Positions 1 through 64,000 of a DNA stretch of 64,000 bases are shown here, in pieces. The notes under the pieces were generated by a model. It was not told the DNA's origin. It ran no database searches and was given only the letters and a program-made list of their open reading frames with translations. Source of the stretch: a virus; the IMG/VR virus record IMGVR_UViG_3300049914_000251, positions 32,001 through 96,000 of that record. The stretch is one strand, 5' to 3'. Positions within the stretch are counted from its first letter, which is position 1, and each line of letters begins with the position of its first letter. A program made the position numbers and the translations under genes.

Positions 1-130
1 ACGGCAATATATTAAACCAATCCCCTACAAGCACATGCTGTCCTCTAATATCAAAAAACCTTTGCACATTAGGATAATCAGCCAGCCTGTCCGTAGGATC
101 GAAATGAGCATCTGAACCAGCTACTAACAT
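1..130 (-). CDS. calcineurin-like metallophosphoesterase (N-terminal part; runs off window)
   Basis: Manual translation MLVAGSDAHF...VLVGDWFNILP shows DxH and GDxxN motifs; GAAGG RBS upstream. Confidence 0.6.
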   Translation of the reverse strand, partial: MLVAGSDAHFDPTDRLADYPNVQRFFDIRGQHVLVGDWFNILP

Positions 131-143
131 CACGCCTTCCTTC

Positions 144-329
144 TTACATCGGTGGTATAAGCGGCCCTATTCTCCGAACTATTTTAGTCTTTTGCACCGG
201 ACAATACGTATCTGGAGATGGTTCAGGACCTCTTTCCGGTTCTGGATGCGGTGCCACTTTAGGCTTTGTTTTTTCTGGATCCTTAGTCTTTTCCGGACTC
301 TTCTCCGGACTCTTCGTTGGTTCCGCCAT
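144..329 (-). CDS. small Pro/Glu/Lys-rich disordered protein
   Basis: ORF with GGAGG RBS; SPEK/PEP repeats. Confidence 0.55.
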   Translation of the reverse strand: MAEPTKSPEKSPEKTKDPEKTKPKVAPHPEPERGPEPSPDTYCPVQKTKIVRRIGPLIPPM

Positions 330-678
330 TTTTCGCCTCCTCGACCTTCATACTTTTGTCCATATCTTGAAATATGCCATCAAGCATTGCCTGCTCTTCC
401 CTCGACCTGGGAGCAGACTTAGAACCGAACTCCTGCATCAAAATATCATAGGCTACGCGCGCCCTCAATTCCCGGTATATCTTAGCCATAGTCTGAGACT
501 CTAAGGGAATACGTCTTAACAACCCGCGCAGAAATTCAACGGAGAACTTCAAATCCTCAGCAGGAGCCTTCATATCGTTCATATAGAAAATAGACAGCAT
601 TTTAGCTTCATTCTCCAGCTTAACATCCTCTGGAAGAAAATAAAAAATTATTTCTGCGTCTACAGGATTTACTAACAT
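283..678 (-). CDS. hypothetical protein
   Basis: 131-aa ORF, GGGGA RBS, co-oriented with neighbours. Confidence 0.6.
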   Translation of the reverse strand: MLVNPVDAEIIFYFLPEDVKLENEAKMLSIFYMNDMKAPAEDLKFSVEFLRGLLRRIPLESQTMAKIYRELRARVAYDILMQEFGSKSAPRSREEQAMLDGIFQDMDKSMKVEEAKNGGTNEESGEESGKD

Positions 679-687
679 AGATTCCCC

Positions 688-1041
688 CTAAGCAATAACT
701 CCCTGCCCCTTGCATGTGCTACACTTTAAATAACCAGCTCCCTTGCACCGAGGACAGCTTCCTACTGCCACTACACTTCTTATTCCCTGTAATGCCTCTT
801 CCCGAGTACCGGCAAGCCAGCTTAAACTAGGAAATTCCGCGCATAAACCTACGTATTCCTTATCTTCATCGGACCAGGCAACCCCATAAGTATAGTGATC
901 ATCGGCCTCCTCCTGCCTAATAACATTATAATCGGCCCCAGTACCAGATATCAAAAATAACGAACTTCCCTTTCCTATAGGAGTGACCTGCTCTACCTCA
1001 CTTTCATTACCTGCCTGCAAAGCCAACACCGCCACATCCAC
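688..1041 (-). CDS. HicB-like antitoxin domain fused to DnaJ-type Zn finger
   Basis: HYTYGVAWSDEDKEYVGLCAEFPSLSWLAGTREEALQGIR is HicB-like; C-terminal CPRCKGAG...CSTCKGQG. Confidence 0.7.
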   Translation of the reverse strand: MDVAVLALQAGNESEVEQVTPIGKGSSLFLISGTGADYNVIRQEEADDHYTYGVAWSDEDKEYVGLCAEFPSLSWLAGTREEALQGIRSVVAVGSCPRCKGAGYLKCSTCKGQGVIA

Positions 1042-1097
1042 GTGTCCAGTACATTCTTTACTTTATTTAATATGCTCATCTTTATTGCCCTTCTACC

Positions 1098-2024
1098 TTA
1101 CCACATTGACAGTAAATATTCAATAGTTCCTGTCTCACTACCGCTGCGTATCAGCTTATCCACCTTATACAATACCACAAAACGCTTCAGAACTGTCTCC
1201 AACGTTACCACCTTAGCCTGGTCCAACCTCTGCCCTATTTGATATGGTGGTATCCCGGTCCTGTCCATCAACTCTCTAGCCGTTAACCTCTTACCTCTTA
1301 ACAGCACTATCAAAACTATCTGAATCAACCGATAAGTAACACCACCAATGAACTGCCTCAAATCTACGCTCTTGCTTACAGCCAACAGATCTCCGATTCT
1401 ACCATCCAGCAAAGCCTCCACAGCGTCGGACTCAGAATTTATCATCACTACAGATCTCACCAACGCCTCATCCAACTCAGGGAACATCTTCAGTTTATTA
1501 CATTCGTTCATCACCACGCTTGGAACTTCCCCGCATCGATTAAGAATCAGATGTGCCAACGACGTAGTAATCTTTGGAAACTCCCCCCTAATATAATCAA
1601 ATAAAGAGTCCTGAGATAGCTCAGTGCAATCTATGTAACATACTTCCGGATGCTTAGGAATCCAACGATCTTCTCCCCTCGCCGATCGCACCTTATCTGC
1701 AGTAGCCACTAATACCACAGACCGATCGCCCTTTTGTAAACCATCGAGCCATTCAGTAATAAACGATACGTCTTTTATCTTCTGCACATCCTCAAGCACC
1801 ACTACCCTAGAATATTGACTGTACTGCTTAAGAGCGGCATCCAATTCGCTTGCTTTAGAGTTACCGTGCAACCTTACAACTTCAGTAGTGCTATACCTCA
1901 CTACCCCGGACAAAACCTCAGCTACAACACGATTAGCTAATATAACATCCGAACCAGACACCATGAAACAACGCCTGGAACGAACTTCTTTGTCCTTGTG
2001 ATCAAGCCATTGTAAATAGTTCAT
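1098..2024 (-). CDS. holA: DNA polymerase III delta subunit-like clamp-loader protein
   Basis: Degenerate AAA+ (FMVSGSD, RVVVLEDV), NECNKL lid motif and C-terminal helical collar typical of HolA. Confidence 0.65.
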   Translation of the reverse strand: MNYLQWLDHKDKEVRSRRCFMVSGSDVILANRVVAEVLSGVVRYSTTEVVRLHGNSKASELDAALKQYSQYSRVVVLEDVQKIKDVSFITEWLDGLQKGDRSVVLVATADKVRSARGEDRWIPKHPEVCYIDCTELSQDSLFDYIRGEFPKITTSLAHLILNRCGEVPSVVMNECNKLKMFPELDEALVRSVVMINSESDAVEALLDGRIGDLLAVSKSVDLRQFIGGVTYRLIQIVLIVLLRGKRLTARELMDRTGIPPYQIGQRLDQAKVVTLETVLKRFVVLYKVDKLIRSGSETGTIEYLLSMW

Positions 2025-2032
2025 ACTTCACT

Positions 2033-2106
2033 TGGCAGGAGCTGAGAGATTCGAACTCCCGCCTCCACTTTTGGAGAGTGGCGTTCTACCCCTGAACTAA
2101 GCTCCT
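2033..2106 (-). tRNA. tRNA-Trp(CCA)
   Basis: Cloverleaf; anticodon loop CTCCAAA; TTCGAAT T-loop; encoded CCA. Confidence 0.93.
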
Positions 2107-2291
2107 GTCTCCGTTTCCATCGTTACCAATGTCTCGCTTCCTACCTGCTCCCTAGTAACTTTGATACGCCTACCTGTCAAATCCTGTACAAAGTCAACAT
2201 AAGCGTCGAACTCCTCATCAGTTAACCGCTTATTCGGCACCACAGGAGGTTCAACATCAGCTGGTACGAACACCTTCTTAATCCTAATCAT
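2097..2291 (-). CDS. hypothetical protein
   Basis: ORF coupled (ATGA) to upstream gene; stop lies inside tRNA-Trp. Confidence 0.55.
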   Translation of the reverse strand: MIRIKKVFVPADVEPPVVPNKRLTDEEFDAYVDFVQDLTGRRIKVTREQVGSETLVTMETETGA

Positions 2292-2554
2292 TTCAAGAAC
2301 CTCTGAATAAAGTCCCCCACCGAATCTTTAGCTATCCTCGTACCGTCATGAAAAGTATCCATATGCCGGAACAACTTATCCACAGGCGCAGCATCCACCA
2401 AAACCAAAGCTTCCTCTTTTACGGCCTCTAATACCCTATCTGAAAAATCTGATTTGGACTTAATTTCCCCTCTCTCCAGGTCACTCAAATAGTCCTGGAT
2501 TCTGATTCGTAAACTCGGCACTGACACCCCCAAAAAAAACAAATTCTTACTCAT
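2288..2554 (-). CDS. hypothetical protein
   Basis: 88-aa ORF in operon. Confidence 0.55.
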   Translation of the reverse strand: MSKNLFFLGVSVPSLRIRIQDYLSDLERGEIKSKSDFSDRVLEAVKEEALVLVDAAPVDKLFRHMDTFHDGTRIAKDSVGDFIQRFLK

Positions 2555-2633
2555 ACTCTAAGTCTTCACCGCACACCGGACAAACCTCTTCACCACCCTC
2601 CAATTTAGTTCCACAGTAAGGACACTCTTCCAT
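2547..2633 (-). CDS. 28-aa double CPxCG zinc-ribbon microprotein
   Basis: Manual translation MEECPYCGTKLEGGEEVCPVCGEDLEYE; fills the gap between two genes. Confidence 0.65.
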   Translation of the reverse strand: MEECPYCGTKLEGGEEVCPVCGEDLEYE

Positions 2634-2639
2634 ATTAAA

Positions 2640-2906
2640 TTATTCCTTTTTCCCGCTATCCTCTCCAAACGCCTTTAATATCTCATCCGGAATTGCTATG
2701 TGCTTACAGTAAGTGTCCCTGAAATTATCCATTATCTGCGTAAAGATGTTGAACGTGTCTAGATCTAGAAAATCTACTCCTACAGCATTCCTTTCTAACG
2801 ACATGCCAGGCGCTCTAGCTACACGCAGATGTATATGACCGTGCTCACACCGCCAGATTTTAAACTGGCTGGTTTGCATCATAGGACCTTCACCACACTC
2901 AGCCAT
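2640..2906 (-). CDS. hypothetical protein
   Basis: 88-aa ORF, GGAGG RBS, TAATG overlap. Confidence 0.6.
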   Translation of the reverse strand: MAECGEGPMMQTSQFKIWRCEHGHIHLRVARAPGMSLERNAVGVDFLDLDTFNIFTQIMDNFRDTYCKHIAIPDEILKAFGEDSGKKE

Positions 2907-3667
2907 TAAACCTCCTTACCGGATAACTTCTTATTTCTTGTCAGTGACTTTAACAAAACACAGCGTAATCTCCAGTTGGCATGATGTAATGTCTTAGCCG
3001 ACCCCACAAACCCGCCATCAAACCAAACCATATAGGATGAACCGTCAAACTCCACGCCTGTCTTGCCTTTATGAACTATTGCCCATTCCAGTATAGCCCT
3101 CTTCTCAGACAATTCACGTATCCAAAAAGATATTTTTCTCTTGGAAACTCCAAACTGATCTGCAAGTTCCGCCTTATCGATGTTATCTCTTATAGAAAGC
3201 TGCTTTGTAATAGCCATGAACAGCTCTGCCAACTTTCTATCACCAGCCGCCGAGGACAACTTATCATAAATATCCTTAACGTCCTGACTGCACTCCCAAG
3301 TCTCTACCTCATTGTTAGGATCCGGATAATCCAGCTCTACCTCACCATCTGCGGAATCGATAGTCATAGGCAGCTCTCGAAATGCTATCTTACGTCTCCT
3401 CTTTGTTATATTCCATAAACGAGTCCTTACAAAACGCCATACATATGTAGAAGGTGCTCCTTTTGCCGGATCATAGGCTTTCAAATAACCACCATCCACG
3501 TTAAGCAATCCGTCCCGGCCTTTTCCACTTATAAACTCAAGCATCATGTCCTGCACTATATCATCAACATCGCACTCTTTAAAACAGCCCGCTCCCCTGA
3601 CAGCCGTACGAAACTTAGGCGCCCACTCAGTATAAAAATCCTCATAATTAGATGGCATTTCCTTCAT
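2906..3667 (-). CDS. phage sigma70-family (ECF-like) sigma factor
   Basis: Region 2 DVDDIVQD...YDPAKGAPSTYVWRFVRTRL; region 4 HTH KAELADQFGVSKRKIS. Confidence 0.75.
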   Translation of the reverse strand: MKEMPSNYEDFYTEWAPKFRTAVRGAGCFKECDVDDIVQDMMLEFISGKGRDGLLNVDGGYLKAYDPAKGAPSTYVWRFVRTRLWNITKRRRKIAFRELPMTIDSADGEVELDYPDPNNEVETWECSQDVKDIYDKLSSAAGDRKLAELFMAITKQLSIRDNIDKAELADQFGVSKRKISFWIRELSEKRAILEWAIVHKGKTGVEFDGSSYMVWFDGGFVGSAKTLHHANWRLRCVLLKSLTRNKKLSGKEV

Positions 3668-3712
3668 TTACATTAACCTCACCAAAATCTTTTTCATCAT
3701 CCCCTAAATAAA

Positions 3713-3991
3713 TTAAACTCGTTCAAATACGTGAAATATCAAAGACCCGCCCATTAACATAACAGTTCCTATAAAGCGAGCGCCGTCTAAATCCCCATCC
3801 TCTATAGAATGGCCGGTCCCTTTGATTACGAATATGCGCTTCTCTGTGTTACAATGACTACCCGTATTAACCAATGCCCACATAAAAACAAACTCTCGCT
3901 GATTTCCTACCGATAAAACCTTAGCGCCAATAGGTAATTCTATGGTTTGCTCATCGGTAACTTCTAATTGATATTTAAAGATGCTTTCCAC
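3713..3991 (-). CDS. conserved phage protein (DUF7352-like)
   Basis: IFKYQL...LPIGAKVLSV...WALV...GTGH...FIGTV...FHVFE pattern. Confidence 0.6.
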   Translation of the reverse strand: MESIFKYQLEVTDEQTIELPIGAKVLSVGNQREFVFMWALVNTGSHCNTEKRIFVIKGTGHSIEDGDLDGARFIGTVMLMGGSLIFHVFERV

Positions 3992-4044
3992 TTGCTCTCC
4001 TTTCTATACTCCCCGCAGTGGCAAAGTAGATAATCCTGTCAAAC

Positions 4045-4317
4045 TCATTTCACGCTCCCACCCCAAGAACTGAGAAAATCCTGGCTATACTTTACTCTAC
4101 GTCCTTTAGGCCGCTTCGGAATAGTACCAGGAGGTAAATGTCTTAATGCACAGCGCTCCCCGAGAATGACCCGCTCTCCGGTAACAATATCCTCAAACAA
4201 CAAACCTTTCATACTTTCTCCACCACACAGGCAAGTAAAACTGCCTTTATAATTATCTATGTATTTCAATGTCCTGCCTTCGAGAGCCTTCTTGATATTT
4301 TCCGCCCGATGATTCAA
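4045..4317 (-). CDS. hypothetical Cys-containing protein
   Basis: CLCG...GERCA motif. Confidence 0.55.
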   Translation of the reverse strand: MNHRAENIKKALEGRTLKYIDNYKGSFTCLCGGESMKGLLFEDIVTGERVILGERCALRHLPPGTIPKRPKGRRVKYSQDFLSSWGGSVK

Positions 4318-4649
4318 CCTTCCTCCTCCGGCAAAGGCGTTCCTGTTAATTTCATCGCCTCGACAGTCGCTTCATTAGCTTCCAATACACAGATCAGCTT
4401 TTTATTCAGGTCATCTATGTCCGCCCTGATCTTAATAGACCTCTCTCTTATCATCCGGGATTCATTAATAAAACTCATTAACTGATTAAGATGCTCGGAA
4501 CTAATATCCTCAGGCGGAGTTTTTAAAAGAACCTCACCATATTTTATAACCCTGTCCAACTCCCTCACCGTTACGAACCACGCAGACGATAACAGCTCCA
4601 TCTTGCTTACCATTTCAGCTACTTGAGATTTATATTCCGGAAGTATCAT
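4314..4649 (-). CDS. hypothetical helical protein
   Basis: 111-aa ORF with RBS. Confidence 0.55.
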   Translation of the reverse strand: MILPEYKSQVAEMVSKMELLSSAWFVTVRELDRVIKYGEVLLKTPPEDISSEHLNQLMSFINESRMIRERSIKIRADIDDLNKKLICVLEANEATVEAMKLTGTPLPEEEG

Positions 4650-4657
4650 TCTCTTCC

Positions 4658-5008
4658 TTACAGCTCGACATTAAATAAACGTAACTGACCTTTATATGGA
4701 ATGGGCTTATCGTACAGCTTCGCATTAGCAAGCACGAAACCATACTTACCAAAGAACCACTTACTATCGGAGGAAGTGACACAATCCACTATGTCCACTT
4801 CGCCGATCAGATAGCCGTGAATGAAATTTCCCGGAGCCGGTACATCAATACCATGCTGAACTAGCCACCTGTAATGTTCGATATTGAAACCTTGGGACGC
4901 ATGGATGATAATTCTTCCCCTGAACTTCGCAGGCCAGTTCCTATTCTCTATATCCTTACCATTAAAGATCGCCCACGCCATCGGTTGAGTAAGACTAAGC
5001 GCCTTCAT
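4658..5008 (-). CDS. ASCH domain protein
   Basis: MKALSLTQPMAWAIFNGKDIENRNW...RGRIIIHAS...KGQLRLF. Confidence 0.9.
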   Translation of the reverse strand: MKALSLTQPMAWAIFNGKDIENRNWPAKFRGRIIIHASQGFNIEHYRWLVQHGIDVPAPGNFIHGYLIGEVDIVDCVTSSDSKWFFGKYGFVLANAKLYDKPIPYKGQLRLFNVEL

Positions 5009-5933
5009 GACCTGCCCTCTCTCTTAAATCCTGGGCCACCCTCTGTTTGACCAGATCAGCCGTCTTTGCCCCTACAAACTTCTGTACTTCCGGACTCCAT
5101 TCAAAACCCACGCCCTCTTTCTTCACATCATCGAACATACCGTTTATAATCTCCCGCATATTAACAAGATCGGCCTTCACGTTCAACTTATCCAGTACAT
5201 GTGTCAGCCTCATAGGAGAGACCCATTGCTCTGCAATAGCCTTAGCAGAAGCATACGCTTCCCTCTTTGCCGGATCTACACTAACCTCTTTATTAGTCTC
5301 CCGGAACTCAGCTCTCTTATGCTTAACAATAATCCGAGCACCATTATTCTTTCGCAGTTCGATCATTGGATGCAGCACCACGCCTTCACGCATCTTACAA
5401 GGGCCCATACCATTGCGCACAGCCTGAACCGAATCCAACAAACACTCTGTTTCGATTGCTTCTAACGTTGCCGGAATCTTTCTGTAATGAACGAACTCAA
5501 ATCCCATCTTCAAGGCCACAGCTTCAGCCGCGGGCACCGCGAGCCAACACTCTCCTACCTTGACCTCGAACACTATGAATCGAAGCTTCGACCCATAAGT
5601 ATTTCCCATCTTCTGACATTTACCTCCGTAAGCCTCACCATACAGCGTAACTTCGGTGTCGCCGAACTCTGCCATGAACTTGTCAAAAAGCTCTTCTTCA
5701 TTAAACAAAGCCAGAAAATCTTCACGACTAACACCGCCTTCAAAGAACTGTACGCCATGCATAGGCGGCAGCGTAACAAAACTCATAGTATTAGGCACCA
5801 TCGGAATCACAGGACGCACCTTCCACGATATATGGGCAGACGTACCATGTATCTTCTCGGTTGCCCAGACCTCTTTGAACAGGTCTATAATGGTAGTATC
5901 CTTATAAAGATTAACAATATCCATGTACGACAT
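4995..5933 (-). CDS. RNA ligase (Rnl2-like nucleotidyltransferase)
   Basis: Motif I TEKIHGT, III LYGEAYG, IIIa FIVFEV, IV REGVV, V IVKHKRAEFRE. Confidence 0.85.
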   Translation of the reverse strand: MSYMDIVNLYKDTTIIDLFKEVWATEKIHGTSAHISWKVRPVIPMVPNTMSFVTLPPMHGVQFFEGGVSREDFLALFNEEELFDKFMAEFGDTEVTLYGEAYGGKCQKMGNTYGSKLRFIVFEVKVGECWLAVPAAEAVALKMGFEFVHYRKIPATLEAIETECLLDSVQAVRNGMGPCKMREGVVLHPMIELRKNNGARIIVKHKRAEFRETNKEVSVDPAKREAYASAKAIAEQWVSPMRLTHVLDKLNVKADLVNMREIINGMFDDVKKEGVGFEWSPEVQKFVGAKTADLVKQRVAQDLRERAGHEGA

Positions 5934-5934
5934 T

Positions 5935-6150
5935 TTAATTATCCTTCTTGAAGACCTTAAAGAACGAAAGACTGTCCCTAAAATTGGGATCGAACAGGTA
6001 CTCGATGCTGTAACCGGGCCACATATACCACCCTGTTGACTTCAATACACCTATGACTTCATCACGATACCCCATCACCAACTGCAAACCGCCTGCTGGC
6101 ATCTCTTGTGTCCATTTGCGAAAAATAATCTTACCTGTTATCTCGATCAT
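5935..6150 (-). CDS. hypothetical protein
   Basis: 71-aa ORF with RBS. Confidence 0.55.
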   Translation of the reverse strand: MIEITGKIIFRKWTQEMPAGGLQLVMGYRDEVIGVLKSTGWYMWPGYSIEYLFDPNFRDSLSFFKVFKKDN

Positions 6151-6160
6151 GCCTTCCCCC

Positions 6161-6916
6161 TTACTTTTTCATTAACGTAGAAGCCACTACGATTGCCGTC
6201 AGCCTTTGATTTCCCCCGGTTGCAAGTATCTCCAACGCAGCTACAAGCTTACGATTATACCCGCCACCCACCAAAATTTGCTTCAACTCGGTCTCTAATA
6301 TCTCGTTATCGACGTCCTGCCACTTAGAAATCACCCTAAACACCAGCTCCCAGTCCCTGTCCTCTACAGCCTTAATAAATGATTGTACGGCTGCGTTAGA
6401 TTGCTCTTTTGCATACAACCTCAACGCTTCACCCGGAGAACCTACATGACAATACCTTTCAGCCACTGGCCTGGACATCCCCCGCAGCATCAGCACTTCG
6501 GTAACTTCTTCCTGTGACAATGACAAAAACCTTACCCGCTTACATCGAGATACTATTGTTTCGGGTAAGGCTACAGACGACACCAGGATAATAATCACGT
6601 TATTTGGCGGTTCCTCTAACAGCTTCAACATAGCGTTAGGTGCCTCTGGAGTATGCCTGTCCATGTCCACTATCAAAACCTTAGAACCGCTGCCAAACGG
6701 TCTTATACTTGCTACGTCTATCAGATGCCTCGCTGCCTCTACGCTTAATACGTCCTTGAACACAAAAACATCTACAGGATCCGCCACCATCAAAGCCGCT
6801 TTCTCAGCAGCCACAGACTTACCGACTCCTGCAGGCCCGTCTAATAAAATCACGCGAGCCGTAGAAACCATGTTGTCCAATGTCTCGCACGCTGAACAGT
6901 TACCTATAACTTTCAC
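6161..6916 (-). CDS. holB: DNA polymerase III delta-prime-like clamp-loader subunit
   Basis: GPAGVGKS Walker A; EAPNAMLKLLEEPP; LPETIVSRC (SRC motif). Confidence 0.85.
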   Translation of the reverse strand: MKVIGNCSACETLDNMVSTARVILLDGPAGVGKSVAAEKAALMVADPVDVFVFKDVLSVEAARHLIDVASIRPFGSGSKVLIVDMDRHTPEAPNAMLKLLEEPPNNVIIILVSSVALPETIVSRCKRVRFLSLSQEEVTEVLMLRGMSRPVAERYCHVGSPGEALRLYAKEQSNAAVQSFIKAVEDRDWELVFRVISKWQDVDNEILETELKQILVGGGYNRKLVAALEILATGGNQRLTAIVVASTLMKK

Positions 6917-6924
6917 TACCTATT

Positions 6925-6954
6925 ATCCTACCATACTTCCTTGTTTCTTGTCAA
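6925..6954 (-). promoter_or_regulatory. sigma70-type promoter
   Basis: TTGACA-N18-TAGGAT with TGn, directly upstream of holB-like gene. Confidence 0.6.
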
Positions 6955-6985
6955 GAATAGAAGTTTACGAAGACCTATACCAAAT

Positions 6986-7420
6986 TTATTTCGGTCCCTT
7001 GTCTATGATTAATATGCCGTCCAGGTGGTCAACTTCATGCTGCACTATCCGGGCTTCCAAACCCTCCAATGAATATTCCGCCGGACCTCCCGGATTTAAT
7101 ACCTTCACAATAACGCACCAGCTACGAACTACCTTAACCTTGACACCAGGCAAACTCTCACAACCTTCCTGAAATTCCACTATTATATCCGAACGATACG
7201 TGATCTCTGGATTGATCAATACCCTAAGAACATGATTCACAGGTACACAAATCACCCGGATATTGAACCCGAGCTGATTGGCTGCTAAACCGGCACATTT
7301 CTTATCCGCACACATATAATTCAGCAACGCCCTGGCTACCGGGTTCACATCAACTTCCGCCGTTACTGGCTTGCACGCCTTCCGAAGCTTGGCTATGTTC
7401 GTCACTACCTTGATTTGCAT
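6986..7420 (-). CDS. def: peptide deformylase
   Basis: GLAANQLG, EGCES, QHEVDHLDG motifs. Confidence 0.95.
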   Translation of the reverse strand: MQIKVVTNIAKLRKACKPVTAEVDVNPVARALLNYMCADKKCAGLAANQLGFNIRVICVPVNHVLRVLINPEITYRSDIIVEFQEGCESLPGVKVKVVRSWCVIVKVLNPGGPAEYSLEGLEARIVQHEVDHLDGILIIDKGPK

Positions 7421-7568
7421 CTAATACCTTCCTTTGTTCCTTGAACTCTGACTTAGACCTGCGCTTGGCATTCTTGACCCGTGTCCTGCGCATTACCTGA
7501 TTCTTCAACTTGCTGCCCGTTACTGCTCCCGGGCTGTTTTTCCTCTTCTTTTCTTCCTTCTCGGCCAT
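7350..7568 (-). CDS. small basic protein
   Basis: K/R-rich ORF with GGAG RBS; overlaps both neighbours. Confidence 0.45.
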   Translation of the reverse strand: MAEKEEKKRKNSPGAVTGSKLKNQVMRRTRVKNAKRRSKSEFKEQRKVLDANQGSDEHSQASEGVQASNGGS

Positions 7569-7743
7569 CAGCTTCTCCCCCCTTCACTAATTGCGGTATT
7601 GGAAACTTGGTCCCATCCAAAAAACAAACCCAGCATCCCTCACCACCAGAATAATATGTTTTGCTTTGATGACATTCAGGACATTCCAACGCCGGACCTA
7701 TGGTTTTAGCTTTCTTATCTATCAAACGCTCGACCTTCTCCAT
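7453..7743 (-). CDS. zinc-ribbon protein
   Basis: CPECH...CWVC; GGAG RBS. Confidence 0.5.
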   Translation of the reverse strand: MEKVERLIDKKAKTIGPALECPECHQSKTYYSGGEGCWVCFLDGTKFPIPQLVKGGEADGREGRKEEEKQPGSSNGQQVEESGNAQDTGQECQAQV

Positions 7744-7751
7744 TTTTCTCC

Positions 7752-7840
7752 TGGTGGGCAGGATAGGATTTGAACCTATTCAGGCCTTTCGACCGCCAGA
7801 TTTACAGTCTGGTGCGACTCCCCGTCTTCGCCGCCTACCC
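7752..7840 (-). tRNA. tRNA-Tyr(GTA)
   Basis: Anticodon loop CTGTAAA; long variable arm; encoded CCA. Confidence 0.93.
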
Positions 7841-7991
7841 ATAAATCAAATACTCCCAGCACTTCATTGGTCATATCATCAAGCTTAACAATTTTTCCAA
7901 TGTAAAGATTTGCCAGCTCTATCTCTTTATCGTTGTACGTTATTGACATACGATCTCTAATCCAGCCCCTTCCACCAGACCGTACCCCCAA
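7776..7991 (-). CDS. hypothetical protein (3' end runs into tRNA-Tyr)
   Basis: ORF track; start uncertain. Confidence 0.3.
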   Translation of the reverse strand: MGVRSGGRGWIRDRMSITYNDKEIELANLYIGKIVKLDDMTNEVLGVFDLWVGGEDGESHQTVNLAVERPE

Positions 7992-8026
7992 ACACCTTTT
8001 TGCATCTTATCCCTCTTCGACAGACT

Positions 8027-8236
8027 TTACTTTTCCAATTTTAGCCCCTCGCGCAAACCCATCAAAAATGTGCCCATTCCATATGTGAACAGCCACTCTC
8101 CGAACTCTTTACCGGCCTGTTCATACGTCTCCAAAGGAGACGACACTACGGCTTTGATGCTAACCCCTGACCCTTTCAAACCACGCTCAACCCATACGGG
8201 TATCACGAACTGCTTCTTCATTTTGCCTCCTAGCAC
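8027..8236 (-). CDS. hypothetical protein
   Basis: ORF in operon; GGAGG before internal ATG. Confidence 0.55.
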   Translation of the reverse strand: MLGGKMKKQFVIPVWVERGLKGSGVSIKAVVSSPLETYEQAGKEFGEWLFTYGMGTFLMGLREGLKLEK

Positions 8237-8493
8237 ACCCTAAAATCTTTATTAGGAATGAACCCGACCTCGATCAACCCCGCTGCTATATCAGCGATGT
8301 ACCGGTGCTCCACCACAACGCCATCTCCCTGCTTCTGATATGACTCATAATGAACACTCTCTTTTATCCAGACCTTAGCCCCATCACTGATTGGAGTCAA
8401 CACGAACACTGTCTGCAATCTTGCAGCTTTGAGAGCCATTCTCTGATGATTGCTACTCATTTCACCCTCCCGTATTGTAATTACTCCTGTCAT
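8230..8493 (-). CDS. hypothetical protein
   Basis: ORF with GGAGG RBS. Confidence 0.55.
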   Translation of the reverse strand: MTGVITIREGEMSSNHQRMALKAARLQTVFVLTPISDGAKVWIKESVHYESYQKQGDGVVVEHRYIADIAAGLIEVGFIPNKDFRVC

Positions 8494-8740
8494 TTCGTAT
8501 CCTCCCTAACAATTTCGCCAGAACCCCTCTTACTTTCTTAGCCTTGTCCCGCAGTTCCTGCAGCTGCGCTAACCCAGATTTACACCCCAAACTGTTTCCG
8601 GTTATCTGTTCAAACCGCACCAGAAGATTTAACCTTGCATCAAGCCAGCTCTGCTTATAAGCGGTGAACCCCAGACCGTCCTCTAGCTCCTGTACTGTAA
8701 TATTTCTCTTTTTGGCTGTGTTCTGGATCCAAATCCCCAA
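8462..8740 (-). CDS. hypothetical protein
   Basis: TTG start; may be a frameshifted continuation of 8683..9210. Confidence 0.45.
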   Translation of the reverse strand: MGIWIQNTAKKRNITVQELEDGLGFTAYKQSWLDARLNLLVRFEQITGNSLGCKSGLAQLQELRDKAKKVRGVLAKLLGRIRNDRSNYNTGG

Positions 8741-9210
8741 ATTACTGTCACCAGCAAATGCCCCGGCCTCGATGGGGGCAGCCCGTAATACATACAGATG
8801 GCCTCAAAGATACTGCCAGGGGTTTGATAGACCTCTAATAAGCTGTTAATGCCTCCAAGAGCCTTATCACCAGAAGCACCTGTATCTCTCAGCAGCTTAT
8901 CAAGATCCACTTGCTGTAAAGCCTTGCCATCATTACCTGTTATTGTCTGCTCCTCACTATCATAAATTGCGTTATAATTATCTTCCGCCTGCACGTTCAC
9001 CCCACCACAAATAGGACAGCGCAACTCAAAGGACTGCATCTCAACAGGCGCATCATTAACATCATAACCAGTAGTTAAAGTCACCGGTTGATGCCTAACC
9101 TGGTCCTCAGGTCCGTACCACAAACAATCCTGACAACTCATTTTCATTTTCATTTCCATCACTTTACCTTCTTCCATTAACAGGTTACCATAAAACTTGT
9201 ATCCAGTCAA
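8683..9210 (-). CDS. hypothetical zinc-binding protein
   Basis: CQDC...CPICGG. Confidence 0.55.
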   Translation of the reverse strand: MTGYKFYGNLLMEEGKVMEMKMKMSCQDCLWYGPEDQVRHQPVTLTTGYDVNDAPVEMQSFELRCPICGGVNVQAEDNYNAIYDSEEQTITGNDGKALQQVDLDKLLRDTGASGDKALGGINSLLEVYQTPGSIFEAICMYYGLPPSRPGHLLVTVIWGFGSRTQPKREILQYRS

Positions 9211-10559
9211 TCATGTAAAAAATCAAACTCCTCCCTAAGAATTCTCTCTGCAGTTTCCTTATCTTCCGGATCCAGCTTACCGTCCAGCACCAGGCCTAAA
9301 AGATAATCCTTCAACTCACCTATCCGCTTACCCGGCACCAGACCAAATCGTTCCATTATCTCATCCCCGGTCAGTGGAGATACTATCATTTCGGGATGCT
9401 CTGTTAAACACCCCTCCACCACCTTCTCCAATCTGGATACAAACTCCTGTCTTGGAGATGCACTAGAGTACAAATCGCAGCGTACCAGTGACAGCAACAT
9501 CCTGACGTAATCCGGACCTATCTTCCGAATCATCCTGCGAATTACGGCCCTCTTCAGGCTCTTTTCCTTCTCTAACAGAATAGGATACATGTGAAACTTT
9601 ATCAGCGTATAGACAGCTTCTATAGTATCTGTATCAAACCTAAGAGCCTGGAGCCGGTCCTTAGCCATCTCAGCCCCAACATCCTGATGCCCGTAAAAAT
9701 GAACGTCATTATCATCTTCCGTTCGAGTAACGGGCTTCGCTATATCATGAAGAAGACACGCTAACCTGAACTTAAGATTACTCTCCCCGAAATCAATCGC
9801 TACAGACCTCTCCAGCACATCCATAGTGTGTTGAAAAGCGTCCTTAATATGATGCCTCCCCTGATTTATGAGAAGCAATTGCTCTATTTCTGGGATAATA
9901 TACTGCATCAAACCAAATGCACAGAGATTCCGTACCCCGAAAGACGGATTGGGAGACTCCAGAATCTTTACCAGCTCATCATGTATTCTCTCCGATGAAA
10001 TGATCTCCAGCCTTTCCGGATGCTCCATCTTTATATCTTGAAAACCGAACCCCAGCTGAGAAGCAAACCTTATAGCTCGCATCATCCTAAGTGGATCCTC
10101 TTCGAACCTCTGTGTTCCGCCTACTAACCTGATGAGCCTTTCCTGAATATCCTGAATCCCACCGAAATAATCATAAATAGCTCCATTAATAGGCCTTCTA
10201 GCTATGGAGTTAATGGTAAAATCGCGCCTCCTCAAATCCTCCATAAGACTGTAACCGAACTCCACCTTGGGCTTTCTGGAGTCCTGTGGGTATATCTCAG
10301 CCCTGAAAGTGGTTATCTCCAACTTCAACCCTTCATGCATCAGACCTATGGTGCCGAACTCTTCCCCCACCGTATAGATATCCCCAAGATCATGAAGCAA
10401 CAGCTTTATCACTCCCGGGGTAGCGTCAGTACAGAAATCATAATCGCTAGGCTCCCGTCCCATAATGGAATCGCGCACAGAACCGCCTACCTCCAGGAAC
10501 TGATATCCGGAGCCTTCAAACCTCTCTGCTATTGTCCTGAACAGCTCTGTCTTAATCAT
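9207..10559 (-). CDS. cca: CCA-adding tRNA nucleotidyltransferase with HD domain
   Basis: VGGSVRD, DYDF, RRDFTINS, EDPLRMMRA, SSERIHDEL, LLHDIAKP; flexible loop EIYPQDSRKP present. Confidence 0.93.
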   Translation of the reverse strand: MIKTELFRTIAERFEGSGYQFLEVGGSVRDSIMGREPSDYDFCTDATPGVIKLLLHDLGDIYTVGEEFGTIGLMHEGLKLEITTFRAEIYPQDSRKPKVEFGYSLMEDLRRRDFTINSIARRPINGAIYDYFGGIQDIQERLIRLVGGTQRFEEDPLRMMRAIRFASQLGFGFQDIKMEHPERLEIISSERIHDELVKILESPNPSFGVRNLCAFGLMQYIIPEIEQLLLINQGRHHIKDAFQHTMDVLERSVAIDFGESNLKFRLACLLHDIAKPVTRTEDDNDVHFYGHQDVGAEMAKDRLQALRFDTDTIEAVYTLIKFHMYPILLEKEKSLKRAVIRRMIRKIGPDYVRMLLSLVRCDLYSSASPRQEFVSRLEKVVEGCLTEHPEMIVSPLTGDEIMERFGLVPGKRIGELKDYLLGLVLDGKLDPEDKETAERILREEFDFLHD

Positions 10560-10574
10560 CTTACCTTAAAAACC

Positions 10575-11513
10575 CTATATCTCTTTCTTAAACGACGGAT
10601 TCACTAAATACCCATCGTTAGAATACTCCAAATACTGAACCTCGACACTGATCCCCGAATCTACCCACACCGTGCCCTTAGGAACATTTACCTTACCTTT
10701 AAAAGGACACCCCATCGTTGGCATAGCCTTGAGCCTAATCGTCAAATCTCTAAGCTCTCCATCATCCGGCCCAGAGCCAGCTCTTCCCACATGCACAAGT
10801 TTGCCATCCCGCAGCTCACCCAACACCAAAGCCCCGAAATATTCCTCTCTTGCATTCTTGCCCGGGGTATAACCTATGACCTTAAAAATGCCTTTCTGCC
10901 ATGTCTTGATCTTCAACCAAGCCTTCGGATGCCTATATCCTGGGTAGTAAAAGGAATTTAGCTCCTTTGCCACGATCCCCTCAACACCCAAGGACTTCAC
11001 CCAGCCGAACAACTCCACTCCCTTACCTATCACAAAAGGAGCCTGAAGCGCTAAGCCGCTCGAAATTAAGCACTCACTTATCAGTTGCTTCCTGCAACCT
11101 AATGGTGCCTTCTGCCCCCGGCTAGTAAAATCCACCTCGTTAGCTTCCAAAATATCCCATACCACAAACGTTGCGGGAAACTGCCTTGCAAGTCTTGCCA
11201 CTATCAAAGGATCGGTGTTCTTAATCCTACGTTGAATCCTGTTAAAATTAGGAAGACCATTCTCATCAAAACAGACCATCTCGCCATCCAGCACCACTTT
11301 ATTCCACTTAATTTGCCTCCAAATTCCTTGTAGCTCCGGAAAGCTAGCCGTCATGTTTGTACCCTTCCTACCTATAAAGGACACCTTAGCGCCTTCCTTA
11401 TAACACAAAGCTCGACAGCCGTTATACTTGATCTCATACAGATGTTGATCATCGTCAAACGGCTGCCGAACTAGGGTACACAACATTGGTTGAAACTTCT
11501 CATTCATCTTCAT
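10575..11513 (-). CDS. ligD: ATP-dependent DNA ligase, LigD/LigC ligase domain
   Basis: EIKYNGCR, VLDGEMV, FVVWDIL, EGIVAK, YYPG...WLKIK, OB fold VGRAGSG. Confidence 0.88.
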   Translation of the reverse strand: MKMNEKFQPMLCTLVRQPFDDDQHLYEIKYNGCRALCYKEGAKVSFIGRKGTNMTASFPELQGIWRQIKWNKVVLDGEMVCFDENGLPNFNRIQRRIKNTDPLIVARLARQFPATFVVWDILEANEVDFTSRGQKAPLGCRKQLISECLISSGLALQAPFVIGKGVELFGWVKSLGVEGIVAKELNSFYYPGYRHPKAWLKIKTWQKGIFKVIGYTPGKNAREEYFGALVLGELRDGKLVHVGRAGSGPDDGELRDLTIRLKAMPTMGCPFKGKVNVPKGTVWVDSGISVEVQYLEYSNDGYLVNPSFKKEI

Positions 11514-11621
11514 TTCTCTTTCAAGTGGGGCCGGTTCTACCTAGATCTACCGCTGTTCCCAGTCGGTTTACTTCCTCATTTCGGAGGTTCTCGATTAGAC
11601 CCGGCCCCTCTTCTACGTAAA

Positions 11622-12026
11622 TTATTTGCATTTGCTGTCATACCAGCAGATTGGATGAGGTATTATACGTATCGAAGGAGGAGGCACCACCACAAATTTC
11701 TGCATGCGCTCCGGAATTTCGCCACTTTCCCCTCTGGCCCGAAGCTCTATCCGCAGCTGATGCAGATCAAAAAACTTCAATATCACACCACCTCCAACGT
11801 GGTGCTTTTTCTCCATGTGTATAAAATAAAGTCCGAAATCCTTAACAGCACTCCCGCAAATCCCGCACCTAACCTTACAAGTTGATGTCGGACTTTCGTA
11901 ATAATACCAAGAAAGCTCCCCATGCCTCAAAAGCATGTGCTCACCCTTAGTATACAAACGACCGTCATGATACCCTACATGCTTGCCGCAACCCTGACAA
12001 ATACTTACAGGCCATCTCGCTGTCAT
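11622..12026 (-). CDS. hypothetical zinc-binding protein
   Basis: CQGCG and CGICG motifs. Confidence 0.55.
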   Translation of the reverse strand: MTARWPVSICQGCGKHVGYHDGRLYTKGEHMLLRHGELSWYYYESPTSTCKVRCGICGSAVKDFGLYFIHMEKKHHVGGGVILKFFDLHQLRIELRARGESGEIPERMQKFVVVPPPSIRIIPHPICWYDSKCK

Positions 12027-12320
12027 TTACCTGTTTCCACCTTCCTCTTGAAATAAAAACCCGGGGTCAATCCCTCTATCGTCGAGATATCGAGCCAGTT
12101 GTATGTCCAAAGCCCTCTTAAGAGATATGGCAATAAGCCCGCGCTGGCACAGCTCCCGCTGCAACGCGAATTGATATATCCGTCCTCTTGTAAGCAAACT
12201 CTCTGGCACCTTAAACATGGGAAGCTCTCCCACCCGGAACATCGCCTCTTGCCCACGTACTTCAAAATCGGGCAGCTCCTTTATCTGTTGCCTCAGCTCA
12301 TTTAAATCTTCCATCTTCAA
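12027..12320 (-). CDS. hypothetical protein
   Basis: GAGG RBS; tiles between Ku and the next gene. Confidence 0.55.
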   Translation of the reverse strand: MKMEDLNELRQQIKELPDFEVRGQEAMFRVGELPMFKVPESLLTRGRIYQFALQRELCQRGLIAISLKRALDIQLARYLDDRGIDPGFLFQEEGGNR

Positions 12321-12328
12321 CCTCTTCC

Positions 12329-13114
12329 TTAAGCTGCCACCGGCTCCGCAGCCTTCACTGATGCTACCAAAGCGTCCAGCAAACCAACTTCCTTAATTGC
12401 CGCGGCCTGTGGTTGAATCTTGACCACCCCACCCGCTAACTTAGCTTCGATTCTCTCTTTCAAAGCCTCGGTGTACTCATCGTGGAAATTTTTCAACTCC
12501 GCCTTCTTCGTTAGCTTAGAGATTAACTGCTTGGCTATCTTCAGCTCATCTTCCTTAGTATCCGCCAGGCCCTCGCTGTACTCTGTTGCATCCCGCAACT
12601 CTGTGGAGTACTTCAGGGGCTGTACAAGCAAGATGTCATTCAACGGCCGAATCAGTACCAGGTGCTGCTTATCCCGTAAGGTATACTTTGCTATGGCTGC
12701 CTTGCCCTCTGAAACGATGCCCGTGAACAGCAGTGCAAACGCCTTCGCGCCACCTTTATCCGGAGTAGCGTAGTAGAAATCGTTCTTAATATACCGCGGG
12801 TCTACTTCCTTTGGGTCTACGAACTCCACTATCTGAATGGTATCTTTATCACCTATTGGCAGATTTTCAAAATCTGCATCGGTCATCTGCAACCACTCAT
12901 CCTTATCCAGTGGATACCCCTTGATAATATCTTCCTGTACCAGATCAATCTTACCGCATTTGGAACAGCGTTTCGGCAGCTCTATCTTACCACCGCATTC
13001 CTTATGCAGCTGATTGAACTTCACCGTGGGATCCTCGTTCCCCTTATATAACTTCACCGGTATCGAAACGAGGCCGAACCCTAAGGTTCCTGCCCAAGTT
13101 GCTCTCTTACCCAT
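12329..13114 (-). CDS. ku: Ku protein (NHEJ end-binding)
   Basis: RATWAGTLGFGLVSIPVKLY...FNQLH...IQIVEFVD...FHDEYTEAL. Confidence 0.95.
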   Translation of the reverse strand: MGKRATWAGTLGFGLVSIPVKLYKGNEDPTVKFNQLHKECGGKIELPKRCSKCGKIDLVQEDIIKGYPLDKDEWLQMTDADFENLPIGDKDTIQIVEFVDPKEVDPRYIKNDFYYATPDKGGAKAFALLFTGIVSEGKAAIAKYTLRDKQHLVLIRPLNDILLVQPLKYSTELRDATEYSEGLADTKEDELKIAKQLISKLTKKAELKNFHDEYTEALKERIEAKLAGGVVKIQPQAAAIKEVGLLDALVASVKAAEPVAA

Positions 13115-13150
13115 CTTTAAACCCCCTTTAGCTTCATTCCTTCTACTATC

Positions 13151-13179
13151 ATACTACCACTAACCTTATAGAATGTCAA
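13151..13179 (-). promoter_or_regulatory. sigma70-type promoter for the ku-ligD-cca operon
   Basis: TTGACA-N17-TAGTAT with TGn. Confidence 0.75.
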
Positions 13180-13329
13180 GCTGTATACCTATCAAAACTT
13201 ACCTGTTTTACTCTCTGAACTACACCCAACCTCCAACATTAGAGGAAATCTGACGTTGGGGGAACTTCTGGGAAAATGCTGCCTTATTCACTCGATATTT
13301 AGGCAATTCCCCCAACGTCTTACAAATTA

Positions 13330-14304
13330 CTAGTTTTTAGCTGTGAGCAAGTGACTCCAAGCCCGCTGCTTGATCTCGTCACCGCTGCCGAACCAAGCCC
13401 CATACAACCTCTGGTCGTCTCCCTTGTTAATACCCCTGCCGAACTCCCGGTAATAATCCACATACTCCACCAGAGCGTTATAAGCCTTCCACGCCGAATC
13501 CTTAATAGCCGGATTATCCATGCCCCGACCCTTCTCCATGACAGCCAGCACTTTGGCCTTCTCCCGCTCAAATATTGGTCCTGGTTTGTCAGGATGTGCC
13601 ACATCGAAAGCATGCATCAGCAGCTCATCCAGAGCCTCACCCGTAAGCTTATAATCCACCAGGTACTTAGCCTGCTCTTCCCACTTCGCGTAGAACTGCC
13701 CAGCCAACCCCAGCACCTGTCGAGCCATATCCAACTTTGCGGCAATATTAGGTAAATGCCGTGCATAAAATCGCTCACCGCCTCCGCCCAACGCCATCTT
13801 CAAAGTGTTCATGCACACCACGTTAATAGGTGTCCAGAACATTTGAAACGCCAGCTGCCCGTTGTGACTGTTTGCCAATAAGATGTACTTCTCAACGTGA
13901 ACATCCTTAGCTATCACTATCGGCAGCCCCTCGACCTGTGCCAATATCCAGACTATCCCACCGCCCCTCAGACTTCCAGCCGTATGATACTTTGCCTCTC
14001 CGGTGCCTACTACGGAATCAAAGAAGTCAAAGGCCTCCCGGTTCTGTACAGGAGTATACTGCTTCGACACTATGTTGTAGCATGAATCATCTGTCTTACG
14101 CACCACAACATGCTTCCCGGGAACCGGAATATAGATACCACCTTCCCTAGTGGTAAAGGCCGATCGAAGTTCAACTTCCCAATCCAGACCGGCTGCTATG
14201 ATGGCTTCCTGGGCAGTGGCAACCTTATCCAGTTTAGTTCCCAGGCCATGCCAGGGCACACCATCAGCTCCTAAATAGAACATGTTTTCCAACTCTGCTG
14301 ACAT
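13330..14304 (-). CDS. DUF932 phage/plasmid-like protein
   Basis: PWHGLG...AGLDWEV...YTPVQNREAFDFFD...TAGSLRGG...NSHNG...VVCMNTL. Confidence 0.9.
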   Translation of the reverse strand: MSAELENMFYLGADGVPWHGLGTKLDKVATAQEAIIAAGLDWEVELRSAFTTREGGIYIPVPGKHVVVRKTDDSCYNIVSKQYTPVQNREAFDFFDSVVGTGEAKYHTAGSLRGGGIVWILAQVEGLPIVIAKDVHVEKYILLANSHNGQLAFQMFWTPINVVCMNTLKMALGGGGERFYARHLPNIAAKLDMARQVLGLAGQFYAKWEEQAKYLVDYKLTGEALDELLMHAFDVAHPDKPGPIFEREKAKVLAVMEKGRGMDNPAIKDSAWKAYNALVEYVDYYREFGRGINKGDDQRLYGAWFGSGDEIKQRAWSHLLTAKN

Positions 14305-14326
14305 ACTAGACCTCCTCTTTAATTTT

Positions 14327-14578
14327 TTAATTACAGAAGGGGATTTTGTCTGCCTCTTCTTTCATCCTATCCACTTCAGCATGTATCTGAATCTTACACC
14401 CGGCCTCTGATAATAACCACTCGACCTCGCTATGCGGAATCTTCAACCACCCAATATCCCGCATTGCCTCTTCCCACTCCCAAAACTCGTCCCATTTACC
14501 GGTTCTAAACATCGAACCCGCTGCTTGTTTAATAATTTCAACCCTGGAAACCCTGTGCTCTTTTACAGACCTCTTCAT
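14327..14578 (-). CDS. hypothetical protein
   Basis: 83-aa ORF. Confidence 0.5.
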   Translation of the reverse strand: MKRSVKEHRVSRVEIIKQAAGSMFRTGKWDEFWEWEEAMRDIGWLKIPHSEVEWLLSEAGCKIQIHAEVDRMKEEADKIPFCN

Positions 14579-14582
14579 AAAT

Positions 14583-14834
14583 CTAATCTTCTTCGGGATC
14601 TTTTCCTACTGGAATAACTTTACCAAAGACTATCTCATCCAGTTTATCCCTTAAAACCCTGTCTTTTACCTGCTTACCTTCCGGTTCGTAGGCCCAACCA
14701 TAGCGGTCGTCAACACCTATCTTCTTATTATCTAAATAATAGAAATGTAGAGATAATACCTCATTCAATCCTACGTTGAATGTATGTAAGTTACCCTTTC
14801 CATCCACCACCTGATACTCTTCCACTCTTCCCAC
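14583..14834 (-). CDS. hypothetical protein
   Basis: ORF starting just downstream of a promoter. Confidence 0.55.
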   Translation of the reverse strand: MGRVEEYQVVDGKGNLHTFNVGLNEVLSLHFYYLDNKKIGVDDRYGWAYEPEGKQVKDRVLRDKLDEIVFGKVIPVGKDPEED

Positions 14835-14843
14835 CTCACATCT

Positions 14844-14872
14844 AATATATCATACTACTTATACCATGTCAA
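14844..14872 (-). promoter_or_regulatory. sigma70-type promoter
   Basis: TTGACA-N17-TATATT with TGn, immediately after tRNA-Gly CCA. Confidence 0.8.
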
Positions 14873-14875
14873 CCT

Positions 14876-14949
14876 TGGAGCGGGAAGCGGGAATCGAACC
14901 CGCGTAACCTGCTTGGAAGGCAGACACTCTACCATTGAGTTACTCCCGC
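14876..14949 (-). tRNA. tRNA-Gly(TCC)
   Basis: Loop CTTCCAA; U73; CCA. Confidence 0.93.
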
Positions 14950-14950
14950 A

Positions 14951-15041
14951 TGGCGGAAGGGGAGGGATTCGAACCCCCGACTCATTTCTGAGTGGTCGGT
15001 TTCAAGCCGACTGCATTTAAACCGGACTCTGCCACCCTTCC
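14951..15041 (-). tRNA. tRNA-Ser(TGA)
   Basis: Loop CTTGAAA; long variable arm; G73; CCA. Confidence 0.93.
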
Positions 15042-15045
15042 ATCT

Positions 15046-15121
15046 TGGTAGCGGGGGAGGGAGTCAAACCCTCTTCTGTGGTTTATGAGACCACCGCCTT
15101 AATCGCTTTGGCTTCCCCGCA
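15046..15121 (-). tRNA. tRNA-Met(CAT), initiator-like acceptor stem
   Basis: Loop CTCATAA; U1xU72 mismatch, G2-C71, C3-G70; CCA. Confidence 0.85.
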
Positions 15122-15134
15122 TCGTATTAGATAT

Positions 15135-15209
15135 TGGAGTGAGGAACGGGAGTTGAACCCGTAACTTGGGAGCCACAATCCCGTGCTTTACCACTTAAGC
15201 TATCCCCAC
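15135..15209 (-). tRNA. tRNA-His(GTG)
   Basis: Loop TTGTGGC; CCA; U73 and no encoded G-1. Confidence 0.88.
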
Positions 15210-15215
15210 ATACAA

Positions 15216-15242
15216 AGCAGCCCCGCTGATATCGGAGCTGCT
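15216..15242 (-). terminator. intrinsic terminator-like hairpin between clpP and the 4-tRNA cluster
   Basis: AGCAGCTCCG-N7-CGGGGCTGCT followed by TTGTAT. Confidence 0.55.
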
Positions 15243-15267
15243 AAAACCATACGAAAAGCCAAGTCAC

Positions 15268-15933
15268 TCAGCTTTTCTTCGCTCTAAAACTGGCCTTAAC
15301 ATCTGACTTAAATAATCCCATGCTATAAGGTTCATGCAACACCAGATCGCTAGGTGTTGCAACCGCATCCGCCAGCCCATATTCCACAGCTTCCTCACCG
15401 GTTAAATAAAACTCCCTGTCGATGTCACGAAGTATCTGCTTCCTGCTTTTCTTAACTCCGCATTCGCAAAGGATCCTGACCAGAGTCTCCTTCATTTTCT
15501 CCATCTGAATAGCCTCTATCTTAGCCTGCTTAACATCACCCTCGATATTTCCCGACGGCAGATGCAACATAATTGTGCTATTCGGAAACACATACCGATG
15601 CCCTTTAGTACCGGCAGCCAGTATAATAGCTCCCATACTGACAGCCGTCCGGCCTATGGTATAAACAGGAGCCTTGCAAAGCTTTATTGTATCATACAAC
15701 ATGAGTCCAGTATGTACTGCTCCACCCGGGCTATCTATCACCAGATAAATAGGATCACCGTTACGTTGGTCCAGCTCCCACATACAGTCTGCCACATACA
15801 CCGGAGAAACAGCATCGGCCCTCGGAGGAGTACCTATAATCGGACCATACAGGAACAGCACTCTCCGCATCTGCAACGCCTCCTGCGGCGTCATCATTTG
15901 ATCCATTCTCAATCCATTAGGTCTTTCGAACAT
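15268..15933 (-). CDS. clpP: ATP-dependent Clp protease proteolytic subunit
   Basis: IDSPGG, AVSMGA (Ser), MLHLPS (His), DREFYLT...EAVEYGLAD. Confidence 0.92.
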   Translation of the reverse strand: MFERPNGLRMDQMMTPQEALQMRRVLFLYGPIIGTPPRADAVSPVYVADCMWELDQRNGDPIYLVIDSPGGAVHTGLMLYDTIKLCKAPVYTIGRTAVSMGAIILAAGTKGHRYVFPNSTIMLHLPSGNIEGDVKQAKIEAIQMEKMKETLVRILCECGVKKSRKQILRDIDREFYLTGEEAVEYGLADAVATPSDLVLHEPYSMGLFKSDVKASFRAKKS

Positions 15934-16480
15934 CTTCTCCTCCTACCATATAAGTTCCTAAATCGTATAAACGCCACATACCTGAATACGCATAATGTCC
16001 TACAGCTGCCCACACATCAAACGTTTTATTGCCGCTGTCAACATTTTCCTTCAACACTTCCAGCTTAAATCCAATGCCCTTAGAATCAGAAGCATCTTCC
16101 AATACCTTAACTTCAGCAACGTAAAAATCCTCTTTATACGTATACTGCTGCCCCACCGAGACTACTCCATCTTTGGTACATATCTGGTTATGCTCGTACT
16201 TCATGCCTTCTATTTTTGCCAGCTCTAACACCAGATGAGTACCGTTTCCCAGCCTCATCTTATCCTCCACCACTTCCCTAATTTCATATTTATCCTCCTC
16301 AAACTCCAAAACATCCCCCGGCTTAATGCCTTTTTTGTCGTAAACAGCAGCTAACCACCGTACGCCGTACCCACTAATATTGCACGCCTGCCACGGATAC
16401 TTGGCTATGACCCATAAAGTATAACGAGTTAATAAAGACTCTTTAGCCCGGTCCCCAAAAAACAACTTCCAGAGTTTCAT
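15917..16480 (-). CDS. hypothetical protein
   Basis: 187-aa ORF coupled to rpsU. Confidence 0.55.
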   Translation of the reverse strand: MKLWKLFFGDRAKESLLTRYTLWVIAKYPWQACNISGYGVRWLAAVYDKKGIKPGDVLEFEEDKYEIREVVEDKMRLGNGTHLVLELAKIEGMKYEHNQICTKDGVVSVGQQYTYKEDFYVAEVKVLEDASDSKGIGFKLEVLKENVDSGNKTFDVWAAVGHYAYSGMWRLYDLGTYMVGGEDVRKT

Positions 16481-16809
16481 ACTATCGTTCTCCAGTCCTT
16501 CTCAGTAAACTTAGCTGCCTCAGCTCGAAACACCTTCCTGACTCTCTGCAGTTCATCTGCATTTCGCCTCGGCCTCTTAATGACCATCATCTCCTCTTCT
16601 GCATCCATACCGGCCTGCTGATCTTCTATCTTTCGCTTCATCTTCTGTTCTTGATGATGCCTCCGTAAACTCGGTTTCTCAAAATACTGCCTCTGAGAAA
16701 GCTCACTTAATACCCCGGCTTCCTGAACGGATCTATTGAAACGCCTCAGCAAATGTTCAAACGACTCATCATTATATCCGTCCACATACACTATTGCTTT
16801 TTTACCCAC
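16477..16809 (-). CDS. rpsU: ribosomal protein bS21 with C-terminal extension
   Basis: ESFEHLLRRFNRSVQEAGVLSELSQRQYFEKPSLRR is the bS21 signature. Confidence 0.88.
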   Translation of the reverse strand: MGKKAIVYVDGYNDESFEHLLRRFNRSVQEAGVLSELSQRQYFEKPSLRRHHQEQKMKRKIEDQQAGMDAEEEMMVIKRPRRNADELQRVRKVFRAEAAKFTEKDWRTIV

Positions 16810-16828
16810 TATAACCCTCCATTATAGC

Positions 16829-17080
16829 TTATACCGCCGCCGGAACTTTCTTTTCGCATTCAGCCTTCAACTTCTCAGCCGCCAGCTGATTAGCCAGCCT
16901 CTGTTCAGGAGTCATCTTAGCCAGGAATTCCATAATATGCTTTCTCTGCTCTTCCTGTGCCCTTACAGGATACATAGACCTGCACTGAGGACACACGCCT
17001 GTGATCTCAACTAGCTCCTGCTTATTAGCATCCAAACCTTCACAAGAACAAACCCGACATTTCTTATTTTTGATTGTCAT
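16829..17080 (-). CDS. hypothetical zinc-binding protein
   Basis: CRVC...CPQC; GAGG RBS. Confidence 0.55.
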   Translation of the reverse strand: MTIKNKKCRVCSCEGLDANKQELVEITGVCPQCRSMYPVRAQEEQRKHIMEFLAKMTPEQRLANQLAAEKLKAECEKKVPAAV

Positions 17081-17402
17081 CTTTTACCTCGCCACGATAA
17101 TATGATGTGAACGCTCCTACTACACCAGCCATCTCATCGATCCAGTACAATACCTCATGCAATCCGCTGGCATGACCTTCGGACCATGCATATGCAAACA
17201 ACTTATTAAACCCATCGGGACAATCGACTCCGACCTTAGTAACCACAAGTTGCCTGCAATCGGCCTTGAACAGTTCTACCAGTCTACCCTCTTCCGCATG
17301 ATACGCAAGATACTTGTCCCGACTTTCCTTCATCGTACTGAAGGGTTTTGTATTAAGATACCTACCGCCCTCTATGAACGCTATCACGTCATCATATGTC
17401 AT
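17064..17402 (-). CDS. hypothetical phage protein
   Basis: Start reassigned to MTYDD after GGAGG; AYAWSEGHASG motif. Confidence 0.6.
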   Translation of the reverse strand: MTYDDVIAFIEGGRYLNTKPFSTMKESRDKYLAYHAEEGRLVELFKADCRQLVVTKVGVDCPDGFNKLFAYAWSEGHASGLHEVLYWIDEMAGVVGAFTSYYRGEVKDDNQK

Positions 17403-17448
17403 TTCAAACCCTCCAAAATGTCCGCTACTTCGCAATTTAAGATATAGA

Positions 17449-18207
17449 CTAAACCCAGGCGGGCTTTTTGTCCGCATCTGGAAGCCCCGCTATAAAATCC
17501 ACCACGCTTTGTGGCAGCGCCTTTTTCTTCCATCCGGTCCCGTACCCGTAACCGCACACCGGACATTTCTTACCCAGAACTCCCTCAGGATGTTCCTCTT
17601 CCCTTATCCAGCCACACGTCTCCGTCTTTTTCCGGTCATACACATAATTATCTTCAACTGCTTCCCTCAGCAGAGCATACTCATCTTCCCCCGGCAGTGC
17701 AACAGTATAAGGCAGCTTCAACAACACCCGTGTTTCAACTGGAATAAGAATAGGCTCTCCCGCAATCGCAGCGTCCAAAATTTCCTTTTTAGCATCTTCC
17801 TGCTTTTTCAGCACATTGGCCTGCAGCCTATAAAAGATGACCGTTATTCTTTTCTTACCCCACCGTTCGGCCTGTTGATGCTCGCAACCGGCCTGCATGT
17901 CATTCATATGCCACGCTTTCCAAATCCCAAGCAGATCAAACCACTTCTCTTTATCCCACCCCGGAGCGAAAGAAATGTCTTCTGCTTTTGTCGGAGCGGT
18001 ATATCGATAATCATTATCCTCAGGATTACGATGCTCAAACTCCATATCAATCTGCCCACAACCGCCCAAAGCGTTACCACTTTTCAAAGGTCCTATTACT
18101 CCGCTTAAGGACAGGACACCGTCTTTGATTTCAGCTGTCACGAACACGTCAGCATGCCGCCCATGTATGTTATGATTGATGATGCCTATTCTCATTACCT
18201 TCTTCAA
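17449..18207 (-). CDS. conserved phage protein
   Basis: GGCGQI, WHMNDMQAGCEHQ, CPVCGYGYGTGW motifs. Confidence 0.65.
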   Translation of the reverse strand: MKKVMRIGIINHNIHGRHADVFVTAEIKDGVLSLSGVIGPLKSGNALGGCGQIDMEFEHRNPEDNDYRYTAPTKAEDISFAPGWDKEKWFDLLGIWKAWHMNDMQAGCEHQQAERWGKKRITVIFYRLQANVLKKQEDAKKEILDAAIAGEPILIPVETRVLLKLPYTVALPGEDEYALLREAVEDNYVYDRKKTETCGWIREEEHPEGVLGKKCPVCGYGYGTGWKKKALPQSVVDFIAGLPDADKKPAWV

Positions 18208-18329
18208 TCTTACCCCTTCCTTTTATCTGCATCTGCGTACCAGTTCAAAGCTCCGCACGTCTTGCAGTCACACAATTACCATCAGTAGTCTTAACTGTGT
18301 TGATACCACCGCATTGCCCACACACATTC

Positions 18330-18911
18330 TTATTCATCGAATAAACCTTTCTCCACCCTTTCGGTAGCGAATAGTGTCACGTATCCCTCACCGCCACCTA
18401 TTGCCAGCCGCTCATAATCCACGGCTACCCTACACCCGGAATCTATCAGCTCGAGCGCCTTATCGCAAAACTGCTTCGCCGTTTCCTTACTGGTCACCTT
18501 GAAATCTATAAACCCACGTACCTTTTCGTAACCGCGCTCTTCCAGGTTCCCCCTATTGAAAAACATGCCCGGAATCCTGCATTGCTCAAACTCAGCTCTT
18601 GACAGTCCATTCTTAAAAATGTCCGCCTCGTAGCACTTCAGACAAATCTCCTCACCATCTTCCATCATATGAACGTAACTATGCCAACCGTTATGTGGAC
18701 ATTGCCTAATCACTACCCGGTCGCAATTCTCACAGATAAAATACCGGAAATCTCCCCACCCAGTATCAAAAAGTAAATCCTGACAACTCTCACCCCTATG
18801 ATTTGGATATTCCTTAACAAACGCCCTTGGCACGTTCTGATGAAGATACACTACCTTAGGTTCTTCCTGCCAAGGATCGTCATAAACCTCAAGTTTATAC
18901 ATCCTGCGCAC
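18330..18911 (-). CDS. hypothetical zinc-binding protein
   Basis: CENC...CLKC. Confidence 0.6.
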   Translation of the reverse strand: MRRMYKLEVYDDPWQEEPKVVYLHQNVPRAFVKEYPNHRGESCQDLLFDTGWGDFRYFICENCDRVVIRQCPHNGWHSYVHMMEDGEEICLKCYEADIFKNGLSRAEFEQCRIPGMFFNRGNLEERGYEKVRGFIDFKVTSKETAKQFCDKALELIDSGCRVAVDYERLAIGGGEGYVTLFATERVEKGLFDE

Positions 18912-19055
18912 ACTACCAGACCTTATGGAAAGCCTCTTTCAAAACCTCTAACCGTTCCAGCTCCGCAACCTCGTCCGGAGTCAGCTTCCTTGTTTTCCGC
19001 GTCTCCCGAAGCCACGCCAGCCTCTTACCTTTATCCTGCATCAAAAACCTCCTGT

Positions 19056-19403
19056 CTATCTCTCCGGTGGCGTCTCGTTATTTCTCCCGTGGCTCCTTAC
19101 AAACAATCCTCTTACTGCCTCAACCTGGGCAGGGTCATTAATCTTCTTTAATAAAGTCGCAGACACGTTCCAACGCGTACCATCATCGACCGCAACCTTA
19201 ATACATGTCTTACCTAACCGGTTCACCGTTCCCCTGATAAGCGTACCTCTGCCCTTGAACTCCACCCGGTCTCCTACGCTGAACGCAAACTTGGCTAACT
19301 GTTGCTTATTTCTCCAAGCCTCTTTCAGAATAGAGCCAGCCTCATGCAGCTCATCAGAAGTCGCACCTACCAACATCTCGAACAATTTAGCCTTATCTAA
19401 CAT
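19056..19403 (-). CDS. SH3-like phage protein
   Basis: FSVGDRVEF...GTV...WNVSATLL; start set downstream of the promoter. Confidence 0.6.
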   Translation of the reverse strand: MLDKAKLFEMLVGATSDELHEAGSILKEAWRNKQQLAKFAFSVGDRVEFKGRGTLIRGTVNRLGKTCIKVAVDDGTRWNVSATLLKKINDPAQVEAVRGLFVRSHGRNNETPPER

Positions 19404-19434
19404 CTCGCACTTCCTTCTAGATCTCCCTACTAAT

Positions 19435-19463
19435 ATACTACCATAAAGCTTATACGATGTCAA
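19435..19463 (-). promoter_or_regulatory. sigma70-type promoter
   Basis: TTGACA-N17-TAGTAT with TGn, just after the tRNA array. Confidence 0.78.
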
Positions 19464-19470
19464 ATGAAGC

Positions 19471-19547
19471 TGGTCGGAGTGGAAGGAATCAAACCTCCGA
19501 CAATATGGCCCCGAACCATACGCTCTATCAAACTGAGCTACACTCCG
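19471..19547 (-). tRNA. tRNA-Pro(CGG)
   Basis: Loop TTCGGGG; C1-G72, A73; CCA. Confidence 0.9.
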
Positions 19548-19551
19548 ATTG

Positions 19552-19623
19552 TGGGTCTGGTAGGATTTGAACCTACGACAGTCTGCTTAAGAGGCAGCTG
19601 CTCTACCCCTGAGCTACAAACCC
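19552..19623 (-). tRNA. tRNA-Lys(CTT)
   Basis: Loop CTCTTAA; no encoded CCA. Confidence 0.9.
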
Positions 19624-19625
19624 AA

Positions 19626-19699
19626 TGGTGGAGGTAACAGGAATCGAACCCGCGTCTACTCGGTGCAAACGAGTCGTTCTCCCTCTGAACTATACCCCC
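19626..19699 (-). tRNA. tRNA-Ala(TGC)
   Basis: Loop TTTGCAC; G3:U70; CCA. Confidence 0.92.
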
Positions 19700-19701
19700 G
19701 G

Positions 19702-19773
19702 TTGGCACGGAAGGAGTTAAACCTTCTTCCCCGATTTATAAGATCGGAGCACTGTTCGTTGTGCTACATGCCA
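19702..19773 (-). tRNA. tRNA-Ile(TAT)
   Basis: CCGAT-CTTATAA-ATCGG arm; A73; only CC encoded before tRNA-Ala. Confidence 0.8.
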
Positions 19774-19775
19774 TT

Positions 19776-19849
19776 AGATGGTGAGTGGAATCGGACCACC
19801 TTATAATAGTTTTGCAGACTACCGCCTATACCATTCGAGCCACACCATC
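19776..19849 (-). tRNA. tRNA-Cys(GCA)
   Basis: Loop CTGCAAA; U73; no CCA. Confidence 0.88.
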
Positions 19850-19852
19850 ATG

Positions 19853-19924
19853 AGTGAGAGGAGGGATTCAAACCCTCGATATCCTACATGGCAAGCAGGT
19901 GTTCTATCGCTGAACTACTCCCAC
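19853..19924 (-). tRNA. tRNA-Gly(GCC)
   Basis: Loop TTGCCAT; U73; no CCA. Confidence 0.88.
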
Positions 19925-19927
19925 ATG

Positions 19928-19999
19928 TTGGCCTGGTAAGACTCGAACTTACGACCCCTGCTTTATCAGAGCAGTGCTTTACCCCTAAGCTACAAGCCA
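19928..19999 (-). tRNA. tRNA-Ile(GAT)
   Basis: Loop CTGATAA; no CCA. Confidence 0.9.
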
Positions 20000-20008
20000 G
20001 TCTATAAG

Positions 20009-20079
20009 TAGGCACTATACGACTTGAACGTATACCCTACAGGTTCAAAGCCTGTTGCTCTGCATTGAGCTAAGTGCCT
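20009..20079 (-). tRNA. tRNA-Gln(TTG)
   Basis: Loop CTTTGAA; no CCA. Confidence 0.82.
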
Positions 20080-20083
20080 TATG

Positions 20084-20156
20084 TAGTCCCTGTAGGACTC
20101 GAACCTACAACCTCTTCCTTGTAAGGGAAAAGCTCTGTCCATTGAGCTAAGGGACT
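20084..20156 (-). tRNA. tRNA-Val(TAC)
   Basis: Loop CTTACAA; no CCA. Confidence 0.9.
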
Positions 20157-20158
20157 AT

Positions 20159-20233
20159 TGGCAGCAGAGGCAGGGGTCGAACCTGCAACCATCTCGTTAA
20201 CAGCGAGCCGCTCAACCATTGAGCTACTCTGCT
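20159..20233 (-). tRNA. tRNA-Asn(GTT)
   Basis: Loop CTGTTAA; G73; CCA. Confidence 0.9.
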
Positions 20234-20235
20234 AT

Positions 20236-20310
20236 TGGTGCTCCCAACAGGATTTGAACCTGTGTCCTTAGATTGAGAATCTAACGTCCTAACCACTAGA
20301 CTATGAGAGC
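20236..20310 (-). tRNA. tRNA-Glu(CTC)
   Basis: Loop TTCTCAA; CCA. Confidence 0.92.
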
Positions 20311-20311
20311 A

Positions 20312-20387
20312 TGGCGCACCCAGAGGGAGTCGGACCCTCCACCACTCGGTTGACAGCCGAGCATTCTAACCGCTGAACTATGAGTGC
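20312..20387 (-). tRNA. tRNA-Asp(GTC)
   Basis: Loop CTGTCAA; G73; CCA. Confidence 0.92.
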
Positions 20388-20388
20388 A

Positions 20389-20476
20389 TGGCGGGAAGTA
20401 CAGGATTTGAACCTGTGAGACTGTTACATCTAAAGATTTAGCAAACCTTCTCAATAAGCCACTCTGACAACCAATA
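20389..20476 (-). tRNA. tRNA-Ser(GCT) with mismatched 5' acceptor end (pseudogene or editing substrate)
   Basis: Intact D, anticodon (TTGCTAA), variable and T arms plus G73-CCA, but positions 1-4 (TATT) cannot pair with 69-72 (TCCC). Confidence 0.7.
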
Positions 20477-20495
20477 TATTCAGTTGTTAATGTTC
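20477..20495 (-). promoter_or_regulatory. rrn boxA-like element
   Basis: GAACATTAACAACTGAATA resembles the boxA/processing motif of bacterial rRNA spacers (GAACCTTGAAAACTGNATA-type). Confidence 0.5.
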
Positions 20496-20569
20496 TGGTA
20501 CAGGCAGGAGGAATCAGACCTCCGTTAATCGGTTAAAAGCCGACTGCTTTATCACTAAGCTATACCTGC
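20496..20569 (-). tRNA. tRNA-Lys(TTT)
   Basis: Loop CTTTTAA; atypical T-loop TCTGATT; CCA. Confidence 0.87.
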
Positions 20570-20572
20570 ACA

Positions 20573-20648
20573 TGGCTGGCTCTATACGACTTGAACGTAT
20601 AACCCCTAGCTTCAGAGGCTAGTGCTCTGCCAATTGAGCTAAGAGCCA
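20573..20648 (-). tRNA. tRNA-Gln(CTG)
   Basis: Loop CTCTGAA; U1-A72, G73; CCA. Confidence 0.88.
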
Positions 20649-20650
20649 AT

Positions 20651-20723
20651 AGCCCTCGACAGGACTTGAACCTGCGACCGTATGTTTAGGAAACATCCTC
20701 TCTTCCAACTGAGATACGAGGGC
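20651..20723 (-). tRNA. tRNA-Arg(CCT)
   Basis: Loop TTCCTAA; no CCA. Confidence 0.9.
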
Positions 20724-20724
20724 A

Positions 20725-20801
20725 TGGCATCCTCGGTGGGAGTCGGACCCACGACCCACGGTTTAGAAAACCGCTGCTCTAATCCTCTGAGCTACGAGGA
20801 C
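20725..20801 (-). tRNA. tRNA-Arg(TCT)
   Basis: Loop TTTCTAA; CCA. Confidence 0.92.
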
Positions 20802-20808
20802 AGAAATA

Positions 20809-20884
20809 TGGTGCTGGAGAGTGGAATTGGACCACCTACCCTCCCGTCTTCGGCGGGATGCTACTACCGATGAGCTACCCCAGC
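20809..20884 (-). tRNA. tRNA-Phe(GAA)
   Basis: Loop CCGAAGA (C33); CCA. Confidence 0.85.
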
Positions 20885-20887
20885 ACA

Positions 20888-20964
20888 TGGAAGGGATAGA
20901 GGGACTTGAACCCTCAACTTTCAGTTTCGAAGACTGCTGCTCTTATCCATTGAGCTATATCCCC
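20888..20964 (-). tRNA. tRNA-Arg(TCG)
   Basis: Loop CTTCGAA; CCA. Confidence 0.9.
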
Positions 20965-20972
20965 AAAATAAG

Positions 20973-21044
20973 TGCCACCAGCGAGATTCGAACTCACCTT
21001 TTCACGTTGAAAGCGTGATATACTAACCACTATGTGATGATGGC
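20973..21044 (-). tRNA. tRNA-Glu(TTC)
   Basis: Loop CTTTCAA; no CCA. Confidence 0.87.
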
Positions 21045-21047
21045 ATG

Positions 21048-21123
21048 TGGAGCTGGAGAGAGGACTTGAACCCCCAACCCGATCATTACAGGTGATCCGC
21101 TCTTCCACTTGAGCTACTCCAGC
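21048..21123 (-). tRNA. tRNA-Thr(TGT)
   Basis: Loop CCTGTAA (C33); CCA. Confidence 0.9.
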
Positions 21124-21278
21124 CAACAGAAAAGAGATAATAAAGGGCAGGCACGTCAATATCGACCGCTTAACGTCGTGCCTGCCCCTCCGCGAAATAC
21201 TTGGTACGCACTACACTTACTTCTACCATCTCGCACATCCCTCCGTTGCGTACCAAACGGAGCCGTGCCCCCAACTCA
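21124..21278 (-). ncRNA. structured leader RNA / attenuator of the tRNA array
   Basis: Several complementary blocks and a terminator hairpin between the promoter and the first tRNA (see findings). Confidence 0.6.
21139..21187 (-). terminator. intrinsic terminator in the tRNA-array leader
   Basis: GGGCAGGCACG...CGTGCCTGCCC followed by TTTATT. Confidence 0.7.
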
Positions 21279-21284
21279 GTCTTT

Positions 21285-21313
21285 AATATACCACATTACT
21301 TATTTCTTGTCAA
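21285..21313 (-). promoter_or_regulatory. sigma70-type promoter of the tRNA array
   Basis: TTGACA-N17-TATATT with TGTGn extended -10. Confidence 0.82.
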
Positions 21314-21584
21314 GACCCGGAAAAACTTCCCCATTTTCTGCACACTTCTTATCCTCCCACCTGGCAGCCACTTTACGATAGAACTCCAACTTAGCCATCT
21401 CGAGCGCCTTTATAGCATCTCCTATCATATCATAACCCCGCACTCCATAAACAGCTATGAGAAGTTTCGTAATAACATAGTTTACCTTACCATCGATATC
21501 AGGAGAATCAGGAACTAACCTGTAAACCAACTTATCAATAACCTCGTCTAAATAACCCCGCTTCACGTCTTCAATATAAGGCAT
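21300..21584 (-). CDS. conserved phage protein (DUF6899-like)
   Basis: MPYI...GKVNYVITKL...ALEMAKLEFYRKVAARWEDKKCAENGEV. Confidence 0.7.
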   Translation of the reverse strand: MPYIEDVKRGYLDEVIDKLVYRLVPDSPDIDGKVNYVITKLLIAVYGVRGYDMIGDAIKALEMAKLEFYRKVAARWEDKKCAENGEVFPGLDKK

Positions 21585-21592
21585 CTCCCCTC

Positions 21593-22288
21593 CTAGCGTG
21601 CCCGGACTTCGACCGGATCCCAATGCTCTGCCCATAAAACTAAAACTTCCACAGCTTCATCTTCGCTGTACACCACTTTTGTAGCATAATGATCCCGCCA
21701 TCCGGAAGGAACACGCTCGCCGTTCGGACCCTGTTTACAAAGAACGCACGTAGGCTTATCCTCCATGAACGTCATGTACCAGAACTCTCCCTGAGTTCCC
21801 CACGATAAATCAGATCCTGTAAGGGTTAGAACCGCGTCGCTCATCCGCATATCATGTAAGTCCCTAGACGTAATTTCCCGCATAGAAAACTTTTCGCTTA
21901 CCTCGGGAATGTCACAGCGTATCTCTTTAAGGTTTCGCAAAAAGCTCTTTCCTCGCATCGGATCCCGCACGGCTATTCCACGCTTTTCAAGCATCTTAGT
22001 AACACGAAGCCGTTGAGCTGACGCTTCCTCAAAAGACAATCCATCTATCCTTCCGGAAAGGTACACAGTAAATGGTCTGCCTGCCTCTATTCTCTTGGCA
22101 TACCGTCTGATTAAATTTACAGCGGACTCTACCGTGTCAGCTACTGCATTCGAATAGACCTGACTAATTAGAGCATATACCGCAGGATCCTCTCCCCCAA
22201 CCTTTCCGGTTAAATCCTTTGGGATCTCTTTCTTAACCAGCTCCTGAATCTTAAATATCAACTCCGTCAATCTTGTTGGATCGGCCAT
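21593..22288 (-). CDS. nucleoside 2-deoxyribosyltransferase-like protein
   Basis: VYLSGRI...DPMRGK...RDLHDMRMSDAVL...SWGTQGE. Confidence 0.75.
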   Translation of the reverse strand: MADPTRLTELIFKIQELVKKEIPKDLTGKVGGEDPAVYALISQVYSNAVADTVESAVNLIRRYAKRIEAGRPFTVYLSGRIDGLSFEEASAQRLRVTKMLEKRGIAVRDPMRGKSFLRNLKEIRCDIPEVSEKFSMREITSRDLHDMRMSDAVLTLTGSDLSWGTQGEFWYMTFMEDKPTCVLCKQGPNGERVPSGWRDHYATKVVYSEDEAVEVLVLWAEHWDPVEVRAR

Positions 22289-22311
22289 TTAACCTTCCTT
22301 ATTCTAATACA

Positions 22312-22848
22312 CTACCTTCTTACAGGAGGTACTCTCATCCCGGGCTTCACGCCACGAAGAAGTTCGCTTTGTATCCCAGATTTAACCTTCAACTCCTCCT
22401 CTTGCATTTCGAACTGCTTGTTAAGAATATAATTAACGCGAACCTTCAGAAACTCAGCTACCGCCATCATCTGCAAATTCATAACCCCCGGATGAAATCC
22501 AGCTGCCTCTATAGAGAATTGAATAGACTCGGCAGATTTGAACTGGATTATCAACGTAGGCTGCTTCACTTCAGGCTCTACACACGCCGGACAGCTTATT
22601 TCTTTAGTTCCGTTACATGCCGGACACTTGGGATTTGGTTTACTCTTACACACAGGACATTCAAGCTTCTGCTTGCCCTTGCACAGATCGCAAATAGGAG
22701 GGGTCTCTGCCTTAATCTCCCCAGCAACTAACTCTCCCGGCGCTCCCAATTCACCAGGCTCTCCTACCTTTTCCCCAACAGGACCTACCTCAGGCTCCCC
22801 GGCCACAGCTCCCGCACCATCATTGACTTGCACTTTAATCTCTTCCAA
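22312..22848 (-). CDS. DnaJ-type zinc-finger protein
   Basis: CDLCKG...CPVC...CPACNG...CPAC; no J-domain. Confidence 0.65.
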   Translation of the reverse strand: MEEIKVQVNDGAGAVAGEPEVGPVGEKVGEPGELGAPGELVAGEIKAETPPICDLCKGKQKLECPVCKSKPNPKCPACNGTKEISCPACVEPEVKQPTLIIQFKSAESIQFSIEAAGFHPGVMNLQMMAVAEFLKVRVNYILNKQFEMQEEELKVKSGIQSELLRGVKPGMRVPPVRR

Positions 22849-23653
22849 CTTGACCTCCTAATCTACTTAATTTCCTAACCTCATGATAAGCCACAGGAGG
22901 ATATTCACTATTCCTGAGACCATCAATGTCCTCTACTTTAATTTTAACGCCATCGGCACTTATTAAAATGTCCTTAAAAAAACTACCTGCCCACATCACA
23001 AACGGAAATGCCTTCACAGCCCCATACATCTCCACCTGCCTGTCCACTTCCTCAGGAGTAACATCGCCCGCCTCAAGATCGCGCTTCTCCCAATCCGAAG
23101 CATATCTTCCTGTAGTACAGTACTTCTGCAGCCACTCCGTATTTGTTATCACCGCAAGATACACCACGTGTTCCCACGGCACAGGATTAGTTGTAGACAC
23201 ACAACGAGCCTTCTCCAAACTGGATCTCCACGATATTTTAAGCATCATATCTAATACCTGCTCAGGATAAGCTAAATCCGTCCCCAGCTTCTTACACCGC
23301 AGCAACTCCTTAGTGAGCCTTTTCTTGGCTTCCCTAGAATACATCACAAATCCAATATCAGGAGCCAAATACTTCCGCAATAATGCCACGCTGAGAAAAC
23401 ATGGCAACCCCTCAGACTCAGGGTCCTGCCGCCATCTGTGATATGCCCTCATAAGATGCCACTTAGTAGTGAAATGAAATGCCCTGACCCCACTTACGTT
23501 ATATATCACTTCAGCCACAGAAGGCTTAGTCGAATTCACTATGCACAAAGGAGGATCCGGCTTTGCAAACCCCTCTGCCCTTATCCTTTGCATAACATCA
23601 GCTGTAGTAGTACCATACATTAATCTAATCATCTTTCTCCTTGTTAAAACCAT
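22835..23653 (-). CDS. hypothetical protein, possible ADP-ribosyltransferase fold
   Basis: RLMYGTT...RIRAEGF and FHFTT resemble ART YHGT...I...GF / YFT strands. Confidence 0.4.
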   Translation of the reverse strand: MVLTRRKMIRLMYGTTTADVMQRIRAEGFAKPDPPLCIVNSTKPSVAEVIYNVSGVRAFHFTTKWHLMRAYHRWRQDPESEGLPCFLSVALLRKYLAPDIGFVMYSREAKKRLTKELLRCKKLGTDLAYPEQVLDMMLKISWRSSLEKARCVSTTNPVPWEHVVYLAVITNTEWLQKYCTTGRYASDWEKRDLEAGDVTPEEVDRQVEMYGAVKAFPFVMWAGSFFKDILISADGVKIKVEDIDGLRNSEYPPVAYHEVRKLSRLGGQVGRD

Positions 23654-23933
23654 TTGCTATCTGCTCTATCTCATCCAGAGGATTCACATCCGGCACCAGC
23701 TCTACCAAACCCTTGGCCATAGCCCGCTCCCTAAGAAATCGCTGAACCGCCTCTTCCTTAATCACGATTGCAGCGGATCCGATACGAAATATATCTTCAC
23801 CGGCTACAAACCTATTCTTATGAACTAACTGATTGACACGATTCGCCGTAATTCCCAGCCTATCAGCCACTTCAGGCACTGTAAGTAGCCCAGGATACTT
23901 GGGCAAATTTCCATTATTCAAACCGGACTTCAT
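23625..23933 (-). CDS. helix-turn-helix (excisionase-like) DNA-binding protein
   Basis: LLTVPEVADRLGITANRVNQLV. Confidence 0.75.
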   Translation of the reverse strand: MKSGLNNGNLPKYPGLLTVPEVADRLGITANRVNQLVHKNRFVAGEDIFRIGSAAIVIKEEAVQRFLRERAMAKGLVELVPDVNPLDEIEQIANGFNKEKDD

Positions 23934-23951
23934 CTTTACTCCTATTATATT

Positions 23952-24512
23952 TTATACCTTTGCTTGTGGGGTCTTGTAGTTTACCCAGCCCGCTACTGCC
24001 TTATCGTACCACTCCCGCAGCTTTTGAGTATCCTGAACCGCCCCGGTACGCAAACCTTCCACGATTTCATCGTACTCTATAAATAGTGGAGCCAACAACT
24101 TAACCCGCACATCCGGCCAATACTTTAATATAAATTCTCGCATCATCACCCATGCCAGTTCCATCCTATCCCGCTTCTCATTATGCTTCTTCACACTCTC
24201 CATAGACTGCCAGAACTTTGTAACATAACTAGAACGAAGTTCCTGAATCCCGAACCACTCCTGAATCTTATTTACCGCATTTGGCAGATCACAGTTCTCC
24301 ATCGCCATAACAACGTCAATACAATCATAAGATCTGCTGCATGCCCCGAAACAGTGCAATTTATTCGCATCAGGATATATCCTCAACGACGGCTTAGTAT
24401 CCGCATGAAGAAAACAGTTTATAGAATGCTCGAAATTACCCTGATGCCTTATCCCATAATGATCAAGAATGTCAAAAATATTTACCGACGTCTTTATCTG
24501 ATTAATGTCCAT
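23952..24512 (-). CDS. CHC2 primase zinc-finger protein
   Basis: CFLHADTKPSLRIY...HCFGAC...DCIDVVMAMEN. Confidence 0.85.
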   Translation of the reverse strand: MDINQIKTSVNIFDILDHYGIRHQGNFEHSINCFLHADTKPSLRIYPDANKLHCFGACSRSYDCIDVVMAMENCDLPNAVNKIQEWFGIQELRSSYVTKFWQSMESVKKHNEKRDRMELAWVMMREFILKYWPDVRVKLLAPLFIEYDEIVEGLRTGAVQDTQKLREWYDKAVAGWVNYKTPQAKV

Positions 24513-24827
24513 TTACTTCTTCCTTTTCTTTGCGTCTGCCAGCTGCTCATATAAACACTTGCAACTCAACATTCCCACCAGATGCATTTTAGCTTTCTTA
24601 GTTTTTGCTTCCTTAATAAGTTTAATTGTTCCAAGCATTTTAAGATATTCAGATATGTAAAAAGCTGCACTGACGTGAACATTGGCCCAATGAGAGTTCC
24701 AATCAAACTCATCATCAACAGCACAGTACATGATATGAATACCAGCAGCGCGTTCACTTTGTTGTACTGTTTCGTTAGGAGATAAAAGACTACCAGGCTT
24801 TTCCCCATATTCTCCCTGTTCCATCAC
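24513..24827 (-). CDS. hypothetical protein
   Basis: Coupled to both neighbours; AT-rich 3' half. Confidence 0.5.
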   Translation of the reverse strand: MMEQGEYGEKPGSLLSPNETVQQSERAAGIHIMYCAVDDEFDWNSHWANVHVSAAFYISEYLKMLGTIKLIKEAKTKKAKMHLVGMLSCKCLYEQLADAKKRKK

Positions 24828-27304
24828 TCCTCCACATTTAACAGATCATCAGCCTGACGCTTGGAGCCAATATAGCAACACCCGAAATCCTCCTCCAATT
24901 CGAAAGGCTCCAGAATCTTCTCACCGTCCCGGTTCTTTAATATCTGAGCACGCAGCTTACCCGGCTCATCGGCCATTTGTAGCAGGGTTAATATGACATC
25001 TGCACTTCTCTCAGACTCAGAAGTATTTGCCAACACAGCCAAAGTATATCTCCCAAGTTTGGCTGCCTCAACCCACTGGGCCTGTTTTGCCTGCCACGGA
25101 GAAAGCACAGGAATTCCGGAACCGTTAAAAGATACTGCTATCTGCTTCATCTCGATAATAACTTCGTCGATTTCCTCTCGCTTCTCGACTCTTTTTCGAT
25201 CAGAATGCACCAGATTCAGATAATCCAGAGCAAACAAGTCTATATTGAACATTGTCTGATAAGCTATTAACCGGTCATAAATATATCTAGGAGTACATCG
25301 ATAAGGCATTTGAAATATTTGAATCCGTCCATACCCGCCAGCCTTCAAATCATCGAGAACCTCATCATACAGCGCTTCGTCCGGAAGAGAAAGACCACCG
25401 CCCTTAATGTCCTTATACCTTAACACACGGCCTTCAAACTTCGGACTCTTACGACAATGCAAACAGGCCAAACGCCTTCTCACCTGCGCTCTTGTAGACT
25501 CTGCAGTGCCCAGCACCACATTCTTCCCCTGCACAAAAGCAGCATTATAAATAACATTCTCCACAAGAGTAGTTTTTCCTTGCGATGTGTTGTGTACCTT
25601 AAAAGGAGTTAGGTAATAACCAGACGTTGTTTTTAGGCCTATGACAGATCGCGGCTCTTCCCTGATTACACTTTTAACACGCGTCAAAACATATCCAGGA
25701 GTGCTTACCTTGAAATTATGATACCCCCTACCCGGAGGCCTTTCTTTTTCGCCCGCTGTATTCTGTACTGTAAATCTGTAATGTTTCCCAGATGAGTTAG
25801 GAAATGCCGTAATCCCATCTTTAATTTCCTGTAAACATCCAAACTTGCCTCTTTTGGCAACAAGAACTACTATGCCCTCCATGACCTCACGATTATAAGA
25901 TGTCCAGCTGCGCCGTTTACCCTGTATGTTTCTCATACCATCAAGATAATTGTCCAAAAATGCGTTTGTTAAATTCAAAGGAAGTTTGAATAACCATCCC
26001 GGTAGTCTCTTAGTCAAAGCGCCTCTACCAAATTCACGAACTATCCACTCAACAAAAGGCCGCCCCGTAAAAGTTATTCTTCTATACACTGTCCTGTGAT
26101 TATATTCCTTTAACGCAAACGAAATACCCATTTTCCGCAAAATGGCCTCTGCCTTATCTGCATCCTCATATAGTCTCTTACCATATGAGATACTTATAGA
26201 ATATAACCTATCCTCTTGTCCGCTTTTATTTGCCGATGGATTACCGTTTGAAACGTAATGTGCTAAAAGCAACATCAGATCCTCGTTGAACTCTACGCTA
26301 ACCCCACGTTTCAAATGCTCATGCTTAGACCCCAGCCTGAAACATAACTTTTCTGGGATCACCGCATCCTGTAACACCGGGATAGCTAAATAATCCCCAG
26401 CACTAACATCAGCAGCTTTTACTAATGTCAATGTACGAGGACCAGTCCTTCTCCTTACACAAATAGGATGTTGTAACGTAAACAACTTCGCTGGTAAAGA
26501 ATCCGTACGAATAGACACCAACGACTCAGGATCAAATTTCCACTTGCCAGCAACCCTACCGCACAACGGTACGCCATCCCCGATTTCAACATCTTCTATC
26601 TTTTTAAACCCCCCGTCCGTAAAAACAAATTCCCCTTCAGGCTGACAATAGGCACCGACCAACCACAAATCCCCTGCCGTCATACCAAAAGTCACTTCGT
26701 CAATTTCCCGAATCCCTGTCTTAATATAAACAGCCGCCTTATTAGCTTTAATGGACTTATACTCATCCCGCATCAATCCTATCTCATCCCGCATGTTTCC
26801 TTCAGGGAACACCCCGGACAACCTATCCAAATCAGTGCTCCTGGTCGCTATCATTTTTACAGCCGCATCATAGCCCTTAATTGCAGCTCCACCCACCATT
26901 TTACCCTCTGTAAGCACCTGCATCGCATCGGTCAACGTCTCAGCCAGCTTCTCAGACTTAATAATATCAACTAAACCATCCACAGCAAACTTAAACTTAG
27001 CTGTAGACACCTTAGCCTGCACAGCTACCAGCTTCTTATACAGCTCCATAACTTCGAATACCTGTGCCTCTGTCTTGCCCGCACCTTTAAGTGCAGATTC
27101 CAAATCTTCAGCGTCGATAATTTGCCCCGTCAGCTTATGATACCTTACCAGCGCCTGAAACAACGGCAAAAACCGCTCTTCAATCATCTCCTCGCGAAGC
27201 CTGCAGGACACGTGCCAGAACCTGTCCTTTATATCCTCACCAGAGCTTTGAATAAGAGCAGCAATTACGACTAACTGAAAACGCTCTTTGTCCTTTTCGT
27301 CCAT
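24824..27304 (-). CDS. dnaB: DnaB-like replicative helicase containing an intein
   Basis: IKTGIREID, split Walker A GAY|TSQGKTT, ALDYLNL, SPWQ, ERSADVIL, LKNRDGE. Confidence 0.88.
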   Translation of the reverse strand: MDEKDKERFQLVVIAALIQSSGEDIKDRFWHVSCRLREEMIEERFLPLFQALVRYHKLTGQIIDAEDLESALKGAGKTEAQVFEVMELYKKLVAVQAKVSTAKFKFAVDGLVDIIKSEKLAETLTDAMQVLTEGKMVGGAAIKGYDAAVKMIATRSTDLDRLSGVFPEGNMRDEIGLMRDEYKSIKANKAAVYIKTGIREIDEVTFGMTAGDLWLVGAYCQPEGEFVFTDGGFKKIEDVEIGDGVPLCGRVAGKWKFDPESLVSIRTDSLPAKLFTLQHPICVRRRTGPRTLTLVKAADVSAGDYLAIPVLQDAVIPEKLCFRLGSKHEHLKRGVSVEFNEDLMLLLAHYVSNGNPSANKSGQEDRLYSISISYGKRLYEDADKAEAILRKMGISFALKEYNHRTVYRRITFTGRPFVEWIVREFGRGALTKRLPGWLFKLPLNLTNAFLDNYLDGMRNIQGKRRSWTSYNREVMEGIVVLVAKRGKFGCLQEIKDGITAFPNSSGKHYRFTVQNTAGEKERPPGRGYHNFKVSTPGYVLTRVKSVIREEPRSVIGLKTTSGYYLTPFKVHNTSQGKTTLVENVIYNAAFVQGKNVVLGTAESTRAQVRRRLACLHCRKSPKFEGRVLRYKDIKGGGLSLPDEALYDEVLDDLKAGGYGRIQIFQMPYRCTPRYIYDRLIAYQTMFNIDLFALDYLNLVHSDRKRVEKREEIDEVIIEMKQIAVSFNGSGIPVLSPWQAKQAQWVEAAKLGRYTLAVLANTSESERSADVILTLLQMADEPGKLRAQILKNRDGEKILEPFELEEDFGCCYIGSKRQADDLLNVEE
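25589..26647 (-). mobile_element. intein with LAGLIDADG-type homing endonuclease domain (353 aa)
   Basis: Starts CQPEG; block B FTLQHP; LLAHYVSNG and AFLDNYLDG helices; ends VHN|T. Confidence 0.88.
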
Positions 27305-27322
27305 ATCAGCCCCTACTATAAT

Positions 27323-27628
27323 TTATACCTTATTGGCGTGATAAGTACCGTGATCTATCCGATCCATCACTTTAAGATCATCAAGATCAACATCGCTGTA
27401 ATTAACCGTCTTACCCTGCTCTATATCAACACACGTCCATATAGGAATCATGAACTTCTCTCGCCTGTCAATATCATTTACATAATATAAATCGTCTCCC
27501 GAAAACGTAGCTACTACCTTCCGCTGTGTTCCAGCCTTGCCCGTAAGAATCAGCACATCTTCCACCAGAACCAGCTGATATCCAGCTCCACGCTGCCACC
27601 TCAACAAATACCCGGTTAAATCATCCAT
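27323..27628 (-). CDS. hypothetical protein
   Basis: 101-aa ORF, GGAGG RBS. Confidence 0.6.
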   Translation of the reverse strand: MDDLTGYLLRWQRGAGYQLVLVEDVLILTGKAGTQRKVVATFSGDDLYYVNDIDRREKFMIPIWTCVDIEQGKTVNYSDVDLDDLKVMDRIDHGTYHANKV

Positions 27629-27636
27629 ATTTCCTC

Positions 27637-29100
27637 CTACCCGAGCAGACTCAACAATTCTGCCCTTGTTAATGCCGGAAAGATATCGGATTTCTCCCCA
27701 AAAACCACATTTGAAATAGCTTCCTTTCGCTTCAGTAACTCAGGAATTTTATCCTCTAAAGTATCTCGCGCCATAATATTTATGAATACCACCTTAGCAT
27801 GCGGAGACCCGAACCTGCGCATCCGTCCTATCAGTTGCTCGGTGCGCTTGGGGTTAAAAAATTGGTTCAACGCTATAATATAGGCCGAAACCTGCAGATT
27901 CAGTGACTGTCCCAAAGCCTCTGTCCCCAAGCATACCGATACTCCGGGATCTTCCCAGAACCTTTTACGATTAACCTCCTTCTGCGTATTATTTTGCAGC
28001 CCTGTCATCAGCACATACCCCATCTTTTCCTTATCGAATCGCTTGGAAATAGCCTCTATCACCTTCAGATACCGTGCGAACACTATCACTTTCTGATCCG
28101 CCAAATCCCCGGTCAACATCTCCATCATCAGGTCCAGCTTAGACGAAACGTCGGCCTCTCCGATAGTATACAGTGTGTCAGCTATCATCTGCAACCTGTG
28201 CAACGAAGCCATTATATTAGCATTGCTCATCCCGCCCGCAGTATCTCGATACCCCTTCCTATCGGTAACATACCGAGCCTTCTGAGCCGCATGTAGCTCC
28301 ACCCACTTATCAACCACCGTAACCGGCGGTAGGAACTGCTCTATGTCCTTTAAGGTTCTTCTAATATAATATGGAGCTATCCGCTGCATGAAGTCGGCAA
28401 CATTCTTATACCCCAGCATTTTAGGATATTGAAACCTTCTGCCATACTTACTAACACCATCTATCATAAGCTCACGTTGATAACGCTTCCGAAATTGCTC
28501 GCGATCACCCAGCACATGCTCTAGCCCAAGCACACAGAACAATGTGTGCATATCCACCAACGTGTTCTGAATAGGAGTAGCAGTAATGTTTACACGCCTG
28601 GGAACGTGCCTGACTAACCGCATAACAGCCCTTTTAGTTTTAGTGACATAATTACGAAAATATGCCGCTTCATCGAACACAACAATATCAAACCTAATAT
28701 CCTTTAAATAGTCCTCATCCCTGAGCATCAAAGGATAAGAAATAATCAGCACGTCATACCAAGAGCCATACGTTGAAACCCTCTGCGTCTTTCCCCCGAT
28801 AGCTACTGCCGCCTCGAGGCCTGTGAACTTCTTGACCTCGCCCTCCCACTGTAATACCGCCTTCGGCTCCGCTAATATCAAAGCCTTGCCCAGCTCCCCT
28901 CTGCTCTTCAATAACTGCAACAAAGCGAGCGCCTGTATCGTTTTTCCACTTCCGCAGATATCGAACAGGTTCGCTCGCTCAGCGACATACAAATAAGCCA
29001 CACCCGTCTGTTGAAACGGATACAGCTCGCCCTTAAACCCGGGCACTTTTACGCTTATACGAGATGCCTTGACTTCAAGCAGCTTCTCTGGAGAAATCAC
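27637..29100 (-). CDS. SNF2-family helicase
   Basis: LYPFQ, GSGKT, FDEA, TATPIQN, RRT, SSKL, GQSLNLQ, QLIGRMRRFG. Confidence 0.9.
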   Translation of the reverse strand: MISPEKLLEVKASRISVKVPGFKGELYPFQQTGVAYLYVAERANLFDICGSGKTIQALALLQLLKSRGELGKALILAEPKAVLQWEGEVKKFTGLEAAVAIGGKTQRVSTYGSWYDVLIISYPLMLRDEDYLKDIRFDIVVFDEAAYFRNYVTKTKRAVMRLVRHVPRRVNITATPIQNTLVDMHTLFCVLGLEHVLGDREQFRKRYQRELMIDGVSKYGRRFQYPKMLGYKNVADFMQRIAPYYIRRTLKDIEQFLPPVTVVDKWVELHAAQKARYVTDRKGYRDTAGGMSNANIMASLHRLQMIADTLYTIGEADVSSKLDLMMEMLTGDLADQKVIVFARYLKVIEAISKRFDKEKMGYVLMTGLQNNTQKEVNRKRFWEDPGVSVCLGTEALGQSLNLQVSAYIIALNQFFNPKRTEQLIGRMRRFGSPHAKVVFINIMARDTLEDKIPELLKRKEAISNVVFGEKSDIFPALTRAELLSLLG

Positions 29101-29234
29101 GTCTGCTTCGCCTTTCTTTTTAATGTAGCGTTCTTAAAAGCGTTTACAAAACTCCTTCCATGCTTCGCCATACGAGAACCCTTGGCCTTGAGTTTTCTTT
29201 CCCGCTTTTCCTGCCTCGTTTCTACTTCTTCCAC
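29097..29234 (-). CDS. small basic protein
   Basis: Manual translation MEEVETRQEKRERKLKAKG...KQT; GTGA overlap with the SNF2 start. Confidence 0.4.
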   Translation of the reverse strand: MEEVETRQEKRERKLKAKGSRMAKHGRSFVNAFKNATLKRKAKQT

Positions 29235-29270
29235 ACTATATGTTATACCTTCGCTTGTAGTTACACAATA

Positions 29271-29828
29271 CTACTCATCAGTATAATACACATCCAAAGT
29301 AGCTAATTTATCAAACCACACCTCACGATCCTCATTCCGCCTATCATCAGACCACATTAACCAACTAAACTTCTTTCCCCTGTTTTCGACAGCATCCCGA
29401 ACCAATGCAGTAACATCAACATCAATGGATGCAGGTGCGGGAACTACAGGCACGTAGACCCGAACAGGATCTGTATACGTATAATCACCACCAGTAGCAG
29501 CCCAATGACGCTGTGGAGGATCATAACAATTCCACGTAGCATCCCACGCCCAATCCGTTCGGGTACAACGATAAAGATACACCTCATCAGGCTCCCCGGC
29601 AAACGGAGGAATTGGCTGATGCCCTCCTGTCACTATCTCATTAAGATTCAATGTCGCACCACACACTATTTTGTGCGCCGGAAATGCCGCAAGATCAAAA
29701 ATTCCCAGGCCGTGCGTATCAGCAATACCGTATGTATCATAAGAAGGCCATATCCTAACTTCAATATAACTCAGACTTCCATAAGAATAATCCGGCATTC
29801 CCCAATAAAGAAACGTGCCGTTACCCAT
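29271..29828 (-). CDS. DNRLRE-like virion protein
   Basis: GIFDL...ATLNL...LYRCTRTDW...ATWN...W...GGDY...DVTALVRD. Confidence 0.65.
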   Translation of the reverse strand: MGNGTFLYWGMPDYSYGSLSYIEVRIWPSYDTYGIADTHGLGIFDLAAFPAHKIVCGATLNLNEIVTGGHQPIPPFAGEPDEVYLYRCTRTDWAWDATWNCYDPPQRHWAATGGDYTYTDPVRVYVPVVPAPASIDVDVTALVRDAVENRGKKFSWLMWSDDRRNEDREVWFDKLATLDVYYTDE

Positions 29829-32800
29829 CTAAAATGTAATGTGTGGCAACGGTATAGCATTATAATAAACACCTGAAACATAATCGACAGAATACCCGCT
29901 TAAATACTCCCAAGAAATGTAAGACCAGGCACGAAAATAATAATGTATCGTTGTGTTCAAATACAACGTGACTGTCTCAAGAGGCCCAAAATACGCTAAA
30001 ATTCCATCCGTAGGAGATGTAGGATACCCCGTAGTTTTATATCGTATCATCGTCCACGGCGTAAACTCAGTCAATATTGTATTTTTCCAGTCCATTTTCA
30101 CTTTACCGGGCACTACCTCTGTCACCGCAAAACCTGTCGGCGGTCCCGGAGCCGTTAAAAAGTGCCTCGGATTTCCCCAATACGTTCCCGTACCAAAAGA
30201 AGCATCTTTAGCAAACGCCACACAATTATATAACGTACCTGGAGCTAATCCGTGTAAAGTAGCACTAAAAGGCTCGCCCTCCTGACAAATAGCGCCCCAC
30301 GCATTAACTATGCTGTGAAACCCCGCCGCAGACGGATCAAGCCTGTGCTCTCTTGGCCTTTGAACAGGCCAGCTGAATTCACCTGAACTGTATGCAAAAC
30401 CAGCACTGTCAAATAAATTATGACCCAGGCTAATTTTTGTATAATTTGTAGGCGCTCCCCACACCTCTACCTGATGTGCTGTTATATCAGATGGTGACAA
30501 CGTCACCACCATATCAGCTTCAGATTCCCAAGCATTAAAACCAATAGATGGCAAACCGGACACCCAGTCCGTACCTTTAAACACGAAAGCCCTATCCGGT
30601 AAAGTGTTCTGACTAAAAGCACACTTCAGCGGCCAGTATTGATGCATAAGACTAGGAGTAAAAGTGTCGTCAGAATCAATATTTCCGCCTACCCAATAAC
30701 GCTCTATCTCACTCCACCCCGTAATAGCATTACCGCTGCCCACCTTAAACAAGGTATCTTTCGTATCATCAGCCGTCCACGGTAACATAGGATCGCCATC
30801 CCAGTATACAAGATGCCCCGGATTTGTTGAGTCTACTGCATAATACACACGTATTGCATTACCAGCACCTACGCCAGTCCCTCGAATAGTAAAAGCGTAA
30901 ACAGTGTCTCCATCTAACAAAGGAGAAGGCGTAACTGGAAACCACACGCCTATCCACTGTGGCCCTGAAACAGCGAACGCCAAATCTGGAATAACATAAG
31001 AGAAAATCGGACTGCTGCCTGTCGGAATTCCACCACTACTAACATCCCACATCTCAAAAACCGCCGTTCCTGTTCCAGTACTAGCAGCGTAAATATCTAT
31101 ACACGTTACACTCAACCATCCAGGTTGCAACGTTTGCCCTACAGCCTTGTTATCATGCAGACTATAGTAAGCTGATGGAGTACCTGTTGCCATATCAGTA
31201 GACCACTCCCAAATCTCATCTACCTTTTGAGTACAACTTTGAAGCAAAACCCTCTTAGTCGTCCCATCATCCCACTCCCAAGCTATATGGGTCACTCCAT
31301 TCTTATCCACGGCAATAGAAGGACTGTAATGATCTCCAGCATAAGGCCAATCTACACCCCAGAAAGTATCCTCATACAGATTAATTATAGGCTCCCACCC
31401 TGACGGACCTTTGCGCCTGTACATAACTCGCGACTTAAGAGGTAAAAGGCCCCATCCTTTGCCCTGCCAAACAACCGCAGGATATCCCGACGGATCTACT
31501 GCAACACACGGATTTGTTTGCTTATCAACATACACCCCTTTCATAGATACATTATCATCGCCGCAATAAATATCCTGAGTATAAGGATCAGGCGGATGAT
31601 AACGCTGACTATCATAAGCTATGTGAATCGAGTTACTCAAACCTACAACTACACTTCCTTTAGTAGCATCTCCAACACCTCCCCAACGATACGCATCAAT
31701 CCAGCCACCAGAACCACCGTACAACACCCACAACTGTTGATAAATCGGCGGCACAGGAAGAACACGCGGTGCCGACGCTACCATCACCATCTGACTTAGA
31801 GAGTTTACAGAAATACTTACATCCCACACTCCTGCCTGCTCAATCCACCACGCATATTGTCCGACTGGAAGTGAAATCGACGTAGGTAATCCATGCCAAG
31901 AGTTCCATACGCCTAACTCGCTCCTGTATCTATACTCGACATATGTCTCATCATTATTCCACGCTACATACAAACCCCCATACGAATCACAAGCACAGCA
32001 AGGCTGACTCAACCCTCCGCCATCTTCTGTATAAGAAGCCTGCTCAACTATCCATCCTGTAGGAGATGGCAACCAAGAAGGAAAGGCTGACAATCCTTTA
32101 TCATCATTATAAGCAGCGTAAATTCTACCATCGCTCCCTGCAAATACAAACCACAGTCTGCCTTGCGGAGTACGACACAGTTTTCTGCTTCCATTATACG
32201 CTATGTTATCCACATTCGCCTGGACCGCCGCTGGAGTATACGGACCACCATCAGCATTTACCCAGGCTACCTTACTAAACGCCTCCAAATCCCTGGACTT
32301 ATCCATAGTAACGTAAAACGAACTATCCAACGCGTTAGCATCAGCAGGCACATCTCCGGTCCAGTGATCAAAAGTATAATCACCAGTTTCCAAAGCCTCC
32401 AAACGAACCAACTGATATGGTAGCACCGCTGGATAATCATGCGTATACAGAGAATAAGTTACTACAAGATCATCCACAGCAAATACACCGCTACAAGATT
32501 CCACATTTAATATGAACACAGGAGCAACTACAGGATTTATGATCACAAATCCCTGTGTCTTCTTACACACCTTAAATGAAAAATCGAAATTAAAAGCGCC
32601 CCTGTTTCCAGCATTATGGGTCATACGACAATTACCAAACTGACCATGCCAGAAATCGCACCACATCGCCCACAGATTACCGCCCGGATAAGACGGAGAT
32701 GGGGAAATAACCACATCACCATTCCCCAACACTAAATAATAAGCTATAGGAACCCTCACGCGCGGAAAACCTGTCTTAGCCAGCACGTCTACAGAACCTC

Positions 32801-35800
32801 CCCACGCACGCACAACTTCCGCTAACTGATCCTTAGTAATAAACTGACTCCAATCAGCTGAAATACTTCTATCCAGCTCATTAGTAACTCCACGAACTAT
32901 CAGATTATCAGCTGCCATACCAAGATCCAACAACGCCACATTATGATTAGGAAATGCCAGTTGCACCGGATACCTCTTAATCTGAACCATAAGACTTGAC
33001 GACGGCAGATAAAACCAAGAACCTCCGTCTACACCATCATCGATACGAATACGAGTGAAAAGCTCCGGAGGCATTGGAGCACCTATAACCCTATAAACAG
33101 CCGATAACGTCAGATTTGTTTTAACCGTAATATCTGTAGGATTGGTAATCTTACTGCTCAGAAACTGATCCGTTTCGAAAACACCGCTTGGATATGAAGT
33201 GGACTCTTTTTGAGGAATTAAATTAGCGAAAGAAAGAGTCCAATAGTCAAATTCAAAATTGGCAACTGCCTCAGCCTCGGCAGAAACCACGCTGCCTGCA
33301 TCATAAACAAATACGCCCTCTCCAGGAATAACCACATGTCCCTGAGACGGCGTCAAGAAATCTACGTACACTTTCAAGAAGGCCTCTATATCATAATCAT
33401 CCAGCATGGTAATAACTGTGCTAATCAAAGTCGGATCTGCTACCTGTGAAACATCGCCCAGCCATTCCTTCCACAGGCTGGTATTGGCTGAGGCTTCTAT
33501 GGGAACTACTGCAGAAAGATTTTGAAACGCCTCACTGTGACCCACCCAAACCAAATTCTCAACATACCCCGATACGGCACCAGATAAATTTAACCCATAC
33601 AAATAACGTAAAGGACCATGAGACCAAAATGGCGCATCAGTTAAAGTAGCCCGCGCTAATCTGTTAGACTCTGTAGCCCTGTCAGCGGCCGAAGCATAAT
33701 TATCACAGTAAAACATACCATGTTCATAACGGAAACTGTCATACCAAAACCTTAAGTACATTGTAAGTGGAGCTGTAGAAAGCGCTGCAGTTCCTCCCAC
33801 CAAAATAGGCCCATCACATACTTCGTTATAAAGTTCAACATTAAACGTTACCGTACCAGCAAGTACACTGATCTGCACTCCAACAAAATCATCGACTACC
33901 AGTCCTCCCCAAGTACTCTTCAACTTAGCTAACAAGAAAGGCGTCAAAAGACCATCTCCTCCTGTAATACGCACGTCAGCCAAGAACTCAAAATCACCTG
34001 AAAGATTAATATAATCAACACCTTTATCAAATACTGCATAAACCTCACTACCGACGCTAGTAGAAAACGTAATACGATCCTGTGTCCTGCTTAATTCCAC
34101 AGCCGGATCATACTCCTCATATGTCCTGAAATCCTCGCCGCACGGTGGGGAAAGAATATTTCCCGTATATGAATCGCTAACCTTAGCCTGCAGCAAATAT
34201 TTTTCTACAAAATTAGCCATTATGCTATAATCGGCCGACATTACTATCTGCGTCGCCGCACAATCAGGATCCGCTAAAGTACCGATATCACCCGTCCAAA
34301 TACCTAAGTTGGGTATTGATAGCCCCGGATAATAATGAGCCACGTTAACCACAGCTAACAGATCAACAACTGTACCTTCATCATATGAAAATACTCCTAT
34401 TCCCGGAACCGTGACCGTCCCTCCAGTACCTGCTGTCACCGTCAAATTCCTTGTTATAGGAACCGTAACGAGCATACTAAACTTAAGTCCGGTAGCATCT
34501 GGAAAATTGGCGTTAACCTTTCTGATATCAAGAAATTTTTCCACATCCACCAGATAAACATTTACAGCGTCACAACCATATTGACCGGCATCAGAGATAG
34601 TTACAACAGGACCCGCATCAGCCTCGCCGCTACGAAGATAAAACGACCTCGATTTCCCAACTCCCGGAGGTACTGTAACATAGGCTGAAAGATTCTTCAA
34701 GATAAACTTGGAACCTGCCTGTGGCGCCATAGGTTGCTCCATCCAAGGTTCATAGCCCTCGCCATCGCACGATCCACAAATAGGATGAAACTCTTGCTCC
34801 CATCCATACATGGCATACGGATCCAGATCACCTGAAAATAAACAGCTCTCAAAATCAACTGTCGAATCAAACTGCAACGCCAGACAATAATACGAAGGAA
34901 CTGGAGAACCTGCAGGAGTTACAGAAATAGTGACTAAATCCCCTTGAGCTACTACTACCGTATTGACCAAGTCCTCTGCGCTATCTTCATAATCCGAAAC
35001 GACGCAGCTCAATCCCGTGTCTACGCCATTCACACGAACAGTAAAAGTATAAGAGCTGCCTACTCCCGGACCTCTGCCGAAAAGATAAAATCTAAAATTG
35101 TACGGACTAACTACATAATCACCCTCAGAAAACATAAAATCATAATCCGCAGCGTTTAACGTCCAACTAGCACCATAATCTGTAGAGTAACCGCCTTGCC
35201 CGCCTGCGTAAGTAGCCCCTACGCTGTCTACACGCCAAAGAATATAATCAGAATTACTCTCCAGGTTTTCACTGAGAACTATAGCATATTTGACACCTGC
35301 AACAAGAGCGACCCCGGGATTACTTGTTACCCAATCATAAAGCAACATAGTGTACCACGCGCCTGCACTGTTTGTGGTTATACCACTTGCATCCATATCA
35401 CCATAAGCTAAAGGATCGCCCGTTGGTTTTCCTGCTCCGTCCGTAGCATACACGTAAACCGTAAGAGTATCAGGAGTCCCTACCCTGTATATCCTTACTT
35501 TAGCCCACCATGCAGTATGACTTACTAATGGTGTAATAGACTGCATCCGCTGATAATTAAGTGCTGTACCTACAATAGAAGAAGTATTGTCTCCTGTAGT
35601 ATAGCTCTCACGTACTTGCTCTACTGCAGAAGTTACCATAATTGGATTCCACGTTCCACCGGAATCCAACGATTCTACAGCGCCATCTACTGCAACAGCC
35701 GTTCCCCAAACCGACGCAATCTCCACTAACTCACTAGGTATCCTAAACACTACCCAGTATGTCGTACCTGAAACGACCTGAATTTCGTCGTCAAAAGTTA

Positions 35801-36605
35801 TAGTAGTATCAACATTGTCGGCAGTGGGTAAACTGTTAGCCGCTATTGAACCAGAGGTTATTTCTACTCCCGGACTTCCCGCATTATCCGCATTAAAACT
35901 GACTATAAAATCTCCTGTAAGAGAAGTCGTCCGCCAGGCTCTCAACAATACAGAACCGATGACAATACTTACCGCAGCGGTATACGGAAAAGCAAACCAC
36001 TTACCATCATTAAAATCTTGCTGTACCGTAATATCCGTTTGAACTTTTATCGCGGTATACTTTTTCTTATCCTTAACGATCAGCCCTTTCAGTGTTCCGC
36101 CAGTAGGAAAAACTGAATAAGCATATGACTCATCTAAATTAACGTCACCTTCATACCCTTCAGATACTGCGGCATAGCACACAGAGGATGCGTCAGCTAA
36201 CACCTTAGAAAAGTACACACTTCGATTATCGGCGCCGCTATCAAACTGTAAATACCACCGGTGCTGCCTGTCCTGTGGAGTTGACCATGTGATCTTAACA
36301 TATACTAAATCTCCCCTCACAACAGCCACCGTATCAACCAAATTTGAGGCTGAAGACGCGGGCCCTACTATAGTGGCAGTTAACGAAGTAGCAACCCCAT
36401 TCTTATAGACGGTATACGTGCAACTGGAACCGGCTGGACATGCTACAGACATACTAACCACGAAACCGGACAAAACCCCAGCATCTGACATCAGACTGTA
36501 AACGTCATTAGCTAAATACGTAGAAATGTAGCAACCAGATACAGGGCCCCACGCATTATAGGCCCCTACCCAGTTATAATCCACATGCAGAAACGGTTGC
36601 CTCAT
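29829..36605 (-). CDS. giant multidomain tail adhesin / receptor-binding protein
   Basis: 2258 aa of beta-sandwich repeats, InlB B-repeat-like units, a BNR-like propeller and an FN3-like C-terminus. Confidence 0.75.
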   Translation of the reverse strand: MRQPFLHVDYNWVGAYNAWGPVSGCYISTYLANDVYSLMSDAGVLSGFVVSMSVACPAGSSCTYTVYKNGVATSLTATIVGPASSASNLVDTVAVVRGDLVYVKITWSTPQDRQHRWYLQFDSGADNRSVYFSKVLADASSVCYAAVSEGYEGDVNLDESYAYSVFPTGGTLKGLIVKDKKKYTAIKVQTDITVQQDFNDGKWFAFPYTAAVSIVIGSVLLRAWRTTSLTGDFIVSFNADNAGSPGVEITSGSIAANSLPTADNVDTTITFDDEIQVVSGTTYWVVFRIPSELVEIASVWGTAVAVDGAVESLDSGGTWNPIMVTSAVEQVRESYTTGDNTSSIVGTALNYQRMQSITPLVSHTAWWAKVRIYRVGTPDTLTVYVYATDGAGKPTGDPLAYGDMDASGITTNSAGAWYTMLLYDWVTSNPGVALVAGVKYAIVLSENLESNSDYILWRVDSVGATYAGGQGGYSTDYGASWTLNAADYDFMFSEGDYVVSPYNFRFYLFGRGPGVGSSYTFTVRVNGVDTGLSCVVSDYEDSAEDLVNTVVVAQGDLVTISVTPAGSPVPSYYCLALQFDSTVDFESCLFSGDLDPYAMYGWEQEFHPICGSCDGEGYEPWMEQPMAPQAGSKFILKNLSAYVTVPPGVGKSRSFYLRSGEADAGPVVTISDAGQYGCDAVNVYLVDVEKFLDIRKVNANFPDATGLKFSMLVTVPITRNLTVTAGTGGTVTVPGIGVFSYDEGTVVDLLAVVNVAHYYPGLSIPNLGIWTGDIGTLADPDCAATQIVMSADYSIMANFVEKYLLQAKVSDSYTGNILSPPCGEDFRTYEEYDPAVELSRTQDRITFSTSVGSEVYAVFDKGVDYINLSGDFEFLADVRITGGDGLLTPFLLAKLKSTWGGLVVDDFVGVQISVLAGTVTFNVELYNEVCDGPILVGGTAALSTAPLTMYLRFWYDSFRYEHGMFYCDNYASAADRATESNRLARATLTDAPFWSHGPLRYLYGLNLSGAVSGYVENLVWVGHSEAFQNLSAVVPIEASANTSLWKEWLGDVSQVADPTLISTVITMLDDYDIEAFLKVYVDFLTPSQGHVVIPGEGVFVYDAGSVVSAEAEAVANFEFDYWTLSFANLIPQKESTSYPSGVFETDQFLSSKITNPTDITVKTNLTLSAVYRVIGAPMPPELFTRIRIDDGVDGGSWFYLPSSSLMVQIKRYPVQLAFPNHNVALLDLGMAADNLIVRGVTNELDRSISADWSQFITKDQLAEVVRAWGGSVDVLAKTGFPRVRVPIAYYLVLGNGDVVISPSPSYPGGNLWAMWCDFWHGQFGNCRMTHNAGNRGAFNFDFSFKVCKKTQGFVIINPVVAPVFILNVESCSGVFAVDDLVVTYSLYTHDYPAVLPYQLVRLEALETGDYTFDHWTGDVPADANALDSSFYVTMDKSRDLEAFSKVAWVNADGGPYTPAAVQANVDNIAYNGSRKLCRTPQGRLWFVFAGSDGRIYAAYNDDKGLSAFPSWLPSPTGWIVEQASYTEDGGGLSQPCCACDSYGGLYVAWNNDETYVEYRYRSELGVWNSWHGLPTSISLPVGQYAWWIEQAGVWDVSISVNSLSQMVMVASAPRVLPVPPIYQQLWVLYGGSGGWIDAYRWGGVGDATKGSVVVGLSNSIHIAYDSQRYHPPDPYTQDIYCGDDNVSMKGVYVDKQTNPCVAVDPSGYPAVVWQGKGWGLLPLKSRVMYRRKGPSGWEPIINLYEDTFWGVDWPYAGDHYSPSIAVDKNGVTHIAWEWDDGTTKRVLLQSCTQKVDEIWEWSTDMATGTPSAYYSLHDNKAVGQTLQPGWLSVTCIDIYAASTGTGTAVFEMWDVSSGGIPTGSSPIFSYVIPDLAFAVSGPQWIGVWFPVTPSPLLDGDTVYAFTIRGTGVGAGNAIRVYYAVDSTNPGHLVYWDGDPMLPWTADDTKDTLFKVGSGNAITGWSEIERYWVGGNIDSDDTFTPSLMHQYWPLKCAFSQNTLPDRAFVFKGTDWVSGLPSIGFNAWESEADMVVTLSPSDITAHQVEVWGAPTNYTKISLGHNLFDSAGFAYSSGEFSWPVQRPREHRLDPSAAGFHSIVNAWGAICQEGEPFSATLHGLAPGTLYNCVAFAKDASFGTGTYWGNPRHFLTAPGPPTGFAVTEVVPGKVKMDWKNTILTEFTPWTMIRYKTTGYPTSPTDGILAYFGPLETVTLYLNTTIHYYFRAWSYISWEYLSGYSVDYVSGVYYNAIPLPHITF

Positions 36606-36629
36606 CGAATCAAACCCCCATAATTACAA

Positions 36630-36657
36630 AGGGCACCTCTTACAAACAGGGTGCCCT
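36630..36657 (-). terminator. terminator-like hairpin
   Basis: AGGGCACC...GGTGCCCT followed by TTGT. Confidence 0.5.
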
Positions 36658-36682
36658 CACAATTCACCATTGAACCTCCAGT

Positions 36683-37078
36683 CTACGGAGTATGTATCTT
36701 TAATACCACCTTAAACGTCAGCTCAAACTTCTGTACCTCGCCTGTAGCTGCCTCATAATCAAATTTAATGCCTCCAAACAGCCCTGAATAAGTATCATGA
36801 GCAGTCTCCTGCAATACAGGATATCCTGACTTGTTCATAATATCAACGTTACTTCCCCACGACCGCACAGCATCCTCTAACTGACTTTTAGTAGGCCCAT
36901 TGATTTCATCCGTAATACCCTGTAGGGTTATAATTTCCAAACAAGATCCCAGATCCAATGCCATTACTCTTCTAAAGGGTAGGGGAATTTGAACAGGAGA
37001 CCTCTTCAAACTATGAACGAGCCTGTCTACCATCAAAGTATACGTAACACTAGAACCATCAGTTATTTTTATCCTCAC
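36683..37078 (-). CDS. distal tail (Dit-like) protein
   Basis: Position; paralogous to domains in both flanking genes. Confidence 0.5.
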   Translation of the reverse strand: MRIKITDGSSVTYTLMVDRLVHSLKRSPVQIPLPFRRVMALDLGSCLEIITLQGITDEINGPTKSQLEDAVRSWGSNVDIMNKSGYPVLQETAHDTYSGLFGGIKFDYEAATGEVQKFELTFKVVLKIHTP

Positions 37079-37080
37079 GC

Positions 37081-39396
37081 CTATCTCCCAGCGACCGTTG
37101 TAGTCTCTGACTGTATCATTTGCTCAGTCACAGCCCCTAATTTAGCTACTATGTCCCTTGCAAAACCATAACCACCACCTGTAGGCAGATGCTCCATTAT
37201 AGTTATAACAGACATTGCTGGAGGTTCCTGATAATCAATACTCACTACGACACCTTCCATACTCCCCTTAACCGAAAGAACAGTTCCGTCCGGACTAGCC
37301 GTTGACGCCATAGCACCAGTCGGATCCGGAAAAAATACCTTCACTTTCATGGCCGCCCTTAAGGGCTTATTCTCATACCATATAATACTACCATTGGAAA
37401 CAGGGGACTTACATTGAGGATACCCAGCCACCGTTATCTCAGCCGTCCATAAAGATTCAGAAGCTTTAAACTCGGCATCTCTCCTTAAAATAGCATCATT
37501 CTTATTATTAATGGCAGGATCATACACTACCTTTTCACGTACTGCCTGAAGTGTTTCCTCTAAAGTTGGATCTGTAGCCTCATCAGCGCCATCCTTACCG
37601 CTACTGTCAGTTACATCCCAAAGCGGATCAGATGTATGCACCGTTACTTTAGTAAGACGTTCCCCTTGATACTTACAGAATTTTGCTGTAGAAGCATCGT
37701 ACTGTATTTGCATCGGCATATGATGCAAATCAGATTCATTAGGATGAAATTCCACATTAGATTCCAAAGAACCTCTCTTAAAATACCTGAACGTAGCTTG
37801 AGCATGTCTAACGCGCAAAACACCCGGAACCGGAGGCCCATACACTCCCGGAGGCAGCACTTCATCAGGCAACCAAGCGCCCGGCACGACACCATCCTCG
37901 ACAAAGAAATCATACCCGGAACCTACTCCACTATTTGGAGCCGGTGCAGTTTGCTGTGTAAATGATTTGGCCTCATCCAACTTATATTTATTATATAAAA
38001 TACCCGCCCAACCATAGCTAGTAGTACGATACATTGGATGTTCATCTAGCCAAGCATTAAACGATAACAAAGTATCGGGCACCATATAATAAGCTGTACC
38101 TGTCCACGTAAAGATCCACGGATCTTCTGCTGCTAATTTAGTAGCTATTTGAAATACCGAATCAGAACTTCCTGAATAATCATTACCATACAGCCCATCA
38201 TTAATAGGAAAAGGCTGCACTGACCGATTTGGAACATAAAACGCCAGATCTGCAAACTTATCCGCAGATGGGGTCTTAGCATAAGTGCTAACATTATAAC
38301 CAAAACCCCCTTGAGAAAAAAGAACCGCATCCTTGGCACTACCCAATATCATAAGCTGAATAAGATCCGACCTTCCATATTTAACAGACTCGGTAACTAA
38401 CCCTGGAATAGGAGGATAAACATATGTAGAATCGCCCATTGCCGGTAACGTAGGAGTTCCTGTTGCAGTAGCGTACACACGATAATCATGACCTCCGCCG
38501 CTGTTTTGAAGAATCTTCATCAAATCATAAACCACCAACTTAACATACTGCCCCTCATCGCCTGCCGGATAAGTTTCCTTACTATCAAGCCTCCCTAAAA
38601 ACATTACGTGCCTAGTACGCGGGTCCACCAGACAAATTCGCATTGGAAAAGTATCTGAATATTTAATAGAGACAAGCTCTTTAGGATTACCAACTACCAG
38701 CTCTACCACACGAACCCGACCAGCCATGCTATCTGTCAACCGCAAAGACCTTTTGTTCACTTCTTGAATCCACTTACCGGGTAAATCAACACCAGGAGTG
38801 GTCACTGTCATATCATGCGCTGCATTACCCTTATAATCAGCCTCATTCTCATAATACATCAGCATTCCCGAGAACGGAGGCATGAACGTACCTAAGTCCT
38901 CTTTGAACGCAGACAAAAACACTAGGGTAAATTTACAGTATTCATCACGACCACTTTCCCTTTCAAGAGTTAAGCTGTCAAACAAACCACGATAAGCTAT
39001 GTACCCATCTACCCGCTTTTCTGTAAGAGTACACAACCTCTCAGGCAACATCCCAGCTGTAACAAAACCAACCCACCACGTACGAACGGCGGTCTCCAAA
39101 TCATTAACTGAAGGCTCTCCCGTCCCCGGTGAAGTATAGTATATCACTCCAGTCACTATGATAGCTTCGGTCACCTGAAGCCAGTCCACTATCAGAGTAT
39201 TAGGAAGCCCATAAGTAGCCAGATCAGTAGGATCCGTTCCTCCAGGCAAAGGAAGTTGAGCATTCAACCGATTAATCTCATGATGAAATACGTTACAACG
39301 CAACAAATAAGACTGATAGCCTGTGAAACTGCCAGTCTCCAGAATATCACGCATGCCATTATCTATCATGACTTCGATATCTTCATTAGCGCCCAT
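37081..39396 (-). CDS. baseplate hub / Dit-Tal-like protein
   Basis: Directly after the tape measure; beta-rich; N-terminal Dit-like domain. Confidence 0.6.
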   Translation of the reverse strand: MGANEDIEVMIDNGMRDILETGSFTGYQSYLLRCNVFHHEINRLNAQLPLPGGTDPTDLATYGLPNTLIVDWLQVTEAIIVTGVIYYTSPGTGEPSVNDLETAVRTWWVGFVTAGMLPERLCTLTEKRVDGYIAYRGLFDSLTLERESGRDEYCKFTLVFLSAFKEDLGTFMPPFSGMLMYYENEADYKGNAAHDMTVTTPGVDLPGKWIQEVNKRSLRLTDSMAGRVRVVELVVGNPKELVSIKYSDTFPMRICLVDPRTRHVMFLGRLDSKETYPAGDEGQYVKLVVYDLMKILQNSGGGHDYRVYATATGTPTLPAMGDSTYVYPPIPGLVTESVKYGRSDLIQLMILGSAKDAVLFSQGGFGYNVSTYAKTPSADKFADLAFYVPNRSVQPFPINDGLYGNDYSGSSDSVFQIATKLAAEDPWIFTWTGTAYYMVPDTLLSFNAWLDEHPMYRTTSYGWAGILYNKYKLDEAKSFTQQTAPAPNSGVGSGYDFFVEDGVVPGAWLPDEVLPPGVYGPPVPGVLRVRHAQATFRYFKRGSLESNVEFHPNESDLHHMPMQIQYDASTAKFCKYQGERLTKVTVHTSDPLWDVTDSSGKDGADEATDPTLEETLQAVREKVVYDPAINNKNDAILRRDAEFKASESLWTAEITVAGYPQCKSPVSNGSIIWYENKPLRAAMKVKVFFPDPTGAMASTASPDGTVLSVKGSMEGVVVSIDYQEPPAMSVITIMEHLPTGGGYGFARDIVAKLGAVTEQMIQSETTTVAGR

Positions 39397-39401
39397 CGCC
39401 C

Positions 39402-40541
39402 TTACCTACCTCTCATAAAATCTCTGGTCAACTGCTTATTATAATCATTAAAAGCTCTGGACATAGAACTCTGATCAACCTTCTCACGCAACGGTACATT
39501 GAACGTTATATTCTGATTAAACACAGCACTCCTACCAGTTCCGCCTTGACCCTTCTGCAAAGCATAGCTCATAGCTTGTTCCAATGGAGAAGGAGAATGA
39601 TGCTTAGTTAAAAGGCCAGCTATTAAACCTGCGATACCACCTATGAATGCCCCGCCCCAGCCAAATATACCCCCTGCTAACGCCCCAGCACCAGCCATTT
39701 CAGCAATACCCATTGCCCCGCCAGTTTTATACCCCTGATACCCCAAAGCAGTAGCTCCCCCTAATCTCAGCAAATTACCAGCCTGTCCACCTATAGCACC
39801 TATCCGCGTTGTAGCCGCACCAAGAGGCGCGCCAACAGCCCCAGCTATACCTCCTTGAGCTATCATAGGAAGTGCTGCCTTAACCCCAACCATTATGCTT
39901 AACCTAGATATGGCTGCTGTAAGAAGAGCCAACGTTACAGCTAAAGATGCGAAGGCTGTCGGAGACTTGAAAGCACCTACAACCAAATCCTTAATCATCC
40001 CTAACCACTTCTCAGGATGTAATATATTAGCTAGAAGGTTCCAAATCTTTTTAAGGTCTTCCCACACCCCCATGAATATGTCTTTAGCACGAGTTAAAAG
40101 ACGCTGGATATCTTTTGACATTAACCACTGAAGAAGATACATAAAACCCATCATGAATAAATTTATCACCGGTAAAAAAGGAACTAATATTGTATCTGCA
40201 GCAGCTCCGATTATCTTAGTAAAAGCACTGGTATACGTCTTAAGAATACCACTATTCTGAGCCATAGTGTATACAAGACCAGCGATAGTGCCTATTTTAG
40301 CTAACGGAATAACATTCTTCAATATTTCAGAATGCCGTTGCTTCGTCTTCTGTTCCTTCTGTTTTTCCTTTGTAGTTTCCCCCGGCTGCTGATTTCCAGC
40401 GGCCGTAGTCCCAGCAGCTCCACCAGCAGCTCCACCAGCAGCTCCGCCTCCAATAGCTTTCAGCTTCTGCTCGATGTCTGACGTATCAGCTATAAACTTA
40501 ATCCTAACTTCCGTCTGTTCCGGATATCCCTCAGCCATCAA
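39402..40541 (-). CDS. short tape measure protein
   Basis: Follows the frameshifted chaperone; Gly/Ala-rich helical with hydrophobic segments; FNQNITFN C-terminus. Confidence 0.7.
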   Translation of the reverse strand: MMAEGYPEQTEVRIKFIADTSDIEQKLKAIGGGAAGGAAGGAAGTTAAGNQQPGETTKEKQKEQKTKQRHSEILKNVIPLAKIGTIAGLVYTMAQNSGILKTYTSAFTKIIGAAADTILVPFLPVINLFMMGFMYLLQWLMSKDIQRLLTRAKDIFMGVWEDLKKIWNLLANILHPEKWLGMIKDLVVGAFKSPTAFASLAVTLALLTAAISRLSIMVGVKAALPMIAQGGIAGAVGAPLGAATTRIGAIGGQAGNLLRLGGATALGYQGYKTGGAMGIAEMAGAGALAGGIFGWGGAFIGGIAGLIAGLLTKHHSPSPLEQAMSYALQKGQGGTGRSAVFNQNITFNVPLREKVDQSSMSRAFNDYNKQLTRDFMRGR

Positions 40542-40547
40542 CGCTCC

Positions 40548-40757
40548 TTAAATAGAAGGCTGCTGTCTGCTTAAAATCTCTTCAAGCAGCTCGGCAGCCG
40601 CTACACGTTCCATAATTTCATTTTCGTCCATGTCCTTAAGATCAGCCCACGGTATACCGAGTAACTGTAATCTGGTCTCCAGGAAGATCATGTATGACAA
40701 AACATCCTGCGGAGACTCCAGTGTACCTTTTTCTAGGATGTTTCTTAATCTTTTTTT
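40548..40757 (-). CDS. -1 frameshift extension of the tail assembly chaperone (gpGT-like)
   Basis: Slippery TTA AAA AAA GAT; -1 frame open to a TAA just before the tape measure RBS. Confidence 0.75.
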   Translation of the reverse strand, partial: KKRLRNILEKGTLESPQDVLSYMIFLETRLQLLGIPWADLKDMDENEIMERVAAAELLEEILSRQQPSI

Positions 40758-41119
40758 AACTGTTCAACGCTTATCTGCGGGAACGGATTAGGCACCAGCC
40801 GTTCCACCAGTTCACCGAACTCCGCATCCATCCCAGCAAACATGATATCATCCACTTCAAACGGGGCCTTCACTATAACAGCCTTCAGCACCATCTTATA
40901 ATACACGTCCCAGTTAAACTCCGCTGTCCCATCAGAGTTGAACTTCAAGGCCGCTGACAATGCCTTTTTCTTAGCGGTCCATCCCAGACCGCGCCTGAGT
41001 ATCTTGCAGACCTTGTCCTTCCAGATGATCTCTTCAAGCCACGGATCCATGCGCGCCATTATCTCACTGGGTTTCAAGTCCTCTAACTTCACTTCCGCTA
41101 CTTTACCTTCCTCAGCCAT
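40745..41119 (-). CDS. tail assembly chaperone (gpG-like)
   Basis: Between tail tube and tape measure; ends LKKD at an A7 run. Confidence 0.75.
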   Translation of the reverse strand: MAEEGKVAEVKLEDLKPSEIMARMDPWLEEIIWKDKVCKILRRGLGWTAKKKALSAALKFNSDGTAEFNWDVYYKMVLKAVIVKAPFEVDDIMFAGMDAEFGELVERLVPNPFPQISVEQLKKD

Positions 41120-41138
41120 TTTGGCCTCCTTTCACAAC

Positions 41139-42239
41139 TTATGTGTTGTATGTACCGTAGGTATCCATTGACTTTATAGTTATAGTCGGAACTTCCACCT
41201 CAACGTCTATCGGAATCAGTGGAGTATCGACGCTTTTAGTAGGAGCCTTTTTCAAAAAACACCCTGGATTGATCACTGTTGGAGTATCTGGTCCCAGCTG
41301 AATCTTAATGTAATCAGTAGAAGAACCTGCCCGATAAAAGTTCAGATACCCCATAAACCCGTTATAAATACCGCTTGGTGTCGCAAAAGTACCTTTTCCC
41401 TTCATCATCAAAGCGCGCCACAAGTCCAACCCTGTCACATTTATCGTAGCTGTACACGCAAAACCAGTCCTATGCTCCACTATACTATACGGATAAGGCT
41501 CTGTTGTGCCTCTCTGTATAAAATATTGCGGTTCAAGACCATTCGACATAACAAGATTAACCCTTTTAACCTGAGCGAACTCCACGCCGAACAATGATAA
41601 TACGCCCTCATGAAAAAGGTACGGTTGATAAGCATACGGATCTACGTGATTCGAAGTAAAAGGACTGCAGTACCTAGTTGGATAATTTGTATACAGCTTA
41701 TAACCGGTGTCATCATGCAACACGTTCTGACAAAGAATTTCCTCCAGACTCAACTGCATACGACCACCTTCCTCACAAACTAAAGAAGCCCTGTTAACCT
41801 TACACCCTAAATACCTGCGCATCAAAACCTTTCCCGTAGAAGAAACAGTCCCATCGGCAGTTTCATCCCAGTCACTGACCTCCCAAGTAAATGACGGCAG
41901 AGTATTAGCCACGGTCATAACATTCTCAGCGCCTGCACCTGCGCTTACACACCCTCCCAGAATGTACTTAAATATCTGAGCTTGCTGTACCCATACATCA
42001 GGAATAGATCCAGCGTACACTTCCTTAGCATCCCCCGGCATGAACTTCCAATCACGACCTTCCCCTGCAATCCACTGAGGCTCATACTGATAATCAGGAT
42101 CCGGACAAATTGCGCCATGAGTAATTCCAAACCTTCTCCACGTCAAAGCGGCTCCACCGCCCGTAGATCCACTCTCATACCCAAAAGAGTTTTCGGTTTT
42201 ATACAATAACCTGGTTCGTTCACCTCTAACAACAGTCAT
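41139..42239 (-). CDS. major tail tube protein
   Basis: Position; YKTENSFG, LPSFTWE, YLGCKVN, PYLFHEG, NGLE motifs. Confidence 0.75.
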   Translation of the reverse strand: MTVVRGERTRLLYKTENSFGYESGSTGGGAALTWRRFGITHGAICPDPDYQYEPQWIAGEGRDWKFMPGDAKEVYAGSIPDVWVQQAQIFKYILGGCVSAGAGAENVMTVANTLPSFTWEVSDWDETADGTVSSTGKVLMRRYLGCKVNRASLVCEEGGRMQLSLEEILCQNVLHDDTGYKLYTNYPTRYCSPFTSNHVDPYAYQPYLFHEGVLSLFGVEFAQVKRVNLVMSNGLEPQYFIQRGTTEPYPYSIVEHRTGFACTATINVTGLDLWRALMMKGKGTFATPSGIYNGFMGYLNFYRAGSSTDYIKIQLGPDTPTVINPGCFLKKAPTKSVDTPLIPIDVEVEVPTITIKSMDTYGTYNT

Positions 42240-42251
42240 GATGCCCTCCGT

Positions 42252-42716
42252 TTAATCACTATCGGCTGGCTTGCCATCTGCGCTTAGCTCAATAGTCACA
42301 GTTCCCGTCCAATACCGCATCGTCGGTACGTTACTTTCCCCAAACCCCAAATAAGTTATCAGTTGATAAGGAGGATACAGGGCAAACTTATTCTTGAACA
42401 GGATACGCCTCATCTCAGCCTTCAAATCCTGCATACGTTGCCTGCCCTGACATGTATGAATTATCAAAGCCACTCTGTGCCGATAGTCTATATATTCTTT
42501 AGCATGACCTTCCCATTGCTGTGTTTCCGCAGGAGAACCATATCTGATTTCAATAAGGTCATTATTTTTTAGCTGATTTGGTTGGGTCCGTGCAATTTCA
42601 TTCCAGATACCGAACTTAGGTTTTGGAATTTGATCAGAATGGGTATCCCATTCAGTATCGAGCAAATCCTTCACCGTAGAAAGAACATCGGTTTCAGCCG
42701 TATATGTGCTTGTCAT
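42252..42716 (-). CDS. tail terminator / completion protein
   Basis: Position and size. Confidence 0.55.
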   Translation of the reverse strand: MTSTYTAETDVLSTVKDLLDTEWDTHSDQIPKPKFGIWNEIARTQPNQLKNNDLIEIRYGSPAETQQWEGHAKEYIDYRHRVALIIHTCQGRQRMQDLKAEMRRILFKNKFALYPPYQLITYLGFGESNVPTMRYWTGTVTIELSADGKPADSD

Positions 42717-42724
42717 ACTTCCTC

Positions 42725-43453
42725 TTAGAACATAACTAAGGCTTGTAATTGGTCAAGGTCCTTCTCATTCTGTTCCTGCCAATATGCTACCTTTTCAGGA
42801 GAAGGCACACCATTCATTCCCGTAGGAAATATCTTAGTGTAATCGGCTGACACTACCAACCCAATAGCCGTCATCCTGATACAAAGTTCCTTCACCATTA
42901 AAGCATAATCATCAGCCTGTATTCCGTTTACCGTATCATCTTCCATGCATGAACCCCAGATGTACGATATCTTTATAGCCTTCTGATACTGCGGGAACTT
43001 TCTCATACGGTACTTCATATGGCCCCACGGATACCAGATATTACCCACAAAATATATCTGAGCCATCTCATAATCCACCCAATAATTACCGGATTGCCTG
43101 TCATTTGTCAACTCCATCCAGCCATCTTGCCATAGTGACAGGCTAATAACTGCCCTGATGGGCCTGTGCCTGCACGTAAACCCATACAGGCTATAATCAT
43201 GTGTCTCATTTAACTGAATACGAGGACGCCAAGCCCGCCTGGTCTCCTTATCTATAGTGTCCTCATTAGCCTTTATCCTTTTCTCTATGTACAACCAACC
43301 AAACGATCCGGAATTAGAATCCGGCATATCAACTTGCAGAAAATCGCATACTTCCTGTACGGTACAGTAAACCGGCGCGATATATGGCCTCACGCCTGTT
43401 AACTTATCAGTAACCCCAACACTATCCGTGATAGTAACTGCATAATCCGTCAC
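42725..43453 (-). CDS. head-tail adaptor (neck) protein
   Basis: YCTVQEV...IDKETRRAW...KISYIWG...VKELCIRMTA. Confidence 0.65.
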   Translation of the reverse strand: MTDYAVTITDSVGVTDKLTGVRPYIAPVYCTVQEVCDFLQVDMPDSNSGSFGWLYIEKRIKANEDTIDKETRRAWRPRIQLNETHDYSLYGFTCRHRPIRAVISLSLWQDGWMELTNDRQSGNYWVDYEMAQIYFVGNIWYPWGHMKYRMRKFPQYQKAIKISYIWGSCMEDDTVNGIQADDYALMVKELCIRMTAIGLVVSADYTKIFPTGMNGVPSPEKVAYWQEQNEKDLDQLQALVMF

Positions 43454-43498
43454 GTAGCCACCTATACCTCAACAGACCCTCGCAGATGCTAAAGCCTA

Positions 43499-44059
43499 CT
43501 AGGCACCCAGAATTGTTATTTCCCAAGTGACTGCCAGGGTGTCCAGCAACCCTACGTTAACTGTAGGAGTAACCTGAGCATACGCCATACAGTCTCCGAC
43601 ACTGTGAGTTGCGCTATTCACCAGTGCTGCCTCGTTAATTCCGGTAACATTCAACAGACCAGCAGTGAACGTGGCTTTATACGTAATCACATTATCATAC
43701 GCAGCTGCCCATGCGCCCTTCAATTTCGGGTACGTAGCATCCATAATTCGCGGTACTCCCGTAACTGTAACTACCGCAGTTATGCCTTTTGTAGTAGCTG
43801 CATATCCGGTGCCTACCTCGATCCACGCATGAGTATTATCGAGCTTAGTTCTTGCCGGAGTCATGGCCAGACAATCGGCGATCAAAGCATCTCCCTGATC
43901 GACTACCATGTTGCACATGACCGACTTCTGCTTTAACCTACCATCAGGCCCAAAGACCTCAAAGGTCAGCTTACCAGTCACTAAAGCCCTGCTTGCCAAA
44001 TCCGCAGTCTTTATCCTCTTCGCAAGCTCCATTGCCAAAATTTCTCTAAAGGTTTGCAT
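43499..44059 (-). CDS. virion structural protein
   Basis: NMVVDQG...IEVGTG...ITYKATF...INEAAL...DTLAVTWEIT pattern. Confidence 0.6.
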   Translation of the reverse strand: MQTFREILAMELAKRIKTADLASRALVTGKLTFEVFGPDGRLKQKSVMCNMVVDQGDALIADCLAMTPARTKLDNTHAWIEVGTGYAATTKGITAVVTVTGVPRIMDATYPKLKGAWAAAYDNVITYKATFTAGLLNVTGINEAALVNSATHSVGDCMAYAQVTPTVNVGLLDTLAVTWEITILGA

Positions 44060-44090
44060 ACCAGTCCTCCTTACACCTTACAAGATGTAA

Positions 44091-44441
44091 TTATATCTGA
44101 CAGTGAATAGTACAATATCTTTCGAATGTCTTTCCAGCAGGAGCACCTCCGCTGGTATAGATAACTGCACTCACCTCTACCCTGTAGGTATTACCTGCTG
44201 TAAACTCGTAAAATCCCTGAGTCACCTTAGTACCAATTATAGAAGCACTCCCATTCTTTATTGTGGTAGATACATCCTCATCAGTTGGGATAAGATACAC
44301 CACTACAGATGCAGAATGCACCACCTCTCCGGTCGAAAGTATTGGAGCGAAATCAAACTGCGGCCTAATAATATCATCGGCAGAAACACTTAAAGGAGAT
44401 CCCACAAACTCCAACAGTTGCCGCTCACTAACTAGATTCAT
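44091..44441 (-). CDS. phage fibre-tail adaptor-like protein
   Basis: FDFAPILSTGE...AGNTYRVE. Confidence 0.5.
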   Translation of the reverse strand: MNLVSERQLLEFVGSPLSVSADDIIRPQFDFAPILSTGEVVHSASVVVYLIPTDEDVSTTIKNGSASIIGTKVTQGFYEFTAGNTYRVEVSAVIYTSGGAPAGKTFERYCTIHCQI

Positions 44442-45222
44442 TTTTCCTCGCTTGTAACACCCAGTTCATAGCCCGTGCATACAGATAATGAGATATTGCA
44501 GCAAAATAAGCCGCAACAACATCAGTCACTCCAACGCTTTCAGACAAAACACGAATATAATCAGCCTGCTTAATAATTACATCTGTCACGCCAACATTAT
44601 CTCTAATAGAGTTATTAAAGATTCCGGCCTTAATAAGAACATCTGTCAGACCTACAGTGTTAGCTAATGAAACTGCGATACTTCTCATGACAGACGGCAT
44701 CCCCGCATCCGTCACTACCACGCTCTCAGCAATAACTGCCAAAACGATATTCCTCATGACAGATGGCATCCCCGCATCAGTCACTCCCACGCCATCTACC
44801 ACAGACCTGTTAAACGTGCCCTGCTTACTCAGAACATCCGTAACTCCAGCAGTGTTAAGAACAGATCTCATAAAATCTACTGTTTTGATTAAGACATCGG
44901 TTATTCCTACGTTGTTCTGCAGAACAGCTGTCAAATTTCTGTTCGGTATGGCTACATCAGTCAGCCCTACATTATCTGCAATACCCCTTATCCAATTAAA
45001 CGGTCCAAACGTCTGCGGTATCAACTCACCTAAATATAAATTTGGATCCATCCTGCCGATTATAGGTTGGTCTATCGATGACAACCACCCAACACCGAAA
45101 AGATCTCCCTCAGCAGCTATCCACGAAATATCTGTATCTGTTACCGTGGGATAACATACTTTAGGAATAAAAGGAACATCCAGACTGTCATCAAACCACA
45201 CACCAGCACTTTTTAATGGCAT
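44428..45222 (-). CDS. repeat-containing virion protein
   Basis: Eight ~21-23-aa units ending (D/E/N)xVG(V/L/I)TD. Confidence 0.65.
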   Translation of the reverse strand: MPLKSAGVWFDDSLDVPFIPKVCYPTVTDTDISWIAAEGDLFGVGWLSSIDQPIIGRMDPNLYLGELIPQTFGPFNWIRGIADNVGLTDVAIPNRNLTAVLQNNVGITDVLIKTVDFMRSVLNTAGVTDVLSKQGTFNRSVVDGVGVTDAGMPSVMRNIVLAVIAESVVVTDAGMPSVMRSIAVSLANTVGLTDVLIKAGIFNNSIRDNVGVTDVIIKQADYIRVLSESVGVTDVVAAYFAAISHYLYARAMNWVLQARKNESS

Positions 45223-45449
45223 CTCAACCTCGCCCGTGCTTCCGCCTGCTCTAATCTCTTCTCAACAGGATTACACTCCAAACACCCTTGACTTCCACAC
45301 GTTACCTTCATACACTTCAAACAAAATCCCCGCTTACGACCACTACCCGGATTTACCGCAAAATGACATCCACAATGTCCACACTGTAACGTACTGCCTT
45401 CAACACTTCCCTTTTCACTTATGATTTCAAAGTGCCCATCTTCTCGCAC
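45213..45449 (-). CDS. small Cys-rich zinc-binding protein
   Basis: CGHCG...CLKC...CG...C..C. Confidence 0.6.
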   Translation of the reverse strand: MREDGHFEIISEKGSVEGSTLQCGHCGCHFAVNPGSGRKRGFCLKCMKVTCGSQGCLECNPVEKRLEQAEARARLRCH

Positions 45450-45461
45450 TTTTCCCCCGAT

Positions 45462-45914
45462 CTACTCTTCCCAATAAAGAGTCGTCATAACCTCCGGAGT
45501 TGCTGCAGCTGCGACATCAATAGCTCCCTCACCCACGCCATCATCCGCAGTAGCCGGAAGTACGATCTCAGCTCCTGGAGCTGCCACCCACCTGAAAGTA
45601 GCACGCTGATTAACCCCTACCTGCAACACCACATTTCCAGCAGTGTACGTAGGTTCCACCGTACTGTTGTCACCACACACGCACAGAGCCGCTGGAGATG
45701 CCTTATCTAACTTAGCAGGAGTCACCGCAGATGCAGTGCCTGGAGCAGAGAAGCGCTGTATCGTATGCTTCAAGGTAATATCTGCAGGGGCAGAAACATG
45801 AGACATAATTACCTCATAAATCTTACCTCTCCGTGTTGCAACACCTGCTAAAACTATAGTCGTATCCAAAGGATTTGCAACCGTCTGCGTACCTGCCGCA
45901 AAATACTTATCCAT
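45462..45914 (-). CDS. virion structural protein
   Basis: Ala/Thr/Val-rich; ends WEE; GGAGG RBS. Confidence 0.6.
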   Translation of the reverse strand: MDKYFAAGTQTVANPLDTTIVLAGVATRRGKIYEVIMSHVSAPADITLKHTIQRFSAPGTASAVTPAKLDKASPAALCVCGDNSTVEPTYTAGNVVLQVGVNQRATFRWVAAPGAEIVLPATADDGVGEGAIDVAAAATPEVMTTLYWEE

Positions 45915-45942
45915 ACCTGCCTCCCTAAAGTGATCCTGTCAC

Positions 45943-46320
45943 TTAAAACCAATGTTGGTACAATGCCATACTTACGAGAACTGTACCTATGATTCCGAAA
46001 ATACCTGCCGCAATATTAAATTTAGTTCTCATACTTGGAAGATCTTTCAAAATCTTCCTTATCTCTTCTGCCTCTTCTGGACTCTTAGCCACAAGAGCTA
46101 AACAACGTATCGAATTCTTAATCTCATTCATATCTTTAGCATTATCTGCTTTCATAGTAGTCATCCCCTCATTCATATGTGAGAGATGATTAGTAATCAA
46201 CGTATCCATCCCAGATATTGCTTGTGCATTAGTAGCTACAGAAGCTGTCAGAGCATTAAAAAGCTCTACGCACTTTATATTGATTTCCTCATGAATAATT
46301 TCAACCTTCTTAGTAGCCAT
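45943..46320 (-). CDS. holin/XhlA-like membrane protein
   Basis: Coiled coil with TNHLSH and a single C-terminal TM helix. Confidence 0.5.
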   Translation of the reverse strand: MATKKVEIIHEEINIKCVELFNALTASVATNAQAISGMDTLITNHLSHMNEGMTTMKADNAKDMNEIKNSIRCLALVAKSPEEAEEIRKILKDLPSMRTKFNIAAGIFGIIGTVLVSMALYQHWF

Positions 46321-46335
46321 ACAGACCCCCTAATT

Positions 46336-48291
<1,956 letters not shown>

Positions 48292-48305
48292 ATCATACCT
48301 CCAGT

Positions 48306-48677
48306 TTAATAACCTGCCACATAGCCGCGCACTGTAGGCCGCTGTCCAGCAGTCTTATTGATGAAAGATATTTTAGACGTCGCCCCATCACCAAAGGCGG
48401 AAACAGCGACGTTTTCTTCTATCCACGTTTCACCGCCCTCTACTAAAATTGCTGTAGCAGATCCGGCAACTGCAACTGCCCCGCTGATATCTATGTAAAC
48501 GCCGAGATCTGTAATAAAAGTGAACTCCCTTATACATTCAAGATTGCCCGGACCCCCTAAAACCACCAGATTCTCAGCCACATTCGTGACAGCCAGCTTT
48601 TTATTTAACGCACGATAATCTGCTTTAGGTTCCACAGATTGACGCACTGTCATTGCTCTACGTATTGTCATATACAC
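48306..48677 (-). CDS. virion structural protein
   Basis: Beta-rich ORF in the head-neck cluster. Confidence 0.55.
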
Positions 48678-48699
48678 CTACCTTCCCCGATTAGGAGAA

Positions 48700-49224
48700 T
48701 CACTTTTTCTTACTTAAAAGTTCCTTAAGGTTCTGAGATACGTCCTTAATATTAGCATCTGCGTTAAACGCCAAACCACCTCTTTCAGATGAGGGCAGCC
48801 TTACCTCGCCCAACACACCTGCCGAAACATCCCTTTGAGATTGAGGATGTGCCAACATCCGCTCTGGCTCACCATCGACTATTTCGAACCCCACCGGAGG
48901 TAAGTCCCCTGCTTCTTTTCCAGGCACATACCCCGGATCATGAACAGGTGCTACGCTCCTCTTAGAACCAGAAGGTGTCAGCGAATCAGGATTGTCAAAA
49001 CGTGAATAAGTACGTTCTGTAACTCTGTTAACAGCAACGCCCTGTCCCGGTGTTTTATTTATTGCCCGTATGCCCATCATTCTTTTGTTCTGATCGAGAA
49101 CCTCAAAAATTTCCATATTAGACAACGATTTCGCCTTCTGCGCATCGTCTATCTTGACGGTAACACCCCTCTTAAATCCCCAAAACTCCTCATGAGGTCC
49201 CAGCAAAGTAACTTCGTATGACAT
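48700..49224 (-). CDS. hypothetical protein
   Basis: 174-aa ORF with RBS. Confidence 0.6.
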   Translation of the reverse strand: MSYEVTLLGPHEEFWGFKRGVTVKIDDAQKAKSLSNMEIFEVLDQNKRMMGIRAINKTPGQGVAVNRVTERTYSRFDNPDSLTPSGSKRSVAPVHDPGYVPGKEAGDLPPVGFEIVDGEPERMLAHPQSQRDVSAGVLGEVRLPSSERGGLAFNADANIKDVSQNLKELLSKKK

Positions 49225-49242
49225 TACAATTTCCTTTCAGAC

Positions 49243-49743
49243 TTACTTATCAGTAGGATAAAGCTCGACGTTAACCGTAGCGGCGATGGATTTTGCCGTC
49301 ACATTAGCATTATCTACTACCAACGTAACATATACCAGTTGTCCCTCAAGCAAATCGCAAACCCCTGCTGTAGCTACTAACACGGCATCATAATCCGTAT
49401 AAGCTGTCAGGCCGCTTATGGTTAAAGCAGAACATAGATCCACGTCAGCCCCAGCGATAACCGCCTTAGAAAGAGTCACATGAACATGATTGGCAGCCAT
49501 TGTAGGATACTGCTGTGCATTCACGAATATCCTATTTACCGTACAGTTCACCGGTGCCATGAACATGCCCAGAATCCTGGTCTGAGCCTTAATACAATCG
49601 GCCACAGGCTCATTCGTCGCGTCCTGAGCACCTCTCGCCTGTGCTACAATAAAAGGAAGAGATTTAACGTAACGAGTTCGATAACCTTTACCTAACTGAT
49701 CCATCAGTCTCTCTTTGCGTTCGATAACTTTCGTATGTGCCAT
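49243..49743 (-). CDS. capsid decoration-like protein, paralog 3
   Basis: MAHTKVIERKERLMDQLGKGYRTRY N-arm. Confidence 0.6.
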   Translation of the reverse strand: MAHTKVIERKERLMDQLGKGYRTRYVKSLPFIVAQARGAQDATNEPVADCIKAQTRILGMFMAPVNCTVNRIFVNAQQYPTMAANHVHVTLSKAVIAGADVDLCSALTISGLTAYTDYDAVLVATAGVCDLLEGQLVYVTLVVDNANVTAKSIAATVNVELYPTDK

Positions 49744-49793
49744 GTTTAGCCTCCATCAGGGTAGCACTTAGACCACCCACTAACTAATCTAAT

Positions 49794-50294
49794 TTACACC
49801 TCTGTAGGCATGAATTCTATACCTACTACCAAACCACTGGACTTAGCTGTTATCGCTTGATCAGCTACGCCAATAGTAACATCCACCGCTTCACCTTCCA
49901 ACATATTCACAGCAGCAGCAACCAGGGTAAGGTCACAAGCTGTCTCTGCTACCTGAGAAGCTGCTTCGATATTCAGAGCAGCAGTCAACGCAACGTCACC
50001 AGTCACATAACCAACCTTAGTTCCTGTCAAGTTAATAACCCCGGCCGCAGCATTATTTGGCCACGCTTTAGCATTAGCGAACATGCGCAATATTTGACAA
50101 TTACAAGGAGCCACAAAAACTCCCTTATACACTGTCTGGGCACGAAGCGCATCTGCCAGCAAGTCGCTGTCAGCAGAAGTATCATCTATTCGATCTTCTG
50201 CTATAATTACCGGTACAACCGAAGTATAGCGAGTTCTATATCCTTTGCCTAACTGAGTCATCAGTGTCGCTTTGAGTTCAATCGTTTTTGTCAT
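49794..50294 (-). CDS. capsid decoration-like protein, paralog 2
   Basis: MTKTIELKATLMTQLGKGYRTRY; GGAGG RBS. Confidence 0.6.
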   Translation of the reverse strand: MTKTIELKATLMTQLGKGYRTRYTSVVPVIIAEDRIDDTSADSDLLADALRAQTVYKGVFVAPCNCQILRMFANAKAWPNNAAAGVINLTGTKVGYVTGDVALTAALNIEAASQVAETACDLTLVAAAVNMLEGEAVDVTIGVADQAITAKSSGLVVGIEFMPTEV

Positions 50295-50295
50295 G

Positions 50296-50766
50296 TTAAG
50301 CCTCCGCGGGCATGTACTCAACGCCCAATACTAAACTGTTAGACCTAGTTGCCACCGCATCGTTTGAAACAGCAACCACTACATAAACAAGCGCGCCCTC
50401 ATCCAGATCGGCATTGCCTGTAATTGTCAAATCAGCAGTTAACTTTCCTGTCAACGCATCAATGGACTCTGCCGCTGTTATAGCGTTGGCGTTGTTATAA
50501 AAACGTGCCGTTATAGTACCACCGTTAGGATAACCATAAGCACGTGAAAAACAACGCAACACTGTGCATTTACACGGTGCTACGAATATACCTTTATATA
50601 AAGTCTCATTACGAATCACATCGGCTACCACATTTCCCGGAGCCACATCCGATCCTCTGTCATTAGCTACTAACACAGTAACCTGCGGCGTATAACGAGT
50701 TCGATATCCCTTACCGAGTTGGTCCATTATTCGCTCTTTCCGCTCAATTACTTTCGTATGTGCCAT
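50296..50766 (-). CDS. capsid decoration-like protein, paralog 1
   Basis: MAHTKVIERKERIMDQLGKGYRTRY; GGAGG RBS. Confidence 0.6.
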   Translation of the reverse strand: MAHTKVIERKERIMDQLGKGYRTRYTPQVTVLVANDRGSDVAPGNVVADVIRNETLYKGIFVAPCKCTVLRCFSRAYGYPNGGTITARFYNNANAITAAESIDALTGKLTADLTITGNADLDEGALVYVVVAVSNDAVATRSNSLVLGVEYMPAEA

Positions 50767-50938
50767 TGCTTTCCTCCCTGGAGGCGACACCCCGATCGCC
50801 CACTAAATACCACTTTAGCCCGCAACCATAATACGGTTCGGGCTTACGCTCAAATCTCAAAGCGCCTTTTTCCTCGCTTCATTGCCTTATTTTAGCGAAT
50901 ACAAAGACTCGCTACTCTTGTAAAATCAGATTGCCTAA

Positions 50939-50973
50939 CGGGTAGTGCCCGTTGTTAAACGAAGCACTACCCG
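50939..50973 (-). terminator. hairpin after the major capsid gene
   Basis: CGGGTAGTGC...GCACTACCCG 10-bp stem; weak U tract. Confidence 0.5.
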
Positions 50974-50995
50974 CATTAGCCACTTTACTTTAACT

Positions 50996-52444
50996 TTAGA
51001 CTGTCTTCAAATCGGAGATCTTGGCCTGCTTCCTCACGTCTAAGCAGCGAAGCTCAGCGTAGGTGAAGAACATGCCCTTGATCCCGAGCATGTCGTTCTG
51101 TAGGTAATCTCTCGACTCGAAGTACCTAGTCATTGATGCTACAGCCAGCTCTAACCACCGCGTATCGAGCACGAACACGTCGCACCCACCAGCGGTAAGA
51201 GTATGAGCACCGGCAGAGTAGTCATAGCCTTTCTTCATATCCACATCGGGGAAGAAGGGAATTCCACGATAGGTTGCCAGTTGGAAACCAGCCTGGAAAC
51301 CTGGGAGAGTAGCCTCTCCACCCCTCTTGACCTGGAATGAAGCCTCAGGCATATATCGACGCTGTGCCTGCAGCAATTGGTCTACCCTGTCCAGCTGATC
51401 AAAACCGGAAAGTATGATGTCAGGCTCTCCACCGGCTTCACGAACGTACCTAATGGCCTGATCGATCAGCTCAGTTTCAAGATATCTGGTTACACCAGCA
51501 TTCCCCACCACGTTTCCAGCGTTATACGCAGCAGCTGTTCTATTTACACCACTTGCTGTTAAAGTGGTGGCACCAGGAATCACTCCCCAGTTATAGCACT
51601 TTACACCCTCAGCCGGATTACTTGCCAGCGAAAGGACGCGGCCATCATATTCTACTACATCGTCCAAAGCGGTAATTCCACCGCGACCGACCACCATATA
51701 CTCGTTATCCTGAACGAGAGTAATAGGATCGGTTGGACCGGAACCATTCTGAGTTCCCACAGAAAGGAACGTATGTGCTCCAGTAGATCGATTTGGGGCC
51801 ACGCAAATTGCCAGGTAACTGCCGGAATTTGCACCGTTCTTATCAGTTGCAGTACCGTAGATTATGTCGCCTGGTCTTAGGGCAGTTGCCGGAGCAATTA
51901 TAGCCGCACCACTTGTCAACCCAGCTGTGGTGCAAACTACATAGTTGTTATCCAGAATGCCCCCGTTAATGTCTTTAATATGGTCAATAGATGCAAACTC
52001 CTGCTCAACCGCAAGAGCGTCACCAATTCCACCCTCTATCCCTGCCAGATACTGCGCCTGCTCAGTCACGCCGAGCATGGTCACAATAGCTCTAGGCGGA
52101 GACCATATCTGTTGGTACGTAGACTTAGCAACAGCTGGCAGTGCAGCATTTTCAGCTACCGGAGCTGTGCTAGTATTACGCGCAGAACGGTTTCTCCATC
52201 CTACAGTAGTTCCAAACGGAACCTTCCGGAACAGGTTGAATGTTTTAACTTGATTATTTAAAATGTCCCAGACCTTCCGACCGTACGTCTGAGTGAAAAA
52301 GTCTGTATAAACCAACTGACTTCCGCCAGCCGATAAACCAGTACCTTTAATCAGATCAAATACTGGAGGGAGCTGAGGCCCAAGGCCGTACCCTGCTTCA
52401 ACTCTTGTTAGATATTCCATCAGGTTCTCACCAAAAGTTGCCAT
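50996..52444 (-). CDS. major capsid protein (HK97 fold)
   Basis: Follows protease and scaffold; YGRKVW, VAENAALP, GGEPDIILSG, ATYRGIP, ELRC...QAKISDL. Confidence 0.85.
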   Translation of the reverse strand: MATFGENLMEYLTRVEAGYGLGPQLPPVFDLIKGTGLSAGGSQLVYTDFFTQTYGRKVWDILNNQVKTFNLFRKVPFGTTVGWRNRSARNTSTAPVAENAALPAVAKSTYQQIWSPPRAIVTMLGVTEQAQYLAGIEGGIGDALAVEQEFASIDHIKDINGGILDNNYVVCTTAGLTSGAAIIAPATALRPGDIIYGTATDKNGANSGSYLAICVAPNRSTGAHTFLSVGTQNGSGPTDPITLVQDNEYMVVGRGGITALDDVVEYDGRVLSLASNPAEGVKCYNWGVIPGATTLTASGVNRTAAAYNAGNVVGNAGVTRYLETELIDQAIRYVREAGGEPDIILSGFDQLDRVDQLLQAQRRYMPEASFQVKRGGEATLPGFQAGFQLATYRGIPFFPDVDMKKGYDYSAGAHTLTAGGCDVFVLDTRWLELAVASMTRYFESRDYLQNDMLGIKGMFFTYAELRCLDVRKQAKISDLKTV

Positions 52445-53367
52445 TAGTACGCCCTCCTACTCATGTCAAGACTCTGCAGTGCAGGGTCCACCTGAGATCT
52501 AAATTTATTTACCTGTTTAAATGTGGCGCCAGGAATCTTACCAGCCTTCACTAATAGAGAAGGCGGATCAGGATCCCTACACAACCACTCTACTGCTTTT
52601 GTGAGGTCATCGCCACCTACGTTTGCTGACCTGCTCCCTGCGATTGCCGCCGGAACTGGTGTGGTCGAAGCCACAATGCCAGCGCTCTTGAGGATACCCT
52701 CAAACTTGGCGGATAATCGAGATTCAATTTCGTCAGCGGCTTTCTTAACCTCTGCGGAAGCGGAGTAATCAGTGCTTTCCGGTTTCTTTAAATCACCCTG
52801 AGGACCTGGTTCAATCGAAGAGTCCTTGCCTTTACCAGCAGACTCAGCGCCCTTGTCCTTCACGGTGTCCGGAAGCTTCTCCTTGCCCATGCCTAACCCG
52901 GCCATGTCCTTCTGCAGTCGGGCTATTTCGCCTCTCTGCGAAACGATCTCTTCGAGAGCAAGATCAAGCAGCTTGGCGGCCTTTGTCTCTTCCATTTCGT
53001 CGTCCTCCTTTGAAGACTCATCGCCGTCCTCAGCCTCCTCTTCAGGGAGCTTAGGTACGTCATTTTTGTCTTCCTGCTTGTCTTCCTTCTCAGGCTCTTT
53101 CTTGTCGTCCTTCTTTTCGTCCTTCTTGTCGTCAGACTTTCCGTCCTCTTTCTTATCGTCAGCGGACTTGTCGTCCTTCTTCTCGTCGGACTTGGCAGGT
53201 TCCTCAGCCTTTTGAAGCTGCGCTACCTTACCATCCAGGGCATCAATCTGAGCCTGCATCAGGGCAAGATCAACCCCCTTCGCATCAGCAGAGATGTCTT
53301 CACCGTTAGCGATTGCTTTCTTAAGCTCATCAACTGCCTTTTGTGCCATTTCGAGTTTACTTGCCAT
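52444..53367 (-). CDS. capsid scaffolding protein
   Basis: Acidic/Lys-rich coiled coil; start MASKLE after GGAAGG; TAATG coupling to MCP. Confidence 0.75.
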   Translation of the reverse strand: MASKLEMAQKAVDELKKAIANGEDISADAKGVDLALMQAQIDALDGKVAQLQKAEEPAKSDEKKDDKSADDKKEDGKSDDKKDEKKDDKKEPEKEDKQEDKNDVPKLPEEEAEDGDESSKEDDEMEETKAAKLLDLALEEIVSQRGEIARLQKDMAGLGMGKEKLPDTVKDKGAESAGKGKDSSIEPGPQGDLKKPESTDYSASAEVKKAADEIESRLSAKFEGILKSAGIVASTTPVPAAIAGSRSANVGGDDLTKAVEWLCRDPDPPSLLVKAGKIPGATFKQVNKFRSQVDPALQSLDMSRRAY

Positions 53368-53504
53368 ACCTTCCGTTTCACCTAGTACAAATTTCCCATT
53401 CACCAGCCTTCTATCCGCTGGCAGTTGGCATTTAGCCAGCCGAGACCCGGGATAAGCCTCGAACATCCTTTAAAGTAGAGTATTCGACCTCTCTACCTTA
53501 CACC

Positions 53505-54035
53505 CTAACAAACGGGCAACCATACCCACCAGCCATTCCGAACCAAATCACCCTGTGTTTTCTTATGATGACATCTCACACACAAAACCTGCAAATTTTC
53601 ATCCCTATCTGCAATATCAAGTTGTCCATACCACGCCAACACATGCCTGGGTGTTATATGATCACACCGTAAAAGCGCTTTGTTAATTTCTCCGCATCTA
53701 GCACACGGTTTACCGATAACAAATATGAGATAATTACCCTTGAACCACCAACTGGAAGAACTACCATAGACCGAATACCTTTCTCTGTACCACTCGATAC
53801 CTTTTTCGGTCTGCTTCCACCTCATCACGCTAATTCTACGAATATCGGCGCCCTTCTCTGTCTTACGATAATTTCTGGTACGTTCACGCCGAGCAATACT
53901 TCCCTTTACTGAACGATCATACCTTGTCCAGATAATCCTATCTACTGCAACCCGACAAACACTACAATAAGAAGGCGGACGACCTGCCCCCACCCGTACA
54001 TATTCGAATTCGACTCCACATGACTTGCATTGCAT
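53505..54035 (-). CDS. HNH endonuclease with N-terminal Zn finger
   Basis: CKSC...CSVC; CARCG...DHITP...NLQVLCVRCHHKKT. Confidence 0.88.
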   Translation of the reverse strand: MQCKSCGVEFEYVRVGAGRPPSYCSVCRVAVDRIIWTRYDRSVKGSIARRERTRNYRKTEKGADIRRISVMRWKQTEKGIEWYRERYSVYGSSSSWWFKGNYLIFVIGKPCARCGEINKALLRCDHITPRHVLAWYGQLDIADRDENLQVLCVRCHHKKTQGDLVRNGWWVWLPVC

Positions 54036-54047
54036 TTTAACCCGCGC

Positions 54048-54084
54048 AAAAAATAAGGGTAGAGTTCGACCGCTCTACCTTTAT
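54048..54084 (-). terminator. promoter-proximal intrinsic terminator
   Basis: ATAAAGGTAGAG-CGGTCGAA-CTCTACCCTTAT followed by TTTTT. Confidence 0.7.
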
Positions 54085-54125
54085 CTTCTAAGTTACTTTT
54101 AACGCTATTTTTCTATTCTGATGTA

Positions 54126-54154
54126 AGTTTACCACGATAGTTCATGTCTTGCAA
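54126..54154 (-). promoter_or_regulatory. sigma70-like promoter (proximal)
   Basis: TTGCAA-N17-TAAACT with TGn. Confidence 0.6.
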
Positions 54155-54155
54155 G

Positions 54156-54321
54156 TCTTGTATTAGCCGCCCGTTGACATTTTTATAAAATGCCTGCGCC
54201 CCTCAACACGCTCTCAACAACCTTCTGCCTCTCCTGAAGTTGCCGTATCTGCCACTGTCTTTCATAACACCACTCTACGCCATTCCCTTGTTGCCGTCAA
54301 CTCTTGTATTAGCTGCCCGTT
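54156..54321. repeat. 20-bp direct repeat pair (54156-54175, 54302-54321)
   Basis: tcttgtattagcCgcccgtt vs tcttgtattagcTgcccgtt, 19/20 identical. Confidence 0.9.
54272..54300 (-). promoter_or_regulatory. sigma70-like promoter (distal)
   Basis: TTGACG-N17-TAGAGT. Confidence 0.55.
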
Positions 54322-54814
54322 ACTTAGCTTTATTTTTACCCCGTCGCATCTCCTTCTCTGTCAGATATTCCAGTAGATACCACGAAACAAAAGATTCAGC
54401 TATGCCTACTGCCGTGAACACACCCACAAGTAAATTACCTACTTGCATGTTCCCGAGACCGAACTGAATTCCTACATAAGCGTCTCCCGGAATCATAGAA
54501 TTAACCATGAACACGCTCAGATACTTCAAAAAATCGTATTTCCGAGCAAACTCCGGCTTACGCCTCCTGATTTTCTTCCTGCTTGCCTTACGTTCATCCC
54601 CGGTTAAATATTCCGTGCACTTCCACGCTATGAGAGAATCAACAGTACCTACTGTGAATAGCAGCAGAATAAAGAATATTCCGAAGACCCACCGATCGAA
54701 CCCGAAGAAGTAACTCGAATATATGCCCACAGGAATTGTACTGTTGCTTAATACGATGTTTAAGTACTTCAACAGATTGTAACGTACTTGGGGGCTTTTC
54801 TGGAGGTTGATCAT
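54320..54814 (-). CDS. multi-pass membrane protein
   Basis: Several hydrophobic segments, internally duplicated (KYL...NS.IP...Y twice); GGAGG RBS. Confidence 0.65.
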   Translation of the reverse strand: MINLQKSPQVRYNLLKYLNIVLSNSTIPVGIYSSYFFGFDRWVFGIFFILLLFTVGTVDSLIAWKCTEYLTGDERKASRKKIRRRKPEFARKYDFLKYLSVFMVNSMIPGDAYVGIQFGLGNMQVGNLLVGVFTAVGIAESFVSWYLLEYLTEKEMRRGKNKAK

Positions 54815-54884
54815 AGCTACCTCCGTCAGTTACCGTTGTGTCCATACAAACCTCCGAGTTTATATACATCTCTACATCCAATGT

Positions 54885-55748
54885 TTACAAACCAGACCTA
54901 ACAAGTCGCGCTAACAACCTGTCTAATATCCTATCTGCCAGTGCTTCCATTGGATCCTCTGCAGGAATACCTTCCAATATCACGGCACCGCACCTATCTT
55001 TAGACTTCAGTAAAACAAACTTGGCGTCAGGATTCACCCCACGTTTGCACACCGTAATCTCGTATAGCTCCAGTTTGGTAACGCTCCAGAAACAGCGTCC
55101 TCCCTCACACTTGAACTCAGACTGCAAACCACGCCCTCTAATAGAGAACGAATCAACCTCTCCCTTATTTATAGACTCTATCAGCTCCTTACCAGGAAGA
55201 ATATCATCACGCAGTCTACAAACCACAAATAGCCCTTTATCATCTACCCTAGTCTTATGAACCTTGCCAGAAGAATCTACGGTCTCCGGCACCACATACC
55301 CCACCTGAATTCCAGTGTGTGATAACATAACATTTCGAAACATTGGTTGGAACATGAACTTCTCAAGAGACTCACCTAATGCCGGTCTCTCTATTCTGTG
55401 CCCTTCATCATCGATCACCCACGGAGAAGCATACCCCGCTATATAAATCCCATCGGCCGACTTGATAAGTTCCAGGTGCGAGAACGCCAGATGCTTTTCT
55501 TCGTCCTTACAAATTTCGCACGAATTACAGACTCCCCATCCCTGATCGCACTTACCAGACACCATCTTAGAATCCTTCTCCACCACCTTACAATCCTTCT
55601 TTTTCTTACACTTATCGCAGATACTCATACCACCGAACGTAGGAGTAAACCCAGTATCTGCAACCGTAGCCTGCGCTCCACCTGTTGCTAACCCGGCATC
55701 CTTCAACAAGCAAGCCGCCATTTCAATTAGTTCTGCTTCTTTACTCAT
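54885..55748 (-). CDS. HK97-family prohead protease
   Basis: IAGYAS...ID..GH, MLSHTG (His), SFSIRG (Ser), LYEITVC..GVNPDA. Confidence 0.9.
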   Translation of the reverse strand: MSKEAELIEMAACLLKDAGLATGGAQATVADTGFTPTFGGMSICDKCKKKKDCKVVEKDSKMVSGKCDQGWGVCNSCEICKDEEKHLAFSHLELIKSADGIYIAGYASPWVIDDEGHRIERPALGESLEKFMFQPMFRNVMLSHTGIQVGYVVPETVDSSGKVHKTRVDDKGLFVVCRLRDDILPGKELIESINKGEVDSFSIRGRGLQSEFKCEGGRCFWSVTKLELYEITVCKRGVNPDAKFVLLKSKDRCGAVILEGIPAEDPMEALADRILDRLLARLVRSGL

Positions 55749-55789
55749 GCTTACCTCATCGCGTCATTTATCGCGACATTCTGTCACGA

Positions 55790-56848
55790 TTATGCCCGGC
55801 CAAATTTCCAGAAATCAGTTCCCATTTTCTCAAAAGCATACCTGCCATTCAATTCTGGTATACTGCAATCATGGATCACGTACTCACGCCTGTTATCAGT
55901 CTGCTCGCCAGGCTCCCATTTGAACAAAGCTACCAAACTCAAAGCTTCGTCATTCAGCCACACCACCTTACTGGCCTTTTGAACAGCTTTAACAAATGAA
56001 CATCGACCGCAATTCTTGCACTTAGAATTACCCATCTGGCACTTCTTCTCGGTCAAGTGCTCATCCTGCTTATACTGCATGTCAGGAGTCTCCTGAGAAC
56101 CACCCGGCATAAATGGAGCTATGATAGGATTAGGAGCACGCTCCATCAAAAGAGAATCCTTTCTAACTTCCTTAGTACCAACAAACTCCTGTGCCTCTCC
56201 GGACTCTGAAACAGCGTCTTCAGTTGGTTTCATAAAAGATACCATATGATCGTTGAGATGAAATACCGCATCTGCTACTTTAGGTACGAGTACCCACTGA
56301 ATAGGCCATTCAACATTACCGGATAAGTGATCTCCTGAAATCTCTGCCCCTTCAGAAACAGACAACCTAAAATCAGCATGCACAGGTCTCCCCATACGCC
56401 AGTGTAACTGAAGCATCCCCACCGTCGAACAAGCGGCACCATTAGGAACGCCTGCCATAACAGCCTTTTCTATATTTGATTTTTCTACCTGCGCACCTGC
56501 CTGTTGCATACCCTCAAGTGCTTCTTTCTCACGGTCATAGTTATCACCCTCATCAGCCTCATCTTCAGTTAACGGCTCATCATCAAAATAACACCTGGTA
56601 GCCCTCACCCGGGACCCGCTTAATCCTGTACGCAACGATGTCATTAACCGAGCACCATCCTCCATAGTCATTTTACGCATCTCTCCGCTCTCTGGATCCC
56701 TGCACCAAACCCCTTCTTTCAAGAACTCTTTAAGATAATCAGCAAAAGGCCCTTCCAATTTTATCTTAGCATCTTTTTCCCCCATTGGAAAAATCATTTT
56801 GCAAATTACCTCGTTGTCACTATTGAGAATATTTACATATGAGTTCAT
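55790..56848 (-). CDS. head-module protein with LigD 3'-phosphoesterase-like motif
   Basis: MLQLHWR...VHADFRL resembles PE-domain QxH...HxDFRL. Confidence 0.5.
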   Translation of the reverse strand: MNSYVNILNSDNEVICKMIFPMGEKDAKIKLEGPFADYLKEFLKEGVWCRDPESGEMRKMTMEDGARLMTSLRTGLSGSRVRATRCYFDDEPLTEDEADEGDNYDREKEALEGMQQAGAQVEKSNIEKAVMAGVPNGAACSTVGMLQLHWRMGRPVHADFRLSVSEGAEISGDHLSGNVEWPIQWVLVPKVADAVFHLNDHMVSFMKPTEDAVSESGEAQEFVGTKEVRKDSLLMERAPNPIIAPFMPGGSQETPDMQYKQDEHLTEKKCQMGNSKCKNCGRCSFVKAVQKASKVVWLNDEALSLVALFKWEPGEQTDNRREYVIHDCSIPELNGRYAFEKMGTDFWKFGRA

Positions 56849-58944
56849 ACGTTCTCCTTTCCACCTTCTATTGGCTCGTTACGTCGTGGAGGACCAACCT
56901 CTCCCGTAGGAATATGGTGATGTGCATCCCACCACTCCTGAAGTGCCTTTTTCCTGCCCTGTCCTTTATCCGCCCATGCCCGATCGATTACTTCTTCAGG
57001 ATAACCCTTGCCCAGTAGATACTTCTTAGCCTGCTCTAACCCCTTATTTTCCCTATGTGTGCCAACCGACGCCACCCCACCCACATCAGCCCCTTTTCGA
57101 CCCTCATTATACACTTCATTGGCCCTATCCATTACAGCGTCGAAATTTTCCTCTGTCTTCGCATGCTTACGCTCAACAGGTAAACGTGGCTTAGGTGCGC
57201 GACGACGTACTGGAGCCTTCTCTGGCTTCGCCTCTGCCTCTGGCTTCACTTCGGGAATTACTGCTCCCTCCCTTAAAAACCCTTTGCGCTCCATCTTATC
57301 TACCGCATCATCGATATCCTCTGTAGGATATCCCTTATCCCTCATATAACCCCTAACCGCTTCTTTAGCATCTGCATGCCGATGTCCCATCCTGGCCTTT
57401 CCGAACGCCTCCTTCCACGCTTTAGCAGCTCCAACTTCGTCCTCAGGTTTTAAAGGCTTAGCTCCGGCTCTAGGCGGTTTTGCACGAGCTACGCTATAAA
57501 GACCGTCTCCAGCTATAATTCTATCGATACGAAACTTCATACCCTCTACCACTTTACCACCATCTTTAGCTCCAAGCAAATCTGTTATACTCTTATACAT
57601 AATATCCCATTTTACATTTTTAATGTCATCCAAAAGTTTCTGCGGAACTTTGCCTTTTTCGTATTTACCACGCAAAATATCACACCTGAAACAGCCATTT
57701 GGTGTTGCCTGAGCAAACGTCAAACCATTGTCTATGAAATACAGCTTGCCGTCATTACCATTTATAAAATTATTACCGTGCCTGTCCGTATTGTAACTAA
57801 TAACATCAAACAGACAACCCTTCCATCTATCATCGTCTGAAATCTTATCTGCTACTCCACCAGCTGGACCATCTACCCAAACCTGGGCAGACCCTATCTC
57901 ACCGTCCACTTCACGAATAACTGTAGGAGGCACCAAACCCCAGCCCAACGCCTCAGAAAGTTCATAGGCCAGCGCCTCTCTCTTATAAAAAGTACCATGA
58001 TGGATAGCTCCTTCACTGGCTACGCTCCTTAAAGAACGCTCACCACTCGCAGGCTTCCAGCACTCTTTAATCTTGTCCCCCTCCACATGCATGGCCTTAG
58101 CCAGCATAGGAATGACATTAGGAGCCTCTACCCTTATTTTGAAAATTTTATTACAGCCGCCACCCAAAACCTCCTTCTTCACACATGCTCCTGCTATAAG
58201 AGACTTATAGGCATCTGGAGAAAGACTCTTAACTAGGGGAGAAACATGTGCACCTTTAACACCCGGCTTCTCAGGCTTCTCCTCAGGTTTTTCCTCATGT
58301 TTCTCAGGCTCCTCATGTTGAGGCTTAACGAAAGGCTCAGGCTTTCCAACCACCTTAGCTTCTCGCAAACCATGCGCCAAACCACGTGCCCTCACCTCTT
58401 TCTGAATATCATTAACCAGTTTCAAATACTCTATATAATGTAACCTTAATTTACGATACAGATCACCTGTCTTTTGCTCCTTAAAAGCAGCGTCCTCAAA
58501 CGCCTTCTTATACACAGGATCGGCCGCAAACCGAATTTTAAGAAAATCTTTCTCATTTTGCGCCTGCATCCACTCTTCCTTAAGAGCAGACCTCTTTTCC
58601 CTGACGTTTCCGAAATATTCCTTTACATTATTCCATAAAATCGTCAGTTCATTGTCATCAAGTCCCTTAATATTACCTGCGTCTACAGCACGCACTCCCT
58701 TATCATACCCAGGCGCCCACGGATGCTCTGGCAGAAAAGCTGCTTTGCCCTCTTGCCACGCAGCTATTTCCTCCTCCCTCATCCATTTACGCTGTTTGAA
58801 CTGCTTACCTCCCCGGTTTACATCGACCCACACCAATTTATAACCAGGCCTGTTAGCAAAAGCCTCTCCAGTCTGCACGGCCTTAGTAATCTCTTCTAAA
58901 GACGCTATAACTTCAGCTGCATTGATAATCTGCATTTCACTCAT
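56845..58944 (-). CDS. PI3/PI4-kinase-like (HipA/SCO1664-type) kinase domain protein
   Basis: LGGGCN, WKPASGE, REALAYELS..LGWGLVPPTV.R, GSAQVWV, NTDRHGNN, IDNGLTF. Confidence 0.85.
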   Translation of the reverse strand: MSEMQIINAAEVIASLEEITKAVQTGEAFANRPGYKLVWVDVNRGGKQFKQRKWMREEEIAAWQEGKAAFLPEHPWAPGYDKGVRAVDAGNIKGLDDNELTILWNNVKEYFGNVREKRSALKEEWMQAQNEKDFLKIRFAADPVYKKAFEDAAFKEQKTGDLYRKLRLHYIEYLKLVNDIQKEVRARGLAHGLREAKVVGKPEPFVKPQHEEPEKHEEKPEEKPEKPGVKGAHVSPLVKSLSPDAYKSLIAGACVKKEVLGGGCNKIFKIRVEAPNVIPMLAKAMHVEGDKIKECWKPASGERSLRSVASEGAIHHGTFYKREALAYELSEALGWGLVPPTVIREVDGEIGSAQVWVDGPAGGVADKISDDDRWKGCLFDVISYNTDRHGNNFINGNDGKLYFIDNGLTFAQATPNGCFRCDILRGKYEKGKVPQKLLDDIKNVKWDIMYKSITDLLGAKDGGKVVEGMKFRIDRIIAGDGLYSVARAKPPRAGAKPLKPEDEVGAAKAWKEAFGKARMGHRHADAKEAVRGYMRDKGYPTEDIDDAVDKMERKGFLREGAVIPEVKPEAEAKPEKAPVRRRAPKPRLPVERKHAKTEENFDAVMDRANEVYNEGRKGADVGGVASVGTHRENKGLEQAKKYLLGKGYPEEVIDRAWADKGQGRKKALQEWWDAHHHIPTGEVGPPRRNEPIEGGKENV

Positions 58945-59105
58945 GACTTACTCCTAATACCACTGACAGATTTTAACAGCTCGCACTGTAATATCCAAGA
59001 CAGCGCCCAGCAAACCTCTTTGGGAGACAGTTTCAACTCCTCCCTACCTGCCTTGACAGTGTTCTTCAACCACTTCTGAAACTCTACCAAGCCCGGCTCT
59101 GCCAT
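58941..59105 (-). CDS. small hypothetical protein
   Basis: Manual translation MAEPGLVEFQKW...; GAGG RBS; ATGA overlap. Confidence 0.5.
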   Translation of the reverse strand: MAEPGLVEFQKWLKNTVKAGREELKLSPKEVCWALSWILQCELLKSVSGIRSKS

Positions 59106-60178
59106 ATTACCCTCATTTTGCTCTTAAACCAATCACAACACGACGGCTGAGGAGGTTGCGGAACCTTTTGAAAATTAGCTGTAATAGATTTATCTGCGTC
59201 CATGACTATAGTAGAGGACGCAGAATTAAACAATACCCCACCTGTCCAGTTAACGAACTGCCAACCACTCGCAGGAATAGCATTAATATCGACTACTGTA
59301 TTTTCCACATAAGGATATGTACCCACGGTCGGATCAGTTGTACCATTACCATTAACAGAAATGTTCAACAGATGATATATAACTGGTGGTGAAGGCAGCG
59401 GTTTAAATTTCAAATAATGAGCATCATAACCACCAAGTTGCTTAAATACATCTATTGCCTGGAATGGCAGATAAAAACGACCGCTAGCTCCCCAGCCAAT
59501 ACCCCATGAATTTTGCCCGAAGAATAGACCCTTCTCCTGATCGTAGCCAGCCAGAATAGTTTCATGTCCCCCAGCTACATGATCTGCAGCAGATACATTT
59601 GACAATATGCCTGACGGCTCAACGTTCATCCACTTATCAAACCAGGGTGATCCTATGGATACCAACCAACCAGGTCCACCGGACAACACAGATGCCTCAG
59701 AATCAGCCAACGCTGACATAATTCCGTTAACTCCATCGACACATCTAAAATAAGCAAACTCCGGATACTTTAATGCCTGTGCCTGCCTTTCCGAAGATGG
59801 CGCAGAAATGTCAGCCTTATCAGGATCGTACGGCCAGAAATGCTCTAGCAAGCAACCCATTTTCAACAGCCAATCAAAACAGTCTTTAGGATATGCCCCG
59901 ATATCTGATGTCAACGTGCCCTCGATAAACCTGGCACCATTATATATCCATGTCGGAGAATACCACTCTGTAAAAACGTGCAACGATTTAGCCACGGCAC
60001 CTACATTAGCTCCTATGCCAAATCCGGTGCAAGAACTTACTGCTCCTTGATACCTGACCTCTGGCAACAGCCTGGACAGATCGACCGCATTTGGAAATCT
60101 AACCAGGGCCGCCCTGTGCAGATAATCACGATTATCAAACTTATCTTTTATCCAGCCCGTTACAAAACTACCCGACAT
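59084..60178 (-). CDS. papain-like (C1) cysteine peptidase with B-repeat domain
   Basis: QGAVSSCTG, GGHE, QNSWGIGWGASG; C-terminal LNISVNGNGTT...WTG...ITANF. Confidence 0.9.
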   Translation of the reverse strand: MSGSFVTGWIKDKFDNRDYLHRAALVRFPNAVDLSRLLPEVRYQGAVSSCTGFGIGANVGAVAKSLHVFTEWYSPTWIYNGARFIEGTLTSDIGAYPKDCFDWLLKMGCLLEHFWPYDPDKADISAPSSERQAQALKYPEFAYFRCVDGVNGIMSALADSEASVLSGGPGWLVSIGSPWFDKWMNVEPSGILSNVSAADHVAGGHETILAGYDQEKGLFFGQNSWGIGWGASGRFYLPFQAIDVFKQLGGYDAHYLKFKPLPSPPVIYHLLNISVNGNGTTDPTVGTYPYVENTVVDINAIPASGWQFVNWTGGVLFNSASSTIVMDADKSITANFQKVPQPPQPSCCDWFKSKMRVIWQSRAW

Positions 60179-62869
60179 TTACTTTACCCCCTTCACCGAT
60201 TCTTCTACTTCGACCATTAACCGCACCGCCTTTATTTCATCTGTTGTAGGAGTAACAAAGCCCATAGATACCAGTTTCTGCTCTACCAGCTCCTCTACTT
60301 CTCTAGGCTTTGACAAGGGCTTCTTCTCCTCCAAGTTATCACCGGAGCTTCCCATATTAAGCTGTTGAGCGTTTACATCTTGATTAGTAGCAACATCCTG
60401 TGCTCCTTCACCAGGGCCCCACTTATGCGTCTGAAATACTTTACCATCTGCCATCGCCGTTTGTGGCTGCAGCACTTGCCCAGGACCCGGAGGTTTACTG
60501 GACACGCCTTGTTCACTAGGAGCTCCCGGAACCATAGGTATCTTCTCTGGAATAGGCGGCTTCTGTAATTGAGACCCCTGCTTATAAATCTCAACCAATT
60601 TAACCAGATTATTGCACTCAGCCAACTCCCTAACCTCTTTGCTCAGCTTATCATCCTTGCCCATCCTATCCTCCTGATTTACTAACCCATCAGCAGATTT
60701 CACCCACAGCGGAGCAGAACTTGACTGCGTAGCCCCGCCTCCCATCTTCTTGACCCTCTCAACTTCCTTCTCAGCAAGTTCATTCTTAACTTTGTCCTCT
60801 TCTGAATAACAGATATCATCTGCACCTCCACCACCAGAACCGCCTGGATACGGAGTAGCTCCTTGAGACCGTGTTACTAACCCCTTATTGTACGTTTTTT
60901 CGTCCTGAACCTTGTCCTTAGGCGCCTTCGGCTCTTCAGTCACCTTCTCTTCCATCATAATGGTTTTATACGTTCCTGTCTTAGAAGCAGGATCAAGTAA
61001 CTGCTCCACGCCGTTGATTTTTTGAGGTTGTTGCTCCTTTGGTTTCACTAACAGTTTAGCATCTAAAGACGTTACTAAACCACCAGCGGTGTACTGATGC
61101 CCCGTAGGATGAGATCCTTCCTCATCTTCGTTCTGCCACCCTACCGTGCCGTAACTCTCCTTATTCTCTCCCTGCTCATTACGATGCTCAACATCTTCAG
61201 GACTTTCCTTACCGTGAATCACCACAGCCGCTCCTTTGGCCTTCTCCAACTCATTGTTCAGCTCTTCAACTTTATCATCACTGAAAAGATCTTCAGGCTC
61301 ATTTGAAATATATTTATTACACACGCAATTAGGATCCACAAACCCCACAAATGGGCACCACGGAGTACCAAAATTAGATACCATTGGATCTGACCTGTCA
61401 GGTTCATGATAAAACCCGCAATACATGCATCGCATTTCATCGTCTGCTGGACGATACCCCACATCTCTAGCTAGATCCACAGCCACTTCTAAAATTGAGG
61501 ACACGTTAGATAACAGCGCATTTGCTGCTTCCATTATCTCAAGATTAGGAGCCTTCACAGCCTTCTCCAGCAATTCCAAAGATTCCCCAGTCAATCTGTT
61601 CTCCGGTACTTTAACCCCGGACTTAGCAACATTATCCCTAATCACCTTATAAAACTCAGCTGCATCCTCATCCATAGCATCAGGATGATATATTGCAGCC
61701 TTACGATTAACCAGTTGACTCATCACCTGCTCTCCAGCCTTCACAATCTGATCCTCTGTGTACTTAGCAGATCCTGATTTCATCATCTTGTAAAAAGCCG
61801 ACAGAACTCTCCAATCATCGGCAAGCTGCCTGTTATCAAGTTCAGTGGGATCGTAATAATCCAATTTCTGCTTACGCAGTCCGCCCTCACACTTAATACC
61901 AGAATCCACTTTCTTGAGAGAATTCATATCATCCTCAGAAAGAACCTCTCCAATACCCTCACTCGGACTATCATTTCCTCTTGCTACGTTATCTCCTGTA
62001 GTTGGCCTTAGCCCGGCACCATAAACTCCGCCTCCTCCACCTTCCACAGTGCCAGTAGAGTCCTTCTTAATTTGCAAAGCATCCATCTGAGCCACAACTT
62101 CCCTTGCCTTTACCATAGCTATCTGCGTAGGCGGAACATACTCTACACCATCAGCGTGAGCGTAAAACTGAATACGATCGTACGCCACATATACCTTGTT
62201 AGGATCCACCCCTACTTCCTGAGCCATACTCCGCACCTTTTCCTCTAATTGACTGTGTGTAAACTGCATATGACCTATGTGCGTGAAAATAACAGATTTT
62301 ATTTCCAACTCCTTGCACATCTTAAGTGAATTATAAATGCTCTGATGTCCCGCAGGCTCTGTCACATCGTCCACTAAACTGTTGCCACAAAGCACAGCTA
62401 CTGACACTCCCTTAATTGACTTAGGTTCATCTATCCTTAAAAAATCAGGAGCATATGCCACACTGATATCCTTGTACTTGAAAATGAACCCCACTGTGGT
62501 AGTGTCCTTAGCATGAGTAACTACAAATGGGTCAATCTTAACTCCATCAGGCAGCTCAGCGCCACGTTGAAGATAAACTACCGTACCCATAGGCAAATCA
62601 GGAACTCCCATGATATGATCACCGTGCCTATGGGTAACGAAAACAGCCTCGGGTATTAAGTCCTTCATCTGCTCCTTAATATCCGGGCCGCAATCAAAAA
62701 GTATCAGACGGCGATCGCAGTCTATCAAACAGGCTGCCTTCATCCGCGCTGATAACCCCTTCTCGGCTGCCTCTTTACATTGAGGACAATCACACCCTTC
62801 TTTCGGTAATGCATGCCCATTACCCGAACCAAGTACTATCACACTCACAGTCTTATCAGTCTTTTCCAT
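60179..62869 (-). CDS. MBL-fold (PhnP-like) hydrolase fused to a long multidomain extension
   Basis: LGSG...P..GCDCPQC, DCGPD, THRHGDH, VTH, APD, GH, THIGH; start set at MEKTDK after GGAGG. Confidence 0.8.
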   Translation of the reverse strand: MEKTDKTVSVIVLGSGNGHALPKEGCDCPQCKEAAEKGLSARMKAACLIDCDRRLILFDCGPDIKEQMKDLIPEAVFVTHRHGDHIMGVPDLPMGTVVYLQRGAELPDGVKIDPFVVTHAKDTTTVGFIFKYKDISVAYAPDFLRIDEPKSIKGVSVAVLCGNSLVDDVTEPAGHQSIYNSLKMCKELEIKSVIFTHIGHMQFTHSQLEEKVRSMAQEVGVDPNKVYVAYDRIQFYAHADGVEYVPPTQIAMVKAREVVAQMDALQIKKDSTGTVEGGGGGVYGAGLRPTTGDNVARGNDSPSEGIGEVLSEDDMNSLKKVDSGIKCEGGLRKQKLDYYDPTELDNRQLADDWRVLSAFYKMMKSGSAKYTEDQIVKAGEQVMSQLVNRKAAIYHPDAMDEDAAEFYKVIRDNVAKSGVKVPENRLTGESLELLEKAVKAPNLEIMEAANALLSNVSSILEVAVDLARDVGYRPADDEMRCMYCGFYHEPDRSDPMVSNFGTPWCPFVGFVDPNCVCNKYISNEPEDLFSDDKVEELNNELEKAKGAAVVIHGKESPEDVEHRNEQGENKESYGTVGWQNEDEEGSHPTGHQYTAGGLVTSLDAKLLVKPKEQQPQKINGVEQLLDPASKTGTYKTIMMEEKVTEEPKAPKDKVQDEKTYNKGLVTRSQGATPYPGGSGGGGADDICYSEEDKVKNELAEKEVERVKKMGGGATQSSSAPLWVKSADGLVNQEDRMGKDDKLSKEVRELAECNNLVKLVEIYKQGSQLQKPPIPEKIPMVPGAPSEQGVSSKPPGPGQVLQPQTAMADGKVFQTHKWGPGEGAQDVATNQDVNAQQLNMGSSGDNLEEKKPLSKPREVEELVEQKLVSMGFVTPTTDEIKAVRLMVEVEESVKGVK

Positions 62870-63372
62870 TATATCCTCCGACCGGCAGTGAGAATCCATA
62901 TTTCATCTGCCCTGTCCGGATTCTGTAAAAAAGGTTCTATTACAGTACGGAACAGCTCACTCACATTTGGAGCATCTCCCAGCGGTTTCCACTTTCCATC
63001 TTCCAGCACCTTATACCATACCCGGACCTGCTCACCATCTCCTATGTGATGGTGAATGTCCAGTTTAATAACCACGCCTTCCCTATTGACAGTAACCATC
63101 CCGGGAGACTTAAAACCCAGCCCCATTCTGCGCGAATTAGACTCTATATCATCGTTTACACGTTGCACAAGCCTGTCCTTCTCCTCTTTCTCCATAAGTT
63201 TCAATCTTTCCAGCTCGGTGGCCTTCTGCAACTCATAAGGTTTGCACCAGCGAACAGACTTATATGTCCGCCCTCCGAGATTGACCTCTGTCTCGCGTAG
63301 AAAGAAGCCTTCAGACTGCTTACGCAGTTCAAGCTCACGCCTGACTATAGACTTTTCGAGTTCTTCAGTCAC
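62869..63372 (-). CDS. hypothetical head-module protein
   Basis: GGAG RBS; TAATG coupling. Confidence 0.6.
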   Translation of the reverse strand: MTEELEKSIVRRELELRKQSEGFFLRETEVNLGGRTYKSVRWCKPYELQKATELERLKLMEKEEKDRLVQRVNDDIESNSRRMGLGFKSPGMVTVNREGVVIKLDIHHHIGDGEQVRVWYKVLEDGKWKPLGDAPNVSELFRTVIEPFLQNPDRADEIWILTAGRRI

Positions 63373-63380
63373 TAAATCTC

Positions 63381-63995
63381 CTAATCAGCTCCGCTTTCTG
63401 CCCTATCAGCACACGAATCACACTGATAATGATGAGCAGCATCCTCTCTCGTCAACCTGTTCGGCTTTTTACAGGTAGGACACGGTAGATTACGAGGGTT
63501 ATGCTTAGAAGCTGCCCTTAAAGCGCTCCTACCACCAGGATCAGCAAATCTTATTGGCTCTCGCCCCTCATCCTCAGCCTCTAAACCCCGTTCATACTCG
63601 TCATCATCTTCCTGTTTCCGAATACTCTCTGAGACTATCCCACCTTTAGATGGCTTACTCTCCTTACCTTCGGTTGCCTCTTCGACTATCCCACCTTTTG
63701 ATGGTTTGTCCTCACCAGTTTTAGGCGGTCTGTTCCACCAATCAACGCTCTTATGTTTCTTCGGTGGTATGTACTCCTCATCTTTCTTCACATCCTTACC
63801 TTTAATAGCAGTTTTAACCTTTATACCCTTCTTATCTTTCTTATCTGACTTGAGCTGTCCTTTGAATGCGCTAGAAAGATAAACCGCCCCCTTCTCAAGC
63901 TCTCGCAGAACTACTGTTTTAGGATCCTTATCGTGAATATAAGACTTATATAGCTCTACCACTTCTTGAGCCTTCTTCACATCAGTACCTATCAC
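63381..63995 (-). CDS. charged protein with C-terminal zinc ribbon
   Basis: KPSKGGIV repeated twice; CPTC...CDSC. Confidence 0.6.
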   Translation of the reverse strand: MIGTDVKKAQEVVELYKSYIHDKDPKTVVLRELEKGAVYLSSAFKGQLKSDKKDKKGIKVKTAIKGKDVKKDEEYIPPKKHKSVDWWNRPPKTGEDKPSKGGIVEEATEGKESKPSKGGIVSESIRKQEDDDEYERGLEAEDEGREPIRFADPGGRSALRAASKHNPRNLPCPTCKKPNRLTREDAAHHYQCDSCADRAESGAD

Positions 63996-64000
63996 ATCAC

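Follow-up and report, generated by a model that had tools for sequence, protein, structure and literature searches.

A promoter, short leader and strong terminator placed before a 21-tRNA array in a large freshwater-sediment phage: a possible lineage-specific transcription gate

An array of 21 tRNA genes in a large phage lies behind a strong promoter, a short G+C-rich leader and the strongest intrinsic terminator of its genome. Because this terminator stands between the strong promoter and an array for which no convincing promoter of its own was recognized, read-through of the terminator gates the array. The explanation that we prefer, to which a probability of roughly 0.45 is given, is that promoter, short RNA and terminator form a cassette particular to this phage lineage that works as a transcription gate, either regulated or simply dosing the tRNAs. 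The degrees of confidence expressed here for the different readings overlap and need not sum to one. The window, by which the whole analysed stretch of 64,000 nucleotides is meant, comprises bases 32001-96000 of a linear IMG/VR phage record of 113,818 bp that is about 85% complete, and its DNA originated from freshwater sediment. A previous reading of the bare letters, referred to below as the original prediction, had described a consensus promoter, two hairpins (A and B), a strong terminator with a U tract just before tRNA-Thr, and an array of 21 tRNAs led by this tRNA-Thr, all on the minus strand; each of these elements was found in its place (Table 1).

The minus strand is the coding strand around the leader, whose surroundings correspond to the replication and repair region of an apparently lytic phage. 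The products of this region include a DnaB-like helicase, an SNF2 helicase and a clamp-loader-like protein, together with an RNA ligase, a CCA-adding enzyme, a DNA ligase and Ku. The gene neighbouring the leader on its upstream side encodes a DUF6899 protein, has its stop codon at 21302-21300 and is overlapped by the -35 box of the leader promoter. In another part of the window, 18-nt periodic repeats were noticed in more than 50 copies (46750-48260), all inside an ORF of 651 aa (46336-48291), which implies that they encode a six-residue protein repeat, probably of a fibre or tail protein. Regarding the distribution of this phage, two DNA runs from freshwater sediment, and no RNA run, were listed as containing it, and one of the two is its probable source. 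The second, produced in another study, contained at low depth near-identical pieces of the tRNA array (window 20331-20769) and an 87%-identical piece at 21798-21934, and did not cover the leader. These pieces indicate that the phage, or a close relative of it, is present elsewhere.

The promoter that precedes the leader is of the sigma-70 type, agrees with the consensus at 11 of 12 positions and carries a TG before its TATATT, being therefore TG-extended. Four similar promoters accompany it in the window, so that five TG-extended promoters with a perfect -35 box were counted there, every one on the minus strand (21313, 19463, 14872, 13179 and 6954), and a sixth promoter with a perfect -35 box, this one without the TG, was located at genome position 23030, also on the coding strand. 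The spacers of this perfect TTGACA family measure 17-18 nt. Those of the promoters at 21313 and 6954 begin alike, with AAGAAAYAAG, and three others of the family have TnnTATAAG in common. The other four members of the family found in the window are each placed directly upstream of the start of a protein-coding ORF. As for the stretch between the terminator and tRNA-Thr, its sole promoter-like match was weak, with 9 of 12 positions and no TG, and the tRNA array thus has no convincing promoter of its own.

The terminator consists of a GC-rich stem, in which 9 of the 11 pairs are G-C, directly followed by a U tract (UUUAUUAU, 21144-21137), the arrangement by which Rho-independent terminators are recognized. 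The stem reaches 14 bp when the A-U and G-U pairs at its base are counted, and its long loop is branched, which is atypical. The predicted fold has an energy of -27.8 kcal/mol (z -4.96), and under a strict scan this hairpin ranked first among the 30 terminator-like hairpins of the minus strand of the 113.8-kb record. The distance from the terminator to tRNA-Thr is 20 nt; this short stretch (21124-21144, minus strand) contains CUCUUUU, which weakly resembles a boxA core and is too short to be judged.

Table 1. Features of the leader locus and of the second tRNA cluster, in window coordinates; folds and their energies are predictions
Feature	Position	Strand	Details
DUF6899 protein gene	21584-21300	-	immediate upstream neighbour of the leader
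Sigma-70-type promoter	21285-21313	-	TTGACA 21313-21308; 17-nt spacer; TATATT 21290-21285
5' copy of part of the terminator 5' arm	21264-21272	-	GGGGGCACG; can pair with CGUGCCU of the terminator 3' arm
Hairpin A	21233-21268	-	inner stem 21262-21256 with 21247-21241; -14.2 kcal/mol (leader positions 13-52)
Hairpin B	21192-21234	-	7-8 bp stem with two G-U pairs; 29-nt loop; -9.2 kcal/mol
10-nt complement	21201-21210	-	UGCGUACCAA, perfect match to UUGGUACGCA at 21256-21247; 36-nt gap
Candidate 19-codon leader ORF	21170-21229	-	AUG 21229-21227; UAA 21172-21170
Intrinsic terminator	21137-21187	-	11-bp stem 21187-21177 with 21155-21145; 21-nt loop
21-tRNA array	19471-21123	-	tRNA-Thr(UGU) first, starting at 21123
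Second-strongest terminator-like hairpin	15216-15242	-	10 bp, 7 G-C pairs, followed by UUGUAUGU

No terminator was found after the array, and the next promoter starts at 19463, 8 nt past tRNA-Pro, so that transcripts of the array probably continue into the following genes. A terminator in front of tRNA genes was also observed at a second site, since the second-strongest terminator-like hairpin directly precedes tRNA-His, the head of a second cluster composed of His, a CAU tRNA, Ser and Gly. Neither a promoter nor a 5' sensor domain was found before this second cluster, and the interval from the stop of the upstream ORF (at about 15270) to the hairpin contained no promoter. It is thus a solid observation that each tRNA cluster directly follows one of the genome's two strongest terminators, which indicates that a terminator before the tRNAs is a design feature, independent of the supposed sensor of the leader. 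The comparison with Rfam also detected a tRNA of 52 bits at 15049-15121 (minus strand), with a CAU anticodon loop of Met or Ile2 type, which was not in the ARAGORN list; the phage hence has 27 tRNA genes, not 26.

The region between promoter and terminator can adopt more than one predicted fold. The inner stem of hairpin A is formed by 7 bp (CUCCGUU with AACGGAG) and its outer stem by GCAC with GUGC, with a loop of 8 nt (UGGUACGC, 21255-21248) and, in the 3' arm, a GGAGG that resembles a Shine-Dalgarno (SD) site. In hairpin B, the stem is formed by GCGAGAU(G) with (U)AUUUCGC, and the 5' arm holds the AUG of the candidate leader ORF. The large loop of hairpin B contains the exact 8-nt complement of loop A (GCGUACCA, 21209-21202), which extends to the 10 nt given in Table 1 with a duplex energy of -12.3 to -14.9 kcal/mol. 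This 10-nt complement could pair loop to loop, in a kissing interaction, or as the stem of an alternative long hairpin. The original prediction had proposed the kissing pair, and it was right about the exact complement and about its extension to 10 nt, but nested folding favours one ordinary long hairpin built on the complement, which is further lengthened by the pairing of CUCCGU with GCGGAG. In addition, two bases belong both to the outer stem of hairpin A and to the base of hairpin B, so that the two structures cannot be complete at the same time. The long hairpin was estimated at about -26 kcal/mol, and hairpins A and B plus the kissing pair at about -27 kcal/mol (our own sum of the parts), which makes the two folds of the 5' domain near-isoenergetic.

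Shuffled sequences were used as the reference for these structures. Of 5000 dinucleotide shuffles made from the 97-nt 5' domain, a single one gave a perfect inverted repeat of 10 nt, and across the genome 13 perfect inverted repeats of 10 nt were observed, against 3.6 in shuffles, two of the 13 being located inside the leader. The 5' domain as a whole displayed no unusual stability (z -1.39), and hairpin loops with a nearby 8-nt complement occur throughout the genome at the shuffled (chance) rate, with no excess. These results altogether indicate that the 10-nt complement, which is non-random, and the terminator were probably selected, and that the stems of hairpins A and B were not demonstrably so. 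The leader also differs from the genome in its G+C content (58.6% versus 45.8%).

A further fold had been suggested by the original prediction, in which the 5' end of the leader would pair with the 3' arm of the terminator and act as an antiterminator. A copy of part of the terminator 5' arm (GGGGGCACG) is indeed found near the 5' end and is able to pair with the 3' arm through 7 bp (6 Watson-Crick pairs and one G-U); however, the best fold that includes this antiterminator reaches -45.5 kcal/mol, against -54.0 kcal/mol for the terminated fold, being thus 8.5 kcal/mol weaker, and is preferred only with the terminator 5' arm blocked. The comparison with Rfam suggested by the same prediction matched no family other than tRNAs, either at gathering thresholds or at E<=10, and the T-box family (RF00230) was absent even under permissive filters; the best non-tRNA matches in the interval 21050-21350 had E values of 0.3 to 8, far below threshold. 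Readings of the leader as a tRNA-like RNA, a tmRNA-like RNA or a ribozyme (hammerhead, pistol or HDV-like) were also considered and abandoned, with no ARAGORN or Rfam signal for any of them.

The search for relatives pointed to an element of narrow distribution. Leader-like DNA was not found in phage records by blastn, and exact and gapped pattern scans of IMG/VR for the leader, plus the 5' half of tRNA-Thr, returned nothing. A covariance model made from the single sequence recovered the leader itself only, among 73 sources (the window and 72 fetched related loci). When relatives of the neighbouring proteins were sought, IMG/VR contained none for the 231-aa protein or the helicase, and genome contigs contained none either. 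Lactobacillus phage 3-521 has one tRNA-like stretch in common with this phage and nothing else. The closest relative with DNA examined was a JGI contig (L004), with 79% amino-acid identity in the neighbouring gene, which remains syntenic with the phage until the DUF6899 gene ends and departs from it exactly at the promoter, having no array, no leader and no tRNAs. Among 68 DUF6899 loci of IMG/VR, 7 have tRNA genes located 5-230 nt downstream on the same strand (L007, L023, L034, L048, L055, L064 and L065, from otherwise distant phages), and no promoter, leader or terminator was found between the DUF6899 gene and the tRNAs in these 7 loci. Several of these arrays begin with Arg(UCG), Arg(CCU), Arg(UCU) and Lys(UUU); the Arg(UCG) tRNAs that were compared are not close to that of this phage, and the tRNAs are not clearly orthologous.

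The existence of leaderless DUF6899-tRNA loci, together with the break of synteny exactly at the promoter, indicates that the cassette is a lineage-specific insertion of the moron type, and its organization agrees with this class, as it has its own promoter and terminator and separates genes that adjoin each other in related phages. In a distant high-GC phage (L002, 5700-5960, minus strand), an arrangement was read by eye in which two consensus promoters lie upstream of a cluster that is led by tRNA-Thr; the first is followed by about 55 nt and then by a terminator-like hairpin with its U tract, and after the second comes a hairpin-rich leader of about 110 nt.

In the preferred reading, the strong early promoter, of the type used by the host sigma-70, would fire into the G+C-rich leader of about 140 nt, and most transcripts would probably end at the strongest intrinsic terminator of the genome, before the tRNAs. 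Those that read through would be cut by RNase P at tRNA-Thr, and in both cases the leader would be freed as a separate, folded RNA measuring 135-160 nt; the output of tRNAs would then equal the strength of the promoter times the read-through of the terminator. We infer that read-through may be regulated, and the two near-isoenergetic folds offer a possible basis for this, as hairpins A and B with the loop-loop pairing would bury GGAGG and AUG (fold 1), and the long hairpin on the 10-nt complement would present both in its apical loop (fold 2). Two triggers may be proposed. A ribosome on the 19-codon ORF could melt the terminator 5' arm by a coupling of the pyrBI type, or a phage antitermination factor or RNA might let the polymerase pass, as in lambdoid PR'-tR' units. 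Proteins of the Q type (PF06530, PF03589), Antiterm proteins and NusG-like proteins were not detected in the 113.8-kb record, itself about 85% complete, and unrelated antiterminators may still exist in the phage. The terminator could also be simply constitutive and leaky.

Other explanations account for parts of the same evidence. The cassette might be a stand-alone gene of the moron type for a small RNA or a mini-ORF, whose product would act in trans and whose terminator would leave the tRNAs to passive leakage; this is possible, if on the whole doubtful. It agrees with the moron-like placement of promoter and terminator between genes which related phages carry side by side, with the end of the synteny with L004 at the promoter, and with a folded RNA of about 100 nt whose 3' hairpin and U tail fit bacterial small RNAs, and the StxS RNA of Stx phages demonstrates that short RNAs of this kind can act in trans (PMC7547250). 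However, no target or seed sequence was identified for it, no homologue appeared in any collection searched, and, with purely incidental leakage, 21 tRNA genes devoid of a promoter would be starved by the strongest terminator of the genome standing before them. The 5' domain could even have no function, the terminator serving to end the upstream operon and the promoter, hairpins and complement being fortuitous. The ordinary stability of the domain, the chance rate of loop complements in the genome and the lack of conservation in everything that was searched are in line with this reading, which we nevertheless hold to be quite unlikely: the perfect 10-nt complement was reproduced in so few shuffles, a non-coding stretch so rich in G+C is out of keeping with its genome, and it would be a waste to aim a promoter of the phage's strongest class straight at the strongest terminator if neither the short RNA nor the gate had any importance.

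Translation of the leader is central to a further alternative, a ribosome-coupled attenuator, in which a ribosome that keeps pace on the leader ORF would cause read-through and a lagging one would allow termination, the 10-nt complement deciding whether the SD and AUG are masked or exposed. The GGAGG (21244-21240) is the usual SD of this phage, two AUGs are available in frame (the one at 21238 would lengthen the ORF by 3 codons), the final codons span the terminator 5' arm, the UAA is inside the terminator loop, and blocking of the 5' arm would allow the 3' arm to pair with GGGGGCACG. Against it, an ORF of such length reaches the terminator by chance about 1 time in 8 (our estimate), the 10-nt spacing between GGAGG and AUG is uncommon, being found in 6 of 133 phage genes, and both signals are buried in hairpins A and B. 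Moreover, 13 of 18 codons are readable by tRNAs of the array, against a background of 63% (P=0.30, not significant), no codon runs occur in the ORF, and no upstream segment is complementary to the terminator 5' arm, so that there is no trp-type 2:3 antiterminator; the early codons would also give a response of the wrong sign for sensing a shortage of tRNAs. A likeness of the start region (GTGCGAGATG) to that of the real gene at 19403 was at chance level and was discarded. The leader ORF with its ribosome-binding site is, as read from the letters, a candidate indistinguishable from chance, and an attenuator built on it is unlikely. A combined form, in which a bistable leader would report the state of translation, by means of the leader ORF or by directly touching the 3' ends of tRNAs, and open the terminator accordingly, is more doubtful still and would be a long shot; if it were true, the phage would make its 21 tRNAs on demand, its tRNA genes being controlled at the RNA level in a way for which no published precedent was found. 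The model of the original prediction, a riboswitch-like leader that senses tRNA 3' ends when these are free or uncharged, whose ACCA would bind the UGGU-initiated loop A in competition with loop B and shift the fold to the 5' antiterminator, is highly improbable. UGGU does start loop A and ACCA does occur in loop B, the phage tRNA-Lys(UUU) has a 3' end (GUACCA) with which 6 nt of loop A could pair, and the 5' copy of the terminator arm exists. However, 8-10 intramolecular pairs would have to give way to 4-6 intermolecular ones, and UGGU (21255-21252) is part of a hairpin loop, not of anything like a T-box antiterminator, about 60 nt upstream of the terminator 5' arm, so that loop A is outside the terminator, has no bases in common with it and does not compete with it. 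The prediction had itself remarked that no T-box Stem I was visible, and none appeared in the folds and RF00230 gave no match at E<=10; a specifier and T-box sequence are also lacking, the antiterminator fold is the weaker one, and the terminator of the second tRNA cluster has no domain of this sort. The sensing inference was thus left unsupported, and we do not believe that tRNA or any small ligand is bound by the element.

The lineage-specific gate is the reading preferred here, and its consequences depend on the behaviour of the terminator. The control of tRNA arrays in large phages has been little studied, and, if the gate is regulated, tRNA supply would be timed or dosed at the RNA level. 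If the terminator is constitutive, the cassette would be a mere promoter-terminator pair with a fixed low output. The short leader RNA may also have a role of its own, as StxS has in Stx phages.

Among known systems, attenuation of the pyrBI type (pyrL) in enterobacteria employs a short leader ORF that runs into the terminator, where a coupled ribosome prevents formation of the hairpin and a separate antiterminator helix is unneeded. The leader resembles it in the short candidate ORF running into the terminator hairpin, and differs in that the controlled genes are tRNAs instead of pyrimidine genes and in that no U-rich polymerase pause region was identified. The put RNAs of phage HK022 are cis-acting antiterminator RNAs composed of two adjacent stem-loops downstream of an early phage promoter, and the leader likewise has two adjacent stem-loops after an early promoter and before a terminator, with co-directional genes downstream; to our knowledge, put elements have no loop-loop complement, and a put-like effect of the leader on the polymerase would be pure conjecture. 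With the T-box (RF00230), the leader has in common the presence of a terminator and a UGGN that could in principle pair with the NCCA end of a tRNA, but it has no Stem I, no specifier and no T-box consensus, and its UGGU is not in an antiterminator bulge.

The nearest published layout appears to be the lambdoid PR'-tR' unit, from which lambda 6S RNA and StxS derive. In Stx phages, PR' is constitutively active and its transcripts are terminated at tR', generating the short RNA StxS, with tRNA genes located downstream, which in the Stx2 phage seem to be transcribed from a separate promoter situated beyond tR' (PMC7547250). Both the lambdoid unit and the leader would thus combine a strong, always-active promoter with an intrinsic terminator within 150-260 nt, a short RNA as the default product (read here from the sequence only) and downstream genes behind the terminator, including tRNA genes in the Stx phages. 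In contrast, no Q-family protein was detected in the phage record, there is no sequence similarity between the two, the leader is found in the replication/early region and not at the late operon, and, unlike the Stx2 phage, it has nothing stronger than the weak 9/12 promoter match after its terminator. A cellular parallel is GraL, in the leader of E. coli greA, for which the published account (PMC2836576) describes a strong promoter whose transcripts are for the most part stopped at a terminator in the leader, yielding small RNAs; the phage leader would be similar in that most transcripts are stopped at the leader terminator and the remainder read through. The same account gives the GraL RNAs as 40-60 nt long, places them at a chromosomal gene and suggests that the efficiency of the terminator is apparently unaffected by growth phase. 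As regards the tRNAs themselves, the trn operon of Anabaena is a long tRNA array gated by the DNA-binding repressor TrcR (PMC10272220, PMC8421152), so that a long array is gated and not constitutive there as in this phage, although the control in Anabaena is exerted by TrcR and not by an RNA leader or terminator. The cassette belongs to known kinds of element, namely leader terminators, short promoter-proximal RNAs and phage morons; its leader has a new sequence and an unusual location, in front of 21 tRNA genes.
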